From Myxococcota bacterium (GTDB lineage: Bacteria > Myxococcota_A > Polyangia > Polyangiales > Sandaracinaceae), in contig JAYZQJ010000014.1 of NCBI GenBank assembly GCA_036149055.1, positions 32,001 to 96,000 of the forward strand: 64,000 bases of DNA. Direction: 5' to 3'. A program made the position numbers and the translations under genes. Numbering within the stretch: the stretch's first letter is position 1; the number at the start of each line of letters is the position of its first letter. This document shows positions 1 to 64,000 of the stretch, piece after piece. The notes under the pieces were generated by a model that was given only the letters and a program-made list of their open reading frames with translations, was not told the origin of the DNA and did no database searches.

Positions 1-2
1 AG

Positions 3-440
<438 letters not shown>

Positions 441-454
441 GCTCGACGGCCGCC

Positions 455-1177
455 ATGCTGCACGGCGCCACCGTCGCCGTCGTGGTGCCCGCCCACGACG
501 AAGCCCGCCTCATCGCGCGCACCCTCGCGTCGATCCCCGCCTGGGTGGATCGTGTGGTGGTGGTCGACGACGCGTCGAGCGACGACACGAAGGGCCGGGC
601 CGAGGGCTGCGGCGATCCGCGGGTCACCGTGGTCCGCCACGCGGTCAACCGGGGCGTCGGCGCCGCGATCGTGACCGGCTACCGGGAGGCGTTCGAGGCC
701 GGCGCCGACGTGGCCGCGGTGATGGCCGGCGACGCTCAGATGGATCCGGCGGATCTCCGGGCGGTGGTCGAGCCGGTGGCGCGCGGCGAGGCCGACTACG
801 TGAAGGGCAACCGGCTCGCGCATCCGGACGCGCGCCGCGCGATGCCGCTCTTCCGGCTGGTCGGCAACCACGCGCTGAGCGCCCTGACCCGGCTCGCCAC
901 CGGGCTCGACGTGCACGACTCGCAGTGCGGCTACACCGCGATGCATCGCCGGGTCGCCGAGCGGGTGCGGCTGCAGCGGCTCTGGCCCCGCTACGGCTAC
1001 CCGAACGATCTGCTCTCGCGGCTGGCGGTGGCGCGGCTGCGGGTGCGCGACGTGCCGGTGCGGCCGGTCTACGCGGACGAGGAGAGCGGCATCCGCACCC
1101 ACGATCTGCTCGTGAGCTTCCCGCTCGTGATCGGCCTCGGCTTCGCCCGGCGCCTGGCCGCGCCCACGAGGCCGTGA
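455..1177 (+). CDS. Glycosyltransferase family 2 (DPM/DPG-synthase-like)
   Basis: VVVPAHDE, VVDDASSDDT, NRGVGAA, GDAQMDP, DSQCGY motifs. Confidence 0.9.
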   Translation: MLHGATVAVVVPAHDEARLIARTLASIPAWVDRVVVVDDASSDDTKGRAEGCGDPRVTVVRHAVNRGVGAAIVTGYREAFEAGADVAAVMAGDAQMDPADLRAVVEPVARGEADYVKGNRLAHPDARRAMPLFRLVGNHALSALTRLATGLDVHDSQCGYTAMHRRVAERVRLQRLWPRYGYPNDLLSRLAVARLRVRDVPVRPVYADEESGIRTHDLLVSFPLVIGLGFARRLAAPTRP

Positions 1178-1195
1178 CCCCGAAGCTGGTGCCGC

Positions 1196-2371
1196 GTGCA
1201 GATCGGGATGCTGACCACGAGCTATCCGCGCTTCGACGGGGACGTCGCGGGGGTGTTCGTGCGCGGCATGGCGCGCGCGCTGGCCGCGCGGGGGCACGGC
1301 GTCGAGGTCCTGGCGCCCCGGCCGCTCGAGGGAGACGCGCCGCCGTCCGACCCGGGCGTGCGGCTGGGCTGGGTCGACTACGGCGCCGGCCTGCGCACGT
1401 TCTACGGGGCCGGCGTGCCCGACAACGTGCGCGACCCGCGCGCCTGGCCGGGGCTGGTGACCTTCCCGCGGGCGCTGCTCGCGGAGGCGCGGGACCGGGT
1501 CAGCGGGTGGGACGCGGTGGTGAGCCACTGGGCGCTGCCCTCGGCGCTGATCGCCGGCGCCATCCGTGGAGAGCGCCCCCACGTGGCCGTGCTGCACTCG
1601 GCGGACGTGCACCTGATGGCGCGGCTGCCGCTCTCGTCCCGGGTCGCCGGGCGCGTGGGGCGGAGCGCGGACGAGCTCTGGTTCGCGTCGAACGCGCTGC
1701 GCAAGCGCTTCCTCCACCTCCTGCCCGCGGTGCCCCGCGCGCGCCTCGCGAGCCGGGCCCACGCGAGCGCGATGGGCGTGGAGCTCGAGGCGCCGAGCGC
1801 CAGCCGGCGGGCGCTCCGCGAGCGGCTGCGCTTCGATCGTTTCACGATCGCGTCGGTGGGCCGGCTCGTGCCGATCAAGGGGCTGGATCACGCGATCGAC
1901 GCCGTCGGCGGGGACGCCGGCCTGGAGCTCGTGCTCGCGGGAGACGGCCCGGCGCGAGAGGCGCTGGCGCGGCGGGCCGCTCGGCGTCGCGCGCGGATCC
2001 GCTTCCTCGGCGTGCGGGTCGGGGTCGACAAGGCGGACCTGCTCGCGGCGGCCGACGCGTTCATCGCGCCGTCGGTCGAGCTCTCGAGCGGCCGCACCGA
2101 GGGCACGCCGACGGCCGCGCTCGAGGCCGCCCTCGCCGGCTTGCCCCTCGTCGCCAGCGCGACCGGCGGCCTCGCGGAGCTCTTCGACGCGGAGAGCGCG
2201 TGGCTGGTCCCCCCGGGCGACGTCGGCGCGCTCCGGCGCGCCCTGCGCGAGTGCGCCCTCGATCCGGCGGCGCGCGCGGAGAAGTCGGCCGCGGCCCGCG
2301 AGATCGCCGAGGCGTTCACCTGGGACGTGCTCGCGCCTCGCATCGAAGATCTGCTGGAGCGGAACCGATGA
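1196..2371 (+). CDS. Glycosyltransferase family 4 (GT-B)
   Basis: LTTSYPR N-terminus, VGRLVPIKG, EGTPTAALEA (EX7E) motif. Confidence 0.9.
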   Translation: MQIGMLTTSYPRFDGDVAGVFVRGMARALAARGHGVEVLAPRPLEGDAPPSDPGVRLGWVDYGAGLRTFYGAGVPDNVRDPRAWPGLVTFPRALLAEARDRVSGWDAVVSHWALPSALIAGAIRGERPHVAVLHSADVHLMARLPLSSRVAGRVGRSADELWFASNALRKRFLHLLPAVPRARLASRAHASAMGVELEAPSASRRALRERLRFDRFTIASVGRLVPIKGLDHAIDAVGGDAGLELVLAGDGPAREALARRAARRRARIRFLGVRVGVDKADLLAAADAFIAPSVELSSGRTEGTPTAALEAALAGLPLVASATGGLAELFDAESAWLVPPGDVGALRRALRECALDPAARAEKSAAAREIAEAFTWDVLAPRIEDLLERNR

Positions 2372-3063
2372 AGGGCCTCGACGCGCTCTACGCGGCCTTC
2401 TCCCGCTTCCCTTGCCCCACGCGGCTGACCGGCTGCCCGTGCTGCGTCGACGACGCCTGCTCGCGGAGGCTGACCCGGACGCCGCTCCGGGCGCTCGAGC
2501 CCGAGGCGCTCGGCCGGTACGCGTTCAAGGCGATGAGCACCTGGGGGACGGAGCGGGACTACGCGTACTTCGCGCCCCGGATCCTGGAGCTGTCCCGCGA
2601 CGGACACGACGCCTTCCCCGGCCTCGGAGTGGACGTGGTGGTCCGCAAGCTGCGCGAGGCCGGCCTCGAGACCTGGCCGGCCGACGTGCGCGACGCGGTC
2701 GACGCGTTCTTCGCCGCCTGGGCCGACGAGGTCGCCGGGAGCTGGCGCGCCCTCGAGCTGCTGGAGGGCGCGTCGCCGCAGATCTCCGACCCGGGGGCGT
2801 TCGTGAAGCGCTGGGCGGCGGCCGCGGGCCCGGTCGCGGTGGCCGACGCGATGCTGAGGCGCTGGGTCGGGCAGGGAGACTTCTTCGACCGCGACGCGCC
2901 GCTGGGCTGGCGCGGGACGGACGTTGCCGGCCGCGCCCTGGTCGCCCTCTTCCGGGACCCGGCGACGCACGCCTCGCTGGAGGGCGCGCTGGCGGCGACC
3001 TCGTCGGGGGAGGACGCCGAGGTGCTCGCGGCGGCGCTGGAGGCGCTGGAGCCGTTTCGGTAA
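2368..3063 (+). CDS. Hypothetical protein with N-terminal CPCC motif
   Basis: ATGA overlap with GT4 stop; protein-like sequence MKGLDALYAAFSRFPCP...GCPCC; C-terminal part of track ORF 925..3063. Confidence 0.75.
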   Translation: MKGLDALYAAFSRFPCPTRLTGCPCCVDDACSRRLTRTPLRALEPEALGRYAFKAMSTWGTERDYAYFAPRILELSRDGHDAFPGLGVDVVVRKLREAGLETWPADVRDAVDAFFAAWADEVAGSWRALELLEGASPQISDPGAFVKRWAAAAGPVAVADAMLRRWVGQGDFFDRDAPLGWRGTDVAGRALVALFRDPATHASLEGALAATSSGEDAEVLAAALEALEPFR

Positions 3064-3116
3064 GCCCGACCTTCGGGCACGGGCAGGGGCACGGGGAGCA
3101 GGCCGCTGCGGCCTGC

Positions 3117-3845
3117 TCAGGGCTGGATGCGGCGGGTGCCGGCGGGGGGGCGCCAGCGGAAGGCGCTCTCGGGCACGTCGCGGTTGAGCTGCTGCTCGAG
3201 GAAGTCGAAGCGGTTCACGTTGTTCGACGAGTCCACGATCATGATCCGGTGCACGACGCCGCGGCGCGACGCGTCGTCGTCGACGAAGAGCAGGATGCGC
3301 GAGTAGTGGGGCGTCGGGCGGCGGCTCCGCAGCTCGAGGACCTGGCCCTCGGAGTAGCCGAGGCGCGAGGCGTCGAGGAGACGGAAGCGGAAGTTCTCGT
3401 CGAGGCGGCCGGTGCCGGTGAGGAAGCTGAGCGCCGCGGGGAGCTGCGCGTCGCTGATCGGCTGCTGGTAGTACTGCCCGCGCTGCTGCCCCGGATCCGG
3501 CGGCTCGAAGACGGTGAGCTGCTGCCCGTCGCTGACCACGATCTTCCCGTTGGGCTCCTCGTAGTCGAAGCGCATCATGCCCGGCTTGCGGAAGCGCACC
3601 CGGCCGCGGCTCACGTCCGTCCGGTCGTAGACCCGGTTGCGGTACCGCTGCACGAAGCGAGCGCTCATCGTGCGGGTCTGGTCGTAGAAGGTCTGAACCC
3701 ACGACGCGACCTCGGCCGCGCTGGGGCGAGACTGCGCCTCGGCCGGCTCGCTGGCGCCGGCGCCGAGGAAGGCGAGGCCGCCCGCGAGGGTGAGCGCGGC
3801 CGCCCGGAGCATCGTTCGAGGGGACTTCATCATCGTTCTCCGCAT
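3117..3845 (-). CDS. lolA: Outer-membrane lipoprotein carrier LolA family
   Basis: Signal peptide, then ARFVQ, KPGMMRFDY, VSDG motifs and C-terminal F.W.PP.G; start could be 3833 or 3830. Confidence 0.85.
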   Translation of the reverse strand: MRRTMMKSPRTMLRAAALTLAGGLAFLGAGASEPAEAQSRPSAAEVASWVQTFYDQTRTMSARFVQRYRNRVYDRTDVSRGRVRFRKPGMMRFDYEEPNGKIVVSDGQQLTVFEPPDPGQQRGQYYQQPISDAQLPAALSFLTGTGRLDENFRFRLLDASRLGYSEGQVLELRSRRPTPHYSRILLFVDDDASRRGVVHRIMIVDSSNNVNRFDFLEQQLNRDVPESAFRWRPPAGTRRIQP

Positions 3846-4128
3846 GGACTGACCGGCCTTGTCCTTCATTCAGCCGAGGCCCGCAAGTGGGCCGCGCAAC
3901 ACCCGCCGACGCGGCGCTGTTCCCGCCGGGGGCCAGCGCTCCGTCCTGCCCCATCCCGCGTCCGTGACCCCCGTGGGGCGATGTTGATCAGCCGTCACGT
4001 CCCGGCTACGATGAGGCCGTCTCGGGTCATCGGGCTCGGGTCTTCGGCTTAGGCTTTCCTTGACACTCAGTTTCTGTTCACCGTGCCTCTCGAGAGGAGA
4101 GGGGCAGCGGTCATTGGACGGAGGTTCC

Positions 4129-4329
4129 ATGAGCAGGTCTCAGCGCCGAATCGAAAGCAACAAGAACATCTCCCGGCTGGAAAAGCGCCACAAGCAGCTG
4201 AAAGCTGAGGTCGCGGAGTATGAATCGAGGCTGGGGCTCAACCCTGAGGAACAGGTCAGACTACAGAGGCTGAAGAAGGAGAAGCTAGCGACGAAGGACG
4301 AGCTGAGTCGGATCTCGTCCGTACCGTAG
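4129..4329 (+). CDS. Small basic coiled-coil protein, DUF465/YdcH family
   Basis: GGAGGT RBS at 4120-4125; L..RH..L...V and RLKKEKL..KDEL pattern; own terminator. Confidence 0.85.
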   Translation: MSRSQRRIESNKNISRLEKRHKQLKAEVAEYESRLGLNPEEQVRLQRLKKEKLATKDELSRISSVP

Positions 4330-4347
4330 CCCTCCCATGACGCGATG

Positions 4348-4380
4348 ACGGCAGAGGTTCTCCTCTGCCGTTTTTCTTTT
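4348..4380 (+). terminator. Intrinsic terminator after DUF465 gene
   Basis: ACGGCAGAGG-TTCT-CCTCTGCCGT 10-bp stem followed by TTTTCTTTT. Confidence 0.85.
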
Positions 4381-4398
4381 CTCCCGTTCGTCCGCGCC

Positions 4399-4851
4399 TC
4401 AGGCGTCCGGAGCGGCTTCGTCCGTGGAGGGCTCCTCCGCGGGCGCCTCGCCCCCGGCCGTCTCCTCCTCGACCGCTCCCGCCTCGGGCGGGCGGTGGCT
4501 CATGCCGCGCGGCGTGAGCTCCACCAGGGTCCGGTCCATGATCTGGCGCCACTCCGGCCGCAGCCCCGCGCCCTGATCGCCGGCGACCTCGCGCGCCACC
4601 GCCAGGTAGTGCAGCGCGTCGAGGCGATGCCCGAGGCGATACTCGGTCATGCCGCGCAGGTAGTAGTACCGAGCGCGCATCTCGAGGTCCATCGTGGGCG
4701 CGTCGTCCTCGAGGTCACGAAGCCAGATCAGCGTGTCCTCGTAGCGCGCCTGCTCGTAGGTGGCCTCGGCGCGCTGCATGTCGTCGCTGATCGCCGCGCA
4801 GCCGGTCGCGCCGATCGCGAGCGCCAGCACCGCCCAGTTGAACCGCTTCAT
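4399..4851 (-). CDS. TPR-like lipoprotein
   Basis: MKRFNWAVLALAIGATG-C lipobox; helical repeat YYYLRGMTEYRLG; TACGCT -10-like box 7 nt upstream of ATG. Confidence 0.8.
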   Translation of the reverse strand: MKRFNWAVLALAIGATGCAAISDDMQRAEATYEQARYEDTLIWLRDLEDDAPTMDLEMRARYYYLRGMTEYRLGHRLDALHYLAVAREVAGDQGAGLRPEWRQIMDRTLVELTPRGMSHRPPEAGAVEEETAGGEAPAEEPSTDEAAPDA

Positions 4852-5010
4852 GCGGCCGAGCGTATCAGAGCCCCGCCGCCGCCGGAATGTAAGGCGACCG
4901 TGGGGCGTCTCCCCCATGGCGGTCGCGCGAGCGCGAGGTTACCCTGATCGGGAAGTCGCGCTTCACTCGATGCCTTCAGGCGGAAGAGGCGCGGCCGTTC
5001 GGATCGAGCA

Positions 5011-5048
5011 GAAAAAGGAACGCCCGGCGAGCTGCAACTCGCCGGGCG
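5011..5048 (-). terminator. Intrinsic terminator of candidate sRNA
   Basis: Minus strand CGCCCGGCGAG-TTGCAG-CTCGCCGGGCG (11-bp perfect stem) then TTCCTTTTTC. Confidence 0.85.
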
Positions 5049-5352
5049 AAAGACCCGGTCACCCGGGAAGATTCTGCGAAGTCAGGCTGTCGAGAAAAAA
5101 GTAAGCAACCAAGCCGGAAGCAAGTAGATAAGGAAGCTCGTCAGCTGGCCGCGGCTCCCTCGACGAATCGAGGTTGCGATCGAAGCGGACAGCCCAAGAA
5201 AGAAAGCGAAGCTGGAATGGAGCCCGACGGGGTCAAACGGCCGGTCTCCGAAGCTTCGGCTCGAAAGCCGAGAAGCTGTTAAGCGAAGAAGCTCTGGTTG
5301 GCAAGCAAAGGGCAGTAGGAAGCGGTCGGGGTTCGCCTCGGCCGCTTTCTGC
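5011..5352 (-). ncRNA. Candidate ~340-nt sigma54-dependent small RNA with repeated GCUU motifs
   Basis: Bounded by -24/-12 promoter and terminator; no credible CDS; at least 5 hairpins including two UUCG loops and one GUGA (GNRA) loop on the minus strand; 14 GCUU copies. Confidence 0.7.
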
Positions 5353-5362
5353 GTTCGTATGA

Positions 5363-5378
5363 AGCAATCGCGGTGCCA
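5363..5378 (-). promoter_or_regulatory. Sigma54 (RpoN) -24/-12 promoter
   Basis: Minus strand TGGCACCGCGATTGCT matches TGGCAC-N5-TTGCW; predicted TSS near 5352. Confidence 0.85.
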
Positions 5379-5406
5379 GCGAGGCCTCTGAAGGGGCCTC
5401 GGCGAA

Positions 5407-5419
5407 AAACCCAATGATT
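5407..5419 (-). promoter_or_regulatory. IHF-like site between enhancer and sigma54 promoter
   Basis: Minus strand AATCATTGGGTTT versus consensus WATCAA-N4-TTR (2 mismatches), at about -55 to -67. Confidence 0.5.
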
Positions 5420-5472
5420 CTCAGATCGGCGCCCCGAGCCCATCCCGAACCGGCCGCGTCACCGCCTGCGCA

Positions 5473-5492
5473 CCATGACATCGGTGTCATGG
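5473..5492. promoter_or_regulatory. Palindrome, candidate upstream activator sequence for an enhancer-binding protein
   Basis: CCATGACA-TCGG-TGTCATGG perfect 8-bp inverted repeat centred about 130 bp upstream of the predicted TSS. Confidence 0.6.
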
Positions 5493-5506
5493 GGGGCCGA
5501 ACGCGA

Positions 5507-5538
5507 ACGGGGCCCGGCGACGGATCGCCGAGCCCCGT
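5507..5538 (-). terminator. Hairpin after S8 peptidase gene (terminator-like, weak U tract)
   Basis: Minus strand ACGGGGCTCGGCGA-TCCG-TCGCCGGGCCCCGT, about 30 nt after the stop. Confidence 0.55.
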
Positions 5539-5565
5539 GGGCTGAAGTCGGGTCAGACGACCGGG

Positions 5566-7419
5566 TTACCGGGCTTTACGCGCCACCACCGCGGCGAGCC
5601 CCAGGGCCCCGAGCGCGTTGAGCAGCAGCCACGGGCCGATCATCGCCTCGGGCAGGAGCGCGAAGCGGAGGGTCGGCCAGAGCGCCTCGACCGCCATGAA
5701 CGCCGCGCTGCCGATCCCGAGCCCGACGAGCAGCGGGCGGAGGCGCTTCACGTGGTAGCCGAGGGCCACCGCGCCGAGCGTCGGCAGCGCGCTGACGAGG
5801 AGCAGCGCGCCCCACGCGCCCAGCGGAGAGGCGGCCGCGCCCAGCGCGCCGAGCGAGAGGAGCCCGCCCAGCCCGCCGAGGCCGGCGAGCGCCCAGGGGA
5901 GCGCGCCGAGCCCGCCGGCGCCGACCACCGCGAACGCCGCCGTCCCGGCCGGGGCGACGCCGAGCGCCTGCTTGCGGCGCAGGCCGAGCAGCACGAGCAG
6001 CGAGAGCCCGAGCGCCGCGGCGCCGCGGGCCAGGCCGCCCTCCTGCGTCGCCTTCGACAGCGCCGCCGGCGCCTGCACCAGGCCGGAGCCATACCGGTGG
6101 GCGTCGCCGAGGTCGTCGGCGCTCTGCTTCAGGATGCGCTCGACCGAGTCGGGATCGGTCACGCCGTTGGCGTAGAGGAGCGCGGCCACGCCGGCGACGT
6201 GCGGGGCGGCCATCGAGGTGCCCTGCCAGGCGAGGTAGTCGAAGCGCGCGGTGTCGCCGCGGACCATCGTGTTCTGCAGCACGCCGTCCGGCATGCCGTC
6301 GCCGTTCTGGTCGACCCGGAGGTCACCGCCCGGCGCGACCACGTCGAGCCCGGTGCCGTAGCAGGAGTAGAAGGTGAGCTCGCGGTCGTAGCGGACCGCG
6401 CCCACCGCGACGACGTGGTTGGCGCGCGCCGGGTACTCGACCCGGCTGCGGCTCGAGTTGCCGGCCGCCGCGACCACCAGCACGCCCTTGCCGTGCGCGT
6501 AGTCGATGGCGCGCTGCACGGCGCGCGACGGCATGCCCCCGCCGAGCGACATGTTGATGACGTGGGCCCCGTGGTCGGCGGCGTAGCGGATGGCGGCCGC
6601 GATGCCGCCCCAGCCGCCGGTGCCGTTCCGGTCGAGCACCTTCAGCGGCATGATGGTCGCCTCGGGCGCGACGCCGGCGACGCCGACGCCGTTGTGGGTG
6701 CTCTGGGCCACCGTGCCGGCGACGTGGGTGCCGTGCCCGTGCTCGTCGTCGGGGTGCGCGTCGCCGTCGACGAAGTCGTAGCCTTCGGCGAAGCGGGTCT
6801 GGCCGAGGTCGGGCGCGAGGTGGAAGCCCCCCTCCTCGCGGTGGGCGACGCCGGTGTCGATCACCGCGACCACGACGCCGGCGCCTCGCGACATCGTCCA
6901 CGCCCGAGGCATGCCGATCTGGTCGAGGTGCCACTGGTGCGGGTAGTAGGGGTCGTTCGGCACGAAGCGGTCGGGATCGTCGGAGGGCGCCGGGGCCTGC
7001 CCGGTCGGGCGGACGTAGGCGGCGGCGTCCGGGAGCGACCAGCGGCGCTCGACCTCGACCACCTCGACGTCGGGGTCGTCCGAGAGCGCTCGGATCACGT
7101 CGTCGATCTCGCTGAGCGGCGGCTCGATCCGGAAGAGGTTGGCCTCGTCGCTCAGCTCGTCGCCGAGCGCGGCCTCGCCGGCCGGCCAGCGGAAAGGCGC
7201 AATCGCGCGCACGATCCGGGCGGCGGCGTCCGCGTGGTCCGCGTCGCTGGCGCCGTCGTCGAGGTCGACGAGCACCGCGCCGGTCGGCGGATCCACCGGC
7301 CCGGAGAGCGGGGCGGCCGAGGTGACGAGGCCGTCACCGGTCCGCGCGGTCACGGAGAAGATCACCATGACGAGGAAGGCCGCACCGAAGAGGCCGAGGA
7401 TCCACAGATGTCGCTTCAA
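5566..7419 (-). CDS. Membrane-anchored S8 (subtilase) serine peptidase
   Basis: Catalytic triad motifs VIDTG, HGHGTHVAG, GTSMAAPHVAG; N-terminal TM/signal and several C-terminal TM helices; TTG start. Confidence 0.93.
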   Translation of the reverse strand: MKRHLWILGLFGAAFLVMVIFSVTARTGDGLVTSAAPLSGPVDPPTGAVLVDLDDGASDADHADAAARIVRAIAPFRWPAGEAALGDELSDEANLFRIEPPLSEIDDVIRALSDDPDVEVVEVERRWSLPDAAAYVRPTGQAPAPSDDPDRFVPNDPYYPHQWHLDQIGMPRAWTMSRGAGVVVAVIDTGVAHREEGGFHLAPDLGQTRFAEGYDFVDGDAHPDDEHGHGTHVAGTVAQSTHNGVGVAGVAPEATIMPLKVLDRNGTGGWGGIAAAIRYAADHGAHVINMSLGGGMPSRAVQRAIDYAHGKGVLVVAAAGNSSRSRVEYPARANHVVAVGAVRYDRELTFYSCYGTGLDVVAPGGDLRVDQNGDGMPDGVLQNTMVRGDTARFDYLAWQGTSMAAPHVAGVAALLYANGVTDPDSVERILKQSADDLGDAHRYGSGLVQAPAALSKATQEGGLARGAAALGLSLLVLLGLRRKQALGVAPAGTAAFAVVGAGGLGALPWALAGLGGLGGLLSLGALGAAASPLGAWGALLLVSALPTLGAVALGYHVKRLRPLLVGLGIGSAAFMAVEALWPTLRFALLPEAMIGPWLLLNALGALGLAAVVARKAR

Positions 7420-7516
7420 AGGTCGCTCCCCTGCTCAGGGTGGTCGGACGGACGGATCCCGCCCCACCTTGGGGTCTACGCTTCAATGTAGGGCGCGATT
7501 CCCCGGACGACCAATG

Positions 7517-8632
7517 TCAGGCGCGACGGGGGAGCATCGCCCAGACCTGACAGAAGCCCGCCGCGGCGACCGCGCAGAACAGCGGGAGCGCGAGGGTCGC
7601 GATCCAGCGGGCGTCGGTCAGGGCGAGATCCGAGAGCGTCCGACCCGGGAACGCGGCCACCGCCATCGCGCCCGCGCTGTGCAACGCGAGCCAGACGAGG
7701 AGCGCGAAGCCCGCGATCCAGGCGCCGCCGTGCCCGGTGGGATCGAGGAACGAGAGCGCGGCGCTCACGAGCACGACCACCAGGACGAGGCGGCTGATCG
7801 GGCCGACCCAGGACTGCCAGGCGAGCGTCTCGACCACGAAGCCGTCGACGCCGCCGGAGAAGAGGAGCCAGCTGGTCGCCGCCGCGAGGCTGAGCCCGAC
7901 GAGGATCCGCGCGAAGCGGCTCTTGCGGTGGGCGGCCCGGTAGAAGAGCGACGAGGCGCCGAGCACCGCGCAGGCCACGAGGAGCGGGGTCGCGGCGCCG
8001 TCCGACTGGGCGCTCAGCCAGGCGACCCAGCCCGCGCCGGCGCCGCCGACCAGGGCCAGGGTGGCCCCGCGCACCCGCGCCTCGACCGGGGCGAGGCCCA
8101 CCGCGGCGCAGAGGAAGAAGAGCGCCGCGAGCCCGAGCGCGCTGCCGGCGAGGCCGCCCATGGCGATGACCCCGACCAGCCCGCCGACGCCGACCGCGAC
8201 CGCGCCCCAGCGGTTGGTGCGCTCGAGGGGCGCCTTGGGCCACCAGTCCTGCCGGAGCAGCTCCGACGCGAGGTAGCGCGGGCGCTGGACGGTCTCTTCG
8301 TCGTCGCGCCGCTTCTTGCCCGAGGCGACGGGAGCCTGGGTGAGCTGGGTGCCCGAGACGTCGGGCGCCTGGACCCGGCGACGCTTCGCGGTGGACGGAG
8401 AGCGCGGGAACTCCACGACCTCGCCGCCCTCCCCCGGCAGCCCCGCCGGGCGGAGCATGCGCTCCGAGGACTCGTCGGAGGCGTCGTCGGCCCAGGTCCC
8501 CGCGGGCACGATCGAGTTGCCCGTGACCTCCTCCGTCGGGAAGTCGAGCACGCGTGCGCCCTCCGACTCCTCCGAGGGAGGCTCCGGGACGTCGGGCTGT
8601 GGTTGCTTGTGTGGGAAGCTGCCGTCGCTCAT
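7517..8632 (-). CDS. Hypothetical polytopic membrane protein with disordered N-terminus
   Basis: Acidic/Pro-rich N-terminal third, then many hydrophobic helices. Confidence 0.75.
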   Translation of the reverse strand: MSDGSFPHKQPQPDVPEPPSEESEGARVLDFPTEEVTGNSIVPAGTWADDASDESSERMLRPAGLPGEGGEVVEFPRSPSTAKRRRVQAPDVSGTQLTQAPVASGKKRRDDEETVQRPRYLASELLRQDWWPKAPLERTNRWGAVAVGVGGLVGVIAMGGLAGSALGLAALFFLCAAVGLAPVEARVRGATLALVGGAGAGWVAWLSAQSDGAATPLLVACAVLGASSLFYRAAHRKSRFARILVGLSLAAATSWLLFSGGVDGFVVETLAWQSWVGPISRLVLVVVLVSAALSFLDPTGHGGAWIAGFALLVWLALHSAGAMAVAAFPGRTLSDLALTDARWIATLALPLFCAVAAAGFCQVWAMLPRRA

Positions 8633-8776
8633 GCGACCCGCTCCAGGCCAGAACCTTCGGGCCCATCATACCTCCGTCGCCCTCGAAGCGCTCCCCGAAT
8701 GGCCGGTGGTGTAGGTAGATGTAGGCATCGCCATCGGAGCGTGTACCGAGCGGCCGCGCCGCGTACCATCGCCGGG

Positions 8777-10102
8777 ATGAAGACGCTCGCGGACCTCCGG
8801 GCCCACGCCGACGCCGCGCTCCTCGCCGGCAAGCACCTCGAGGCCCTGCACGGCTACGCGGTGCTGCTGACGCTCGAGCCCATCAACCTCGACGCCCGGC
8901 TGCGGCTGGCCGACTCCCTGCTCGCGCTCGGGGAGATCCAGCGCGCGGCGGTGGTCTACACCGCGGTGGCCCGACACTGCGCCCACGGCGGCCACCCGCT
9001 GCGGGCTCTGGTGGCGCTCAAGGTGCTGACCACGCTCGAGCCGCTGCTCGAGTCCCTGCTGGCGAGCCTGAGCGAGCTCTACTCCCGCGACTCGGAGCGG
9101 CTCGGCCGCGGCATCCGGCTGGTGCCGGGGGATCCGGAGCGCGCCCTCCCGGACGGCTTCACCCTCGGCGAGATCCCGCCGCAGGATCAGCTGGTCGCCC
9201 ACTGCGAGAAGCTCGGCGCGGACCTCACCAAGACCGGGCAGGTCTACCCCGAGAACCTGCCGCCGATCCCCCTCTTCTCGGAGCTGCCTTCGGGCGCGTT
9301 CGCCCGGGTGCTCGCGGCGATGAAGCTGCGGCGCACCCGCCCGGGCGAGACGATCGTGGCCGAGGGTCAGCCCGGCCACAGCTTCTACGTGCTGGCGCGC
9401 GGCGAGGTGGCGGTCACCAAGCACCTCGCGCAGGGCGGGGAGCGGCGGCTCGCGACCCTGCAGGACGGCGCCATCTTCGGCGAGATGGCGATGGTGAGCG
9501 CCTCCCCCCGGACGGCGACGGTCACCGCGGTGAGCGACTGCGACCTGCTGGAGTTCGACCGCGAGGCCTTGGCCGCGGTGAGCCAGGACGTGGGCACGGT
9601 GGCGGTGGCCCTCGACAAGTTCACCCGCGAGCGGCTCCTGAACAACCTGCTCGCGACCGCGCCGCTGTTCGCGCCGCTCGACCGCCGGCAGCGCTTCGAT
9701 CTCATCCGCCGCTTCACCGCGCACGACGTGGCGGCCGGCGTGAACGTCATCGAGGAGGGGGCGACCGGCCGCGGCCTCTTCATGCTGCTCAACGGCGAGG
9801 TCGACGTCTCCAAGCGCGACGGCGCCTCGAAGGTGCTGCTGGCGAGCCTCGGGCCCGGGGACGTGTTCGGCGAGATCTCGCTGGTGCACGACGAGCCGGC
9901 GAGCGCGACCGTCACCGCGGCCAAGCAGAGCACGGTGCTGTTCCTCGCCAAGGAGATCTTCCAACGGCTCGAGGAGGCGGTGCCCGAGATCGGCGACTAC
10001 GTCCGCAACCTCGGCGAGGAGCGCATGATGGACACCCGCCTCCTCCTCGACAGCCCCTACGACGACGAGGGCACCACCGAGGACGACCTCATCCTGATCT
10101 GA
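8777..10102 (+). CDS. TPR-like N-terminus plus two cyclic-nucleotide-binding domains
   Basis: Two cNMP motifs (FGEMAM...PRTATV; FGEISL...ASATV); start ATG 8777 with TACCAT box upstream. Confidence 0.88.
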   Translation: MKTLADLRAHADAALLAGKHLEALHGYAVLLTLEPINLDARLRLADSLLALGEIQRAAVVYTAVARHCAHGGHPLRALVALKVLTTLEPLLESLLASLSELYSRDSERLGRGIRLVPGDPERALPDGFTLGEIPPQDQLVAHCEKLGADLTKTGQVYPENLPPIPLFSELPSGAFARVLAAMKLRRTRPGETIVAEGQPGHSFYVLARGEVAVTKHLAQGGERRLATLQDGAIFGEMAMVSASPRTATVTAVSDCDLLEFDREALAAVSQDVGTVAVALDKFTRERLLNNLLATAPLFAPLDRRQRFDLIRRFTAHDVAAGVNVIEEGATGRGLFMLLNGEVDVSKRDGASKVLLASLGPGDVFGEISLVHDEPASATVTAAKQSTVLFLAKEIFQRLEEAVPEIGDYVRNLGEERMMDTRLLLDSPYDDEGTTEDDLILI

Positions 10103-10134
10103 CTTTCCTGACCTCCGGGGCGTCCGGTGCGAGG

Positions 10135-11082
10135 ATGAGCTCCATGGTCCGCGCGCTCCTGGTCCTCGCGCTCCTCTGCCCGTGCGCGGCGCACGCCCAG
10201 CGCTGCGAGCCCGATCCGGCGCTGACCCGGGCGGCGGCGGAGCTGTCGCTCGACGGCGCCCTCCCCGACGCGCGTGGGGTGCTCGCGGTAGCCCGGGCCG
10301 CCGGAGCGGACGCCCCCATCGTGGACGCGGCGGTGGTCCCCGAGGCCCGCCGAGACGCGTTCCTCGCCCGCGCCGCCTCCCGCTTCGGGGGTCGGACCGC
10401 GTGCGGCGAGGCCCGCCGCGACGGGCGGGTCTGGATCCTCGCCGGGCCCCGGGACGGTCACCTCGCGCTCGAGGCCGACGGCCGGGTCCGGGTCTCGCTG
10501 GCGCCCGGCCTGTCCTCTCCGCGGCTGCACGTGCTCGCCGCCGACGGTGAGCTCTGGCAGCGCGAGGCGCGCACCGACGCGCCGATGGAGCTGCCGACCG
10601 ACCTCGCGCCTCCGCTGACGGTGCAGCTCGTCGCCGAGGACGCCGAGGGGCCCCGCCCGGTGGCCGAGCGGGTCGTCGGGGAGGCGCCGGACGCGGCCCT
10701 GGTGCGCTCGGACGAGCCGATCGCCTCACGCGTCGCCGGGCTCCGCGGCCGCAGCGGAGCGAGCGCGCTGAGGGCCAACCGCCTGCTCATGCGGGTCGCG
10801 ACCGCGCACGCCGCCCGCGTCTGCGGCGCGCCGCGGGCCCGCCACGTGACCGAGGGAGAGGACCCCGAGCAGCGCCTGGCGCGCGCCGGGATCCGAGCCC
10901 GGCACGTGGGCGAGGCGATCGCCCGCGCCGAGGACCGCGACCACGCGTGGGTCGCGCTCCGCTCGAGCCCGGCCCACCGGGCGGCGCTGACCGACCGCCG
11001 CTTCACCGACGTCGGGGTCGGCGAGGCGGACGGCGGCCGCTGCGTGGTGGTCCTGCTCGCGGCCTGGCCCCGGAGCTTCTGA
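10135..11082 (+). CDS. Secreted CAP/SCP domain protein
   Basis: Signal peptide ending AHA; C-terminal SPAHRAAL..RRFTDVGVG CAP motif. Confidence 0.75.
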   Translation: MSSMVRALLVLALLCPCAAHAQRCEPDPALTRAAAELSLDGALPDARGVLAVARAAGADAPIVDAAVVPEARRDAFLARAASRFGGRTACGEARRDGRVWILAGPRDGHLALEADGRVRVSLAPGLSSPRLHVLAADGELWQREARTDAPMELPTDLAPPLTVQLVAEDAEGPRPVAERVVGEAPDAALVRSDEPIASRVAGLRGRSGASALRANRLLMRVATAHAARVCGAPRARHVTEGEDPEQRLARAGIRARHVGEAIARAEDRDHAWVALRSSPAHRAALTDRRFTDVGVGEADGGRCVVVLLAAWPRSF

Positions 11083-11101
11083 GTCGGGGCCCGGGCTGCG
11101 A

Positions 11102-14323
<3,222 letters not shown>

Positions 14324-14449
14324 GGGATCTCGGGGCGCGCTCGAGGGGGCTCGGCGCAGCCGGGCAGGCGAGCGTAAGGCGGGGGCGGGGGTGGCGCAAT
14401 CGGCCGCAGCCGGAGCGTCAGTCTTGCGCGAACGCGCCGGAGAGGCACC

Positions 14450-15904
14450 TCATTCGAGCAAGTGCGCGCGGGCGACGATGAGCGCCGCCGCGCCGACGAA
14501 CGCCAGCAGCACCGTGACCACGATCAGGAGCGCCGACAAGAGGGTGCGCCGACGGTGCCGCGCGCTCGACAGCTCGGGGTCCCCGGTCTCGTCCATGACC
14601 CGCTGCGCCTCGAGGGCCGCGTCGATCCCGCGGCGCATGAAGACGATCACCGCGACGATCAGCCCCAGGGCCATCGCGAGCAGCGCGGCCAGGCGCAGGG
14701 TGCGCTGTCTGCCCTCCACCCGGGCCAGGTCCGCGTCCATCCCGCTGGTGGGCGCCGGGAGCGGGTGCACGCCGACCTCCAGCGAGGCCGCGGCCCAGGC
14801 GAGGCGGAGCGCGTCCGGGCCCTCGGGCGCGCGCCGGTCCCCGCCGGCCGCGTCGATGGCGGCGAGGGCCTCGTCGAGCGACCCGACCGCCACGTAGCGA
14901 ATCGCCGCACGCTCGGAGGAGAAGGGATCGGTCCGGACCTGCAGCCGCCAGAGCCCGTCGTCCAGCGCGTAGGGCAGCGGGAAGGCGCCCTCCTCGATCG
15001 GCCGGCCGGCGGTGTGGGTCCAGATCCCGTCGCGGTAGGCGTCCACGAACAGGCCGGGGCGGTCGCCGAGGGTCTGCACCGTGAGCTCGGGCCGGGGCGC
15101 GAGGCGCGCGTCGAGCGCGAGCGCCGGCGTGGCCAGCGCGACCGGGAGCTGCACCTCCCGGGTCGCGACCAGGGCGTCGCCCCGGTACGCCTCGAGCACC
15201 ACGTGCGCCTCCGGCCCGTGCACCCGCGCCGCCAGCGAGACCAGCCCGGCGGTCTCGAGCTCCGGCCCCGGCTCGACGGTGGCCGACTGGCTGAGCGCGA
15301 AGCGGACCCTTGCCGCCGGCTCGCCGACGTGCACGAGGATCTCGCAGCGCGCCTCCGGCACGCACGCGCCCCCGACCACCCGCACCTCGAGGGGCCAGGG
15401 CGGCGCGGCGTCGCCGGCCGGGGTGATCGGGCCGGGCGCGAGCAGCTGCAGATCTCCGGCGAGCCGCCCCAGCACGGACGCGGGCGCGGGCCGCGGGGTG
15501 ACCCGCACCGCCCGGGTGGCGGAGGCGACCGCCTCGCCGTCGACGAAGCCCACCGCCACCAGCGCGAGCGCGCCCGACGCGTCGGCGGGCACGTCGAGGG
15601 TGCCGGCGGCGCCCCCGCCGGGCGCGGGCTCCAGGGTGGCCTCGGCGATCGCCTCGCCGCCCTGGACGAGGCGGACCTGCGCCGGCGCGGCGTAGAGGTG
15701 CGGGCCGTCGAGCGCCTCGAGGTCGCCCACGAGGAGGGTCTGCACCGGCAGGGCGGCGCCGGCCGCCACCTCCCGCGGCGCGCGGACCTGGAGCTCGTGG
15801 TCGATCGACATGCGCTCGCCGAAGAACACCGCGAGCACCACCGCGAGCACCGCGAGCGGGACGGCGAGCCGGATCCCCCACTCGAGCGCGCGCTGGCCGG
15901 ACAC
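14450..15904 (-). CDS. Hypothetical membrane-anchored protein (N-terminal TM, beta-rich ectodomain, two C-terminal TMs)
   Basis: Hydrophobicity pattern; GTG start with TACCCT box upstream. Confidence 0.7.
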   Translation of the reverse strand: MSGQRALEWGIRLAVPLAVLAVVLAVFFGERMSIDHELQVRAPREVAAGAALPVQTLLVGDLEALDGPHLYAAPAQVRLVQGGEAIAEATLEPAPGGGAAGTLDVPADASGALALVAVGFVDGEAVASATRAVRVTPRPAPASVLGRLAGDLQLLAPGPITPAGDAAPPWPLEVRVVGGACVPEARCEILVHVGEPAARVRFALSQSATVEPGPELETAGLVSLAARVHGPEAHVVLEAYRGDALVATREVQLPVALATPALALDARLAPRPELTVQTLGDRPGLFVDAYRDGIWTHTAGRPIEEGAFPLPYALDDGLWRLQVRTDPFSSERAAIRYVAVGSLDEALAAIDAAGGDRRAPEGPDALRLAWAAASLEVGVHPLPAPTSGMDADLARVEGRQRTLRLAALLAMALGLIVAVIVFMRRGIDAALEAQRVMDETGDPELSSARHRRRTLLSALLIVVTVLLAFVGAAALIVARAHLLE

Positions 15905-15925
15905 CGGGCCGAGGGTACAGGGGAA

Positions 15926-18841
15926 TCAGCGACGGTGGGACACCAGGCGCTCGGCGAGGTCGCGGAGGAAGGCGCCGTCGGTGCAGCGCCGGTCCTCGAA
16001 CGCCCGGTAGCACTCCGCCTCGAGCGCGAGGGCGACGCCGCCCTCCTCCCAGCTGAGGCTGCGCACCCCTTCGTTCACCGTCTCGCGCGCCGGGCGCCCA
16101 CGCACCTCGAGCGTGGGGCGCGCGGGGGTGACGTCCGCCGGCAACGCGGCGTGCACCGTCGGGGTCGCGTGGAGCGAGAGCGTGAGCTCGCCGTCCCGGG
16201 CGCTGAGCGCGTAGAAGCCGGGGCCGCTCGTCAGCACGACGTCGCGCATGTGCTCGGCGGGGAAGAGCAGCACCTCGTCGGTGGGCGCCGCCTCGAGCGC
16301 GCGTCGCGACGGCTCGGGCAGCCGCGCCAGCTCGGCCGCGGGGGACGGCCCAGTAGCCGGCGCAGTTGCCGGCGCAGTTGCCTGCGCAGTCACCGGCTCG
16401 GAGCCCAGGGCCGCTCCCGAGGGCGCGACCGCCTCGGAGCCAGCCACGGGATCGCTCCCGCAGCCCGCGAGCGCGAGGGCGCACCCCGCGGCGAGACAGC
16501 CGGCCGCGACGCCACGCCGACGCCGGCGGGTCAGCCAGAGCGGGAGGCCCAGCGCCAGGAGCAGCCAGCCGATCGGGACCGCGCCCCCGCCGCCGGCCGA
16601 GCGGCAGCCGCAGCCGCCTTCGAGCGTGTCCGGGCGGGTGGGATCGCCGCCGTCCGGCGAGGCCCCGACCCCTCCGTCCGGTCGCGCGGTCGGCGGATCC
16701 ACCGGCCCGGGCCCGGCCGCGTCGAGCGCCTCACACGCGGCCGCCACGCCGGCCGGCCGGAGGGCGCCCCCGAGCGCGAGCAGCTCGCGGGGCGGGGACT
16801 CGGCGATCAGCGCCGCCACCGGATCGGCGAGGCGACCTCGGGGCGTCAGGAGCAGGGGCTCACCGAGGCCCGCGGCGGGCGCCGCGTCGGCGAAGTGGTC
16901 GGGGGCCGTCAGCAGCCAGCGGGGCACGATCTCTCCTCTCTCTCCGGCGAGGCGCACGATCTCGCGCGCGACCGCCGCGCTGGTCTCGAAGCGATCCTCG
17001 CCCGCGAGGCGGATCACGGTCGCGGCGCCGAGCGCCTCGCGGACCGCCTCGGGCACCACGCCCTCGCCGCCGATCAGGTAGGCGCGCGCCGGGGCCCGGG
17101 CCTCGAGGTGGGCGCGGGTCGCGGCGTCGAGCCCGGCGTCGCCCGCGTAGAGGAGCGGCGCGCCGAGGCGAGCCGCGAGGGCCGCGCCGGAGATGGTGTC
17201 GACCAGGGACGTCCCGCTGGCCACCACCACCGCGTCGACCGGGGCGAACACCTCGGCGGCCGCCACCGCCGTCTCGAAGCGGCTCTCGCCCGCGATCCGC
17301 TCGACCGTGAGGCCGAGCGCGCCGAGCTCCGTGACCTGCGCCTCGGGCACGCGGGACGGGCCGCCGACCACCCAGGCGTGCCGCAGCCCGGTCCAGCGCT
17401 CGAGCGCGGCGCGGGTCGCGTCGGGCAGGGCGTCCGCGGTCGTGTAGAGGATTGGCCGCGCGTCCCACCCGGCGAGCGCGCCGGCCACCAGAGCGTCGGC
17501 GCCGTCCGCGAGCGCGCCCTCGCCGTTGACGATCACCACGCCCTCGGTCGAGCCCTCGGCGCGCACCAGCTCGCCGATCGCGGCCGCGGTCGCGTAGCGG
17601 TCCGCGCCCTCCACCCGGGTGACGCGGGACGGATCGCAGCGACACTCGAGCGACACGGCGGGGTCGGCGTCGTCGCAGTCGAGCGCGCGCGAGTAGCCGT
17701 CCTCGTCGTCGTCGAGCCAGTCGCAGGCGCCGGGCGCGTCGCAGCGCGCGGGATCGACGGTCACGCGGACCTGCAGCTGATCGTCGGGCGGCCCGCCCTG
17801 GGACGGATCCCCGAACCAGGCGACGCCCTCACGTACGAGGTTGAAGTGCTGCGGGTAGTCGCCGCCCGCGTCGGGGGCCCGCACGGTGAACGAGAAGCGC
17901 CCGGTCTCGCCCGGCCGGACGACGGCGTCGACGGTGGCGGCGCGGTGCGGGGAGATCCAGTCGGGCCCGGCGAGCGGGCTCGCGCCGTCGCGCGGCTCGG
18001 TGGTCCCGAGGAAGACCTCGCCCGGCCGCCAGACCTCGCCGCCGGTGTTCCGCATCGCGATGTAGCCCGCGACCTCCTCCCGCGGCGCCAGCACGAAGGG
18101 CTCGCGCGCGAACGGGAAGCTCTGCTCGGCGAACGCGGCGCTCCACGCCGGCGGGCCCACCAGGTCCTCGTAGGAGCGGACGAGCGACATGTAGGTCGGC
18201 ACGTAGACCGACCCGAGCCCGCTGACGTTCTGCCGGATGTTGAAGTGGAGGTGGATGGTGGTGCTCGAGCTGCCGAAGTTGTCGCTGATGCGACCGAGGC
18301 GCTGACCGCGGCTCACGCGCTGGCCCCTGGAGACCGCGACCGAGCGCATGTGCAGGTAGTCGTAGCGGGTCCCGTCGTCGGCGGTGACGTAGACCGAGTA
18401 GCTGCCGATGTTGGTGACCGTGCCGGCCGCGGCGGAGACCGCCCAGTAGTGGTTGTCGCGGCAGGTCGCCGGCCGGATGTCCTGACCCTGATGGCCGCGC
18501 CCGCTCGGGCAGAGCGGCATGTCCCAGCTGCGCTCCTCGCAGTAGTTGTCGTGCCAGGGGTAGGCGTAGTTGGCCCCGGTGCACTGCCCGCCGCCCGGGC
18601 CCATGTAGCCGCCGTGGCCGTAGATCTGGGAGTTGGCGTAGGCGGGGCCGCTCTCGAACGGGAAGCGCATGCCGGGGGCGTACACCCGGGAGTCGACGCG
18701 CCCGGCGCCGGAGCGGAGCGAGCCGCCGCCCCGGCGCTCGAGGTCGCCGGGCGGCGTGTAGCTGAACTGGGCCGACACCGGTGCCGCGAGCAGCGGGGCG
18801 GCGGCGAGCAGCAGGGCGGCCGTGAACGGCAGGGCGCGCAT
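15926..18841 (-). CDS. M23 metallopeptidase + Ig-like domain + 3 cell-wall-binding repeat 2 + internal MYXO-CTERM + C-terminal lipoprotein-like domain
   Basis: Signal peptide; HQGQD and HLHF M23 motifs; three R(V/I/L).G.(D/S)R(Y/F).T CWB2 units; GGCGC-TM-RRRRR; then LAG-C. Confidence 0.85.
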   Translation of the reverse strand: MRALPFTAALLLAAAPLLAAPVSAQFSYTPPGDLERRGGGSLRSGAGRVDSRVYAPGMRFPFESGPAYANSQIYGHGGYMGPGGGQCTGANYAYPWHDNYCEERSWDMPLCPSGRGHQGQDIRPATCRDNHYWAVSAAAGTVTNIGSYSVYVTADDGTRYDYLHMRSVAVSRGQRVSRGQRLGRISDNFGSSSTTIHLHFNIRQNVSGLGSVYVPTYMSLVRSYEDLVGPPAWSAAFAEQSFPFAREPFVLAPREEVAGYIAMRNTGGEVWRPGEVFLGTTEPRDGASPLAGPDWISPHRAATVDAVVRPGETGRFSFTVRAPDAGGDYPQHFNLVREGVAWFGDPSQGGPPDDQLQVRVTVDPARCDAPGACDWLDDDEDGYSRALDCDDADPAVSLECRCDPSRVTRVEGADRYATAAAIGELVRAEGSTEGVVIVNGEGALADGADALVAGALAGWDARPILYTTADALPDATRAALERWTGLRHAWVVGGPSRVPEAQVTELGALGLTVERIAGESRFETAVAAAEVFAPVDAVVVASGTSLVDTISGAALAARLGAPLLYAGDAGLDAATRAHLEARAPARAYLIGGEGVVPEAVREALGAATVIRLAGEDRFETSAAVAREIVRLAGERGEIVPRWLLTAPDHFADAAPAAGLGEPLLLTPRGRLADPVAALIAESPPRELLALGGALRPAGVAAACEALDAAGPGPVDPPTARPDGGVGASPDGGDPTRPDTLEGGCGCRSAGGGGAVPIGWLLLALGLPLWLTRRRRRGVAAGCLAAGCALALAGCGSDPVAGSEAVAPSGAALGSEPVTAQATAPATAPATGPSPAAELARLPEPSRRALEAAPTDEVLLFPAEHMRDVVLTSGPGFYALSARDGELTLSLHATPTVHAALPADVTPARPTLEVRGRPARETVNEGVRSLSWEEGGVALALEAECYRAFEDRRCTDGAFLRDLAERLVSHRR

Positions 18842-18854
18842 GACGCGGAGCGTC

Positions 18855-18870
18855 CGCAACGACGATGCCA
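18855..18870 (-). promoter_or_regulatory. Sigma54 -24/-12 promoter upstream of M23/CWB2 gene
   Basis: Minus strand TGGCATCGTCGTTGCG (GG-N10-GC); predicted TSS near 18844, 3 nt before ATG 18841. Confidence 0.7.
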
Positions 18871-19031
18871 GCCCCGCTCGCGGGGTCGCTGGGCGCCGGT
18901 GCGGACCCCAGATCGCGGCGCGATGCGACGAGACGGCGCGATCGGGCGAAGGAGGGTGTCCAGGAGCTGATCGCCACCCGGACAGGAAGGATGGCATGGT
19001 ATGACGCGTACTCGATCGCGTGCGGGCCACC

Positions 19032-19703
19032 ATGGGCGCCTACTGGCTCTACTACCTCGGCATCTTCGCCGCCTACTGGCTCGTCGATCACCCGGCGGTC
19101 CTGGTGGGCCTGGGCGTGATGATCCTGCTCCGGCGCTGGATCCCCGATCCGTGGGTCCTGCTCCGTACGTTCGGGCGCATCCGCAAGCTGAAGGAGCAGA
19201 TCGCGGCCAACCCGGCGAACGTCACCGCCCGGCGCGACCTGGCTCGCATCTACCTCGAGCGGCTCCGCCCGCGGGCGGCGCTCCGGCTCGTCGATCAGGC
19301 GCGGGAGCGCGACCGGGACAGCGCGGAGCTGCTCTTCCTCCGGGGCCTGGCCCTGCACCGGGTGGGCGAGCACGAGGAGGCGCTCGGCCCGCTGGTCGAG
19401 GCTGTGGAGGTCGACCCGCGGGTCGGCTTCGGCGAGGCCTTCAAGGTGGCCGGCGACGCGCTCAGCGCCCTGTCCCGCCACGAGCAGGCGATCGACGCCT
19501 ACGACCGCTTCCTCGAGAAGAACAGCTCGTCGATCGAGGGTCACGTGAAGGTCGCGCTCGCGCACCAGCGGGTGGGCGAGGAGCGCGAGGCCAAGGAGGC
19601 CATCCGCGAGGCGCTCGGCACCTGGTCGGCGATCCCCGGCTACGCCAAGCGCCGTCAGCTCGGCTGGATGGCGCGGGCCCTGTACTACCGCGTGATGCTC
19701 TGA
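19032..19703 (+). CDS. Membrane-anchored TPR protein
   Basis: Two N-terminal hydrophobic helices followed by TPR-like repeats. Confidence 0.8.
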   Translation: MGAYWLYYLGIFAAYWLVDHPAVLVGLGVMILLRRWIPDPWVLLRTFGRIRKLKEQIAANPANVTARRDLARIYLERLRPRAALRLVDQARERDRDSAELLFLRGLALHRVGEHEEALGPLVEAVEVDPRVGFGEAFKVAGDALSALSRHEQAIDAYDRFLEKNSSSIEGHVKVALAHQRVGEEREAKEAIREALGTWSAIPGYAKRRQLGWMARALYYRVML

Positions 19704-19721
19704 AGCGGCTATCGTCGCCGC

Positions 19722-21041
19722 GTGGACGTGGTGGTGGTGGGGGCCGGCGTGGCCGGGCTGCGGGCGGCGCGGATCCTCGCGGACGAGGGGCGCGAGGTCG
19801 TGGTGCTCGAGGCGCGGGATCGCGTCGGCGGGCGGCTCCTCAGCCGGGACGTCGGGCGGGCCCGCTTCGACGTCGGCGGCCAGTGGATCGGGCCGAGCCA
19901 GCGGCGGGCCCAGGCGCTCACCGCCGAGCTCGGGCTGGCCACGTTCGACACCTTCACCGAGGGCGATCGCCTCACGGTGGTGCGCGGTCGGGTGCGCCGC
20001 TACCGGGGCACGATCCCCAAGCTCGACCCGTTCGCGCTGCTCTCCCTGCACCGCGCCATGGGGCGCATGGAGGCGATGCGCGCCCGGATCGCGCTCGACC
20101 GGCCGACCGAGCCGGAGGCGACGACGCTCGACGCCTGGCAGCGGCGGCACGTGCCCAGCGGGATCGCGCGGGACCTGGTGGAGGCGGCGATGCGGGTCGT
20201 CTTCGGGGTCGAGGCCCGGGAGCTGTCCCTCGCGAGCTTCCTGACCTACGCGCAGAGCGCCGGCGGGGTGCTGCCGCTGATCGAGTCCGAGGAGGGCAAC
20301 CAGGAGACGCGGTTCCGGGACGGCGCGCAGCGCCTCGCCTTCGGGATGGCCGAGCGGCTGGGCGACGCCGTGCGGCTCGGCTGCCCCGCGCGGCGCGTGG
20401 CGCAGGACGACGACGGGGTGACGGTGACCCACGACGGCGGCGAGGTCCGGGCCCGGCGCGCGGTGATCGCCGTGCCTCCCGCGCTCGCGCGCCGCCTGGT
20501 GTTCACGCCGCCGCTGCCGCCCGCCCGGCGCCGCCTCGTCGACCGCACGCCGACCGGCGCGACCACCAAGCACCTCGTGCTCTACGACCGGCCCTTCTGG
20601 CGCGACGCGGGCCTCTCCGGAGAGGCGGTCTTCGACGCGGGCCCGATCAGCGTCACGATGGACAACACGTCGTTCGACGGCGCGCAGCCGGCGCTGGTGG
20701 CCTTCAGCGTGGCCCAGCCGGCCCGCGCGCTCTCCGCGCTGCCCGCGGTCGAGCGGCGACGCCGCGTGCTCGAGCGCCTCGTCCACGCCTTCGGTCCCGA
20801 CGCGGGCGCGCCGACCGCGCACGTGGAGAAGGAGTGGGCCCGCGAGCGCTGGAGCCGCGGCTGCCCGGTCGGCCTCTCGCAGCCGGGGCTCCTCCGCGAG
20901 CACGGCGACGCCCTCCGCGCGCCGAGCGGGCGGCTGCACTGGGCGGGGACCGAGACCGCGCGGGAGCACCAGGGCTTCATCGAGGGGGCCCTCGAGAGCG
21001 CCGAGCGGGTGGCCGAAGAGATCCGGCTCGCGAAGAGCTGA
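19722..21041 (+). CDS. Flavin monoamine oxidase family
   Basis: GAGVAGL Rossmann motif, EARDRVGGR, DVGGQWIGP, LHWAGTETA...GFIEGALES. Confidence 0.92.
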   Translation: MDVVVVGAGVAGLRAARILADEGREVVVLEARDRVGGRLLSRDVGRARFDVGGQWIGPSQRRAQALTAELGLATFDTFTEGDRLTVVRGRVRRYRGTIPKLDPFALLSLHRAMGRMEAMRARIALDRPTEPEATTLDAWQRRHVPSGIARDLVEAAMRVVFGVEARELSLASFLTYAQSAGGVLPLIESEEGNQETRFRDGAQRLAFGMAERLGDAVRLGCPARRVAQDDDGVTVTHDGGEVRARRAVIAVPPALARRLVFTPPLPPARRRLVDRTPTGATTKHLVLYDRPFWRDAGLSGEAVFDAGPISVTMDNTSFDGAQPALVAFSVAQPARALSALPAVERRRRVLERLVHAFGPDAGAPTAHVEKEWARERWSRGCPVGLSQPGLLREHGDALRAPSGRLHWAGTETAREHQGFIEGALESAERVAEEIRLAKS

Positions 21042-21100
21042 CCCATACGGCGGCCGATTCGGCGCTGGCGTCGGGCGGGCGGGTTCGGTATCGCGATCCG

Positions 21101-21921
21101 ATGCGCCGTATCCCTTTGCTCGCCTTGCTCCTCGTCGCCTGCGACGCGCCGCCGCCCGCCGTGGAGGACGCGGCGATCACCTTCGAGGCGCCCGACGCCG
21201 GGCCGGTCGAGGACGCCTCCACTCCGCCCGAGCCGGCGGTGGGCGACGCGTGCGACGCCGACGACGTCTGCCCGGGCGCCGCGCCCGTCTGCCTCGGCGG
21301 CGAGGGGTGGCGTGACGGCTACTGCACCGAGTACTGCGAGGAGGGCGCGGACACCTGCCCCGAGGGCTCGCGCTGCACGCCCATCGACCACCGCACGCGG
21401 GTCTGCCTACGGAGTGCGACACCCGCGTCGAGAAGGACTGCCGCCCCGGCTACGGCTGCGCCGAAGGGGGCCCGGACGCCTCGGTCTGCGAGCCCGGCTG
21501 CGACGTCGACGCCGACTGCCCGGACGGGCTCCGCTGCGACCCGGCCGACGGGATCCGCGGCGAGGGGCAGTGCTACGACCCCGAGGCGGCGCTGGGCGAT
21601 CCCTGCGTGGACCCCGAGGACTGCACCGCGGACGGCTGGTGCATGCGCGAGCGCGACCGCGGCTGGCCGGGCGGCTTCTGCACCCTCTTCCGGTGCAACG
21701 AGGTCGACGACGCCGGCTGCCCGGGCGACGCCCACTGCGTCTTCCACTTCTACCGCGACCCGATCTGCGTCGACGGCTGCGAGGTCGACGCGGACTGCCG
21801 CCCCGGCTACGCGTGCCTCCCGGACGAGACCTACCCCGACCGGATGATCTGCACCCCGCGCTGCGACGCCTCCTCCTGCACGGAGCTCACCTGCTCGCCG
21901 GACACCGGCCGCTGCGAGTGA
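21101..21921 (+). pseudogene. Cys-rich lipoprotein interrupted by a 1-nt frameshift (pseudogene or sequence error)
   Basis: MRRIPLLALLLVA-C frame is Cys-rich to ...RVCLR (~21411); Cys-rich reading continues in the -1 frame from GAG 21412 (ECDTRVEKDCRPGYGC...) to TGA 21921. Confidence 0.75.
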
Positions 21922-21922
21922 C

Positions 21923-21964
21923 GGAAAACGAAAGCGCCGGCTCCCCGAAGGGAACCGGCGCTCT
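21923..21964 (-). terminator. Intrinsic terminator of hppA
   Basis: Minus strand AGAGCGCCGGTTCCC-TTCG-GGGAGCCGGCGCTTTCGTTTTCC. Confidence 0.85.
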
Positions 21965-21986
21965 CGGCTCGAAGCCTGGAGAGGCT

Positions 21987-24128
<2,142 letters not shown>

Positions 24129-24285
24129 CTCGAGATTCCTCTGTGCCGCGCCCCCCCAGCGAGAGCGCGTTTGACTCTTTGAGCCCTGTTTTCCCGGGCC
24201 ATGGGGAGCCCCGAGGGCACACCCCGCCCGTCCGGGCGGCCGGGTTCTAGCGGATCCGAGGGCTCTTGCAACGCGAAATCGGGGC

Positions 24286-25212
24286 CTATCCGCGGGCCTC
24301 CGCGATGGCGGCGCGGGCGGCCTCGAAGTCGTCCGGGCCCTGGACACTGACGCAGGGCACGTCCTTGGCGATCCGCTTGATCATGCCCTTGAGCGCAGAC
24401 CCGGCGCCGATCTCGACGAAGAGGCCGACCCCGTCCTTCACCATGCGCTCGACCGACTCGGTCCAGCGCACCGGGCGGGCCACCTGGCGCCGCAGGGCGT
24501 CGCGGGCCTCGTCGGCGGTGCTCACCGGGGCCGCGTCGACGTTCACGTACACCGGGAGGGCCGGATCGACGAAGGCGATCTCGGCCAGGTGCGGCGCGAG
24601 CGCCTCTTCGGCCGGCTTCATCATCGAGCAGTGGAAGGGCGCGCTGACCGGGAGCGGCATCGCGCGGCCCTTGAGCGCCTTGACCTTCTCGCCGGCCGCG
24701 GCGACCGCGTCGACCTGCCCCGCGATGACCACCTGCCCGGGCGAGTTGTAGTTGACCGGCTCGACGATGCCGTCGGTCTCTTCGCAGATCTGGCGGACCT
24801 GATCGTCCTCGAGCTTGAGGATGGCGGCCATCGCGCCCTCCCCCACCGGCACCGCGTCCTGCATGAACTGGCCACGCTTGCGCACGAGGCGGACCGCGTC
24901 CTCGAAGCGGAGCGAGCCGGCGCACACGTGGGCGCTGTACTCCCCGAGGCTGTGGCCGGCGGCCACGTCCGGCGTCTCGCCGAGCGCCCGGAGCAGCGCC
25001 ACCGAGTTGGTGAGGATGGCCGGCTGGGTGTTGGCGGTGAGCTTGAGGTCCTCCTCGGGGCCCTCGAAGCAGAGCCGGCTGAGCGACTCCTCGAGCGCGC
25101 GGTCGGCGGCCTCGAAGACCACCCGCGCCACCTCGGAGGCCTCGACCGCCTCCTTGCCCATCCCGACCTTCTGCGACCCCTGACCGGGGAACACGAACGC
25201 GACCTTCGACAT
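24286..25212 (-). CDS. fabD: ACP S-malonyltransferase
   Basis: FPGQGSQ, GHSLGEY, VSAPFH, PVRW. Confidence 0.96.
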
Positions 25213-25222
25213 GGGCGGCGTA

Positions 25223-25831
25223 TTAGCCGCGGAAGGAATGCTCGTGCAACCGCTCCAGCACGAAGTAGTTCGTCGGGATGCGCAGGCCGAGGATGTTCAG
25301 GTACGCCTTGCCGAGCAGGAGGGTCGGGTCGTCGGGGTAGACCTGGACCAGGTAGTCGCGCAGCGGCGGGCCGAAGAGCCCGTTGCCGCCCAGCGAGTAG
25401 TCGAGCAGCAGGGCGTTCGGGTACTTGTCGTCGGCGCTGCCCTCGACCGGCCGGTGGACCCGGTAGAACCCGAAGCGCTTCGGGTTCTCCCTGGACGGCT
25501 CGAGCTGGTGCGGGGCGTCGTCGGCGTCGTTCTTCGCCGGGATGTTGTAGCCCTGGATGAAGGGCTCCGGGCCCTTCGCGCTCCGCGGCGGGCCCTCGTA
25601 GAAGCCCTTCACGAACTTCCGGATGCCGATCAGCCGGTAGATCGGCGGCGTGTTGCCGCCCCGGAACTCCCAGCCGGCGAGCTCCTCGAGCTTCGGCGCG
25701 ACGCCGCTCCGCATGATCAGCTCGCGCTGACCGTTGGACATGTCGCGCAGGATCCCCAGCCAGTCGTAGCGTTCTCCGGCGGGGGTGAGCGCGGCCTTCG
25801 GCCGCTCGGCGAGGGCGGTGGAGGAGCTCAT
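25223..25831 (-). CDS. Hypothetical protein
   Basis: Protein-like composition (LAGWEFRG, KFVKGF, LRDYLVQV, LLLGKAY); tiles between neighbours. Confidence 0.75.
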   Translation of the reverse strand: MSSSTALAERPKAALTPAGERYDWLGILRDMSNGQRELIMRSGVAPKLEELAGWEFRGGNTPPIYRLIGIRKFVKGFYEGPPRSAKGPEPFIQGYNIPAKNDADDAPHQLEPSRENPKRFGFYRVHRPVEGSADDKYPNALLLDYSLGGNGLFGPPLRDYLVQVYPDDPTLLLGKAYLNILGLRIPTNYFVLERLHEHSFRG

Positions 25832-25874
25832 CGGGCAAGAGGTTGAACCAGTTCGCCCGAGCTGTCCACCGGCA

Positions 25875-26315
25875 CTAACTCGCGTGCTTCTCGATCAGGC
25901 CGCCGAGGCGCGGGACGGCCGCCTCGACGTGGCCCTTCGCGGCGCCGCGGAGCTTCGAGTAGGTCTTCTTCACCAGCTTGTTCTGGCTGCGCTCGGCCTT
26001 GCCGTCGGTGATGGCGAGCAGGCCCTCGGCCACGCGGCCCTTGTTGGCGATGAAGTGCGGACCGATCGGCTTCTCCGCCGCCTTCGCCTCCTGGTAGACG
26101 GGGTCGACCGCGTCGGCGAACTCGGGGAGGAGGTCGTTCACGACCTTCTTCACGAAGCCGGGCTTCACGCCCTGCACGGCCTTGTACCCCGCCTTGAGGG
26201 CCATGCCGCTGAGGCCGCTCTTGTCGGCCACCTCGGCGTCGATGATCTGGATGCAGTCGTCGACGACCTGCGACTTCTTCTCCGGGCTGTTCAGCACTTC
26301 GGCGAGCTTCGTCAT
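25875..26315 (-). CDS. Conserved hypothetical protein, DUF6918-like
   Basis: DAEVADKSGLSGMALKAGYKAV..VKPGF, LLPEF, LLAITDGKAE, YSKLRG.AK.HVE pattern. Confidence 0.75.
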   Translation of the reverse strand: MTKLAEVLNSPEKKSQVVDDCIQIIDAEVADKSGLSGMALKAGYKAVQGVKPGFVKKVVNDLLPEFADAVDPVYQEAKAAEKPIGPHFIANKGRVAEGLLAITDGKAERSQNKLVKKTYSKLRGAAKGHVEAAVPRLGGLIEKHAS

Positions 26316-26359
26316 GGAGCCGTCTTTAGCCACGAACGCCGGCCTGTCGAGCCGGGAGC

Positions 26360-27886
<1,527 letters not shown>

Positions 27887-27909
27887 CGCTCGCGGATGCT
27901 ATTCGACCT

Positions 27910-30384
27910 TCACTCGATGAGCGAGCAACGAACTTCCTCGAAGACGGCCGCGTTGTTTCCTTCTCGACACTCGCCGGTCTCGCCCTCGTCGTCCGGCACC
28001 ACCCAGAGCGTGATCCCGGGCTCCTCGGTGGTCGGCGTGGCCCACACGCAGGTCACCCGCTCGCAGTCCCCGGGGTCGAGCACGCTGCGGGTCCGGGCCT
28101 GACAGAGGCGGGCGCCGCCCACCGACGGATCGCCCTCGTAGAAGCCGACCGAGAGCCCGTCGCCCACCGGCTCGGTGCCGCGGTTGCAGACGAGCGCCTC
28201 GAGGGTGGCGGTGCCGTCCGCGGCGCAGGAGATCGGGGCGTCGCCGCGGCTGGTGAGATCGGGGGCCGCGTCCGGGCGCCCCTCGCCCTGCACGTTCTGG
28301 CGGAAGTTGTTGAGCGAGGGGTCGCGCCAGTTGTCGCTCACCGCCGAGAGCGCCGGGACCGTGCCGTCCTCGTTCACGTTGGTCACGTGGTAGGCGTGCT
28401 GGTTCCAGATCCGGCGCGAGCCGACCCAGCGATCGGCGCGATCGGCGTAGACCCGGATGCCGAGCGTGCCGCGCGGCCGCGACGCCCGGCAGGTGTTGCC
28501 GCTCCCGGGCGTGCCGGCGGGGGGCGCCTCGCAGACGAAGGCCGCGCGCGCGCAGCCCGCGCCGCTGCAGCACTCGTCGTCGATCGTGCAGCGGCAGAAG
28601 CCGGCGTCGCAGGTCCCGCTCAGGCAGTCGGCGTTCTCGGCGCAGCGCAGCCCGGTGAAGAGCGGGTCGGTGTTGCGCGCCCCGAGGCCGAAGCCCGAGC
28701 AGTCCCGGCCGCTGTCGGCCGAGCCGCAGTTGAAGTTGTCCCCGATGACGATCTCGGCGTTGAAGTCGCCGTCGACGTCGGCGATGACCGGGTTCTCGTA
28801 CCAGGTGCAGCTCGAGCGGCTCTGGCTGAAGATGACGTCGCCGCTCCGGCCGTCGTAGACGCGCACGAAGCACTCGTCGCCGTAGACCACCTCGGCCCGG
28901 CCGTCGCCCTCGAAGTCGAACACGCTCGAGCCGGTCACGTTGCTCGACGCGTCCTGCGAGCGCTGCGACCAGAGCACCCCGGTGGTGGAGCCGCTCGGGC
29001 ACTCGCCGATGGGGGTCCCGAGGCAGTCGAGGTCGAAGACCGCGTAGGCGTTGGCGCCGGCGCTCGCGACCTCGGGCCGGCCGTCCCCGTCGAAGTCGGC
29101 CACGGTGGGCGGGCCGCCGGTGCCGCCGCCCGGGATGTCGACCGGGCCGAAGACGATCGTGCCGTCGAGGGTCTGGACGCGGACCTGCCCGGTGCTGACC
29201 ACCGCCACCTCCGGGGTCTCGGCCGGCCAGGCCGCCCCGCCGGGGAAGTCGCCGAAGTCCGCGAGGGCCACGTGCCCCGCCGGGGTGCCGCCGGTGGCGT
29301 AGGCCTCGGCGTCCCACTGACGGGTGGCGCCGTTCCACTGCCAGACGCCCTGGCCGGCCACGAACTCGGCCACGCCGTCCGCGTCGACGTCCTCGACCAC
29401 CGCGAAGATGCCCGCCGAGTACGGCAGCAGGCCCAGGGTCACGCCGTCGATCAGCCGGCCCTGCGCGTCGAGCACGATCCCGCCGCGGAGGACCTCGGGC
29501 ACCCCGTCGTCGTCGAGGTCGTAGAGCGAGGGGCCCGACCACCCGGAGCCGGTCGGCTCGTAGGGGGTGCTGCCGTCGGCCAGCGTCGAGCGCCAGAGCA
29601 CCGTCCAGGCGCCCGCGGTCTCGTCGTAGGTGAAGGCCACGAGCCCGCCGTTCGCCTTGTTGGCCACGATCTCGGGCCGGCCGTCGCCGTCGAGATCGCC
29701 CACCGCGGGCGGGGAGCTGTGGCTGACCAGCTGGAGCGAGCCGAGCTCCGCCTGCTGGGCGCAGGTCGCGCCGTCGAGGATCCGGATCACGCCCTCGGGG
29801 CGCTCGCTGCCGCCGTCGCCGCCGTCGTCGAAGACGGCCACGATCGAGGGCCGCGGCGGGTCTCCGGCGGCGCGCCCGACGCGGAAGTCGACCACCATCG
29901 GGGTGGTGAGCACGTGCACGTTCGCCGGGAAGGCGTCGCCGGCCGGGGCCTCGAAGAACTCGCACTGCACGGTCGGCGCGAAGGTGCCGGCCACGATCAG
30001 GCGGCTGCACTCGGGGTCGGAGCCCATGTCGTCCCAGGGCACGCACCGGCCGAGGGTCTCGTCGCAGAAGCTGTCGCCGAGGCACTCGTCGTCGCTCGCG
30101 CACGGGGCGCCTCCGGGCACGCAGGCGTCGTCCCGGCAGACCTCGCCGGCCGCGCAGCAGGCGTCGGCGCAGGGCACGTCGCAGGCCGGCGCTCCGTCGG
30201 GCAGCGGGGCCCGGGCGTCGTCGGGCGCGGCCGCGTCCGGGGCCGGCTCGCAGCGCCCGTCGACGCAGCGCTCGCCGGCCGCGCAGTCGGCGGCGGAGGC
30301 GCAGGTGTCGGGGGTCGGGCCGCTGCAGTCGCAGCCGGCGACGAAGAGGAGGGCCCCGAGGTACAGCGATGAGACCAAGCGCAT
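27910..30384 (-). CDS. FG-GAP/VCBS beta-propeller lipoprotein with Cys-rich N-terminus and CARDB-like C-terminus
   Basis: VAG-C lipobox; GDLDGDGRPEIV, ADFDGDGRPEV, FDFEGDGRAEVVY, RRIWNQHAYHVTNV. Confidence 0.85.
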   Translation of the reverse strand: MRLVSSLYLGALLFVAGCDCSGPTPDTCASAADCAAGERCVDGRCEPAPDAAAPDDARAPLPDGAPACDVPCADACCAAGEVCRDDACVPGGAPCASDDECLGDSFCDETLGRCVPWDDMGSDPECSRLIVAGTFAPTVQCEFFEAPAGDAFPANVHVLTTPMVVDFRVGRAAGDPPRPSIVAVFDDGGDGGSERPEGVIRILDGATCAQQAELGSLQLVSHSSPPAVGDLDGDGRPEIVANKANGGLVAFTYDETAGAWTVLWRSTLADGSTPYEPTGSGWSGPSLYDLDDDGVPEVLRGGIVLDAQGRLIDGVTLGLLPYSAGIFAVVEDVDADGVAEFVAGQGVWQWNGATRQWDAEAYATGGTPAGHVALADFGDFPGGAAWPAETPEVAVVSTGQVRVQTLDGTIVFGPVDIPGGGTGGPPTVADFDGDGRPEVASAGANAYAVFDLDCLGTPIGECPSGSTTGVLWSQRSQDASSNVTGSSVFDFEGDGRAEVVYGDECFVRVYDGRSGDVIFSQSRSSCTWYENPVIADVDGDFNAEIVIGDNFNCGSADSGRDCSGFGLGARNTDPLFTGLRCAENADCLSGTCDAGFCRCTIDDECCSGAGCARAAFVCEAPPAGTPGSGNTCRASRPRGTLGIRVYADRADRWVGSRRIWNQHAYHVTNVNEDGTVPALSAVSDNWRDPSLNNFRQNVQGEGRPDAAPDLTSRGDAPISCAADGTATLEALVCNRGTEPVGDGLSVGFYEGDPSVGGARLCQARTRSVLDPGDCERVTCVWATPTTEEPGITLWVVPDDEGETGECREGNNAAVFEEVRCSLIE

Positions 30385-30440
30385 GGCGCCATTCTATCGG
30401 GTTCTTCCTTCGGGGCGCATGCCCGATGTACTCTGCGCGC

Positions 30441-31685
30441 GTGGCGGAGCCGACCGACCTCGTGGTCATCGGGCCCGACGGCAGCGTACGCGTCGCGGGT
30501 CGAGGGGCGGAGCGGCGGCTCCGGGATCGACCGGGGCGCTACCGCCTCGTGGTCGACGCGCCCGGCCTGCTCATCCTGAAGGGCGAGGAGGGCGCGAGCT
30601 CCCGCGGCGCGCGGGTCGCGATGGCCGGCGAGCTGCTCAGCCGCAACTCCGCGCTCGAGGTGCTCAACCTGGTGGCGAGCGCCAACTGGCGCGGCGAGCT
30701 CCACATCTTCTCCGAGGACGCCCACCGCACGCTGGCCATCGACCAGGGCGCCCTGAAGTACGCCCACAGCGATCACCCGGACGATCGGCTCGGCCAGGTC
30801 CTCTACCGCAACGGCACCCTCAGCCGCGTGCAGCTCGACGAGCTGCTCCGCGAGGTCGGCCCGGAGAAGCGGCTGGGGCAGCTCCTCATCGACCGGGAGC
30901 TGATCAGCCAGGAGAAGCTCTTCTCCGAGCTGCAGAAGCAGGTGGAGCAGATCTTCTTCTCGGCGCTGATCGCGCGCTCGGGTCACTACGTCTTCGCGGT
31001 GCTCGACGAGGGCACCGAGCCGCCGCACCACACGGTGCACCTGCCGGTCCAGGCGCTCCTGATGGAGGGGGTGCAGCGCATCGACGAGATGGCGCTCTTC
31101 CGGGAGCGCATCCCGCACGACGACGTCTGCCCGGTCGTGCAGCCCAAGGCCACGTCGATGACGCTCGACGAGAACGCGCAGCTGGTGCTGACCTACGCCG
31201 ACGGCGCCCGCACCATCGAGGACATCGCCCGCGAGACGGGGCTCGGTCAGTTCATGACCATCAAGAGCCTCTACGGGATGCTGCAGCAGGGGGGCGTGGT
31301 CCTCAGGCCGCGCAAGACCGTCGACGCCGACGGGGTCAAGCGGCTGGTGCGCGCCTTCAACGACGTCCTGCGCGACATCTTCATGGCGGTGGCGACCTAC
31401 GGCGGCATCGACCAGACGCGATCGACCCTCGAGGCCTGGATCGCGGGCTCCGGCTACGGCCCGATCTTCGGCGAGCAGGTGGAGGAGGACGGATCGATCT
31501 CGGTGCTGCGCACCGTGCACGCGATGAACGCCGTCGACGTGGAGAACCCGATGGAGGCGCTCCACCAGGCGCTGCACGAGCTGGCCGCCTTCGCGCTCTT
31601 CGCCGCGACCACCACGCTGCCCCGCGACCAGGAGCTGGCCCTCTCGCGCGACGTGAACACGCGGCTCAAGCGCATCCGGATCTGA
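30441..31685 (+). CDS. DUF4388 (PATAN-like) domain protein
   Basis: AGELL...EVLNLV...WRGELHI, YAHS...DRLGQVL, LLMEGVQRIDE; GTG start with TACTCT box. Confidence 0.8.
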   Translation: MAEPTDLVVIGPDGSVRVAGRGAERRLRDRPGRYRLVVDAPGLLILKGEEGASSRGARVAMAGELLSRNSALEVLNLVASANWRGELHIFSEDAHRTLAIDQGALKYAHSDHPDDRLGQVLYRNGTLSRVQLDELLREVGPEKRLGQLLIDRELISQEKLFSELQKQVEQIFFSALIARSGHYVFAVLDEGTEPPHHTVHLPVQALLMEGVQRIDEMALFRERIPHDDVCPVVQPKATSMTLDENAQLVLTYADGARTIEDIARETGLGQFMTIKSLYGMLQQGGVVLRPRKTVDADGVKRLVRAFNDVLRDIFMAVATYGGIDQTRSTLEAWIAGSGYGPIFGEQVEEDGSISVLRTVHAMNAVDVENPMEALHQALHELAAFALFAATTTLPRDQELALSRDVNTRLKRIRI

Positions 31686-31688
31686 CCC

Positions 31689-32363
31689 TTGAAGACCGTG
31701 CTCAGCTGGAGCAGCGGCAAGGACTCCGCCTGGGCCCTGCACACGCTGCGCGCCGATCCGTCGGTGGAGGTCGTCGGCCTGCTGACGACGGTGAACGCCG
31801 AGGCCCAGCGGGTGGCGATGCACGGGGTGCGGCGCGCGCTCCTCCAGCGGCAGGCCGAGGCGGTGGGGCTGCCGCTCGACGTGGTGGAGCTGCCCTGGCC
31901 CTGCTCGAACGAGGACTACGAGGCGCGCATGCGCGGCGCGATCGAGCGCGCGAAGGCCCTCGGCGCGGAGGCCTTCGCCTTCGGGGATCTCTTCCTCGAG
32001 GACATCCGCGCCTACCGCGAGGCGCAGCTCGAGGGGACCGGGCTCCAGCCGATCTTCCCGCTCTGGGGCCGGGACACCGCGGCGCTCGCCGACGAGATGA
32101 TCGCGGGCGGGCTCGAGGCCGTCGTGACCTGCGTGGATCCGAAGCAGCTCGACGCGTCGTTCGCCGGGCGGCGCTGGGACCGGGCGCTGCTCGACGACCT
32201 GCCGGAGGGCGTCGATCCCTGCGGCGAGAACGGCGAGCTGCACACCCTGGTCACGGACGGGCCCATGTTCGCGCGTGGGCTCGAGGTGGTGGTCGGCGAG
32301 GTGGTGGAGCGCGGCGGCTTCGTCTTCGCCGACGTTCTCCTCGCCGACGCGCGGCCGGGGTGA
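31689..32363 (+). CDS. Diphthine-ammonia ligase (Dph6)-related PP-loop ATP pyrophosphatase
   Basis: SWSSGKDS, FGDLFLEDIRAYRE, DPCGENGELHT. Confidence 0.9.
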   Translation: MKTVLSWSSGKDSAWALHTLRADPSVEVVGLLTTVNAEAQRVAMHGVRRALLQRQAEAVGLPLDVVELPWPCSNEDYEARMRGAIERAKALGAEAFAFGDLFLEDIRAYREAQLEGTGLQPIFPLWGRDTAALADEMIAGGLEAVVTCVDPKQLDASFAGRRWDRALLDDLPEGVDPCGENGELHTLVTDGPMFARGLEVVVGEVVERGGFVFADVLLADARPG

Positions 32364-32400
32364 CTGGACAGTCCGGCGTCCGTGCATACGGAGGAGGTTG

Positions 32401-33300
32401 GTGAGGCTGGTCACCACAGCGACGATCATCGCCCTGGCCGCGGGGGTCGCGACCGCCGGGGTCGCGGCGCCCGCCCAGGCGCAGGCCGAGCCCGAGGGGC
32501 CCCGGCTGCGCTGGGACGACGACTGGGCGCGGGGCCACCCGGCGACGTGGGTGGTGATGACGTCCGCCGCCGCCGGCGCGCTGGTGTTCCGCAGCCTCTA
32601 CGAGCCGGGCTCGGAGGCGCTGCTCCGCGAGCCGACCGCGCTCGACACCGCGGTGCGCGACCACGTGATGGCGCCCGACGCCGAGGACCGGGAGCGCGCC
32701 TCGCGGATCAGCGACGTGCTGCTCACCGGGCTGATCCTCTGGCCCTTCGTGGACTCGCTCCTGGTGGCGGGCGCGGGGGACCAGAACAGCGACGTCGCCT
32801 GGCAGCTCTTCACGGTGGCGGTCGAGGCGCTGGCCGCCGACTACGCGCTGAGCTCGATCGTGAAGGTGTTCGTGCACCGCAACCGGCCGCACGCCGAGCG
32901 CTGCTCGCTCGAGGACCGCCGCCTCCGCCCGGGCCGCTGCGGCACCGAGGGGCGCACGATGAGCTTCTACAGCGGCCACTCGTCGGCGGCGTTCAACAGC
33001 GCGTTCGTGACCTGCATCACCCACGCGTATCTGCCGATCTACGGCTCGGACGCGGCGGACGCCTTCGCGTGCGGCACCTCGCTGGTGCTCGCCACCACGG
33101 TGGCCGCCCTCCGGGTCATCGCCGACCGCCACCACGCCACCGACGTCATGCTCGGGGCCGTGTCGGGCGCGCTGACCGGGCTGCTGCTCCCTTACCTCCT
33201 GCACTTCGGGTGGGACCCGGTCGAAGGCGAAGCCGACGCCATGACCGCCCCCCTCCGCGGCGCGACGCCGGTGATGTTCTCCGCCGGCGGCACCTTCTGA
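32401..33300 (+). CDS. PAP2 family phosphatase
   Basis: GGAGGAGG RBS; K......RP, SFYSGH, RVIADRHHATDV. Confidence 0.88.
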   Translation: MRLVTTATIIALAAGVATAGVAAPAQAQAEPEGPRLRWDDDWARGHPATWVVMTSAAAGALVFRSLYEPGSEALLREPTALDTAVRDHVMAPDAEDRERASRISDVLLTGLILWPFVDSLLVAGAGDQNSDVAWQLFTVAVEALAADYALSSIVKVFVHRNRPHAERCSLEDRRLRPGRCGTEGRTMSFYSGHSSAAFNSAFVTCITHAYLPIYGSDAADAFACGTSLVLATTVAALRVIADRHHATDVMLGAVSGALTGLLLPYLLHFGWDPVEGEADAMTAPLRGATPVMFSAGGTF

Positions 33301-33305
33301 GGCGC

Positions 33306-33812
33306 TCAGCCCATCTGGCCGGGCAAGAGCGGGCAGGCGCCGCGGCGCATCATCTCGGCCTCCTCGCGCACCTCCTGCCGGAGGCTCTGCACGCGGTCGG
33401 GCTCGGTGGCCCTCAGCTCGATGCGGCCGCCCCGCCGGAGCTCGTGGTAGCTGACCGCGGCGTCCGGGAAGCCGTCGTAGTGGTAGTGCTGATCGGACGC
33501 GTGCTCGTGGCGGGTGTGCACGTGGTCGTCCTCGCCGTCCGAGTAGGACACCGCGAGGTGGCGCACGGCGGCGCGCATCCGGGGCACGAAGCGGCGGTCG
33601 ATGGTCGTGAAGTCGAGCGCGATGCCGTCCTCGATGCGATCGACGTCGAGGCTCGCGCCCGGGATCTCCATGACGCAGACCTGCGCGGTCTCGGCGTCGG
33701 CCTGGCTCGCGGCGGCCTGGCCGGTGGAGGCCTGGCTCGTGGAGGCCGTCGCCCCGCCGCAGCCCAGCATCAGGCCGCACGCGGCGAGGATGTGTGGGAC
33801 ATGTCGGGCCAT
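33306..33812 (-). CDS. Hypothetical lipoprotein
   Basis: MLG-C lipobox; His-rich internal patch; C-terminal GACP. Confidence 0.65.
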   Translation of the reverse strand: MARHVPHILAACGLMLGCGGATASTSQASTGQAAASQADAETAQVCVMEIPGASLDVDRIEDGIALDFTTIDRRFVPRMRAAVRHLAVSYSDGEDDHVHTRHEHASDQHYHYDGFPDAAVSYHELRRGGRIELRATEPDRVQSLRQEVREEAEMMRRGACPLLPGQMG

Positions 33813-33865
33813 ACCGTGAAGGTAAGCAGCGCCCAGGGGCTATCAAGAGGTAGCCTCCGGGGGTC

Positions 33866-34675
33866 ATGCGCCCGGTCCTGCTGCTGATCTGTGTGCTCCT
33901 CGCGGTGGGGTGCGACGCCATCCGCGAGGCGCAACGCGACGCGCTCTTCCACCCCGAGCGCACGACGCCGAGACCCGAGCTGGCCGACGGCGCGGAGGGG
34001 CTCGAGCGATGGTGGCTCGAGGTCGAGGGCGGCGAGGTCGAGTGCTGGTTCCTCCCGGCGCCGGCGGTCGAGGGGCCGGGCCCGGCGGTGGTCGTCGCCC
34101 ACGGCAACGCCGAGCTGATCGAGGACTGGCTCCCGCGCGTGGCCCCCTACCGCGCGCTCGGGCTGAGCGTGCTGATGCCGGAGTACCGGAGCTACGGGAG
34201 GAGCGGCGGCCGCCCGGGCGAGGCGGCCATCCTCGGCGACTTCGTCCACTTCTACGACCGCATGGTCGACCGCCCGGAGGTCGATCCCACGCGGGTCGTC
34301 TTCCACGGCTACTCCCTGGGCGGCGGCGTGCTCGGCGCGCTCTCGGACCGGCGCCGGGCCCGGGCGCTCATCCTCGAGTCCACCTTCACCAACGTGCCCG
34401 ACGTGGCGAGCCACCACATGGCGCCGATGGGCGCGATCACCGATCGCTTCGACACCCGGGCCGTGCTGTCGCGGGCCTCCACGCCGGTGCTCCTGATGCA
34501 CGGCGTGAACGACGAGGTGATCCCCTTCCGCCACGCGGTCGAGCTCGATCGCGTGGCCTGGGACTCGCGGCTGGTCGCCTTCGAGGCCGGCCATCAGGAC
34601 CTGCCCCGGGGCGACGTCTACTGGCGCACCATCGGCGCCTTCCTCACCGAGACCGGCGTGATCAGTCCACGTTGA
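33866..34675 (+). CDS. Alpha/beta hydrolase lipoprotein
   Basis: AVG-C lipobox; HGNAE, YRSYG, GYSLGG nucleophile motif, HG..D, GH. Confidence 0.9.
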   Translation: MRPVLLLICVLLAVGCDAIREAQRDALFHPERTTPRPELADGAEGLERWWLEVEGGEVECWFLPAPAVEGPGPAVVVAHGNAELIEDWLPRVAPYRALGLSVLMPEYRSYGRSGGRPGEAAILGDFVHFYDRMVDRPEVDPTRVVFHGYSLGGGVLGALSDRRRARALILESTFTNVPDVASHHMAPMGAITDRFDTRAVLSRASTPVLLMHGVNDEVIPFRHAVELDRVAWDSRLVAFEAGHQDLPRGDVYWRTIGAFLTETGVISPR

Positions 34676-35330
34676 CCGGCACCGTCATGCGGGCGCCGCC
34701 CTGGAAGATCAGCCCGTTGACCTCGATCTGCTGGCCGCCGAAGCGGAGCGTGCCCGCGTAGCGTCCGGGCGTGACCGGCACGTGCTCGCGGCTCGGCTCG
34801 AGCTGGAACTCGGTCGCCTCCTCGCCGGGCCCGGGGTTCTCGCGCGCGACGGTGAGCTGCCAGCGCGCCACCGGCCGGTTGCGGCGGCGGACCTCGATGA
34901 GCACCCGCGAGACCGGGAACTCCACCGTCACCTCGGCGGTCTCGCCCGGCGTGACGGTGGCCATGCCGTCGAGCTCGCGGGTCGGGGTGTCGGCGAGGAC
35001 CGAGGCGTCGGTGACCGACGCCGCGACCCGGTAGCTCCCGGACTCGACCGAGAACATGTCCCCGGGCGCGCCCTCGGCGACCACCTCGCCGGCCTCGTCC
35101 ATCACCCGCACGGTCGCGCTCTCGGCGGCTTGCCCGCCCACGGTCACGTTCACCCGGAGCTGGCCGGGCCCCGTCGGTGGCGGCGGCTCGGGCTCCTCCA
35201 TCGCGGGCTCGGGGTCCGCCTCGACCTCGTCGCCCGTCGTCGCGACCTGATCGTCCATCGGCTCCTCGGCGGGAGCGTCGGATCCTCCGCACGCCCCGAG
35301 CAGGAGCGCGGCCAAGAGCATGGTGCGCAT
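34662..35330 (-). CDS. Hypothetical lipoprotein
   Basis: LGA-C lipobox; acidic/Pro linker; two beta-sandwich-like segments; GGAGG RBS. Confidence 0.75.
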   Translation of the reverse strand: MRTMLLAALLLGACGGSDAPAEEPMDDQVATTGDEVEADPEPAMEEPEPPPPTGPGQLRVNVTVGGQAAESATVRVMDEAGEVVAEGAPGDMFSVESGSYRVAASVTDASVLADTPTRELDGMATVTPGETAEVTVEFPVSRVLIEVRRRNRPVARWQLTVARENPGPGEEATEFQLEPSREHVPVTPGRYAGTLRFGGQQIEVNGLIFQGGARMTVPVNVD

Positions 35331-35361
35331 GTCGTCCTCCCCTTCGTGGGGAGCGAGCCTA

Positions 35362-36765
35362 TCACTCGCGCACGGTCTCGGTCGCGCGTCGCAGCTCCCC
35401 GATGGTGCGGTTGTGTGACGAGGTCTCGACGGCGTCCTGCAGCCCCTCGAGCACCCGGGTGAGCGGCTTCTCCGCGTCCTCCCAGGGCAGGGTCGGGTCG
35501 GCGTTGCGGCCGAGCGCGTCGAGCACCGCGGCCACCCGCAGCGAGTCGGGGTCGGACGCGGGCGCGTACAGGGGATCGTACGGCCCCGAGGTGCGCGTCA
35601 GGAGCCCGTGCTGGACGAGGGAGTCGAGCACCTCCCGCAGCGGCTCGACCGCCACCCCCACGTCGCGGGCCAGCTCCCGGAGCCGCTCGCCCTCCCCCGC
35701 CGTCGCGAGCGCGACCATCGCCCGGAGCGCGACCGCCTGCCGCGCCGCGTGGTCGTCGAGCCGACGCCGGGCGAGCTGCCGCAGCGTCGGCGCGTTCTGG
35801 TGCGCGGCCGCGACCTGAGCTCCGAGCAGCACCCACACCCACGAGAGGTGCAGCCAGAGCATGAAGATGGGGAAGGCGCCGAAGCCGGAGTAGAGCGCGT
35901 TGGTGCGGGCGACCCCGATCTGGAAGCGCACGTGCAAGACCTGGAAGAGGTACCAGCCGAGCCCGCCCACCAGCGCGCCGATCAGCGCGGAGCGGCGGCC
36001 CACGGTGGCGCTCGGCAGCAGCACGTAGAGCGGCAGCATGGCCGCGCAGACGAGGAGCGGCGGCACCGCGAAGGCCACCAGGTCGACCAGGATGGCGGCC
36101 GGGGCGATCGCCTCGAACCAGGCCATCAGCGGCTGGCCGTGGCGGGCCGCGGTCAGGGTCGAGGCGAAGGCGAGCAGGATCGGGGTGACGAAGACCACCA
36201 TCAGGTAGGCGGGGATCCGACGGGTCAGCCGGCGCTTGCCCGGGTAGCCCCAGACCGCGTCGAAGGACTCCTCGGCGCCGAGCACCACCCTCGACGCGGT
36301 CACCAGGAGCACGACGAAGCCGATGACCCCGAGACCGAAGACGTCGGTGTCGCTCACCAGGTCGAGCACCCGGTCGAGGTTCGTCCGGAGGATGTGCACC
36401 CCCTCGGGCACGTCCTCCCCCGGGCCGCCGAGCGCGTCGTGCAGGAACGGGCGCACCGTCTCCTTCACCACGCTCTCGTAGAGCCCGACGCCCTTGGCCA
36501 CCGCGAAGACCAGCGCCGCCAGCGGCACCACCGAGAGCAAGGTGAAGAAGGCGAGCGCCGCCGCCCGCATCTGGAGCCGCTCGCGAAAGAAGGCGTCGAC
36601 GGTGACGAAGCCGAGGCGGACCACGGTGAGCAGCCAGCGCCGCGGCCGCGGCAGGGAGCGCTCGTCGACCTCCCAGAGCGTGCGGTAGATCGAGCGGCGC
36701 AGGCGCGTCAGGCGCTTCTCCGCCCGCTTCACCGTCTGCTCGAACCCGCTGACCGCCCTGGGCAC
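35362..36765 (-). CDS. YihY/BrkB family inner-membrane protein with C-terminal winged-helix-like domain
   Basis: AAALAFFTLLSVVP, YSGFGAFPIFMLWLHLSWVWVLLGA; start GTG 36765 or ATG 36777. Confidence 0.9.
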   Translation of the reverse strand: MPRAVSGFEQTVKRAEKRLTRLRRSIYRTLWEVDERSLPRPRRWLLTVVRLGFVTVDAFFRERLQMRAAALAFFTLLSVVPLAALVFAVAKGVGLYESVVKETVRPFLHDALGGPGEDVPEGVHILRTNLDRVLDLVSDTDVFGLGVIGFVVLLVTASRVVLGAEESFDAVWGYPGKRRLTRRIPAYLMVVFVTPILLAFASTLTAARHGQPLMAWFEAIAPAAILVDLVAFAVPPLLVCAAMLPLYVLLPSATVGRRSALIGALVGGLGWYLFQVLHVRFQIGVARTNALYSGFGAFPIFMLWLHLSWVWVLLGAQVAAAHQNAPTLRQLARRRLDDHAARQAVALRAMVALATAGEGERLRELARDVGVAVEPLREVLDSLVQHGLLTRTSGPYDPLYAPASDPDSLRVAAVLDALGRNADPTLPWEDAEKPLTRVLEGLQDAVETSSHNRTIGELRRATETVRE

Positions 36766-36793
36766 GCCAGGGAGCATATGCCATCGGGCTCGA

Positions 36794-36822
36794 TTGACAT
36801 CGAGAACGCCAGGACTTACGCC
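36794..36822 (+). promoter_or_regulatory. Sigma70-type promoter for bolA-grxD
   Basis: TTGACA-N17-TACGCC upstream of GAGGAG RBS. Confidence 0.55.
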
Positions 36823-36845
36823 TCCCGGCTGAGGAGAGCAGAAGC

Positions 36846-37100
36846 ATGGTCGAACCGCAGGTGGTGATGGACAAGATCCGTGAGGGGCTCGGCGAGGTGA
36901 CCCACCTCGAGCTGGAGGACCTGACCGGGACCAAGGACCACTACCGGGCGGTCGTCGTGAGCCCCACGTTCGAAGGCAAGAGCCGGATCGAGCAGCACCA
37001 GGCGGTCTACGCCGCGCTGGGCGAGCTGATGGCCGGGCCGGTGCACGCGCTCTCGCTCGCCACGTACACGCCGGACAAGTGGAACGCCCGGGAAAGCTGA
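36846..37100 (+). CDS. bolA: BolA family protein
   Basis: DHY..VVVS..FEGKSRIEQHQAVY, VHALSL; adjacent to monothiol glutaredoxin. Confidence 0.92.
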   Translation: MVEPQVVMDKIREGLGEVTHLELEDLTGTKDHYRAVVVSPTFEGKSRIEQHQAVYAALGELMAGPVHALSLATYTPDKWNARES

Positions 37101-37108
37101 AGGAAGCC

Positions 37109-37432
37109 ATGGACGAAGCCGTCAAGACCCGCATCCAGTCGATCCTCGACGCGCACTCGGTCGTGCTCTTCATGAAGGGCACCCAGCACTTCCCCCAGTG
37201 CGGCTTCAGCCACCGCGCGGTGGAGATCCTCAAGCGCTGCGGCGCCAAGGAGATGCACACCGTCAACGTGCTCGAGGACCCCGAGATCCGTCAGGGCATC
37301 AAGGACTTCGGCAACTGGCCGACGATCCCGCAGCTCTACCTGAAGGGGAAGCTCGTCGGCGGCTCCGACATCCTCATGGAGATGTTCGAGAGCGGCGAGC
37401 TCCAGCCGATGGTCGAGGACGCGCAGAAGTAG
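37109..37432 (+). CDS. grxD: Grx4 family monothiol glutaredoxin
   Basis: LFMKG...PQCGFS, WPTIPQLY, GGSDI. Confidence 0.95.
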   Translation: MDEAVKTRIQSILDAHSVVLFMKGTQHFPQCGFSHRAVEILKRCGAKEMHTVNVLEDPEIRQGIKDFGNWPTIPQLYLKGKLVGGSDILMEMFESGELQPMVEDAQK

Positions 37433-39296
37433 CGCGCTCTCGCAGATCGAAGCGCAAGAGGCGCTGCTCGGACTCGATGCCCTTGAGCGCGGCGGTGAAG
37501 CCGCTGCGCGGCACGTCCTCGAGCAGCGCGGCCACCGCCGGCTCGTCCGCGACGTCCTCGGTCACCACGATCTCGCTGGCCGCCGCCTGGGCTTGAAGCC
37601 GGGCGGCCATGTTCACGGTGGTGCCGAAGAAGTCGAGCCGCTCGTTGGCCCGCACCGCCAGGCACGGCCCGGCGTGCACCCCGATCTTCACGCCGAGCTC
37701 GCCGTCCGGGTGGGCCGCGTCGTGGCGCGCGATCATGTCCACCGCGGCGGCCGCGGCGTCGGCGGCCGACGGGAACGACGCCATCACCGCGTCGCCCATG
37801 GTCTTCACGATCGCGCCGCCGTGGGCCGAGACCGCGCCGCCCATCAGCCGGAAGTGCTCCTCGACGATCGCGAACGCGCGCGCGTCGCCCACCCGCTCGT
37901 AGAGCGCGGTCGACCCGACGAGGTCGCTGAAGAGCAGCGCGAGGTGACCGACCCGCAGGTCCACCCCGGAGGCGGGCGCCTCGGTCGCGAAGAGGTCCAC
38001 GAACTCCGGGAAGCTCGCGACCACCGTGCCGAGCACCGCGTCCGCCGCCCACCCGGCGCGCTCGAGCAGCACCGTCGCGTCCCCCGCGCGCGCGTTCTCG
38101 ACCACCCAGCGGGTGATCCCGTCGCTCGCCTCCCCTTCGGGAGAGAGCGTGATCCCGTCGTCGAGCGTGACCCGGAGCGTGGCCGGCGGGCCGGCGAGCT
38201 CCACGTCGGCGCCGCCCTGGGTCCCGAGGGTGCGGGCGTGCAGCGGCCCCGGCGGCAGCTCGACCGCGCGCTCGATCGTCTCGCCCGGCTTCACCCGGAG
38301 CTGCGCCATCACGTGGGGCAGGAACGCGGGGCTCGAGGCGCAGTAGAGCGCGGTCTCGACCGGCCGCACCGCCGGGTTCGAGGGGAAGACGGCCTCGACG
38401 TGCTGGGCGAAGTCGGTGTCGAAGTGGATCTGGCAGGCGTCGCAGTGGGTCTGCTCGCCGAGGCTGTCGAGGCTCTCGACCACGCTCGCGCCGACCCGGC
38501 AGACGGGGCAGTTGATCTGCCAGCGCAGGTCGGTCAGCCCGCTCACGGTGGCGTGCAGGAAGCCCCGCAGCACGTCGCGTCGATCGAGCCCCCAGTGCCG
38601 CGCGAGCTCGAAGGGGCGCATCTGCTGCACCTCCTCGTCGGGCCGCTCGTCGAGGTGTCGGACCAGCCGCTCGACCACCTCCTCGGGGACCGGCGCGCCG
38701 CGCAGCCGGGCCGCTCGGGTCTTCAGCTGCAGGGCGTCCGGCGGGGTGCGCGCGCCGGTCGCCGTCTCCGAGCGCGCGTCTCCGAGCAGCCGCTTCACCC
38801 GGATCGCGGCCGGCTCGTCCGGGTCGTCGACGCCCTTGTCGCGCCAGCCCTCGAGCACCTCCTCAATCGCGTCGAGGTAGCGGGTGAGCCCCACCTTGAA
38901 CTTCCGGCGCTGCACCGGCCCGAGGAAGAGCGCGAACGCGCCGCCGGCGTCGACGTAGGCGCGCGCGGTGATGCGGGTCGCCCCCTCGTGATCCTCGAGC
39001 TCGGCCTCGAAGCCGCCCTCGAGCGCGGGCCCGGCCCGGAAGTCCCGCTGGCCGCGGATGTACCGCCCCTCGATCCACTCGTAGGGCGGCTCGACCCACT
39101 CCAGCTCGACGCCGAGCTCCTTCGCCTTGGCGACCCGGACGAGCTTGCCGTCGTCCTGCGTCTCCCAGCGGTAGCTCGCCGCCGCCAGCCCGAGCGCGCG
39201 GTCGGAGCGGTTGGTGTCGGAGACGATGCCCCACACCAGATCCCGCGGGGCGTCGAAGACCCGCGTCACCTCGCTCTGAAAGCGCTTCGCCGCCAT
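37374..39296 (-). CDS. Class III adenylate cyclase with N-terminal SRPBCC-like and DUF5939-like domains
   Basis: FSDLVGST, VKTMGDAVMA, DFFGTTVNMAARL; CPVC/CDAC motifs; 59-nt convergent overlap with grxD. Confidence 0.88.
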   Translation of the reverse strand: MAAKRFQSEVTRVFDAPRDLVWGIVSDTNRSDRALGLAAASYRWETQDDGKLVRVAKAKELGVELEWVEPPYEWIEGRYIRGQRDFRAGPALEGGFEAELEDHEGATRITARAYVDAGGAFALFLGPVQRRKFKVGLTRYLDAIEEVLEGWRDKGVDDPDEPAAIRVKRLLGDARSETATGARTPPDALQLKTRAARLRGAPVPEEVVERLVRHLDERPDEEVQQMRPFELARHWGLDRRDVLRGFLHATVSGLTDLRWQINCPVCRVGASVVESLDSLGEQTHCDACQIHFDTDFAQHVEAVFPSNPAVRPVETALYCASSPAFLPHVMAQLRVKPGETIERAVELPPGPLHARTLGTQGGADVELAGPPATLRVTLDDGITLSPEGEASDGITRWVVENARAGDATVLLERAGWAADAVLGTVVASFPEFVDLFATEAPASGVDLRVGHLALLFSDLVGSTALYERVGDARAFAIVEEHFRLMGGAVSAHGGAIVKTMGDAVMASFPSAADAAAAAVDMIARHDAAHPDGELGVKIGVHAGPCLAVRANERLDFFGTTVNMAARLQAQAAASEIVVTEDVADEPAVAALLEDVPRSGFTAALKGIESEQRLLRFDLRERATSARPRPSAGARRSRTSP

Positions 39297-39366
39297 GATG
39301 AACCGCGAAGGGAGCGTAGCACGCGACCTTGAACGGCCCCGCGCGGGCCGCTATCTGGGGGCTCGG

Positions 39367-40206
39367 ATGACGACGACGGCACGATGGGGGTTCTGGATCG
39401 TGGTCGGCGCGGGCCTGCTCGTCCCGCTGGCGAGCTGCGCGCGCGGCGGCAACGACCGGACGGACATGGACAGCGGCGTGACGATCCCGATGGACACCGG
39501 GGTGAGCGACACCGGGGTCACGGCGCCGGTGGACACCGGGGTGACCCGCCCGCCCGACTCCGGGGTGGTCCGCGACACCGGCGTCGACCCGAGCTGCAGC
39601 GAGACCCCGTGCCGGCTGCTCCCGCCGCAGTGCGGCTGCCCCGGCGGGCAGGGCTGCTACATCACCGGCGCGACCACCCGCGAGTGCGGGACGCCGGGCC
39701 CGGAGCGCGAGGGCCAGTCCTGCTCCGGCGTGACCGCCTGTCAGATCGGCCACCTCTGCATCGGCGCCACCGCGTCCTTCTGCGCCCGCTTCTGCAACAG
39801 CGACGCGGACTGTCCCGGCGGCCCGGGCTCGCTCTGCCTCATCGAGCTGAACGACGGCATGGGCGGCACCATCCCGAACGCCACCCTGTGCAGCGTGCAC
39901 TGCACGCCGACCAGCGGCGCCGGGTGCCCGAGCGGCATGGGCTGCGCGGTCTTCGAGGAGTCCGACGGCGCCATGCGCACCTTCACCCAGTGTCGTCCCG
40001 CGGGCAGCGGCACCCGCGGCTCCTCCTGCGTCGACGAGGAGGACTGCGCCGCCGGCTACTTCTGCGGCGACCCCGGCACCGGCAACGAGTGCATCCGCCT
40101 CTGCACGGTCTCGAGCGGCGGCCCCGAGTGCTCCGGCTTCGAGCTCTGCAACAGCTTCACCGACCCGATCACCGTCGGCGGCACGGAGTACGGCTACTGT
40201 CTCTAG
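39367..40206 (+). CDS. Cys-rich lipoprotein
   Basis: LAS-C lipobox; D(S/T)GV linker repeats; PCRLLPPQCGC. Confidence 0.8.
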   Translation: MTTTARWGFWIVVGAGLLVPLASCARGGNDRTDMDSGVTIPMDTGVSDTGVTAPVDTGVTRPPDSGVVRDTGVDPSCSETPCRLLPPQCGCPGGQGCYITGATTRECGTPGPEREGQSCSGVTACQIGHLCIGATASFCARFCNSDADCPGGPGSLCLIELNDGMGGTIPNATLCSVHCTPTSGAGCPSGMGCAVFEESDGAMRTFTQCRPAGSGTRGSSCVDEEDCAAGYFCGDPGTGNECIRLCTVSSGGPECSGFELCNSFTDPITVGGTEYGYCL

Positions 40207-40215
40207 CTATGGTCT

Positions 40216-42594
40216 CTAGCGAGAGCGCCGGACCGCGATCCCGAGGAGGGCGATCAGGAGCACGAGCGCCCACCGAGACGACGGCCACTCGCCCGGGGCC
40301 GCGCGACACCGGCACCCTCCGTAGGTGACGACCTCGGCCGCGCCGCCGTCGGGCCGAACACCCCCATCCAGGCCGGCGTCGTCCTCGAGAACACCCGCGT
40401 CGACGGGCAGCCCCGCGTCGCACGTCGCGGGAGTCGTGATCGGGCAGCTGGCGAGGACGCCATCGCACACCACCGGGCCGCCGCACGTGTCCTCGCCGCA
40501 CGCGGTCCCGGCGGACGCGACCGCGTCGGGAGGACAGTCCCACGCGCCTTCCTCGCAGCGCTCCGGGAGGTCGCAGGGGGCAGACGCCGCCCGACAGACG
40601 TCCCCGGCTCTCGTGCCGTCCTCCGGACACTCCGCCTCGACTCCGTCGCAGACCTCGGCCCGATCGCACTCTCCGCGGGCGGGCCGACACACGTGCTCCG
40701 CGGGGAGCGCGGTGCAGCGCCCGTCGGCGGACGCACCCAGCGCGGCCGCGCAGACGACGCAGTCCGCGTCGCTCCCGCCGCCGCACGCGGCGTCGCAGCA
40801 GACTCCGTCCACGCACCAGCCGCTCAGGCAGTCGGCGTCGACCGAGCAGGCGTCCCCCTGCTCCAGGCGGAGCGCGTAGAGCCGGACCGCCCCGGCGTAG
40901 GTCAGCCCCGCGACGGTCTCGAGCCGGCTGCCGACCGCGAGGTGATCTCCCGACCCGGCGAGGCTGACGGCGTAGCCGCTCGGGGCCGGCGGGGTCGGCG
41001 CCTCGAGCGGGGCGTCGAAGACCTCCACGAGCGCGACCGAGCCGCTCGGATCTCTCCGGTACAGGAACGACTGCCCCTGCCGCCCATCGGGCAGCGGCGC
41101 GCCGCTCCAGCCGACGGCGAGGTGGTCTCCCCACGCGGCCAGTCGCCCCCCGAACCCCGGCAGCGGGCTCCCCGGCGTGCCGTGAGTGAGCTGCCCGTCG
41201 TGTACCCACCCCGCCCCATCGCGCGAGAAGAAGTGCACGGCGTTCCCCTGGTAGGTGCCCACCGCGACGCCCCCCCACGGGAGCGCGACGACCGACTCTC
41301 CGAGCCCCCGCGCGCCGGGCGGCCGGGGGAGCTCCCCCTGCAGCGTCCAGCCGCCGGGGTCGCGCCCGTAGTGGAACACGCTGCCGTAGCCCGCGCTGGG
41401 GAAGCTGGTCGGAGCGTCCTGACGCGACGCGCCCCAAAGGAGCGAGCCTCCGACGAATGCGAGGTACTCCGACGAGATCGTGCACACCCGCTGATCGGCG
41501 CGGGGCCCCGGCAGCTCGGCCTCCTGGGTGTAGGTCCGGTCGGCCGCCCGGCGGAAGACGTAGGCCCGCCCCGGGTCGTCGCTGAACCCCTGGCATGCGC
41601 CGACCGCGAGGGTGTCCCCCTCGATCGCCAGCGCCTTCCCGAACCAGAGCTCCGCGCGCGCGCCCGTCGGGACCACGGTGGAGTCCAGCGTCCACGCGCC
41701 GCCGTCCAGGCGGTGCACGTACACGGCCCCGCCGACCTCGGCCCGGGGAGCGCCGACGAAGAGGTCGTCTCCGACGAGCTCCAGCGTCAGCCCGAAGGCG
41801 TCCCCGCTCCGGGGGCTCGGCGCCATGAGGGTGGAGTGATGGACCCAACCTCCGCCGCTCCGTTCGTAGACGAGCACCCGGCCCGGGCCTCCGCTGACCG
41901 CGCCCGCGAACACGTAGTCGTCGTTCATGACCACGCTGGCCCCGAGCTCCTCACGCGCCGGCGGCGCGCCGACCAGACGGGCCGTCTCCCCCCAGATGAG
42001 GGGATCGACGAGCACGGGGTAGACGGCGTCCCGATCGTCGATCGCGAGGACCACGCCCCCACGCGCGGCCCGCATCGAGATCGGGAGCGGCCGCCCGGTC
42101 GCGTCCCAGGCCGCCGGTGAGTCGTAGCCGAAGGCGCGGCGGCCCTCCGCGTAGAGGGCCACGCCCGTCGCCTCGTCGCGGACCTCGACCGGGCCGGTGA
42201 CCGCCACCCGCAGCTCGAGCGCGCCCTCTCCCGGTGGGCGCCGGTCGAGCCACCAGAGCTGCTCCACCGCGTCTCCCTCCCGGGAGAACCACTCCAGCGC
42301 GCCGTCGTGCGCGTAGACCCGCTTCTGACCGACGTCTCGCCCCTCGCTGGGCTTCGCGGAGCGCCACGGTCCTCGCTCGCGCTGCCAGCCGAGCGTCTGG
42401 AAGCGCACCGCGAGGCCCCCGTGGCTGAGCTCGATCCCGCCCGCGCGGAGCGCGATCTGCAGCCTCGAGCGGCGCTCGGAGGCGAGCCGGTTCGCGGCGG
42501 GCGCAGCGGCCCGGAGCTCCGCGCGCGGGCTCACGCACCCGGTGAGCGCGGCGACGGCCAGCGCCGCGAGCCAACCCGCCCGCCGAGCCCTCAC
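40216..42594 (-). CDS. FG-GAP repeat + disintegrin-like Cys-rich surface protein with MYXO-CTERM
   Basis: LTG-C lipobox; LVDPL; FG..L/VGAP/G.VYV repeats; CRPARGECDRAEVCDG disintegrin-like repeats; GGCRC-TM-RRSR tail. Confidence 0.8.
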   Translation of the reverse strand: MRARRAGWLAALAVAALTGCVSPRAELRAAAPAANRLASERRSRLQIALRAGGIELSHGGLAVRFQTLGWQRERGPWRSAKPSEGRDVGQKRVYAHDGALEWFSREGDAVEQLWWLDRRPPGEGALELRVAVTGPVEVRDEATGVALYAEGRRAFGYDSPAAWDATGRPLPISMRAARGGVVLAIDDRDAVYPVLVDPLIWGETARLVGAPPAREELGASVVMNDDYVFAGAVSGGPGRVLVYERSGGGWVHHSTLMAPSPRSGDAFGLTLELVGDDLFVGAPRAEVGGAVYVHRLDGGAWTLDSTVVPTGARAELWFGKALAIEGDTLAVGACQGFSDDPGRAYVFRRAADRTYTQEAELPGPRADQRVCTISSEYLAFVGGSLLWGASRQDAPTSFPSAGYGSVFHYGRDPGGWTLQGELPRPPGARGLGESVVALPWGGVAVGTYQGNAVHFFSRDGAGWVHDGQLTHGTPGSPLPGFGGRLAAWGDHLAVGWSGAPLPDGRQGQSFLYRRDPSGSVALVEVFDAPLEAPTPPAPSGYAVSLAGSGDHLAVGSRLETVAGLTYAGAVRLYALRLEQGDACSVDADCLSGWCVDGVCCDAACGGGSDADCVVCAAALGASADGRCTALPAEHVCRPARGECDRAEVCDGVEAECPEDGTRAGDVCRAASAPCDLPERCEEGAWDCPPDAVASAGTACGEDTCGGPVVCDGVLASCPITTPATCDAGLPVDAGVLEDDAGLDGGVRPDGGAAEVVTYGGCRCRAAPGEWPSSRWALVLLIALLGIAVRRSR

Positions 42595-42751
42595 GAGGCC
42601 CCCTCCGGCAGAGTCGGCGCGCGCCGCGGGGCGAGGGTCGAGATGCGAGAGCCTCGTTCCAGAGAAGGGCACCCGCTCACGATCACCCGCGCGCCTGAAT
42701 GATGTCAATCGACCCTGGCGAGCCTCCACCTCACCTCGAGCGACGGAGGCG

Positions 42752-44212
42752 TCATCTCGGGCGGTAGAGGAAGACGTCCGCCTCGGTGCTGGAGACGCCG
42801 ACGAAGACGTCGTAGCGGGCGCTGTACTGGAAGCGGCCGAAGACGCCGTTGTCGGTGGCCGGGCCGGGGTCGTCGCCGGCGGCGTCGACGCGGGTCCAGG
42901 CGTTCGTCGTGAAGTCGTAGGCGTGGACCGCGCGGCCGCCGTGCCAGCCGATGAGGCGATCGGTGCGGGGGTGGTAGGCGAAGGCGGCGCCCACCGCGTC
43001 GACGAGCGCGGTGTCGCCGGTGGAGGCGACCATGGTCGGCGCGGCGCTCGGGGCGGCGAGCTCGTAGCGGAGCATCGAGCCGGACCCGATGTGGAAGAGC
43101 TCGCCGGTGCTCTCGCGCACCACCGAGTCCTTGCCGTTGCGCCAGCCGCCCCAGGGGTTGAGGTCGTAGCTCTCGTGGGCCTCGGTCGTCGCGTCGAAGC
43201 GGCCGAGGCGACCGCCCGAGTCCTTGCCCGAGATCCAGACGGCCCCGCTCCAGTACTGGGTGAAGCCGCCGAAGCCCGGCACGCTGCCGACCTCGGGGAC
43301 CGGCGAGGCGAGGCGACTCCAGCGCTCGGCGGTGAAGTCGTAGCAGTCCACCCACGCGTGGCTCGTCTGCCCGCTCGGGTACAGCGCGACCGCGCCGAAC
43401 GCGCAGAGGGCGTCCCGCTCGGGCACGTAGGTGAGGCCGTCGTAGGTGTGGCGAGAGCGCGGGTGCTGCCAGTCGATCAGGTCGACGTAGGGCGCCTGAT
43501 CGCAGAGCTCGGGGCGGAGGTAGGTGAGCTCGCCGGTGCGCCGGTTGCGCTGGCGGTCCGCGTCCGGCACCGCGTCCACGTCGAACGGGCCGCGCGCGTA
43601 GTAGCCGCAGGACTCGAAGAGGCGCGCGCCCTCGGCCGACTGGTCCGCGTCCGGGTGCTCGCTCGGGGTCGTGAGGCGCTGCCAGCTCAGGGTGTCGAGG
43701 TCGAAGGCGTAGAGCTCCTCGCCGCCGTAGTCCGCGTGGCCGCCGCCGAAGATCACGAGCCGCTGCCGCCGGGTGTCGAAGACGGCGCCGCTCCAGCCGC
43801 CGACGATGGACCGGAAGCGCCCCGGCGGGCAGACCCCGATCGTGTCGCACGGGTCGAGCTGCGACAGCTCGGTGCCCGGCACGCTCCCGAACGCCCCCGG
43901 CTCGAGCCCGGCGAGGAAGTCGTGGATCGGGAGATCGCAGTCGCCCTCGTTGGCCTCCGACTCCGCGTCCGCGTCGAGGCAGCCGCAGTCCTCGGGGAAG
44001 TCGAAGAGCCCGTCTCCGTCGTTGTCGAGCCCGTCGGCGCAGGCGCTCACCGGCCCCTCGTCGCCGCCCGAGCCGGAGTCCATCGCCCCCGCGTCTGCGG
44101 CGGCGCCCGCGTCGATCGCGGCGCTGCCGTCCGGCGAGGTGCCGGCGTCGAGGTGGAGCTCGCCGTCGGAGCAAGCGACGAGGAGCAGCGAAGCCAAGAA
44201 GAGTCGAGTCAT
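42752..44212 (-). CDS. Lipoprotein with Ca-binding-like motif and Kelch-like beta-propeller
   Basis: LVA-C lipobox; CADGLDNDGDG; FGGGHADY, SRHTYDGL, YDF...W repeats. Confidence 0.75.
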   Translation of the reverse strand: MTRLFLASLLLVACSDGELHLDAGTSPDGSAAIDAGAAADAGAMDSGSGGDEGPVSACADGLDNDGDGLFDFPEDCGCLDADAESEANEGDCDLPIHDFLAGLEPGAFGSVPGTELSQLDPCDTIGVCPPGRFRSIVGGWSGAVFDTRRQRLVIFGGGHADYGGEELYAFDLDTLSWQRLTTPSEHPDADQSAEGARLFESCGYYARGPFDVDAVPDADRQRNRRTGELTYLRPELCDQAPYVDLIDWQHPRSRHTYDGLTYVPERDALCAFGAVALYPSGQTSHAWVDCYDFTAERWSRLASPVPEVGSVPGFGGFTQYWSGAVWISGKDSGGRLGRFDATTEAHESYDLNPWGGWRNGKDSVVRESTGELFHIGSGSMLRYELAAPSAAPTMVASTGDTALVDAVGAAFAYHPRTDRLIGWHGGRAVHAYDFTTNAWTRVDAAGDDPGPATDNGVFGRFQYSARYDVFVGVSSTEADVFLYRPR

Positions 44213-44230
44213 GGCCACACGCTGCCCGGC

Positions 44231-44344
44231 AGAGGCCGCCGCGACGATTACCCCGCCTGCGCGGGTCGGCGCGGATGGCGCGCTCGAGGGCCTTGGCGTC
44301 GAGGGACTGAATGGAGCGGACGAGGTCGTCGACGATCTCCTCGC
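44231..44344. repeat. Direct repeat copy A (remnant of 3' end of NTT-HEAT gene)
   Basis: Near-identical to 45184-45330 but lacks 33 nt (45223-45255). Confidence 0.92.
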
Positions 44345-44351
44345 AAGCGAC

Positions 44352-45146
44352 CTACCCCTGCTGGACGACCACGTTCGGACCGAGATCCTCCTGCATCCGA
44401 CGCCGGTCCGGCTCGCCCAGCTGCGGGTGGTAGACGTTGAGGGTCAACGGCTCGGGGCGCTCGACGCGGCCGATCTCGCGGCCCTGGCGAGCGAGATCGA
44501 GCGCGGTCTCGGCCCGAACGCAGAGGGTCTGGAGGCGCGAAGTCTCGAGCAGGAGGCGAGCGTGCTCCGCGTCGGCCCGCTGGGCGTTGAGGACCAGCTT
44601 ACGAAGGCGACGCCGGGAACGGAGGCCCTCGATCACGCCTCGGTCGAGCGGACACGGCGACGCCCAACCCAACTGAAACGGGTCGAGCACGTCGAGCAGG
44701 TTGGCCACGAGCTCGGGCGCGCGAGGGCTGCGCCGCGGGTCTACGACCGCGACTCCGAGACGCTCCACGGCGTCGACGACCTCGGGCGAGAGCGGCGGGA
44801 TGGGAGTCGTGGGCAGCTCGGTGACCACACTGAAGCTCCAGGGACGAAGCGCCTGGAGCAGCCGCGCGACGCCGGCGCCCGACAGACGATGCCGAGCCTC
44901 GAGGCTCAGGCCCTCGACTTCGCTTCCCTCACACGCCGCCGCGGTCTCGTCGACGTGCGCATCACAGAACCCGTTGCTGACGCCGAGCCAAACTCTGGCG
45001 TTCCGGGCATCCACATCCCCGGGAGTGTCGACCACCGAGTCGCCACTCTCTCTGTACAGGACCCAGTGCGCCGGGGCGTCGACGTACACGACGCCGGCCT
45101 ACCGCCCGTCTCGGCGCAACTGAAGCTCGCGCGTCTCGAAGCCCAT
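44352..45146 (-). pseudogene. Orphan hypothetical gene with in-frame TAG at codon 16 (or intact from GTG 45089)
   Basis: ATG 45146 with TATGCT box 8 nt upstream reads MGFETRELQLRRDGR*AGVVYVDAP..., in frame with ORF 44352..45089; visibly more A/T-ending codons than neighbours. Confidence 0.55.
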
Positions 45147-45183
45147 GAGACGGAAGCATAGCACGCCAGACTCACCGAGGACG

Positions 45184-45330
45184 AGAGGTCGACGCGACGA
45201 TTACCCCGCCTGCGCGGGTCGGGTCACGGCTCGTCGGGCTTCGGGCGCTCGGAGGCGCGGATGGCGCGCTCGAGGGCCTTGGCGTCGAGGGACTGCATGG
45301 AGCGGACGAGGTCGTCGACGATCTCCTCGC
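45184..45330. repeat. Direct repeat copy B (functional 3' end of NTT-HEAT gene and downstream flank)
   Basis: Contains the stop codon at 45224-45226; matches 44231-44344. Confidence 0.92.
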
Positions 45331-47467
45331 GGCTGCGTCGCTTGCGGATCTCCACCCGCACGTCGAGCATCGGGAAGAGCGCCTCCTTGATGTCCTCGGG
45401 GAGCACGTTCTCGAGGTACTCGAGCGCGGTGCCGCGGAGCTTGCCGTCCTCGGTGGCGAGCGCGACCAGCGAGAGACGGAGCGGCTCGGGGTCGTAGGCG
45501 AGGCTGAGGACCGTGAAGACGTGCTCGACGCTGCGGTGCACGCGGTCGCGGCGGGCCTTGTCGAGCAGCGGCGCGTCCTCGTCGGTGTCGTCGTCGAGCA
45601 GGCGGCGCTGCTCCCAGACCTTGCGGCCGATGCCGAGCTCGCTCTTCACCGCCGCGTGCACCGTCTCGACCGCGAGGCGGCGCTCGGGGTGGCGGGTCGC
45701 GATGCGGGACAGGGCGAGCGCGCAGCGGTAGCGCACCTCGAAGAGGGAGTCGTCGAGGCCGCGAGCGAGGCCGTCGAACGCCTCGGGCGCGTCGCAGACC
45801 TCGAGCACCCGCGGGAGGCGTCGCCGGATCGCGAAGGGCTGGTCGGCGTCGGCCACCGCCTCGGACAGCTCGGTCGGGATCTCGTCGGCGATCCCGCGCA
45901 GGGCGCGGATGGCGTCGTGGTGCACGTCGCGCCGGGCGAGGAGCGCGATGGCGAAGGGCGCGAGCCGCGGGTCGAGGACCTCGTCGGTCAGCGCGGCGCG
46001 GATCTCGTCGGGGGTGCCGCTGCGCAGGGTGCGGGCGCGGGCGTGCACCGGATCGTCGGCCGGCGCGTCGATCCCGTCCGGCGGCACGGAGGGCGCGCTG
46101 TCGACCGTGGGGTGGGTGCTGCGGTCGCTCCAGGACTGGTGCGCGGCGAGCTGCTCGAAGAGCGCCTCACGGTCGAGGCCGAGGGTGGAGAGCGTCTGCA
46201 GGGTCGCGGCCTCGAGCACCGCGCGCTCGGCGGCGAAGGGCGTGCCCTGCCGCAGGCTCTCCTCGAGCTGGCCGACGTAGCCCTTGTGGAGGCGGCGGGC
46301 GATGACGAGGCTGAGGGCGGCGAACGCGGCCGCGAAGCCGAGCACGAGGTCGAGCGACACCGCGGGGGCGACGGCGAGGATGACGATCACGACGCCGCTG
46401 CCGAGCGCGTCGCCCACCCGGTTGCCGGCCACGTCGATGAGCGCCTTGGTCGGGCGCTTCTTCTCCGGCGACACCGGCGTGTAGAGCAGCTCGTAGCCGC
46501 TCCGGAAGATGCTGTTGGCCAGCACGAGCTCCGCCGCGCGGGCGACGACGACGGTGCCGATGCGGGTGAGCCCGGCCGCGACCGCCGCCGTCATGAGCAC
46601 CACCGTGGGCAGGGTGGCCACGCTGCCCGCGACGCCGAGCCGCTCGAGCGCCGGCTTGGCGGCCACCGTCTGGAGCAGCAGCGAGAGCACCGCCGCGCCC
46701 ACGTGGAAGATGGCGAAGAAGCTCAGCATGTCCTGCGAGCCCTGCTCGAACTGCCGGGCCGCCTCGGCCTTGAAGGCGTAGTCCAGCAGGCCCGCGCTCA
46801 CCGCGGTGAGCACCACGATCGCGGCCAGGGCGCGCAGGTAGGGCGCGCGCAGCAGCACGCGGAGGCCCGAGGTGCTCGCCGCCACCGGGTCGTCGTGCTC
46901 GCCCTCCCCGCCCCCGATCCGCGCCACGCCGAGCGCGGCCAGCCCGTTGAGGCCGGCGAGCACCACGAGCATCGCGTTGGCGTCGAACGCCTCGCCGACC
47001 CGCCACGCGACGATGCCGCCGACCACGCCGCCGACGGTCGCGCCCGTGCCGATGCGGCTCACCATGCCCTTGGCGGAGTGGGGGTCGAAGCGCTCGTTGA
47101 CGACCGACCAGAAGCCGCTGATCACGAGCGCGCCGAAGACCGCCGTGTGGAGGAAGAGCACGACCGCGATCGGGCGCGGCGCCTGGTCGACGAGCAGCCA
47201 CTCCGTCAGGTAGAGCGCGCCGCTGACCCCGAACGCGACCGGCACGACCCGGGCCGGGCCGAAGCGCGCGAACGCCCGCGAGGCCGCGAAGACGGCGACC
47301 ATCGACGCGGCGGCCGAGGCGATGACCACCCGCGGGAGGTCCTCCGCGTCGAAGCTCGACAGGAAGAGCGCGTCCCGCGTGGCCTTGCTGCCGACCTGCT
47401 GGGCGATCATCACCGCCGCGGAGATCAGCGCGGCGAGCGCGGCTCGCCGGTCCGTGTTTCGCGCCAC
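45224..47467 (-). CDS. Npt1/Npt2-like (NTT) MFS transporter fused to HEAT-like repeats
   Basis: KATRDALFLS, FWSVVNERFDP, LLDYAFK, ELLYTPV...K..IDV..R.GDALG; about 12 TMs then helical repeats. Confidence 0.82.
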   Translation of the reverse strand: MARNTDRRAALAALISAAVMIAQQVGSKATRDALFLSSFDAEDLPRVVIASAAASMVAVFAASRAFARFGPARVVPVAFGVSGALYLTEWLLVDQAPRPIAVVLFLHTAVFGALVISGFWSVVNERFDPHSAKGMVSRIGTGATVGGVVGGIVAWRVGEAFDANAMLVVLAGLNGLAALGVARIGGGEGEHDDPVAASTSGLRVLLRAPYLRALAAIVVLTAVSAGLLDYAFKAEAARQFEQGSQDMLSFFAIFHVGAAVLSLLLQTVAAKPALERLGVAGSVATLPTVVLMTAAVAAGLTRIGTVVVARAAELVLANSIFRSGYELLYTPVSPEKKRPTKALIDVAGNRVGDALGSGVVIVILAVAPAVSLDLVLGFAAAFAALSLVIARRLHKGYVGQLEESLRQGTPFAAERAVLEAATLQTLSTLGLDREALFEQLAAHQSWSDRSTHPTVDSAPSVPPDGIDAPADDPVHARARTLRSGTPDEIRAALTDEVLDPRLAPFAIALLARRDVHHDAIRALRGIADEIPTELSEAVADADQPFAIRRRLPRVLEVCDAPEAFDGLARGLDDSLFEVRYRCALALSRIATRHPERRLAVETVHAAVKSELGIGRKVWEQRRLLDDDTDEDAPLLDKARRDRVHRSVEHVFTVLSLAYDPEPLRLSLVALATEDGKLRGTALEYLENVLPEDIKEALFPMLDVRVEIRKRRSREEIVDDLVRSMQSLDAKALERAIRASERPKPDEP

Positions 47468-47536
47468 GGCGCGAGGATAGCCCGAGGGCTCCGGTGCGCC
47501 CACGGGCTATCCGTCCGCTGCGTTCGGCGGCGGAGC

Positions 47537-49096
47537 TCAGCGGAGGAAGTACGGGGTCGCCACCGCGCTGCGGCACTGCCAGTTGAAGCTGCGCACGTGG
47601 GGCGCCCTCCCCTGGGCGCGCAGCCCCTCGAGCAGCTCCAGCGCGACGGCCCGGAGCGACGCGTCCTCCCGCCCGTCGAGGTGCCAGGCCATGGCGACCA
47701 GGTAGGCGCTCTCGCCCCAGTGCTCGTCGTAGCGATCGGGCTCGTCCTCGTCGGTGCCGACGCCCATGAAGTAGAAGGGCTTGCCCGAGGCGTCCCGCCC
47801 GTCGCGCGCGACGATCCGGCCGAGCTGGACGAGCGAGGCGTGCACGCGCTCGGCCTCGGCGCCGCCGCGCAGCGCGGCGTAGGCGTGGAGGCCGTCGGCG
47901 AGGATCGCGCTCATCCAGGGGCTGCAGCCGAAGTAGCCGTAGCCCTCGCCGTGCGCGTCGGCGTGGTGCGCGAAGCAGCGCGCGTCGGGGTCGCCGTAGC
48001 CCTCGGGGTAGGTCGCCTGGATGTCCAGGTAGGCGTCCACCGACGCCTCGGCGAGGCGCACGTAGTCCTCGGCGCGGTCGTCGGACACGATCGCGGCCCA
48101 CACATAGGCGAGCAGCGCGAAGCCGGCGTGGCGCTCGGTCCAGAAGTCGGAGCCGCCGGCGTAGCCCGGGCTCGTCCACATCTCCGCGACCCGGTCGGCC
48201 ACCGCCTCCACCGCCTCCCGGTACCGCTCGTCGCCGGTGAGGAGGTAGTGGAGGGCCATGCCCTGCGTGTAGTGGTACTTGAGGTCCCGCTCGGCGCCGG
48301 GCACGCCGATGCGGACCGAGCCGTCGGTCTCGCTGATCCCCTCGCGGTAGAGCGTGGCCTCGCGGTACGCCGATCGGAGCGGCGAGCGCGCGCCGGTGCG
48401 GGCGTGGCCGCGGTACATCGCGGTGACCCGGTCGAAGAGCCAGACCGCGCGGGAGTCGCTGCCCGGGAGGAAGGCGTCGGTGTCGTGTCGCTCGTAGTCG
48501 CAGACGCCGTCCCACGCGCCGCCCAGCTCCGGCGCGAGCTCGGACTCGGCGACGAGCGGCCCGAGGACTCCGCTGGACGCGAGCCAGGTGGGCGGCACGA
48601 GGACCCACACCCGGGGCTCGTCGCCCTGGAGGGTGTCGGCGACCGGCGCCGCGTCGAGCTCGGCCGTCCCGGGGGCCGCGCCGACCTCGATCGTCAGCTC
48701 CGCCTCGCTCGCCGGGAGCTCGACCTGGATCCGCACGCTCCGCAGGCTGCCGTCGGGCCAGCGCGCGAGACCCAGGCGCGAGGCGGCGAGCTCCTCGGCC
48801 CCGGACCGCACGACGACGCGCGACGCGTCCGAGAGCGCGCCGGGCGCGAGCGGGAGCGCGAAGCTCACCCGCTCCACGCCGCTCGCCTCGGTGTTGGGGA
48901 CGACGCGGACGGAGACCGAGGTCGGCGCAGGCGGGCGCCCTGCGTCTTCGTCCACGCGGCCGGCGTCCGGCGACGCGGCGTCGGCGAGGGCCTCGCTAGC
49001 GTCGCGCGCGCCGCCGTCCACGTCTTCCGGCGCGGCGCCGTCGCAGGCCGTCAGCGTCAACGCGAGCGCGAGGAGGCGCAGGCGGTCACTCGCCAC
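47537..49096 (-). CDS. Lipoprotein resembling exo-rhamnogalacturonan lyase/YetA-like family
   Basis: LTA-C lipobox; VSFALPL..G, LARWPDGSLRSV N-terminal motif; LHYLLTGDERY helical-toroid-like part. Confidence 0.6.
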   Translation of the reverse strand: MASDRLRLLALALTLTACDGAAPEDVDGGARDASEALADAASPDAGRVDEDAGRPPAPTSVSVRVVPNTEASGVERVSFALPLAPGALSDASRVVVRSGAEELAASRLGLARWPDGSLRSVRIQVELPASEAELTIEVGAAPGTAELDAAPVADTLQGDEPRVWVLVPPTWLASSGVLGPLVAESELAPELGGAWDGVCDYERHDTDAFLPGSDSRAVWLFDRVTAMYRGHARTGARSPLRSAYREATLYREGISETDGSVRIGVPGAERDLKYHYTQGMALHYLLTGDERYREAVEAVADRVAEMWTSPGYAGGSDFWTERHAGFALLAYVWAAIVSDDRAEDYVRLAEASVDAYLDIQATYPEGYGDPDARCFAHHADAHGEGYGYFGCSPWMSAILADGLHAYAALRGGAEAERVHASLVQLGRIVARDGRDASGKPFYFMGVGTDEDEPDRYDEHWGESAYLVAMAWHLDGREDASLRAVALELLEGLRAQGRAPHVRSFNWQCRSAVATPYFLR

Positions 49097-50741
49097 GGGG
49101 CAGCTCCCACTCCTCGAGGCGGCTCCCCGACGGCGCGTAGCGCACGACGTAGCGTCGGTCGGCGCGCACCCCGGTGAACGTCTCGGTCCCGTAGCCGCTC
49201 GGCCAGGTGACGCGCAGGTCGACCGTCTCGTGGGTGTCGGTGCCGAGGTGCGCGACGGTCGGGATCCCCTGCTGGTAGGAGCGCACCGTCCGGTAGCTCG
49301 AGCCGACGCGCGTGCTCGTCCCGGGCGCGAGCGCCTCCACCACCGCGCCGAGCGCGTCGCGGTTGCGCCCCGCGCCCATCGCCTCGGCCGAGAGCACGAC
49401 CTGCACGTAGTGTCCGGCCTCCGGGGTGGTGTTCCGCCAGAGCATCAGCTCCGCGTCCGGGATCTCGTCGCGCAGATCGTAGCCCACGAAGTCCACGCGC
49501 CCGTCGCCGTCGTAGTCGTGCGGCGCGGTGGTGGGCCGCGACCCGTGGTGATTCCCGTCGATCGAGATGTCGAAGGTCCGCGCGTTGTCGGCGCGCTCGA
49601 AGACGAGGCCGCCGCGGTTGAGCAGGAGGTTCGTGGAGCCGGGGCCCCGGCCCATGATCAGCACGTCCACGTGCCCGTCGTTGTTGTAGTCGGCGACGCT
49701 GTGCGCGGCCTTGGTCGCCACCGTGTCGATGACGTTGAAGGGGGTGGCGAGCGGGTGACGGCGGAAGCTGCCCCCCGCCTGCTGCACGACGATCCAGAGC
49801 TCGTCGTCGCCGGTGTAGCAGAGCACGTCGACGTCGCCGTCGAGGTCGGCGTCGAACACGAGCGAGCGCGATCCGGAGCAGCCCGCGAACGCCGGCCCGA
49901 CCGATCCGCCGCGGAAGGTGCCGTCGCCGTTGCTCTCCCAGCTCGGGCCGTCGGGGACCACGAGGTCCGGGTAGCTGTCGCCCGTCCAGTCGAAGACGAT
50001 GGCCGAGTCGACGCTGTCGAGCGTGGCGAGCACCGACCCATCCAGGCGGTAGAGCACCGGGCCCTCGTGGGCCACCTCGAGCGCGCCGTCTCCGTCGAAG
50101 TCGGCGACGGTGAGCGCGGCGCGGTTGCCCCACGGGCCGTGGTGGAAGACCGCGCGGGGCACCCCGCCCACGCGGCTCGTGGTGTTCTCGATCCACCCGT
50201 CTTCGCCCTCGGTCGTCCGGCCGATCGCGTCGAGGTCGCCGTCGCCGTCCAGGTCCGCCAGCTGGACGTTCCAGCCCCCGGTGAAGAACGGGGCGGTCTC
50301 CGCGGTCCAGCCGGACGCGACGGTGAAGGTGCCGTCGCCGTCGCCGGTCCACATGCAGTGGGTCGTCCGGGAGTGCGACCACGACTGCAGGTCCACGTGC
50401 CCGTCGCGGTTCCAGTCGCCGAGGCTGAAGCCGAAGGGGTTGGCGCTCTCGCACGCCCCGTCGAGCGCGCCGATCGTCGCGTGGGCGAAGCTCGGGTCAC
50501 CCGCCTCGGGGGGCGGCCGCGGGGGGCCGGCGTCCGGGGGCGTCGCCGGGCCGCCGTCCTCTCCGCGCCCGGCGTCCTCCTCGCCGCCGCCGTCCGCGGG
50601 GGGCGGGACGATGGGCCCGGCGCCGTCGGTCGGCGCGCCCCCGTCGGGGAGGCGGCGCGCGGCGTCCGGCTCGACCGGGGCGGGGTCACAGCCGGCCGCG
50701 AGGAAGACCAGGAGGAGGGCGAGGATGCGTGAAGCGTGCAT
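49086..50741 (-). CDS. CRTAC1-like FG-GAP + ASPIC/UnbV lipoprotein
   Basis: AAG-C lipobox; D..DG..D repeats; LWRN, NRDALGA.V, HLG, VTWPSG. Confidence 0.85.
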   Translation of the reverse strand: MHASRILALLLVFLAAGCDPAPVEPDAARRLPDGGAPTDGAGPIVPPPADGGGEEDAGRGEDGGPATPPDAGPPRPPPEAGDPSFAHATIGALDGACESANPFGFSLGDWNRDGHVDLQSWSHSRTTHCMWTGDGDGTFTVASGWTAETAPFFTGGWNVQLADLDGDGDLDAIGRTTEGEDGWIENTTSRVGGVPRAVFHHGPWGNRAALTVADFDGDGALEVAHEGPVLYRLDGSVLATLDSVDSAIVFDWTGDSYPDLVVPDGPSWESNGDGTFRGGSVGPAFAGCSGSRSLVFDADLDGDVDVLCYTGDDELWIVVQQAGGSFRRHPLATPFNVIDTVATKAAHSVADYNNDGHVDVLIMGRGPGSTNLLLNRGGLVFERADNARTFDISIDGNHHGSRPTTAPHDYDGDGRVDFVGYDLRDEIPDAELMLWRNTTPEAGHYVQVVLSAEAMGAGRNRDALGAVVEALAPGTSTRVGSSYRTVRSYQQGIPTVAHLGTDTHETVDLRVTWPSGYGTETFTGVRADRRYVVRYAPSGSRLEEWELPRGE

Positions 50742-50753
50742 GCCCCCGCCCAC

Positions 50754-50769
50754 AGCAAGCGCCGCGCCG
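50754..50769 (-). promoter_or_regulatory. Sigma54-like -24/-12 promoter
   Basis: Minus strand CGGCGCGGCGCTTGCT (GG-N10-GC; good -12, weaker -24); TSS near 50743, next to ATG 50741. Confidence 0.55.
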
Positions 50770-50811
50770 CCCGCCCTGGCGGGGGGACGGCGCGACGGAT
50801 CGCCGGCTGCG

Positions 50812-50840
50812 CCAGACCAATGGTCTGGGCCAGCAGACCA
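50812..50840. promoter_or_regulatory. Palindrome plus extra half-site, candidate enhancer
   Basis: CCAGACCA-A-TGGTCTGG (50812-50828) plus CAGACCA (50834-50840), about -70 to -97 from the predicted TSS. Confidence 0.55.
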
Positions 50841-50856
50841 GCTCACCCAGGCCAGG

Positions 50857-51672
50857 TCAGCCGCCGGTGCCGACGAAGAGGTCGATCACGAACAGGACCG
50901 CTCCGGTGACGGCGAGCCCGAGGGCCACGTTGGTCGCGTCGCGGAAGGCGCTGCCCTCCCTCGCGGCGTCGAGGGTCGGGCGCATCACGTAGTCGTCGTG
51001 CAGGCTCTGGGCGTGCACGCCGAGGCCGATCGTCGCCCCGGTCGCGCCGGCGGAGAGCGCGAGGCCGAGCCCGCCGAGCCACCCGATCGCCGGCGATCCG
51101 CCGGGCTCGGAGACCGGCGCGGCGGCCGGGACCTCGATGACGCGCGCCGGGGGCTCGACCACCGAGAGCAGCACCCGCTCGCCCTCGCTCAGGTCGACCT
51201 CCTCGCTCCAGGCGCGGTCGTCGAGGTGGGCGGAGATCCGGTGCGCGCCGGGGTCCTCGGCCGTCTCGCAGGGGAGCCGGCACCGCGGCTCGTCGTCCAC
51301 CGAGAGCAGCGCGCCGTCCCAGCCGCTCGCGCGCACGAGGGCCAGCCGGGCCCGGTTCGCCTCCGCCTGCGCCGCGGCCTGCTGGCGAGCCTCCTCCGGC
51401 ACCTCCTCGCTCTCGGCCGCGCGCTCGAACTCCTCCGCCGCCTCGCGGTGCCGACCGAGCTGCTCGAGGCAGAGCGCGATGTTGAAGCGCACCGCGTCCC
51501 GCGGGTCGATCTCGAGCGCGCTGCGGAAGCGCGCGAGGGCCTCGCCCCAGCGCTCGCCCTCGAACGCCTCGAGGCCGAGCCGGAACTCGTCGGCGGCGCT
51601 CGTCTGCGCGTGGGCGAGCCCCGGCGCGAGGAGCGCGACGAGCGCGAGCAGGAGCGCGAGCCGCCTCATCAT
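50857..51672 (-). CDS. Secreted TPR + PEGA-like protein with C-terminal hydrophobic segments
   Basis: Signal peptide AHA-Q; FNIALCLEQLG TPR; 4-nt overlap with kinase stop. Confidence 0.8.
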   Translation of the reverse strand: MMRRLALLLALVALLAPGLAHAQTSAADEFRLGLEAFEGERWGEALARFRSALEIDPRDAVRFNIALCLEQLGRHREAAEEFERAAESEEVPEEARQQAAAQAEANRARLALVRASGWDGALLSVDDEPRCRLPCETAEDPGAHRISAHLDDRAWSEEVDLSEGERVLLSVVEPPARVIEVPAAAPVSEPGGSPAIGWLGGLGLALSAGATGATIGLGVHAQSLHDDYVMRPTLDAAREGSAFRDATNVALGLAVTGAVLFVIDLFVGTGG

Positions 51673-53264
51673 GGGTCCTCGTAGGGCGAGGCGAGCGGCC
51701 GGACCTGCGTCGGCTCCTCCCGGGGCGCGCGTCGCCGACGCCTCGCGCGTCGGGTGGTCCGACGCTGCGGCTCGACCTCCTCGGTGGGCTCGGCGCTCCC
51801 TGACACGACCTCGGGGGCCGCGACCTCGGGGGCCGCGACCTCGCGGGGCGAGACCTCGGGGAGCGTGAGCGTGGCGCCGTCGTCCGCCTCGGTCAGGGTG
51901 CGGGCGTGCGCCCGGCCGGCGGTGTCCACGAGCACGACGCTGCGCTCCCCGCCTTCGCCGAGCGCGACGCGCAGCGGGCGGCGCGCGTCGGCCACGCCGT
52001 CGACCAGGACCGACGCCACCCCCGCGCCGACGTCCACCCGCACCTCCCGCGGGGCCGCCTCCGCGGCGACCGGGGCCTCGGCCGGGGCCGGGGACGCGGT
52101 GCTCCGCTGCAGCCACCACCCCGCGCCGACGCCGACCGCGGCCAGCCCGACCGCGACCGCCACGAGCGGCCAGCGCAGGCCCCTCCCGGCTCCATCGGGC
52201 GCGGAGGCGTGCGAGGGGGCGGCGATCTCGCGGGTGTCCTCGCGCAGGCGCGCCGGCGCCGAGCGGAGGGTGGCCGCGATCCGCTCGTCCTCGACCGAGC
52301 GCTCGGCGGCGAAGGCGGCCTGCACGACGTCGCGCAGCGGCCCGACCCCGAGCCCGCCGCCGGCGGCCGCCGCCTGCTCGAACACGCGCGCCACCTCGGC
52401 CGCGCTCGACGGGCGCCGGAACGTCCGCCGATCGAGGCAACGATGAATGCACTCGCACACCGCCGCGGGCACCTCGGGCGCGAACGTCTCGAGCCGCGGG
52501 ACCTCGCGGTTGATGATGTTGAAGAGGGTCTCGCCGTCGCTCTCCCCGCGGAAGAGCCGGCGGCCGGAGAGGGTCTCGTAGGCGATCACGCCCAGCGCCC
52601 AGAGATCGGTGGCCCAGGTCGCGCGCGCCCCGTTCACCTGCTCGGGGGCCAGGTAGCTCACCTTGCCCTTCACCTCGCCGCTCCGGGTCGACGTGATGCG
52701 GCCGCGCGCGGCGGCGATGCCGAAGTCCACCACCCGCACCACGCCGTCGTAGCTGACGTGCACGTTCTGCGGGCTGACGTCGCGGTGCACGATCTCGAGC
52801 GGGGCGCCCTCTCGGTCCGTGGCGACGTGGGCGGCGTGCAGGCCCGAGGCCACCGACGAGAAGATCCCGTAGAGCATCGCCGGGGTGAGCGTCCGGGGCT
52901 CGGAGAGCCAGGTGCGCTGGAGCAGCCCCACCAGCGAGCGGCCGCGCAGGTACTCCATCACCATGAACGGCAGCCCGTCGCGCGTCGTGCCCACGTCGAA
53001 GACCTGCACGACGTTGGGGTGGTGCACGAACGAGGCGATGCGCGCCTCGTCGACGAACATGTCCACGAACCGCGGCTCGCCGGCCAGGTGAGGCAGCATC
53101 ACCTTCATCGCGAGGAGCCGATCGAAGCCGCCGGTGTCGTGTCGGCGCACGAGGTACACGGCCGCCATCCCGCCCTGCGCGATCTCGCCGACCACCTCGT
53201 AGCGATCGATCTCGTCGCCCGGCCCGGGGAGCGTGGCCCGCCGCTGCGTGAGCGCCTCGTTCAT
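51669..53264 (-). CDS. Hanks-type Ser/Thr protein kinase with TM helix
   Basis: IAQGGMAAVY, LAMK, HRDVSPQN, DFG, YLAPEQ, DLWALG; TM; 4-nt overlaps on both sides. Confidence 0.95.
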   Translation of the reverse strand: MNEALTQRRATLPGPGDEIDRYEVVGEIAQGGMAAVYLVRRHDTGGFDRLLAMKVMLPHLAGEPRFVDMFVDEARIASFVHHPNVVQVFDVGTTRDGLPFMVMEYLRGRSLVGLLQRTWLSEPRTLTPAMLYGIFSSVASGLHAAHVATDREGAPLEIVHRDVSPQNVHVSYDGVVRVVDFGIAAARGRITSTRSGEVKGKVSYLAPEQVNGARATWATDLWALGVIAYETLSGRRLFRGESDGETLFNIINREVPRLETFAPEVPAAVCECIHRCLDRRTFRRPSSAAEVARVFEQAAAAGGGLGVGPLRDVVQAAFAAERSVEDERIAATLRSAPARLREDTREIAAPSHASAPDGAGRGLRWPLVAVAVGLAAVGVGAGWWLQRSTASPAPAEAPVAAEAAPREVRVDVGAGVASVLVDGVADARRPLRVALGEGGERSVVLVDTAGRAHARTLTEADDGATLTLPEVSPREVAAPEVAAPEVVSGSAEPTEEVEPQRRTTRRARRRRRAPREEPTQVRPLASPYEDP

Positions 53265-54565
53265 GGCCGCGGGCTCGCGAGCAGGTGCGGGGGCACGATG
53301 AACTCGACCAGGTTGCCGTCCAGCTCCTGGCTGGCGGTACCCCAGTCGCTGTTGAGCCAGACCGAGGCCAGCCCGCCCGAGGCGCCGAGGCGGGTGTGCA
53401 CGGTGGGGTGAGCGCGGTGGCTCATGAAGTGCCACGCGAAGGGCACCACCCGCGGGGGCTCGACCCGCGCGTCGATCAGGGCGAGCTGCGACCGCCGCGG
53501 GAGCACCTCGCTGACCTCCGGTCCGCAGTCCGCCCCGCCGTCCTGGCAGGAGCGGAAGGCCGCGACGAAGAGCCCGAGGTCGGGCGGCGCGCCGGCGATC
53601 AGCACCGGCACGATGTGGCGCTCGCCGACCGTGACCCGGGCGTCTCGCAGCTCGCCGCCGGTCGTCTCGGCGCCCAGCCGGACGTAGCGGAGGAAGTCGC
53701 CCTCTTCGTAGATCACGACGTGCTCGATCGCGTCGCCCGGCAGCTCCGTGACCCAGACGCGGGAGGGCGCGCGGGCGAAGGCGTGGCGCAGCGCCTCGGC
53801 GCCGTCGTCGCTCGCGTAGAAGACGATCTCGCTGCCCACCAGCGCGTAGTGATGGCGCCCGGTGGGCGTGAAGCGCGCGTCCGCCGTGGGGTGCTCGACC
53901 ACGACGCGGGGAGCGCCGCGGTCGCTCAGGTCGATCACCGCCGAGCCGCCGCCGCCCCGGACGATGAACCGCTCGCGGGCCGGATCGGCGTCCACCAGGG
54001 CGTAGCCGGAGGCGGGCAGCCCGGGGAGCAGCGGCGCGAGCGCCCACTCCTGCTCGCAGGTCAGCCGGAGGCCGGACACCGGCGGGCGGCAGAGCCCCAG
54101 CGCGTCGCCGTCCCGGCTCACCTGCCACACCTCGCGGCTGTCGTCGTCGAAGTAGGCCTGCCCCTCGACGATGAAGTCCGTCCTCCCCGCGGTCTCCAGC
54201 TCGTGGAGGCTCCACTCCGAGACGCTGCGCGTGAGCACGCGCTCCCCGAACGGCCCGAGGGGCGCCTCGGCCGGGTGCACCGTGTCGGCGACGTCGGCGA
54301 GGATCACGCGATGGCAGCTGCCGAAGTCCGGGTCCTCGCCGCGCTCCCCCTCGGCGGGCAGCGGCGGCGGCGTGGGCTCGGGGCCGAGCTCGCCGACGTC
54401 CTCGACCGGCGGATCACACGGCGTCGACGCGTCGACGTCGGCGTCCGGGTCCCCGGCGTCGCCGCGCCCCCCGTCGCTCTCGATGAGCGAAGTGTCGAAC
54501 GGCAGCGTGCAGCCCATCAGGCCCAGCGCCGCCCAGAGCACGAGAGCAGCCCTACCTGAAGCCAT
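53261..54565 (-). CDS. Hypothetical lipoprotein (beta-propeller-like)
   Basis: LMG-C lipobox; overlaps activator and kinase genes (translational coupling). Confidence 0.72.
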   Translation of the reverse strand: MASGRAALVLWAALGLMGCTLPFDTSLIESDGGRGDAGDPDADVDASTPCDPPVEDVGELGPEPTPPPLPAEGERGEDPDFGSCHRVILADVADTVHPAEAPLGPFGERVLTRSVSEWSLHELETAGRTDFIVEGQAYFDDDSREVWQVSRDGDALGLCRPPVSGLRLTCEQEWALAPLLPGLPASGYALVDADPARERFIVRGGGGSAVIDLSDRGAPRVVVEHPTADARFTPTGRHHYALVGSEIVFYASDDGAEALRHAFARAPSRVWVTELPGDAIEHVVIYEEGDFLRYVRLGAETTGGELRDARVTVGERHIVPVLIAGAPPDLGLFVAAFRSCQDGGADCGPEVSEVLPRRSQLALIDARVEPPRVVPFAWHFMSHRAHPTVHTRLGASGGLASVWLNSDWGTASQELDGNLVEFIVPPHLLASPRP

Positions 54566-55859
54566 GACGCCGGAGGAGCTCCATCAAGTAAGACCGGTTC
54601 ATCTTCGCGTCTCGCGCCGCCTGCCGCATGTTGCCGTCGGCGCGCTGCAGGGCGCGCTCCAGATAGCGTCGCTCGAAGTCCTCGACCAGCCGCGCCTTCG
54701 CGTCGCGGAACGGGAGCTCGAGCAGCGCGGCCGCGACGTCGGTCCCCGGGGCCGCCTCGGAGAGCGGGGTGGGCGGCGCGCCGAGCACCACCGTGCCGGC
54801 CACGAAGTTGCGCAGCTCGCGCACGTTCCCGGGCCAGTCGTGGCCCTGCGCCGAGCCGAGGGCCTCGCGGGAGAAGACCGTTCGGACGTCCTCGATGCCG
54901 TGGTCGAGGGAGAGGAAGTGCTCGATGAGCGCGGGGATGTCCTCGGGGCGCTCGCGGAGCGGCGGCACCCGGAGCGCGACCACCGCGACCCGGTAGTAGA
55001 GGTCGAGCCGGAACCGCTCCTGGTTCACCGCGGCCCGCAGATCGCGGTGGGTCGCCGAGATGACGCGCACGTCGACCTCGATCTCCTCGGTCCCGCCGAC
55101 CCGACGGAGCCGCCCGCGCTCGAGCGCGCCGAGCAGAGCGACCTGCTGCTCCTCGCCGAGCTCGCCGATCTCGTCGATGAAGAGCGTCCCGCCGTGGGCT
55201 CGCTCGAAGGCGCCCGCGTGGGCGCGGTCGGCCCCGGTGAACGCCCCCTTCTCGTGCCCGAACAGCTCGCTGGTGAAGAGCGTGCTCGAGAGCGCCCCGC
55301 AGTCGACGGTGACGAAGGCCTCGTCCTTTCGAGGGCTCGACTCGTGAATGGCCCGGGCGAGCAGCTCCTTGCCGGTGCCCGACTCGCCGAGGAGCAGCAC
55401 GCTCACGTCCGAGCGCGCGACCTGCTTCGCGGTGGCGAAGAGCTGGCTCATCATCGGCGCCGCCGCGTGCAGCTCTCCGAGCCGCTTCGGCCCGGCCAGC
55501 TCCATCACCACGTCGCCGTCGCCCACCTCGATCAGGGTGTTGCCGAGCCGCAGCCGCGCTCCCGAGGCCACCGAGAGCACGTCGCCCTCGAGGCGCCCCT
55601 CCACGCCCGTGCCGTTGGTGCTGCCGTGGTCGACGACCGCGATGCGATCGAGGTGGCGGCGCAGCTCGACGTGGTAGCGCGAGACCGCCGGGTCCGAGAG
55701 GCGCAGGTCGTTCCCCTCCGCCGTGCCGATCGAGAGCGAGTCGCTCGACGCGAGCGCGCGCGCCCCTTGATCCGGGCCGTCGATCACCCGGGCGCGGATG
55801 CGCCGGACCGGGTGTCCACGCTCGTGCATCGGAGCGGTCTCGTCGATCGGGGGCGCCAC
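54552..55859 (-). CDS. FHA-domain sigma54 enhancer-binding protein
   Basis: FHA (IG, VSRYH, STNGT); GESGTGKE, GAFTGA, DEIGEL, RFRLDLYYR, WPGNVREL; C-terminal HTH. Confidence 0.95.
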   Translation of the reverse strand: MAPPIDETAPMHERGHPVRRIRARVIDGPDQGARALASSDSLSIGTAEGNDLRLSDPAVSRYHVELRRHLDRIAVVDHGSTNGTGVEGRLEGDVLSVASGARLRLGNTLIEVGDGDVVMELAGPKRLGELHAAAPMMSQLFATAKQVARSDVSVLLLGESGTGKELLARAIHESSPRKDEAFVTVDCGALSSTLFTSELFGHEKGAFTGADRAHAGAFERAHGGTLFIDEIGELGEEQQVALLGALERGRLRRVGGTEEIEVDVRVISATHRDLRAAVNQERFRLDLYYRVAVVALRVPPLRERPEDIPALIEHFLSLDHGIEDVRTVFSREALGSAQGHDWPGNVRELRNFVAGTVVLGAPPTPLSEAAPGTDVAAALLELPFRDAKARLVEDFERRYLERALQRADGNMRQAARDAKMNRSYLMELLRRHGFR

Positions 55860-55890
55860 CCCGCATACCCTAGCAGGCTATGCTCGGGCG

Positions 55891-56493
55891 ATGTGGCAGC
55901 TGGAGGGTCGTGCCCTGGTGATCGCCAGCCACAACGCGGGCAAGGCGCGCGAGGTGGCCGACCTGTTTCGCCCCCTCGTGGGGGCGCTGCGGTTCGCGGC
56001 GGAGCTCGGCCTGCCCGAGCCGGTCGAGGACGGCGCGACCTTCGTCGAGAACGCGTCGATCAAGGCGCGCGCGGCGGCGGCGGCGACCGGCGAGCTCGCG
56101 GTGTCGGACGACTCGGGGCTGGTGGTCTTCGCGCTCGACGGGGCGCCGGGCGTGCACGCCAAGCGCTGGGGCGGCGGCGACTACGAGCGCGCGATGCGCA
56201 AGGTGCACGAGGCGCTCGGGGACCGCGACCGCGCGGCCGAGATGGTCTGCGCGCTGGTGATCGCCGCGCCCGACGGGTCCACCTGGAGCGCCGAGGGGCG
56301 GGTGCGCGGGCAGCTGACCTGGCCGCCCCGAGGGCAGCTCGGCTTCGGCTACGAGCCGATGTTCGTGCCGGAAGGCGAGCGCCGGACCTACGGGGAGATG
56401 GAGCGCGACGAGAAGCACCGGGACGATCCCCGGGCCCGGGCCTTCGGCGCGCTGCGGTTGCGCGCGAACTTCCCCGAAGCCAAAGGCAAGTGA
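55891..56493 (+). CDS. rdgB: Non-canonical purine NTP pyrophosphatase (RdgB/HAM1 family), divergent
   Basis: SHNAGKAREV, ENASIKA, DDSGL, GAPGV, FGYEPMF; SHR motif replaced by DPR. Confidence 0.8.
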   Translation: MWQLEGRALVIASHNAGKAREVADLFRPLVGALRFAAELGLPEPVEDGATFVENASIKARAAAAATGELAVSDDSGLVVFALDGAPGVHAKRWGGGDYERAMRKVHEALGDRDRAAEMVCALVIAAPDGSTWSAEGRVRGQLTWPPRGQLGFGYEPMFVPEGERRTYGEMERDEKHRDDPRARAFGALRLRANFPEAKGK

Positions 56494-57299
56494 TGACCGA
56501 GCTCGAGCACGGCCGCGGGAGCGGCGAACGAGAAGAGCCCCTGACCCCGCCCGAGACCAAGGCGCCGAGCCACGCGGAGCGGGCCCGGACCCTGGTGGCC
56601 TCCCAGAAGACCGGCACGCTGTGCACGGTCGCGCGCGATCCCGAGGGCTACCCCTACGGATCGTTCGTGACCTTCGCGCTCGACGGGCCCGACCCGGTGT
56701 TCCTCATCAGCACGCTCGCGGCCCACACCAAGAACCTCGAGGGCGACGGCCGCGCCTCGCTCCTCGTCGCCGAGCACGGCGAGGGCGACCCGCTCGCCTA
56801 CGGGCGCGTGACCCTGGTGGGCGACGCGGCCAAGCTCGACGACCCGGGCCCGGCGCGGGAGGCCTTCCTCGCGGCCCACCCGAACGCCGCCTACTACGCC
56901 GACTTCAGCGACTTCGCCTTCTGGAAGCTGCGGGTGACGAGCGTGCGCTACATCGGCGGCTACGGGCGCATGTCGTGGGTGGACGTCGCGGACTGGCGCG
57001 GCGCGGAGGCGGACCCGCTGGCCGCGCACGTCGACGGGATCGTCTCGCACATGAACGAGGACCACGCCGACGCCCTCGTCAGCTACGCCCGCGCCTTCAC
57101 CCGGGCGACCGAGGCCGAGCAGGTCACGATGAGCCACATCGATCGCTACGGGTTCGAGATGAGCGTGGAGACCGAGCGGGGCCCGCGGCCGGCTCGGATC
57201 GCCTTCGAGGCCGAGATCGCGACGCCGCAGGAGGCGCGCAAGGCGCTGGTGGCGATGGTGAAGGCGGCCCGGGCGAAGCTTCAGGCGCAGACGCCGTAG
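56493..57299 (+). CDS. HugZ-like split-barrel (PNPOx) + DUF2470 protein
   Basis: GYPYGS, IS.LA.HT.NL, YADFSDF, RYIGGYG, HMNEDH, IDRYG. Confidence 0.88.
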   Translation: MTELEHGRGSGEREEPLTPPETKAPSHAERARTLVASQKTGTLCTVARDPEGYPYGSFVTFALDGPDPVFLISTLAAHTKNLEGDGRASLLVAEHGEGDPLAYGRVTLVGDAAKLDDPGPAREAFLAAHPNAAYYADFSDFAFWKLRVTSVRYIGGYGRMSWVDVADWRGAEADPLAAHVDGIVSHMNEDHADALVSYARAFTRATEAEQVTMSHIDRYGFEMSVETERGPRPARIAFEAEIATPQEARKALVAMVKAARAKLQAQTP

Positions 57300-58489
57300 C
57301 GGACGCCTCGGATCGTGGTGCGCGGCGTGAGCTCGTTGCATCTCCCGACCGCGCAGCTCGGGGCGTCGAGATCGCAGACCTGACGACAGACGTCGTCGGC
57401 GCACGCGAAGCCGGGCCGGCACTCGGTGAAGGTCGGGCAGGGCTCGCCCTCCCCGGCCGTGCCGGGCACGAGGCACACCGTGTCGATGATGGTCGCGCCG
57501 GTCTCGACCGCCGTGAAGGCGCTGAGGTAGCAGCCGCCGCCGGCCGTACAGCCCGAGCCGTCTCGGGCGTCGCACACGTGAGTGCAGAGACCGACGGCCG
57601 CTCCGGACGTGGGCTCCACGCACCGGGCGCCATCGCAGATGGCGTCGGCGTCGCAGTAGGGGCGGCAGGTCGCGCCGTTGGTGGGACACGTCAGCCCGGC
57701 CGCACAGTCCTCGTCGCGCGCACAGGGCTCGCCCTCGTTCGCGCTCCCCTCCGGGATGCACCGCGGGGCGGCCGCGCGGGAGCACATCTCGCCGGCCGGG
57801 CAGCCGCACTGGGGCGCGACGAGCCGGCAGGGATCGTCCGGGCAGAAGCCCGCGTCCGCGAGGCCGGCGTCCACCGGGCCGGCGTCGAGCCCGCCGTCGC
57901 CGAGGGTCACGCAGCCGTCGACCCGATCGCAGACGCCGCTCCCGCAGGCGCTCGACTCGAGGCGCTCGCCGCAGACGCCCTCGAGGCAGACCGCGTCCGC
58001 GCAGTCCTGGGCCGGCGCCGGGCAGTCGGCCGCGACCGCGCACTCCGGCGACGCGCAGAGCTCCGGGGTCTCGGGGCTGCAGCGGGCGTCCACGCAGGCG
58101 CCGCCGCGGCAGGTCTCGGTCAGCTCGTCGCAGGGCACGTCGCGGCAGTCCGCCGTCACCACCAGGGTCACCGCCTGGGCCGACTCGCGGAGGGTGACGA
58201 TCACGCTCCCGCGCACCACCTCGGTCGCGCCCTGGAAGAGGCCGAGCCGGACCCGGTAGGTGCCGGCCGGGAGCCCGTCGAGCTCGGCGACCCGCCCCGA
58301 CTCGCGCGGCGCGTCCTCTTCGACCGTGCGCAGCGGCGTGCGGCTCGACGCGGGGAAGAGCTGCGTCACCGCGCGATCGAATTCCTGGCCGGCGCGGAGA
58401 TCGGTGCGGAGGTCCACCGTGAGCAGCCGGCCCTCGTCCTCGCAGCCGAGCCCGGCCAGGGCGACGAGCAAGATCGCGAGGCGTCGCAT
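57281..58489 (-). CDS. Cys-rich lipoprotein
   Basis: GLG-C lipobox; VDLRTDL..G.EF N-terminal domain; PCRLVAPQCGC. Confidence 0.8.
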   Translation of the reverse strand: MRRLAILLVALAGLGCEDEGRLLTVDLRTDLRAGQEFDRAVTQLFPASSRTPLRTVEEDAPRESGRVAELDGLPAGTYRVRLGLFQGATEVVRGSVIVTLRESAQAVTLVVTADCRDVPCDELTETCRGGACVDARCSPETPELCASPECAVAADCPAPAQDCADAVCLEGVCGERLESSACGSGVCDRVDGCVTLGDGGLDAGPVDAGLADAGFCPDDPCRLVAPQCGCPAGEMCSRAAAPRCIPEGSANEGEPCARDEDCAAGLTCPTNGATCRPYCDADAICDGARCVEPTSGAAVGLCTHVCDARDGSGCTAGGGCYLSAFTAVETGATIIDTVCLVPGTAGEGEPCPTFTECRPGFACADDVCRQVCDLDAPSCAVGRCNELTPRTTIRGVRYGVCA

Positions 58490-58511
58490 CCCCCTCGTCA
58501 TACGCCCCGCG

Positions 58512-59789
58512 TCACAACCTCGCGAGTCTCCGCCGCGCGATCGCCGATCCCGGGTCCCGCTCCAGCGCCCGCTCCCAGGCCGCCCGGGCGGCCACGTCGT
58601 CGCCCTCCCGCTCGTGCAGGAGCGCGAGGTTCATCAGCGGGTTCGGGTCGGCGCGGTCGAGCGCCGCCGCCCGATCGAGCGCGATGCGCGCCTGCTCCGC
58701 GCGGCCGAGGTGCATGAGCGAGGCGCCGAGCCCGTTGAACGCGGCGGCCAGCTCCGGAGCCCGCTCGATCGCGTTCCGGAAGGCGCCGGCCGCGTCGTCG
58801 TAGCGCTCGAGCAGCGCCAGCGCGTTGCCGAGCTTGAGCCAGCTCGCGGCGTCGGCGTCCTCGCGCGCGATGGCGGCCCGGTAGGTCGCGACCGCGTCCT
58901 CGTAGCTCCGGAGGTCGCGCTGCAGATCTCCGAGCGCGAGCAGCGGCTCGGCGTCGTTCGGGCTCAGCTCGGCCGCCCGCGCGAAGTCCGCCTGCGCGCC
59001 GTGCACGTCCCCGAGGGCCGCCCGGGTCAGGCCGCGCCCGAGGTGGGCGTCCCCGTCGCTCTCCGCCGCCCGCACCGCCTGGTCGAACGCGTCGAGCGCT
59101 CGCTCGTGCGCGCCGCGGCGGCGCCGGAGCCGGCCGAGGTTGATCCACGCCTCGTGCGCCGTCGGATCCACCCGCACCGCGTCGGCGTAGGCCTCCGCCG
59201 CCGCCTCGTCGTCCGCGCCCAGCTCGTGCGCGAGCCCGCGCCGGTTGTGCACCGCGGCCACGTCGTCCTCGATCTCGCGCAGGTGCCCGAGCGCCGCGCG
59301 GCCGTCCTCGGCGTCGAGCGCGAGGTCCGCGGCCAGGAGCCGCCCGTGCACGTGATCGGGCTCGAGGGTCAGCGCGCCCGCGAGGATCGCCTCCGCCTCG
59401 CTCTGCCGGCTGCGGGCCCGGGCCACCGCCGCCGCGAGCACCTCCACGTCGGCGTCCCGCCCGAGCCGGTGGCGCGCCGAGGTCAGCTCGCCCTCCGCGA
59501 GCACCATGTCGCCGCGCTGGTAGTCCTCGAGCGCGTGCGCGTAGGCCAGGAGCCCCACGGTCTCGTCGTCCCGCCGCCCCGCCTCGATGGCCCGCTCGAG
59601 CAGCGAGGCCGCCGTCGAGGCCTGCAGCCGATCGATGCCCGGCGCCTCGGAGAGCGGCGCGTCCAGCCGGGCCCGCGCCCGCTCCACGAGCTCCCCGGCC
59701 GTGTAGTCCCGCCACCCCGCCCAGGCGATCGCCGCCACCACGCTGAGCGCGGTCACCCCGAGGGACACGAAGAGCAGTCTCTGCCGCAT
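58512..59789 (-). CDS. Membrane-anchored TPR repeat protein
   Basis: N-terminal TM; many TPRs (AWINLG, SWLKLGNAL, AFNGLG). Confidence 0.9.
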   Translation of the reverse strand: MRQRLLFVSLGVTALSVVAAIAWAGWRDYTAGELVERARARLDAPLSEAPGIDRLQASTAASLLERAIEAGRRDDETVGLLAYAHALEDYQRGDMVLAEGELTSARHRLGRDADVEVLAAAVARARSRQSEAEAILAGALTLEPDHVHGRLLAADLALDAEDGRAALGHLREIEDDVAAVHNRRGLAHELGADDEAAAEAYADAVRVDPTAHEAWINLGRLRRRRGAHERALDAFDQAVRAAESDGDAHLGRGLTRAALGDVHGAQADFARAAELSPNDAEPLLALGDLQRDLRSYEDAVATYRAAIAREDADAASWLKLGNALALLERYDDAAGAFRNAIERAPELAAAFNGLGASLMHLGRAEQARIALDRAAALDRADPNPLMNLALLHEREGDDVAARAAWERALERDPGSAIARRRLARL

Positions 59790-59834
59790 GCCCCGAGAGG
59801 ATCCCGCGCGCGCGGAGCGGTCAAGTTTTCGGCG

Positions 59835-62800
59835 CTACCAGATGACGGCGGTGGGGGTGAGGCGAGTGGTCCGGGTCCAGTCGCCGAGCTGGTAGTAGTA
59901 GTTGTAGCCCCAGCAGCGCAGCTCTCCGGACGTCAGGGTGGCGCAGGTGTGACTGCTGCCCACGGAGACCGAGGCGGCGTCGGTGAGCCCGGGATCGGCG
60001 GTGGGCCACGGGGTGGCGGCGGTCGTGCCGTCGCCGAGCTGACCCTGGTTGTTCCAGCCCCAGCAGCGCATCTGGCCGCCGGTGCGGACCACGCAGGTGT
60101 GGCTCTCCCCGATGGCCACGTCGGCGACGTCGGTCAGGGTGGGGACCGCCAGCGGGGTGCCGCGCGAGGTGGTGGAGCCGTCGCCGAGCTGCCCCGACGT
60201 GTTCTGACCCCAGCAGCTCACCCGGCCGTCCATGTGCCGCGCGCACGTCGAGTTCCCGCCGACCGCGATCTGCACGGCGTCGGTGATACCGCTCACCGTC
60301 ACCGGGGTCGGCGTGCTGGTCGTGGTCCCGTCTCCGAGCTGCCCGTAGTTGTTGAGGCCCCAGCAGCGCACCGTGCCGTCGGTGAGGCGCGCGCAGGAGT
60401 GGGATGTCCCGGAGCGCACCTCGGCGACGCCCGTCAGGCCCGAGACCGCGGTGGGGGTGGTCACGTATCCACCGCTCGAGCCCGCCGCGCCGCTCGAGTT
60501 GCGCCCCCAGCACACCACGGTCTCGTCGGTGAGCACCGCGCACGCGGCGTAGCCCCCGACCGAGACCTGCGACGCCGTGAGTCCGCTCAGCGTGACCGGC
60601 GCCCATCGAGTCGAACGGGTGCCGTCGCCCACCTCGTAGTTGCTGTTGTACCCCCAGCACCAGAGCGCGCCGTCGGTGGCGACGTAGCAGTGGGTGATGC
60701 CGTTGGTGTCGAAGTCGGCGGCGTCGGTCGGGGAGGAGCGGCGCGTCGGGCGGGTGCCCGCGCCGAGGCCGTAGCGCTCGTAGCCCCAGCAGTAGATCCG
60801 GCCGTTCGTCATCACCGCGCAGGACGACTCGGCGCCGAGCCCGAGCGAGCCGACGGTCGCGCAGCTCCCGCCCGCGCAGAGCATCGAGCAGGTGTTGCCG
60901 CAGGCGCCGCAGTTCATCTCGTCGTCCTGCACGTCGATGCACGCGCCGCCGCAGACCTGCTGGCCCGCCGGGCAGGCGCAGCTGCCGCTGAAGCACGTGG
61001 CCCCGGTCGCGCACGTCGTGCCGCAGCTGCCGCAGTTGTTCTCGTCGGTGCTCGTGTAGACGCACGCGCCGCCGCAGACCTCGGAGGTGCCGGGGCACGC
61101 GCAGGTCCCGCTGACGCAGGTGGCGCCGGTCGCGCACGTCGTACCGCACGAGCCGCAGTTCGCCTCGTCGCTCTGGAGGTCCGCGCAGGCGCTGCCGCAG
61201 ATGGTCTGCGCCCCCGGGCAGTAGCAGGCGCCGCTCAGGCAGGTCGCCCCGCTCGCGCAGGTGGTGCCGCACGAGCCGCAGTTCAGCTCGTCGTCCTGGG
61301 TGGAGACGCAGCGGCCGCCGCAGACGCTCCCGCCGCCCGGGCAGGTGCAGCTGCCGCTCAGACACGTCGCGCCCGACGCGCAGACCGTGCCGCAGCCGCC
61401 GCAGTTCAGCTCGTCGTCGGAGGTGGTCACGCAGCGACCGCTGCACACCTCGCCGCCGCCCGGGCAGGCGCAGGCGCCGCTCGCGCAGACGCCGCCGATC
61501 GCGCAGCTCGTGCCGCAGGCGCCGCAGTTGGCGGTGTCGGACGAGAGATCGACGCAGCGACCGCCGCACACGACCTGCCCGGCCGGGCACTCGCAGACGC
61601 CGGCGTTGCACGTCTGGCCCGTCGCGCAGGCGTTGCCGCACGTCCCGCAGCTCGCCTCGCTGGTGTTCAGGTCGACGCAGCGGTCGCCGCACACCGACTG
61701 CCCCGCCGGACAGGCGCAGGCGCCGGACGCGCAGGTGGCGCCCCACGGGCAGCGGTTGCCGCAGGTGCCGCAGTTGCTGAAGTCATTGTCCAGGTCCCGA
61801 CAGGTGGAGCCGCAGAGCGAGCCGCCGCCGGGGCACTCGCAGGAGCCGGACACGCAGGTCTGGGCCGAGGGGCACACCCGCCCGCACGCGCCGCAGTGGT
61901 AGCGGCTCGAGCCGACGTCGGTGCAGCGCCCGGAGCAGTCGATCTGCCCGCTCGGACACTCGCACGAGCCGGCGACGCAGCTCCGCCCACCGGCGCAGCC
62001 GGTGCCGCAGCGCCCACAGTTCCGGATGTCGGTGTCGGTGTCGGTGCAGCCCGCGCTGCAGTAGCTGCCGCCGCCCGGGCAGACGCACGCCCCGTCGCTG
62101 CAGACCTGGCCCGACGCGCAGCGCACGCCGCAGCCGCCGCAGTGGAGCGGATCGCTCGTGAAGTTCCGGCACGCGCCGTCGCAGACGCCGCCGTCGCCGG
62201 GGCAATCGCAGGCCCCGTCCACGCACGCCACGCCCCGCGGACACTCCTGCCCGCAGCCGCCGCAGTGCAGACGGCTCGCGTCGAGGTCCACGCACTCCGT
62301 CCCGCACAGCGCGCCGCCGCCCGGGCAGGTGCAGGCGCCGCGATCGCAGCGCTCCGAGGCCGCGCAGGCGTTGCCGCACGCGCCGCAGTTGGCCTCGTCG
62401 TCCTGGGTGGAGACGCAGACCCCGTCGCAGCGCTCGCCGCCGTCCGGGCACACGCACGCGCCGCCTTCGCAGACCTCGTCCGCGTCGCAGGAGACGCCGC
62501 ACGCGCCGCAGTTCTCCGCGTCGCTCCGCACGTCGACGCAGACGTCGTCGCAGGCGAGCTCGCCGTCGTCGCAGCCGCAGAGCCCCTCGATGCAGGGCAC
62601 GTCGAACGCGCACGCGGTGCCGCAGCCGCCGCAGTGGTTCTCGTCGTAGGCGACGTCGACGCAGCGCTCCCCGCACTGGATCTCGCCCACGGGGCACTCG
62701 CAGACGCCGTCGGCGCAGGCCGCCCCCGAGGGGCACTCGACGCCGCAGCCGCCGCAGTGGCGCAGATCGTTCAGCGAGACCTCTTCGCCGTCGCAGACCT

Positions 62801-63155
62801 GGCAGTCGTCGACCGCGCCGTCGCAGTCGTTGTCGAGCCCGTCCCCGCAGACCTCGGTGGTGGCGTCCGGGACGCAGCCGCAGACGCGCCCGTCGAGGCG
62901 GTCCGGCTGCACGCAGCCCCAGTTGTCGCCCGACGGGCAGTCGGTCTCCCCGAGGCACGTCCGGGTGCAGACCCGTCGCCCCGGCGTCAGCTCGAGGCAG
63001 AGGCCGCTGAGGCAGTCCTCGCTCACGGCGCAGGGCTCACCGAACTCGGCGAAGGCGCCGCCGTCCGGCCCGAGCGGGCGCTCGCCTTCGCAGGCGACGA
63101 GCAGGAGGCACGCGAGCGCGAGCCCGGAGAAGCGAAGATTCAGTACCACGAGCAC
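59835..63155 (-). CDS. Lipoprotein with 16 tandem ~40-aa Cys-rich repeats and C-terminal RCC1/BLIP-II propeller
   Basis: LVA-C lipobox; CGDGLDNDCDG; 16 (H/N/S)CG.CG units; CWG.N..GQLGDG repeats; start approximate. Confidence 0.88.
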   Translation of the reverse strand: MLVVLNLRFSGLALACLLLVACEGERPLGPDGGAFAEFGEPCAVSEDCLSGLCLELTPGRRVCTRTCLGETDCPSGDNWGCVQPDRLDGRVCGCVPDATTEVCGDGLDNDCDGAVDDCQVCDGEEVSLNDLRHCGGCGVECPSGAACADGVCECPVGEIQCGERCVDVAYDENHCGGCGTACAFDVPCIEGLCGCDDGELACDDVCVDVRSDAENCGACGVSCDADEVCEGGACVCPDGGERCDGVCVSTQDDEANCGACGNACAASERCDRGACTCPGGGALCGTECVDLDASRLHCGGCGQECPRGVACVDGACDCPGDGGVCDGACRNFTSDPLHCGGCGVRCASGQVCSDGACVCPGGGSYCSAGCTDTDTDIRNCGRCGTGCAGGRSCVAGSCECPSGQIDCSGRCTDVGSSRYHCGACGRVCPSAQTCVSGSCECPGGGSLCGSTCRDLDNDFSNCGTCGNRCPWGATCASGACACPAGQSVCGDRCVDLNTSEASCGTCGNACATGQTCNAGVCECPAGQVVCGGRCVDLSSDTANCGACGTSCAIGGVCASGACACPGGGEVCSGRCVTTSDDELNCGGCGTVCASGATCLSGSCTCPGGGSVCGGRCVSTQDDELNCGSCGTTCASGATCLSGACYCPGAQTICGSACADLQSDEANCGSCGTTCATGATCVSGTCACPGTSEVCGGACVYTSTDENNCGSCGTTCATGATCFSGSCACPAGQQVCGGACIDVQDDEMNCGACGNTCSMLCAGGSCATVGSLGLGAESSCAVMTNGRIYCWGYERYGLGAGTRPTRRSSPTDAADFDTNGITHCYVATDGALWCWGYNSNYEVGDGTRSTRWAPVTLSGLTASQVSVGGYAACAVLTDETVVCWGRNSSGAAGSSGGYVTTPTAVSGLTGVAEVRSGTSHSCARLTDGTVRCWGLNNYGQLGDGTTTSTPTPVTVSGITDAVQIAVGGNSTCARHMDGRVSCWGQNTSGQLGDGSTTSRGTPLAVPTLTDVADVAIGESHTCVVRTGGQMRCWGWNNQGQLGDGTTAATPWPTADPGLTDAASVSVGSSHTCATLTSGELRCWGYNYYYQLGDWTRTTRLTPTAVIW

Positions 63156-63745
63156 CCCGGCTGAGCGTTGCAGGCGAATCGATCGAAGTAGGAGCCACAG
63201 CTGCGCGGGACGCCCGAGCAGTCACTCTCCCATCGGCAGCCCTCTTGACGACGACAGGTGGAGTCGCCGGAGTAGAGCGAGCAGGGTCGCGCGGAGCCGC
63301 TGCAGTCGTCGCGCGAGCTGTTCCAGTAGCAGCCGTCCTGGCTGATGCAGGTGTAGTGGGTCCACTGCGAGTAGCAGCTCGCCGAGATCCCCTCGCACTG
63401 CTCGTCGTAGATGCAGCCCTCGATCTGCTCGCAGGTCGTGCGGGTGGTCCGCGCGAAGCAGCCCGAGGGGACGCCGTGGCAGCTCTCGGTCGGGCTCGGC
63501 CGCGTCACCCCGGAGTCGCTCGACGGCTGGGTGATGCCGGAGTCGCGCGTGGGGCGCGTGGCGCCCGAGTCGGTCCGAACCGGCGGTGACACCCCGGCGT
63601 CCGCCGGATCGCCGTCGATCATCGCCGCGTCGAAGCGCAGCACGCCACCCTCGGGGCCGCGGAGCATCGGAGGCGCGGGGCCGTCGCACGCGGCGAGGGC
63701 GAGCGCCGCGAGCGCGGCGGCGTGAAAAGACTTCCGGGACGACAA
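63140..63745 (-). CDS. Cys-rich lipoprotein
   Basis: LAA-C lipobox; DSG linker repeats; four C.G....C......C..Q.GC.W-like units; GGGAGAG RBS, TTG start. Confidence 0.75.
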   Translation of the reverse strand: MSSRKSFHAAALAALALAACDGPAPPMLRGPEGGVLRFDAAMIDGDPADAGVSPPVRTDSGATRPTRDSGITQPSSDSGVTRPSPTESCHGVPSGCFARTTRTTCEQIEGCIYDEQCEGISASCYSQWTHYTCISQDGCYWNSSRDDCSGSARPCSLYSGDSTCRRQEGCRWESDCSGVPRSCGSYFDRFACNAQPGCSWY

Positions 63746-63787
63746 AACGACTCTCCCTCGCGCGCCAGGAGAGACGCACCGGGAGGG

Positions 63788-63816
63788 ACGCTATTTGTTC
63801 AGGACTGAACCGTCAA
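63788..63816 (-). promoter_or_regulatory. Sigma70-type promoter with palindrome in the spacer
   Basis: Minus strand TTGACG-N17-TAGCGT; GTTCAG-GA-CTGAAC at 63797-63810. Confidence 0.55.
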
Positions 63817-63906
63817 GGGAACCGAAATTGTCAACGGGATCGACTTCACCCCCGCAAAACGGGGATATCGAGTGGGGATGAGGCCTTCACGGGACGGTGC
63901 GCAAGC

Positions 63907-64000
63907 TCACTCGCAGGCGAACGCCGGGATGCAGAGGTCGGTGAAGCAGCCTCCGTCGCCCTCCGGCACGGTGCCCTCGGGGCAGTCCGGAGGCTCGCGC
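63907..64000 (-). CDS. 3' end of a Cys-rich protein (partial)
   Basis: Reads ...REPPDCPEGTVPEGDGGCFTDLCIPAFACE* from the window edge. Confidence 0.6.
   Translation of the reverse strand, partial: REPPDCPEGTVPEGDGGCFTDLCIPAFACE

What the first reader, a model, noticed from the sequence alone, without database searches (positions are those of the whole stretch)
5011..5352. Candidate new sigma54-driven sRNA with 14 GCUU repeats, possibly a protein-sequestering RNA
Seen: a ~340-nt stretch visibly less GC-rich than the coding background, with no credible CDS. On the minus strand it is bounded by a near-consensus sigma54 promoter (5378-5363) and an 11-bp terminator with U tract (5048-5011). The predicted RNA has a 5' hairpin at +1 (5349-5319), two UUCG-loop hairpins (5277-5251, 5173-5158) and a GUGA/GNRA hairpin (5067-5054). 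These loops are stable tetraloop types only on the minus strand. GCUU (AAGC on +) occurs 14 times in 5103-5323, at 5103, 5111, 5118, 5134, 5183, 5204, 5209, 5251, 5265, 5273, 5281, 5289, 5303 and 5320, many in pyrimidine-rich linkers. Known: CsrB/RsmZ (GGA repeats) and the sigma54-dependent CrcZ (A-rich repeats) titrate RNA-binding proteins, and Myxococcus Pxr is a sigma54-dependent sRNA. Inference: this is a decoy or multi-seed regulatory RNA with a motif matching none of those. I do not recognise it as a described family.
Basis: partly seen in the sequence, partly recalled or inferred. Interest (0 to 1): 0.88.

Follow-up and report, generated by a model that had tools for sequence, protein, structure and literature searches.

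The report
New sigma-54 RNA with GCUUC repeats
A previously undescribed non-coding RNA gene, driven by a sigma-54 promoter with its own activator-binding palindrome and packed with GCUUC repeats, sits beside a small lipoprotein gene in many families of polyangial myxobacteria and probably works as a molecular sponge or a multi-site regulator.

Summary
GCUU is enriched over local dinucleotide shuffles (14 vs 5.5±1.9; 0/5000). No Rfam family reaches threshold here or in 10 related loci.

The locus is not a one-off. Using the downstream lipoprotein gene as an anchor, I found the same module in 28/30 loci of the family (record titles: Sandaracinaceae) and in 20/30 loci sampled from other families of the order, 55 distinct sequences in all. 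The module is a GACA-N4-TGTC palindrome, a sigma-54 promoter, an A-poor CU-rich body with CUUCGCUU repeats, and a terminator.

- Palindrome-to-promoter distances fall in about 11-bp steps (67 to 138 bp).
- The ATGACA-N4-TGTCAT form of the palindrome occurs once in the 9.9-Mb genome.
- The lipoprotein gene has its own -10 box placed for a leaderless mRNA, and in two genomes the RNA gene is inverted. It is therefore not a leader.
- Contigs from two metatranscriptome studies cover 5017-5338 only.

Shown: an independent, conserved, undescribed sigma-54 sRNA gene (about 0.9). Inferred: it titrates a pyrimidine-binding factor (about 0.4) or base-pairs with purine-rich ribosome-binding sites (about 0.3). 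No partner was identified.

The parts
5474..5491 (.). Palindrome CATGACACCGATGTCATG, the presumed enhancer-binding-protein (EBP) site (UAS)
   Evidence: The ATGACA-N4-TGTCAT form occurs once in the 9.9-Mb genome. GACA-N4-TGTC is found upstream of the promoter in 28/30 family loci and in other families. Distances to the promoter fall in steps of about 11 bp. Protein binding is inferred.
5403..5420 (-). Conserved GAATCATTGGGTTTTTCG element between UAS and promoter, possibly an IHF-like bending site
   Evidence: Nearly identical in the same-genus homologue. AATCATT-like words are seen by eye in 9 related loci. The likeness to the IHF consensus is recalled, not tested. HU/IHF-family genes are present.
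5363..5378 (-). Sigma-54 promoter TGGCAC-N5-TTGCT (-24/-12)
   Evidence: Identical in G001. GGCAN-N5-[CTG]TGC is conserved in 55 distinct loci. rpoN is present, as are 66 EBP genes.
5011..5352 (-). Predicted ~340-nt non-coding RNA
   Evidence: Bounded by the promoter and terminator. RNA-library contigs cover 5078-5338 (X19) and 5017-5324 (X20). 79% identical in G001, with compensatory changes. No ATG or SD. No Rfam family.
5321..5347 (-). 5'-terminal hairpin
   Evidence: RNAalifold on 9 related RNAs gives 11 pairs, 7 with changes on both sides, 91.7% of cells paired; 0/500 shuffles reach the covariation score.
5103..5323 (-). GCUU/GCUUC-rich pyrimidine-rich body (14 GCUU, 8 GCUUC, 11 CUUC)
5196..5212 (-). 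Core GCUUCGCUUUCUUUCUU, the best-conserved single-stranded stretch, which follows a hairpin
   Evidence: Identical in G001 and near-identical in four other genera by eye. CUUCGCUU is present in 39/55 distinct RNAs against 1.4 expected.
5251..5277 (-). UUCG-loop hairpin 1
   Evidence: Read. G-C to U-A change in G001 seen by eye.
5158..5173 (-). UUCG-loop hairpin 2 (CCUCGA-UUCG-UCGAGG)
   Evidence: Present in the MFE. G001 has a different stem sequence with the same UUCG centre.
5054..5067 (-). CCCGG-GUGA-CCGGG hairpin
   Evidence: Stem conserved in G001.
5011..5048 (-). Intrinsic terminator (12-bp stem, U-rich tail)
   Evidence: A terminator-like hairpin closes the RNA in the related loci.
4399..4864 (-). 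Constant neighbour, not part of the RNA: small TPR-like lipoprotein gene (ATG at 4851) with its own -10-like TACGCT at 4864-4859
   Evidence: Lipobox and conservation. TAnnnT lies 12-16 nt before the ATG in 24/27 loci against 2.4% expected.

Best explanation
Positions 5352-5011 (minus strand) are an independent gene for a ~340-nt non-coding RNA of an undescribed family. The family is conserved in many families of one myxobacterial order (record titles: Sandaracinaceae, Polyangiales).

How it is made: an enhancer-binding protein bound to the unique palindrome at 5491-5474 activates RNA polymerase-sigma-54 at 5378-5363. It acts from the correct face of the helix, probably helped by DNA bending at the AATCATT element. 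Transcription starts near 5352 and stops at the intrinsic terminator.

How it most likely works: the product acts in trans. Its A-poor, CU-rich body displays many copies of GCUUC/CUUCGCUU as a multivalent platform that titrates a factor binding single-stranded pyrimidine-rich RNA. That factor would most likely be a protein, for example one of the RRM-type or cold-shock-type proteins. This is the CsrB/CrcZ logic with a different motif.

Shown: gene boundaries, conservation, promoter architecture, covariation, non-coding nature, independence from the neighbouring gene, and presence in RNA libraries.
Inferred: EBP binding, the exact TSS, trans action and the sponge mechanism.

Odds: independent sigma-54 sRNA gene about 0.9; sponge mechanism about 0.4. 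The confidence figure below is for the mechanism.
For: - Promoter and terminator are at the stated places.
- The palindrome + sigma-54 + CU-rich body + terminator module is found upstream of the lipoprotein gene in 28/30 family loci; the 2 misses are cut by contig ends. It is found in 36/42 public MAG loci and in 20/30 loci of other families, 2 of them inverted. That makes 55 distinct sequences.
- UAS-promoter distances fall into classes 67-69, 79-80, 90-92, 99-104, 111-114, 122-127 and 132-138. Best period is 11.2 bp; 0/2000 random sets are as periodic.
- The palindrome is unique in the genome. rpoN and 66 EBP genes are present.
- Covariation in the 5' hairpin.
- RNA-library contigs from two studies cover just 5017-5338, at depth 26-40. 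That compares with 4.45 for the one contig on the S8 gene and 2.8 for read-through past the terminator.
- Motif: pooled over 29 RNAs, GCUU occurs 330 times against 148 expected (z = 21) and CUUCGC 144 against 33. UUCGCUU is in 44/55 RNAs against 4 expected, and GCUU outnumbers AAGC in 55/55.
- Copy number ranges from 4 to 23 and RNA length from 148 to 714 nt. Lineage-specific tandem duplications of motif-bearing units have periods 5, 9, 12, 14, 16 and so on, as in sponge RNAs.
- BLAST-level similarity is lost beyond the genus while the motif persists.
- The same CGCUUUCUUUCUU word sits in a hairpin loop of the 5' UTR of a DUF2330 gene. This would fit a shared binder.
Against: - No partner was identified. 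RRM proteins are in 149/151 genomes of the order, so they do not track the RNA.
- GCUU enrichment over dinucleotide shuffles is absent in 9 of 29 RNAs (30 or more of 500 shuffles reach the count), including one genus.
- In this window's RNA the GCUU sites are predicted to be less exposed than the rest (0.33 vs 0.46 unpaired). Across loci, 24/29 go the other way.
- The RNA contigs carry no strand or end information, and two other RNA runs gave long DNA-like contigs across the whole region.
- GCUU is not enriched upstream of Shine-Dalgarno sites genome-wide, so no regulon of motif-bearing mRNAs is visible.
- The conserved 8-mer could equally be a base-pairing seed.
- Sigma-54 dependence and EBP binding rest on sequence only.
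Confidence: 0.4

Rival explanations
1. The same sRNA gene, but it acts by base-pairing. Its CU-rich words (CUUC, CCUUC, CUUUCUUUCUU) would pair with purine-rich ribosome-binding sites (GAAG, or GGAG with one G-U) of several mRNAs and block translation. This is how C-rich, Hfq-independent sRNAs of Gram-positive bacteria work.
For: - A conserved 7-8-nt word (UUCGCUU in 44/55, CUUCGCUU in 39/55) could be a seed.
- The 11-mer AAGAAAGAAAG occurs only 3 times in the genome. One copy is part of a perfect 14-nt complement of the core, at -20 to -7 of a Pyrid_ox_like (general-stress-type) gene.
- No Hfq gene was found, as expected for this kind of sRNA.
Against: - The candidate site is only loosely kept in the same-genus orthologue and not in the others.
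- A crude genome-wide duplex ranking gave the same distribution for the reversed RNA (mean -55.3 vs -55.0).
- Variable copy number, tandem expansions and lengths up to about 700 nt are unusual for seed-type sRNAs.
Confidence: 0.3
2. It is a cis-acting leader or attenuator, or a promoter-occlusion device, for the lipoprotein gene just downstream. The sigma-54 transcript would reach the gene when the terminator is overridden, with the GCUUC repeats binding an antiterminator.
For: - The RNA lies next to the lipoprotein gene in every locus where it was found. That is how it was searched for.
- It has the same orientation in 18 of 20 loci from other families and in all family loci.
- X19 shows a low-depth contig running past the terminator to 4891.
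Against: - In two genomes the RNA gene is inverted, divergent from the lipoprotein gene and followed by a different gene.
- 24/27 lipoprotein genes have a TAnnnT box 12-16 nt before the ATG and no Shine-Dalgarno. This is the layout of a leaderless mRNA with its own promoter, which an upstream read-through transcript could not use.
- I saw no alternative antiterminator pairing.
- A strong terminator is kept everywhere.
Confidence: 0.05
3. It is not a functional RNA. It would be a pyrimidine-rich low-complexity spacer or a decayed repeat that happens to carry promoter-like and terminator-like words, or it encodes a small protein on either strand.
For: GCTTCGG-type low-complexity repeats are common in this genome. 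Long open frames cross the region on both strands.
Against: - The whole architecture is conserved over 55 distinct sequences.
- The UAS is helically phased.
- There are compensatory base changes.
- The RNA has no ATG.
- Indels and tandem units are not multiples of 3.
- RNA contigs are confined to the element.
Confidence: 0.02

Closest known systems
CrcZ/CrcY of Pseudomonas (sigma-54/CbrB-dependent protein-sequestering RNAs; recalled knowledge)
   Same: A sigma-54 promoter with an upstream EBP site, a length of some hundred nt, and several copies of a short single-stranded motif that titrate an RNA-binding regulator.
   Different: The motif there is A-rich (AAnAAnAA), which occurs 0 times here. 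The partner there is Hfq/Crc, and no Hfq gene was found here. There is no Rfam match. The phylum is different.
CsrB/RsmY/RsmZ family (CsrA sponges; recalled knowledge)
   Same: Repeated short motif, copy number varying between species, poor overall sequence conservation, and a terminator.
   Different: Those use GGA/ANGGA motifs, of which there are only 2 and 1 here. They are not sigma-54 dependent. There is no Rfam match. A CsrA gene does exist in this genome, but the RNA lacks its sites.
GlmY/GlmZ of Enterobacteriaceae (abstract starts of PMC3045617 and PMC4152352 seen in the listing; the rest recalled)
   Same: An sRNA gene with a sigma-54 promoter, upstream EBP (GlrR) sites and IHF. GlmY acts by sequestering a protein (RapZ).
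   Different: Those have one structured binding module, not a repeat array. The sequence is unrelated and there is no Rfam match.
Pxr of Myxococcus xanthus (abstract starts of PMC5568312 and PMC10217877 seen in the listing; size, structure and promoter recalled)
   Same: Same phylum, and an sRNA reported as sigma-54 dependent.
   Different: Pxr is about 100 nt with three stem-loops and no CU repeat array, and is known from another suborder (recalled). No similarity was detected by any Rfam model, though I did not check whether Pxr is among the models. No Pxr sequence was available to compare.
Qrr sRNAs of Vibrio (LuxO/sigma-54; recalled; PMC10162802 title and abstract start seen in the listing)
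   Same: A dedicated EBP plus a sigma-54 promoter driving an sRNA.
   Different: Qrr RNAs are about 100 nt, Hfq-dependent base-pairing RNAs, usually encoded next to luxO. Here no EBP gene lies next to the RNA in 35 loci examined.

Membership tests
Any Rfam 15 family | Covariance-model match at or above the gathering score | tested here: not met
   the best hit in the element is ctRNA_pGA1 at 31.3 bits (gathering score 45), which covers only the GNRA hairpin and terminator; 0 matches at E<=0.01 in 10 related loci.
CsrB/RsmZ-type CsrA sponges | Many GGA/ANGGA motifs in loops or linkers | tested here: not met
   GGA occurs 2 times and A.GGA once in 342 nt.
CrcZ-type Hfq/Crc sponges | Several A-rich AAnAAnAA motifs, with Hfq present | tested here: not met
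   0 such motifs and 13% A. No Hfq match in the genome, which is 96% complete.
CrcZ-type Hfq/Crc sponges | Sigma-54 promoter with an upstream EBP site | tested here: met
   TGGCAC-N5-TTGC plus a phased palindrome. By sequence only.
Sigma-54-dependent transcription unit | GG at -24 and GC at -12 with fixed spacing | tested here: met
   Conserved in 55 distinct loci.
Sigma-54-dependent transcription unit | Upstream activator site on a fixed face of the helix; rpoN and EBPs encoded | tested here: met
   Distance classes about 11 bp apart, 0/2000 random sets as periodic. rpoN in 1 copy. 66 Sigma54_activat matches.
Sigma-54-dependent transcription unit | Transcription lost without sigma-54 or the EBP | not testable with these tools
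   Needs genetics or in vitro transcription.
Independent sRNA gene (versus a 5' leader) | Own terminator, a downstream gene with its own promoter, and a linkage that is not orientation-bound | tested here: met
   Terminator. -10 box in 24/27 loci. Inverted arrangement in 2 genomes.
Independent sRNA gene | A discrete transcript of the predicted size and strand | tested here: inconclusive
   RNA-library contigs of 2 studies end within 6-28 nt of the predicted ends, but contigs give no strand and no true ends. Two other runs look DNA-like.
Protein-sequestering (sponge) RNA in general | Binding of a protein to the repeated motif, with relief of its targets | not testable with these tools
   There is only indirect support: motif multiplicity and tandem expansions.
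Pxr (Myxococcus) | Sequence and structure likeness to Pxr | not tested
   No Pxr sequence was at hand, and features are recalled only. The length (342 nt) and repeat array differ from the recalled ~100-nt three-hairpin RNA.

The most novel reading that the evidence does not exclude
The RNA is the sponge arm of a so-far unrecognised global post-transcriptional system of polyangial myxobacteria. An abundant single-strand pyrimidine-binding regulator (for instance one of the bacterial RRM proteins) would recognise GCUUC/CUUUCUU words in mRNA leaders, such as the DUF2330 5' UTR. It would be titrated when one dedicated sigma-54 activator switches the RNA on. This would be a CsrA/CsrB-like axis with a new motif, a new protein and a new signal.
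Probability: 0.3. Interest if true: 0.85.

Novelty: new variant of a known kind. Interest (0 to 1): 0.72.

Why it matters
Few sRNAs are known in Myxococcota. By recall, Pxr is the only well-studied one, and four full-text searches found none described for Polyangiales or Sandaracinaceae.

This RNA has three useful properties:
- It is conserved across at least 14 of the families sampled in the order.
- It has a regulatory region that can be read almost like a textbook sigma-54 enhancer.
- It is seen in marine metatranscriptomes.

It offers three handles:
1. The unique palindrome can be used to fish out one of 66 orphan enhancer-binding proteins and its signal.
2. The repeated GCUUC motif can be used to fish out the partner. 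If that is a protein, it would define a new sponge/regulator pair.
3. The leaderless lipoprotein gene beside it is a conserved marker for finding the RNA in new genomes, where sequence search fails.

Tried and rejected
- DNA similarity search in 61 relatives found only the same-genus copy; the other hits were terminator-sized fragments. Synteny had to be used instead.
- No paralogue in the own genome by BLAST or by GCTT density; by eye, the 10 other dense loci are GC-rich GCTTCGG-type repeats inside long open frames, not checked further.
- First palindrome regex used the wrong spacer (N5) and gave 0 hits. It was corrected to N4.
- EBP by adjacency: 66 EBP genes, the nearest about 50 kb away. 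No Sigma54_activat domain among 70 upstream ORFs of 35 loci; these were mostly S8 peptidase (16) and cNMP-binding (4).
- RRM co-occurrence: 149/151 genomes have RRM proteins, so this is uninformative.
- GCUU upstream of Shine-Dalgarno sites genome-wide: observed/expected 0.99.
- Duplex-energy target ranking over 2389 start regions: same distribution as the reversed RNA, so uninformative.
- Families f18 (0/5 loci), f11 (0/2), f6 (0/1) and one f7 locus showed no module beside the lipoprotein gene. TGACA-N4-TGTCA sites elsewhere in 5 such genomes had no sigma-54 site or GCUU-rich stretch beside them. This means not found with these queries, not absent.
- Outside the order, the lipoprotein anchor is missing (1 weak hit in 81 genomes). 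The RNA's wider range therefore could not be probed.
- Runs X15 and X16 gave long contigs over the whole region and say nothing about transcription. Stretches without cover in X19 and X20 are not evidence of silence.
- The predicted 5' hairpin is not universal: z < -1.5 in 17/55.
- Accessibility of GCUU is only modestly higher overall and lower in this RNA.
- Earlier findings of the scan: nothing.
- Literature: four full-text searches listed no paper describing such an RNA. Only listings and abstract starts were seen, and no paper was read.
Full report
**1. The observation**

- AAGC on the + strand occurs at the 14 listed positions.
- Against dinucleotide-preserving shuffles of the 342-nt stretch itself, 14 GCUU compares with 5.5±1.9, and 0 of 5000 shuffles reach 14.
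- Genome-wide, GCTT has a density of 0.0023 per nt-strand. This locus is the second densest of 11 windows holding 9 or more GCTT in 220 nt. The other ten are long GC-rich GCTTCGG(N)CTCG-type repeats that I read as coding low-complexity sequence (by eye, not checked further).
- TGGCACCGCGATTGCT lies at 5378-5363. Only 10 strict TGGCAC-N5-TTGC[AT] sites exist in the 9.9-Mb assembly.
- The terminator is a 12-bp stem at 5048-5021 followed by TTCCTTTTTC.
- GC drops to 0.575-0.605 in the 200-nt windows spanning 5000-5399, against 0.70-0.835 in the windows over the flanking genes on either side.
- The stretch folds better than its shuffles (z = -3.3).
- It has no ATG and no GGAGG/AGGAG.
- No Rfam 15 model reaches its gathering score. 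The only hit inside the element is a terminator-like match at 31.3 bits against a threshold of 45.

**2. Context**

The neighbouring genes are:
- LolA, 3117-3869 (-)
- DUF465, 4060-4329 (+)
- a 150-aa lipoprotein with a weak TPR match, 4399-4851 (-)
- the RNA
- an S8 peptidase, 5566-7419 (-)
- a cNMP-binding protein, from 7139 (+)

**3. Relatives**

DNA similarity finds only the same-genus copy: G001, 79% identity over 369 nt. That copy keeps the promoter letter for letter, along with an upstream GAATCATTGGG element, the core, the GNRA hairpin and the terminator. Its variable blocks carry compensatory changes in the 5' hairpin and a re-written stem around the same UUCG centre.

Because sequence search fails beyond the genus, I used the lipoprotein as an anchor. 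It is present in 30 of 32 genomes of the family.
- Composition: in 29 of the 30 upstream regions GCTT outnumbers AAGC by 7-25 to 0-6. In the most distant locus, L046, the counts are 21 to 13.
- Architecture: 28 of 30 regions contain a GACA-N4-TGTC palindrome followed by GGCAN-N5-[CTG]TGC. The two misses are cut by contig ends.
- Body: the stretch from promoter to a terminator-like hairpin is 148-714 nt, with 7-14% A, 26-38% C and 24-35% U (L046 was mis-called and left out).

Public MAG records, titled mostly Sandaracinaceae, Sandaracinus, Polyangiales or Myxococcota, gave 42 loci.
- 30 have the pair at 50-130 bp.
- 6 more have it at 134-138 bp (from the positions printed).
- 2 are truncated.
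- 3 have a sigma-54 match only.
- 1 has the palindrome only.
- Many of these loci come from the same genomes as the first set.

The lipoprotein occurs in 108 of 151 genomes sampled from the order. Of 30 loci taken from other families:
- 18 have the module in tandem.
- 2 have it inverted.
- 1 has the palindrome only.
- 1 is truncated.
- 8 have nothing (all five f18, both f11, the one f6... plus one f7 locus; counted as f18 5, f11 2, f6 1, f7 1 less the truncated f17 locus, as listed).

Altogether there are 55 distinct promoter-plus-RNA sequences from 14 family labels. One locus of each count comes from G023, a genome flagged as unpublished. No claim depends on it, and it was left out of alignment A3.

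**4. Promoter architecture**

- The ATGACA-N4-TGTCAT form of the palindrome occurs once in the whole assembly, at this locus. The looser TGACA-N4-TGTCA occurs twice.
- Across the 55 sequences, the distance from palindrome to the -24 element falls into classes 67-69, 79-80, 90-92, 99-104, 111-114, 122-127 and 132-138.
- The best period is 11.15 bp (R = 0.77). On the 28 distinct distances it is 11.2 bp (R = 0.65). None of 2000 random sets is as periodic.
- This is what a face-of-the-helix requirement between an enhancer-binding protein and sigma-54 holoenzyme predicts (established knowledge of sigma-54 promoters).
- rpoN (1 copy), 66 Sigma54_activat genes and 5 HU/IHF-family genes are present.
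- No EBP gene lies beside the RNA here or among 70 upstream ORFs of 35 loci. Those ORFs are S8 peptidase in 16 loci, cNMP-binding in 4, and ArgJ, RcpC, NUDIX, TPR or unassigned in the rest.

**5. It is an RNA and not a leader**

- Covariation: in nine related RNAs the 5' hairpin has 11 pairs, 7 of them with changes on both sides, and 91.7% of cells are paired. No shuffle out of 500 reaches the covariation score, and slid controls pair in 30-55% of cells.
- Non-coding pattern: indels between G000 and G001 are 1-3 nt. The bodies carry lineage-specific tandem units of period 5, 9, 12, 14, 16, 20 and so on.
- Separate promoter for the neighbour: in 24 of 27 loci the lipoprotein gene has a TAnnnT box starting 12-16 nt before its ATG, against 2.4% expected. 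The three misses look like wrong start picks. No Shine-Dalgarno is present. This is the layout of a leaderless mRNA with its own promoter.
- Inversion: in two genomes of family f17 the RNA gene points away from the lipoprotein gene and is followed by a different gene.

**6. Expression**

The stretch, or a near-identical one, is held by runs from 12 studies, mostly marine.

| Run (RNA library) | Contig | Depth |
|---|---|---|
| X19 | 5078-5338 | 27.5 |
| X19 | 4891-5091 (past the terminator) | 2.8 |
| X19 | 4065-4236 (on DUF465) | 3.4 |
| X20 | 5017-5221 | 39.6 |
| X20 | 5192-5324 | 26.1 |
| X20 | 4019-4286 (on DUF465) | 37.9 |
| X20 | 5658-5874 (on the S8 gene) | 4.45 |

Neither run has a contig on the lipoprotein gene. 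X15 and X16 gave long contigs across everything and cannot speak to transcription. Contigs give no strand and no true ends. This is supporting evidence, not proof.

**7. The motif**

- Pooled over 29 family RNAs against dinucleotide shuffles: GCUU 330 vs 148 (z = 21), CUUCG 259 vs 81, CUUCGC 144 vs 33. The commonest GCUU-to-GCUU spacing is 5 nt, giving GCUUCGCUU.
- Per RNA, 16 of 29 reach their count in 1 or fewer of 500 shuffles. Nine do not stand out (30 or more of 500), among them one whole genus.
- Over all 55 sequences: GCUUC is in 54, UUCGCUU in 44 (4.0 expected) and CUUCGCUU in 39 (1.4 expected). GCUU has a median of 10 per 450 nt (range 4-23) against a median of 0 for AAGC, and GCUU exceeds AAGC in 55 of 55.
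- A hairpin followed by GCUUCGCUU(U/C)CUUUCUU is the best-kept module in the family (by eye).
- Predicted accessibility of GCUU is modestly higher than the rest in 24 of 29 RNAs (0.50 vs 0.43) but lower in this one (0.33 vs 0.46).

**8. Mechanism**

Shown: an independent, conserved, sigma-54-type sRNA gene.

Inferred: how it acts.

For a sponge:
- the multiplicity of the motif
- its variable copy number
- expansion by tandem duplication
- loss of all other sequence similarity

Candidate binders encoded in the genome are 5 RRM_1 proteins and 1 CsrA. No Hfq was found. The RNA lacks CsrA and Hfq/Crc motifs. RRM proteins are in 149 of 151 genomes of the order, so they do not discriminate.

For base-pairing:
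- a conserved 8-mer that could serve as a seed
- a perfect 14-nt complement of the core at -20 to -7 of a Pyrid_ox_like gene, one of only three AAGAAAGAAAG sites in the genome
- that site is poorly kept in orthologues

The third AAGAAAGAAAG site is the complement of a same-sense CGCUUUCUUUCUU word. This word sits in a hairpin loop of the 5' UTR of a DUF2330 gene that itself has sigma-54-like promoters across the family. It fits a shared binder, but I noticed it after the fact.

GCUU is not enriched before Shine-Dalgarno sites genome-wide, and a crude duplex ranking was uninformative.

My odds: protein (or other factor) titration 0.4, base-pairing 0.3, cis roles 0.05, artefact or coding 0.02, the rest unknown.

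**9. Comparison and novelty**

The RNA works like CrcZ, CsrB or GlmY in outline: an inducible RNA with a dedicated activator, possibly sequestering a protein. It fails the defining motif and model tests of each.

Four full-text searches listed no description of such an RNA (listings and abstract starts only). The scan's earlier notes hold nothing.

I rate it a new variant of a known kind: a new RNA family with a new repeat motif and an unusually legible sigma-54 enhancer.

Noticed in passing
window 4859-4864 and 4851 (and 26 related loci): The small lipoprotein gene has a TAnnnT box 12-16 nt before its ATG and no Shine-Dalgarno in 24/27 loci. It looks like a conserved leaderless mRNA. A CATTCC word often lies just upstream.
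   Followed up: partly
G000:C172, L090 about 1003-1060 (minus strand): A DUF2330 secreted-protein gene has a sigma-54-like promoter (TGGCAC-N5-xTGC) across the family. In this genome its leader has a hairpin whose loop is CUUUCUUUCUU, the same word as the RNA core. Seven of the ten closest orthologues have GCUU within 40 nt before the SD, against 12% of start regions genome-wide. This was seen after the fact, and the orthologues are not independent.
   Followed up: partly
G000:C122, L089 1157-1170 (minus-strand gene at L089:666-1151): A Pyrid_ox_like (general-stress-type) gene carries AAGAAAGAAAGCGA at -20 to -7. This is a perfect 14-nt complement of the RNA core and is only loosely conserved in G001.
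   Followed up: partly
window 4019-4372: The DUF465 gene (4060-4329, +) with terminator 4347-4372 is covered by RNA-library contigs at depth 37.9 (X20) and 3.4 (X19). The weak SorY-like Rfam hit at 4297-4377 is essentially its terminator.
   Followed up: no
L030 and L031 (genus g3), about 50 nt upstream of the main palindrome: A second, weaker palindrome GCTGACATTGGTGTCAAG precedes the main one. This suggests two activator sites in that genus.
   Followed up: no
G000 contigs C227, C6, C84, C4, C252, C230, C40, C258, C164, C155: Ten long GC-rich tracts are dense in GCTT, most of them GCTTCGG(N)CTCG-type repeats. They are probably acidic or Ala/Glu/Ser/Pro low-complexity linkers read on one or the other strand.
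   Followed up: no
related loci L047-L088, upstream of the RNA: The block cNMP-binding protein, S8 peptidase, RNA, lipoprotein recurs. S8 is directly upstream in 16 of 35 loci and a cNMP-binding protein in 4. In several families the RNA body contains a recurrent GCUUGCCCGGCAUG word.
   Followed up: partly
window 4400-5600 in public runs: Near-identical sequence is held by runs from 12 studies labelled seawater, marine or invertebrate-gut metagenomes, and by some organism-labelled libraries. The bacterium or close strains therefore seem widespread in marine samples.
   Followed up: no
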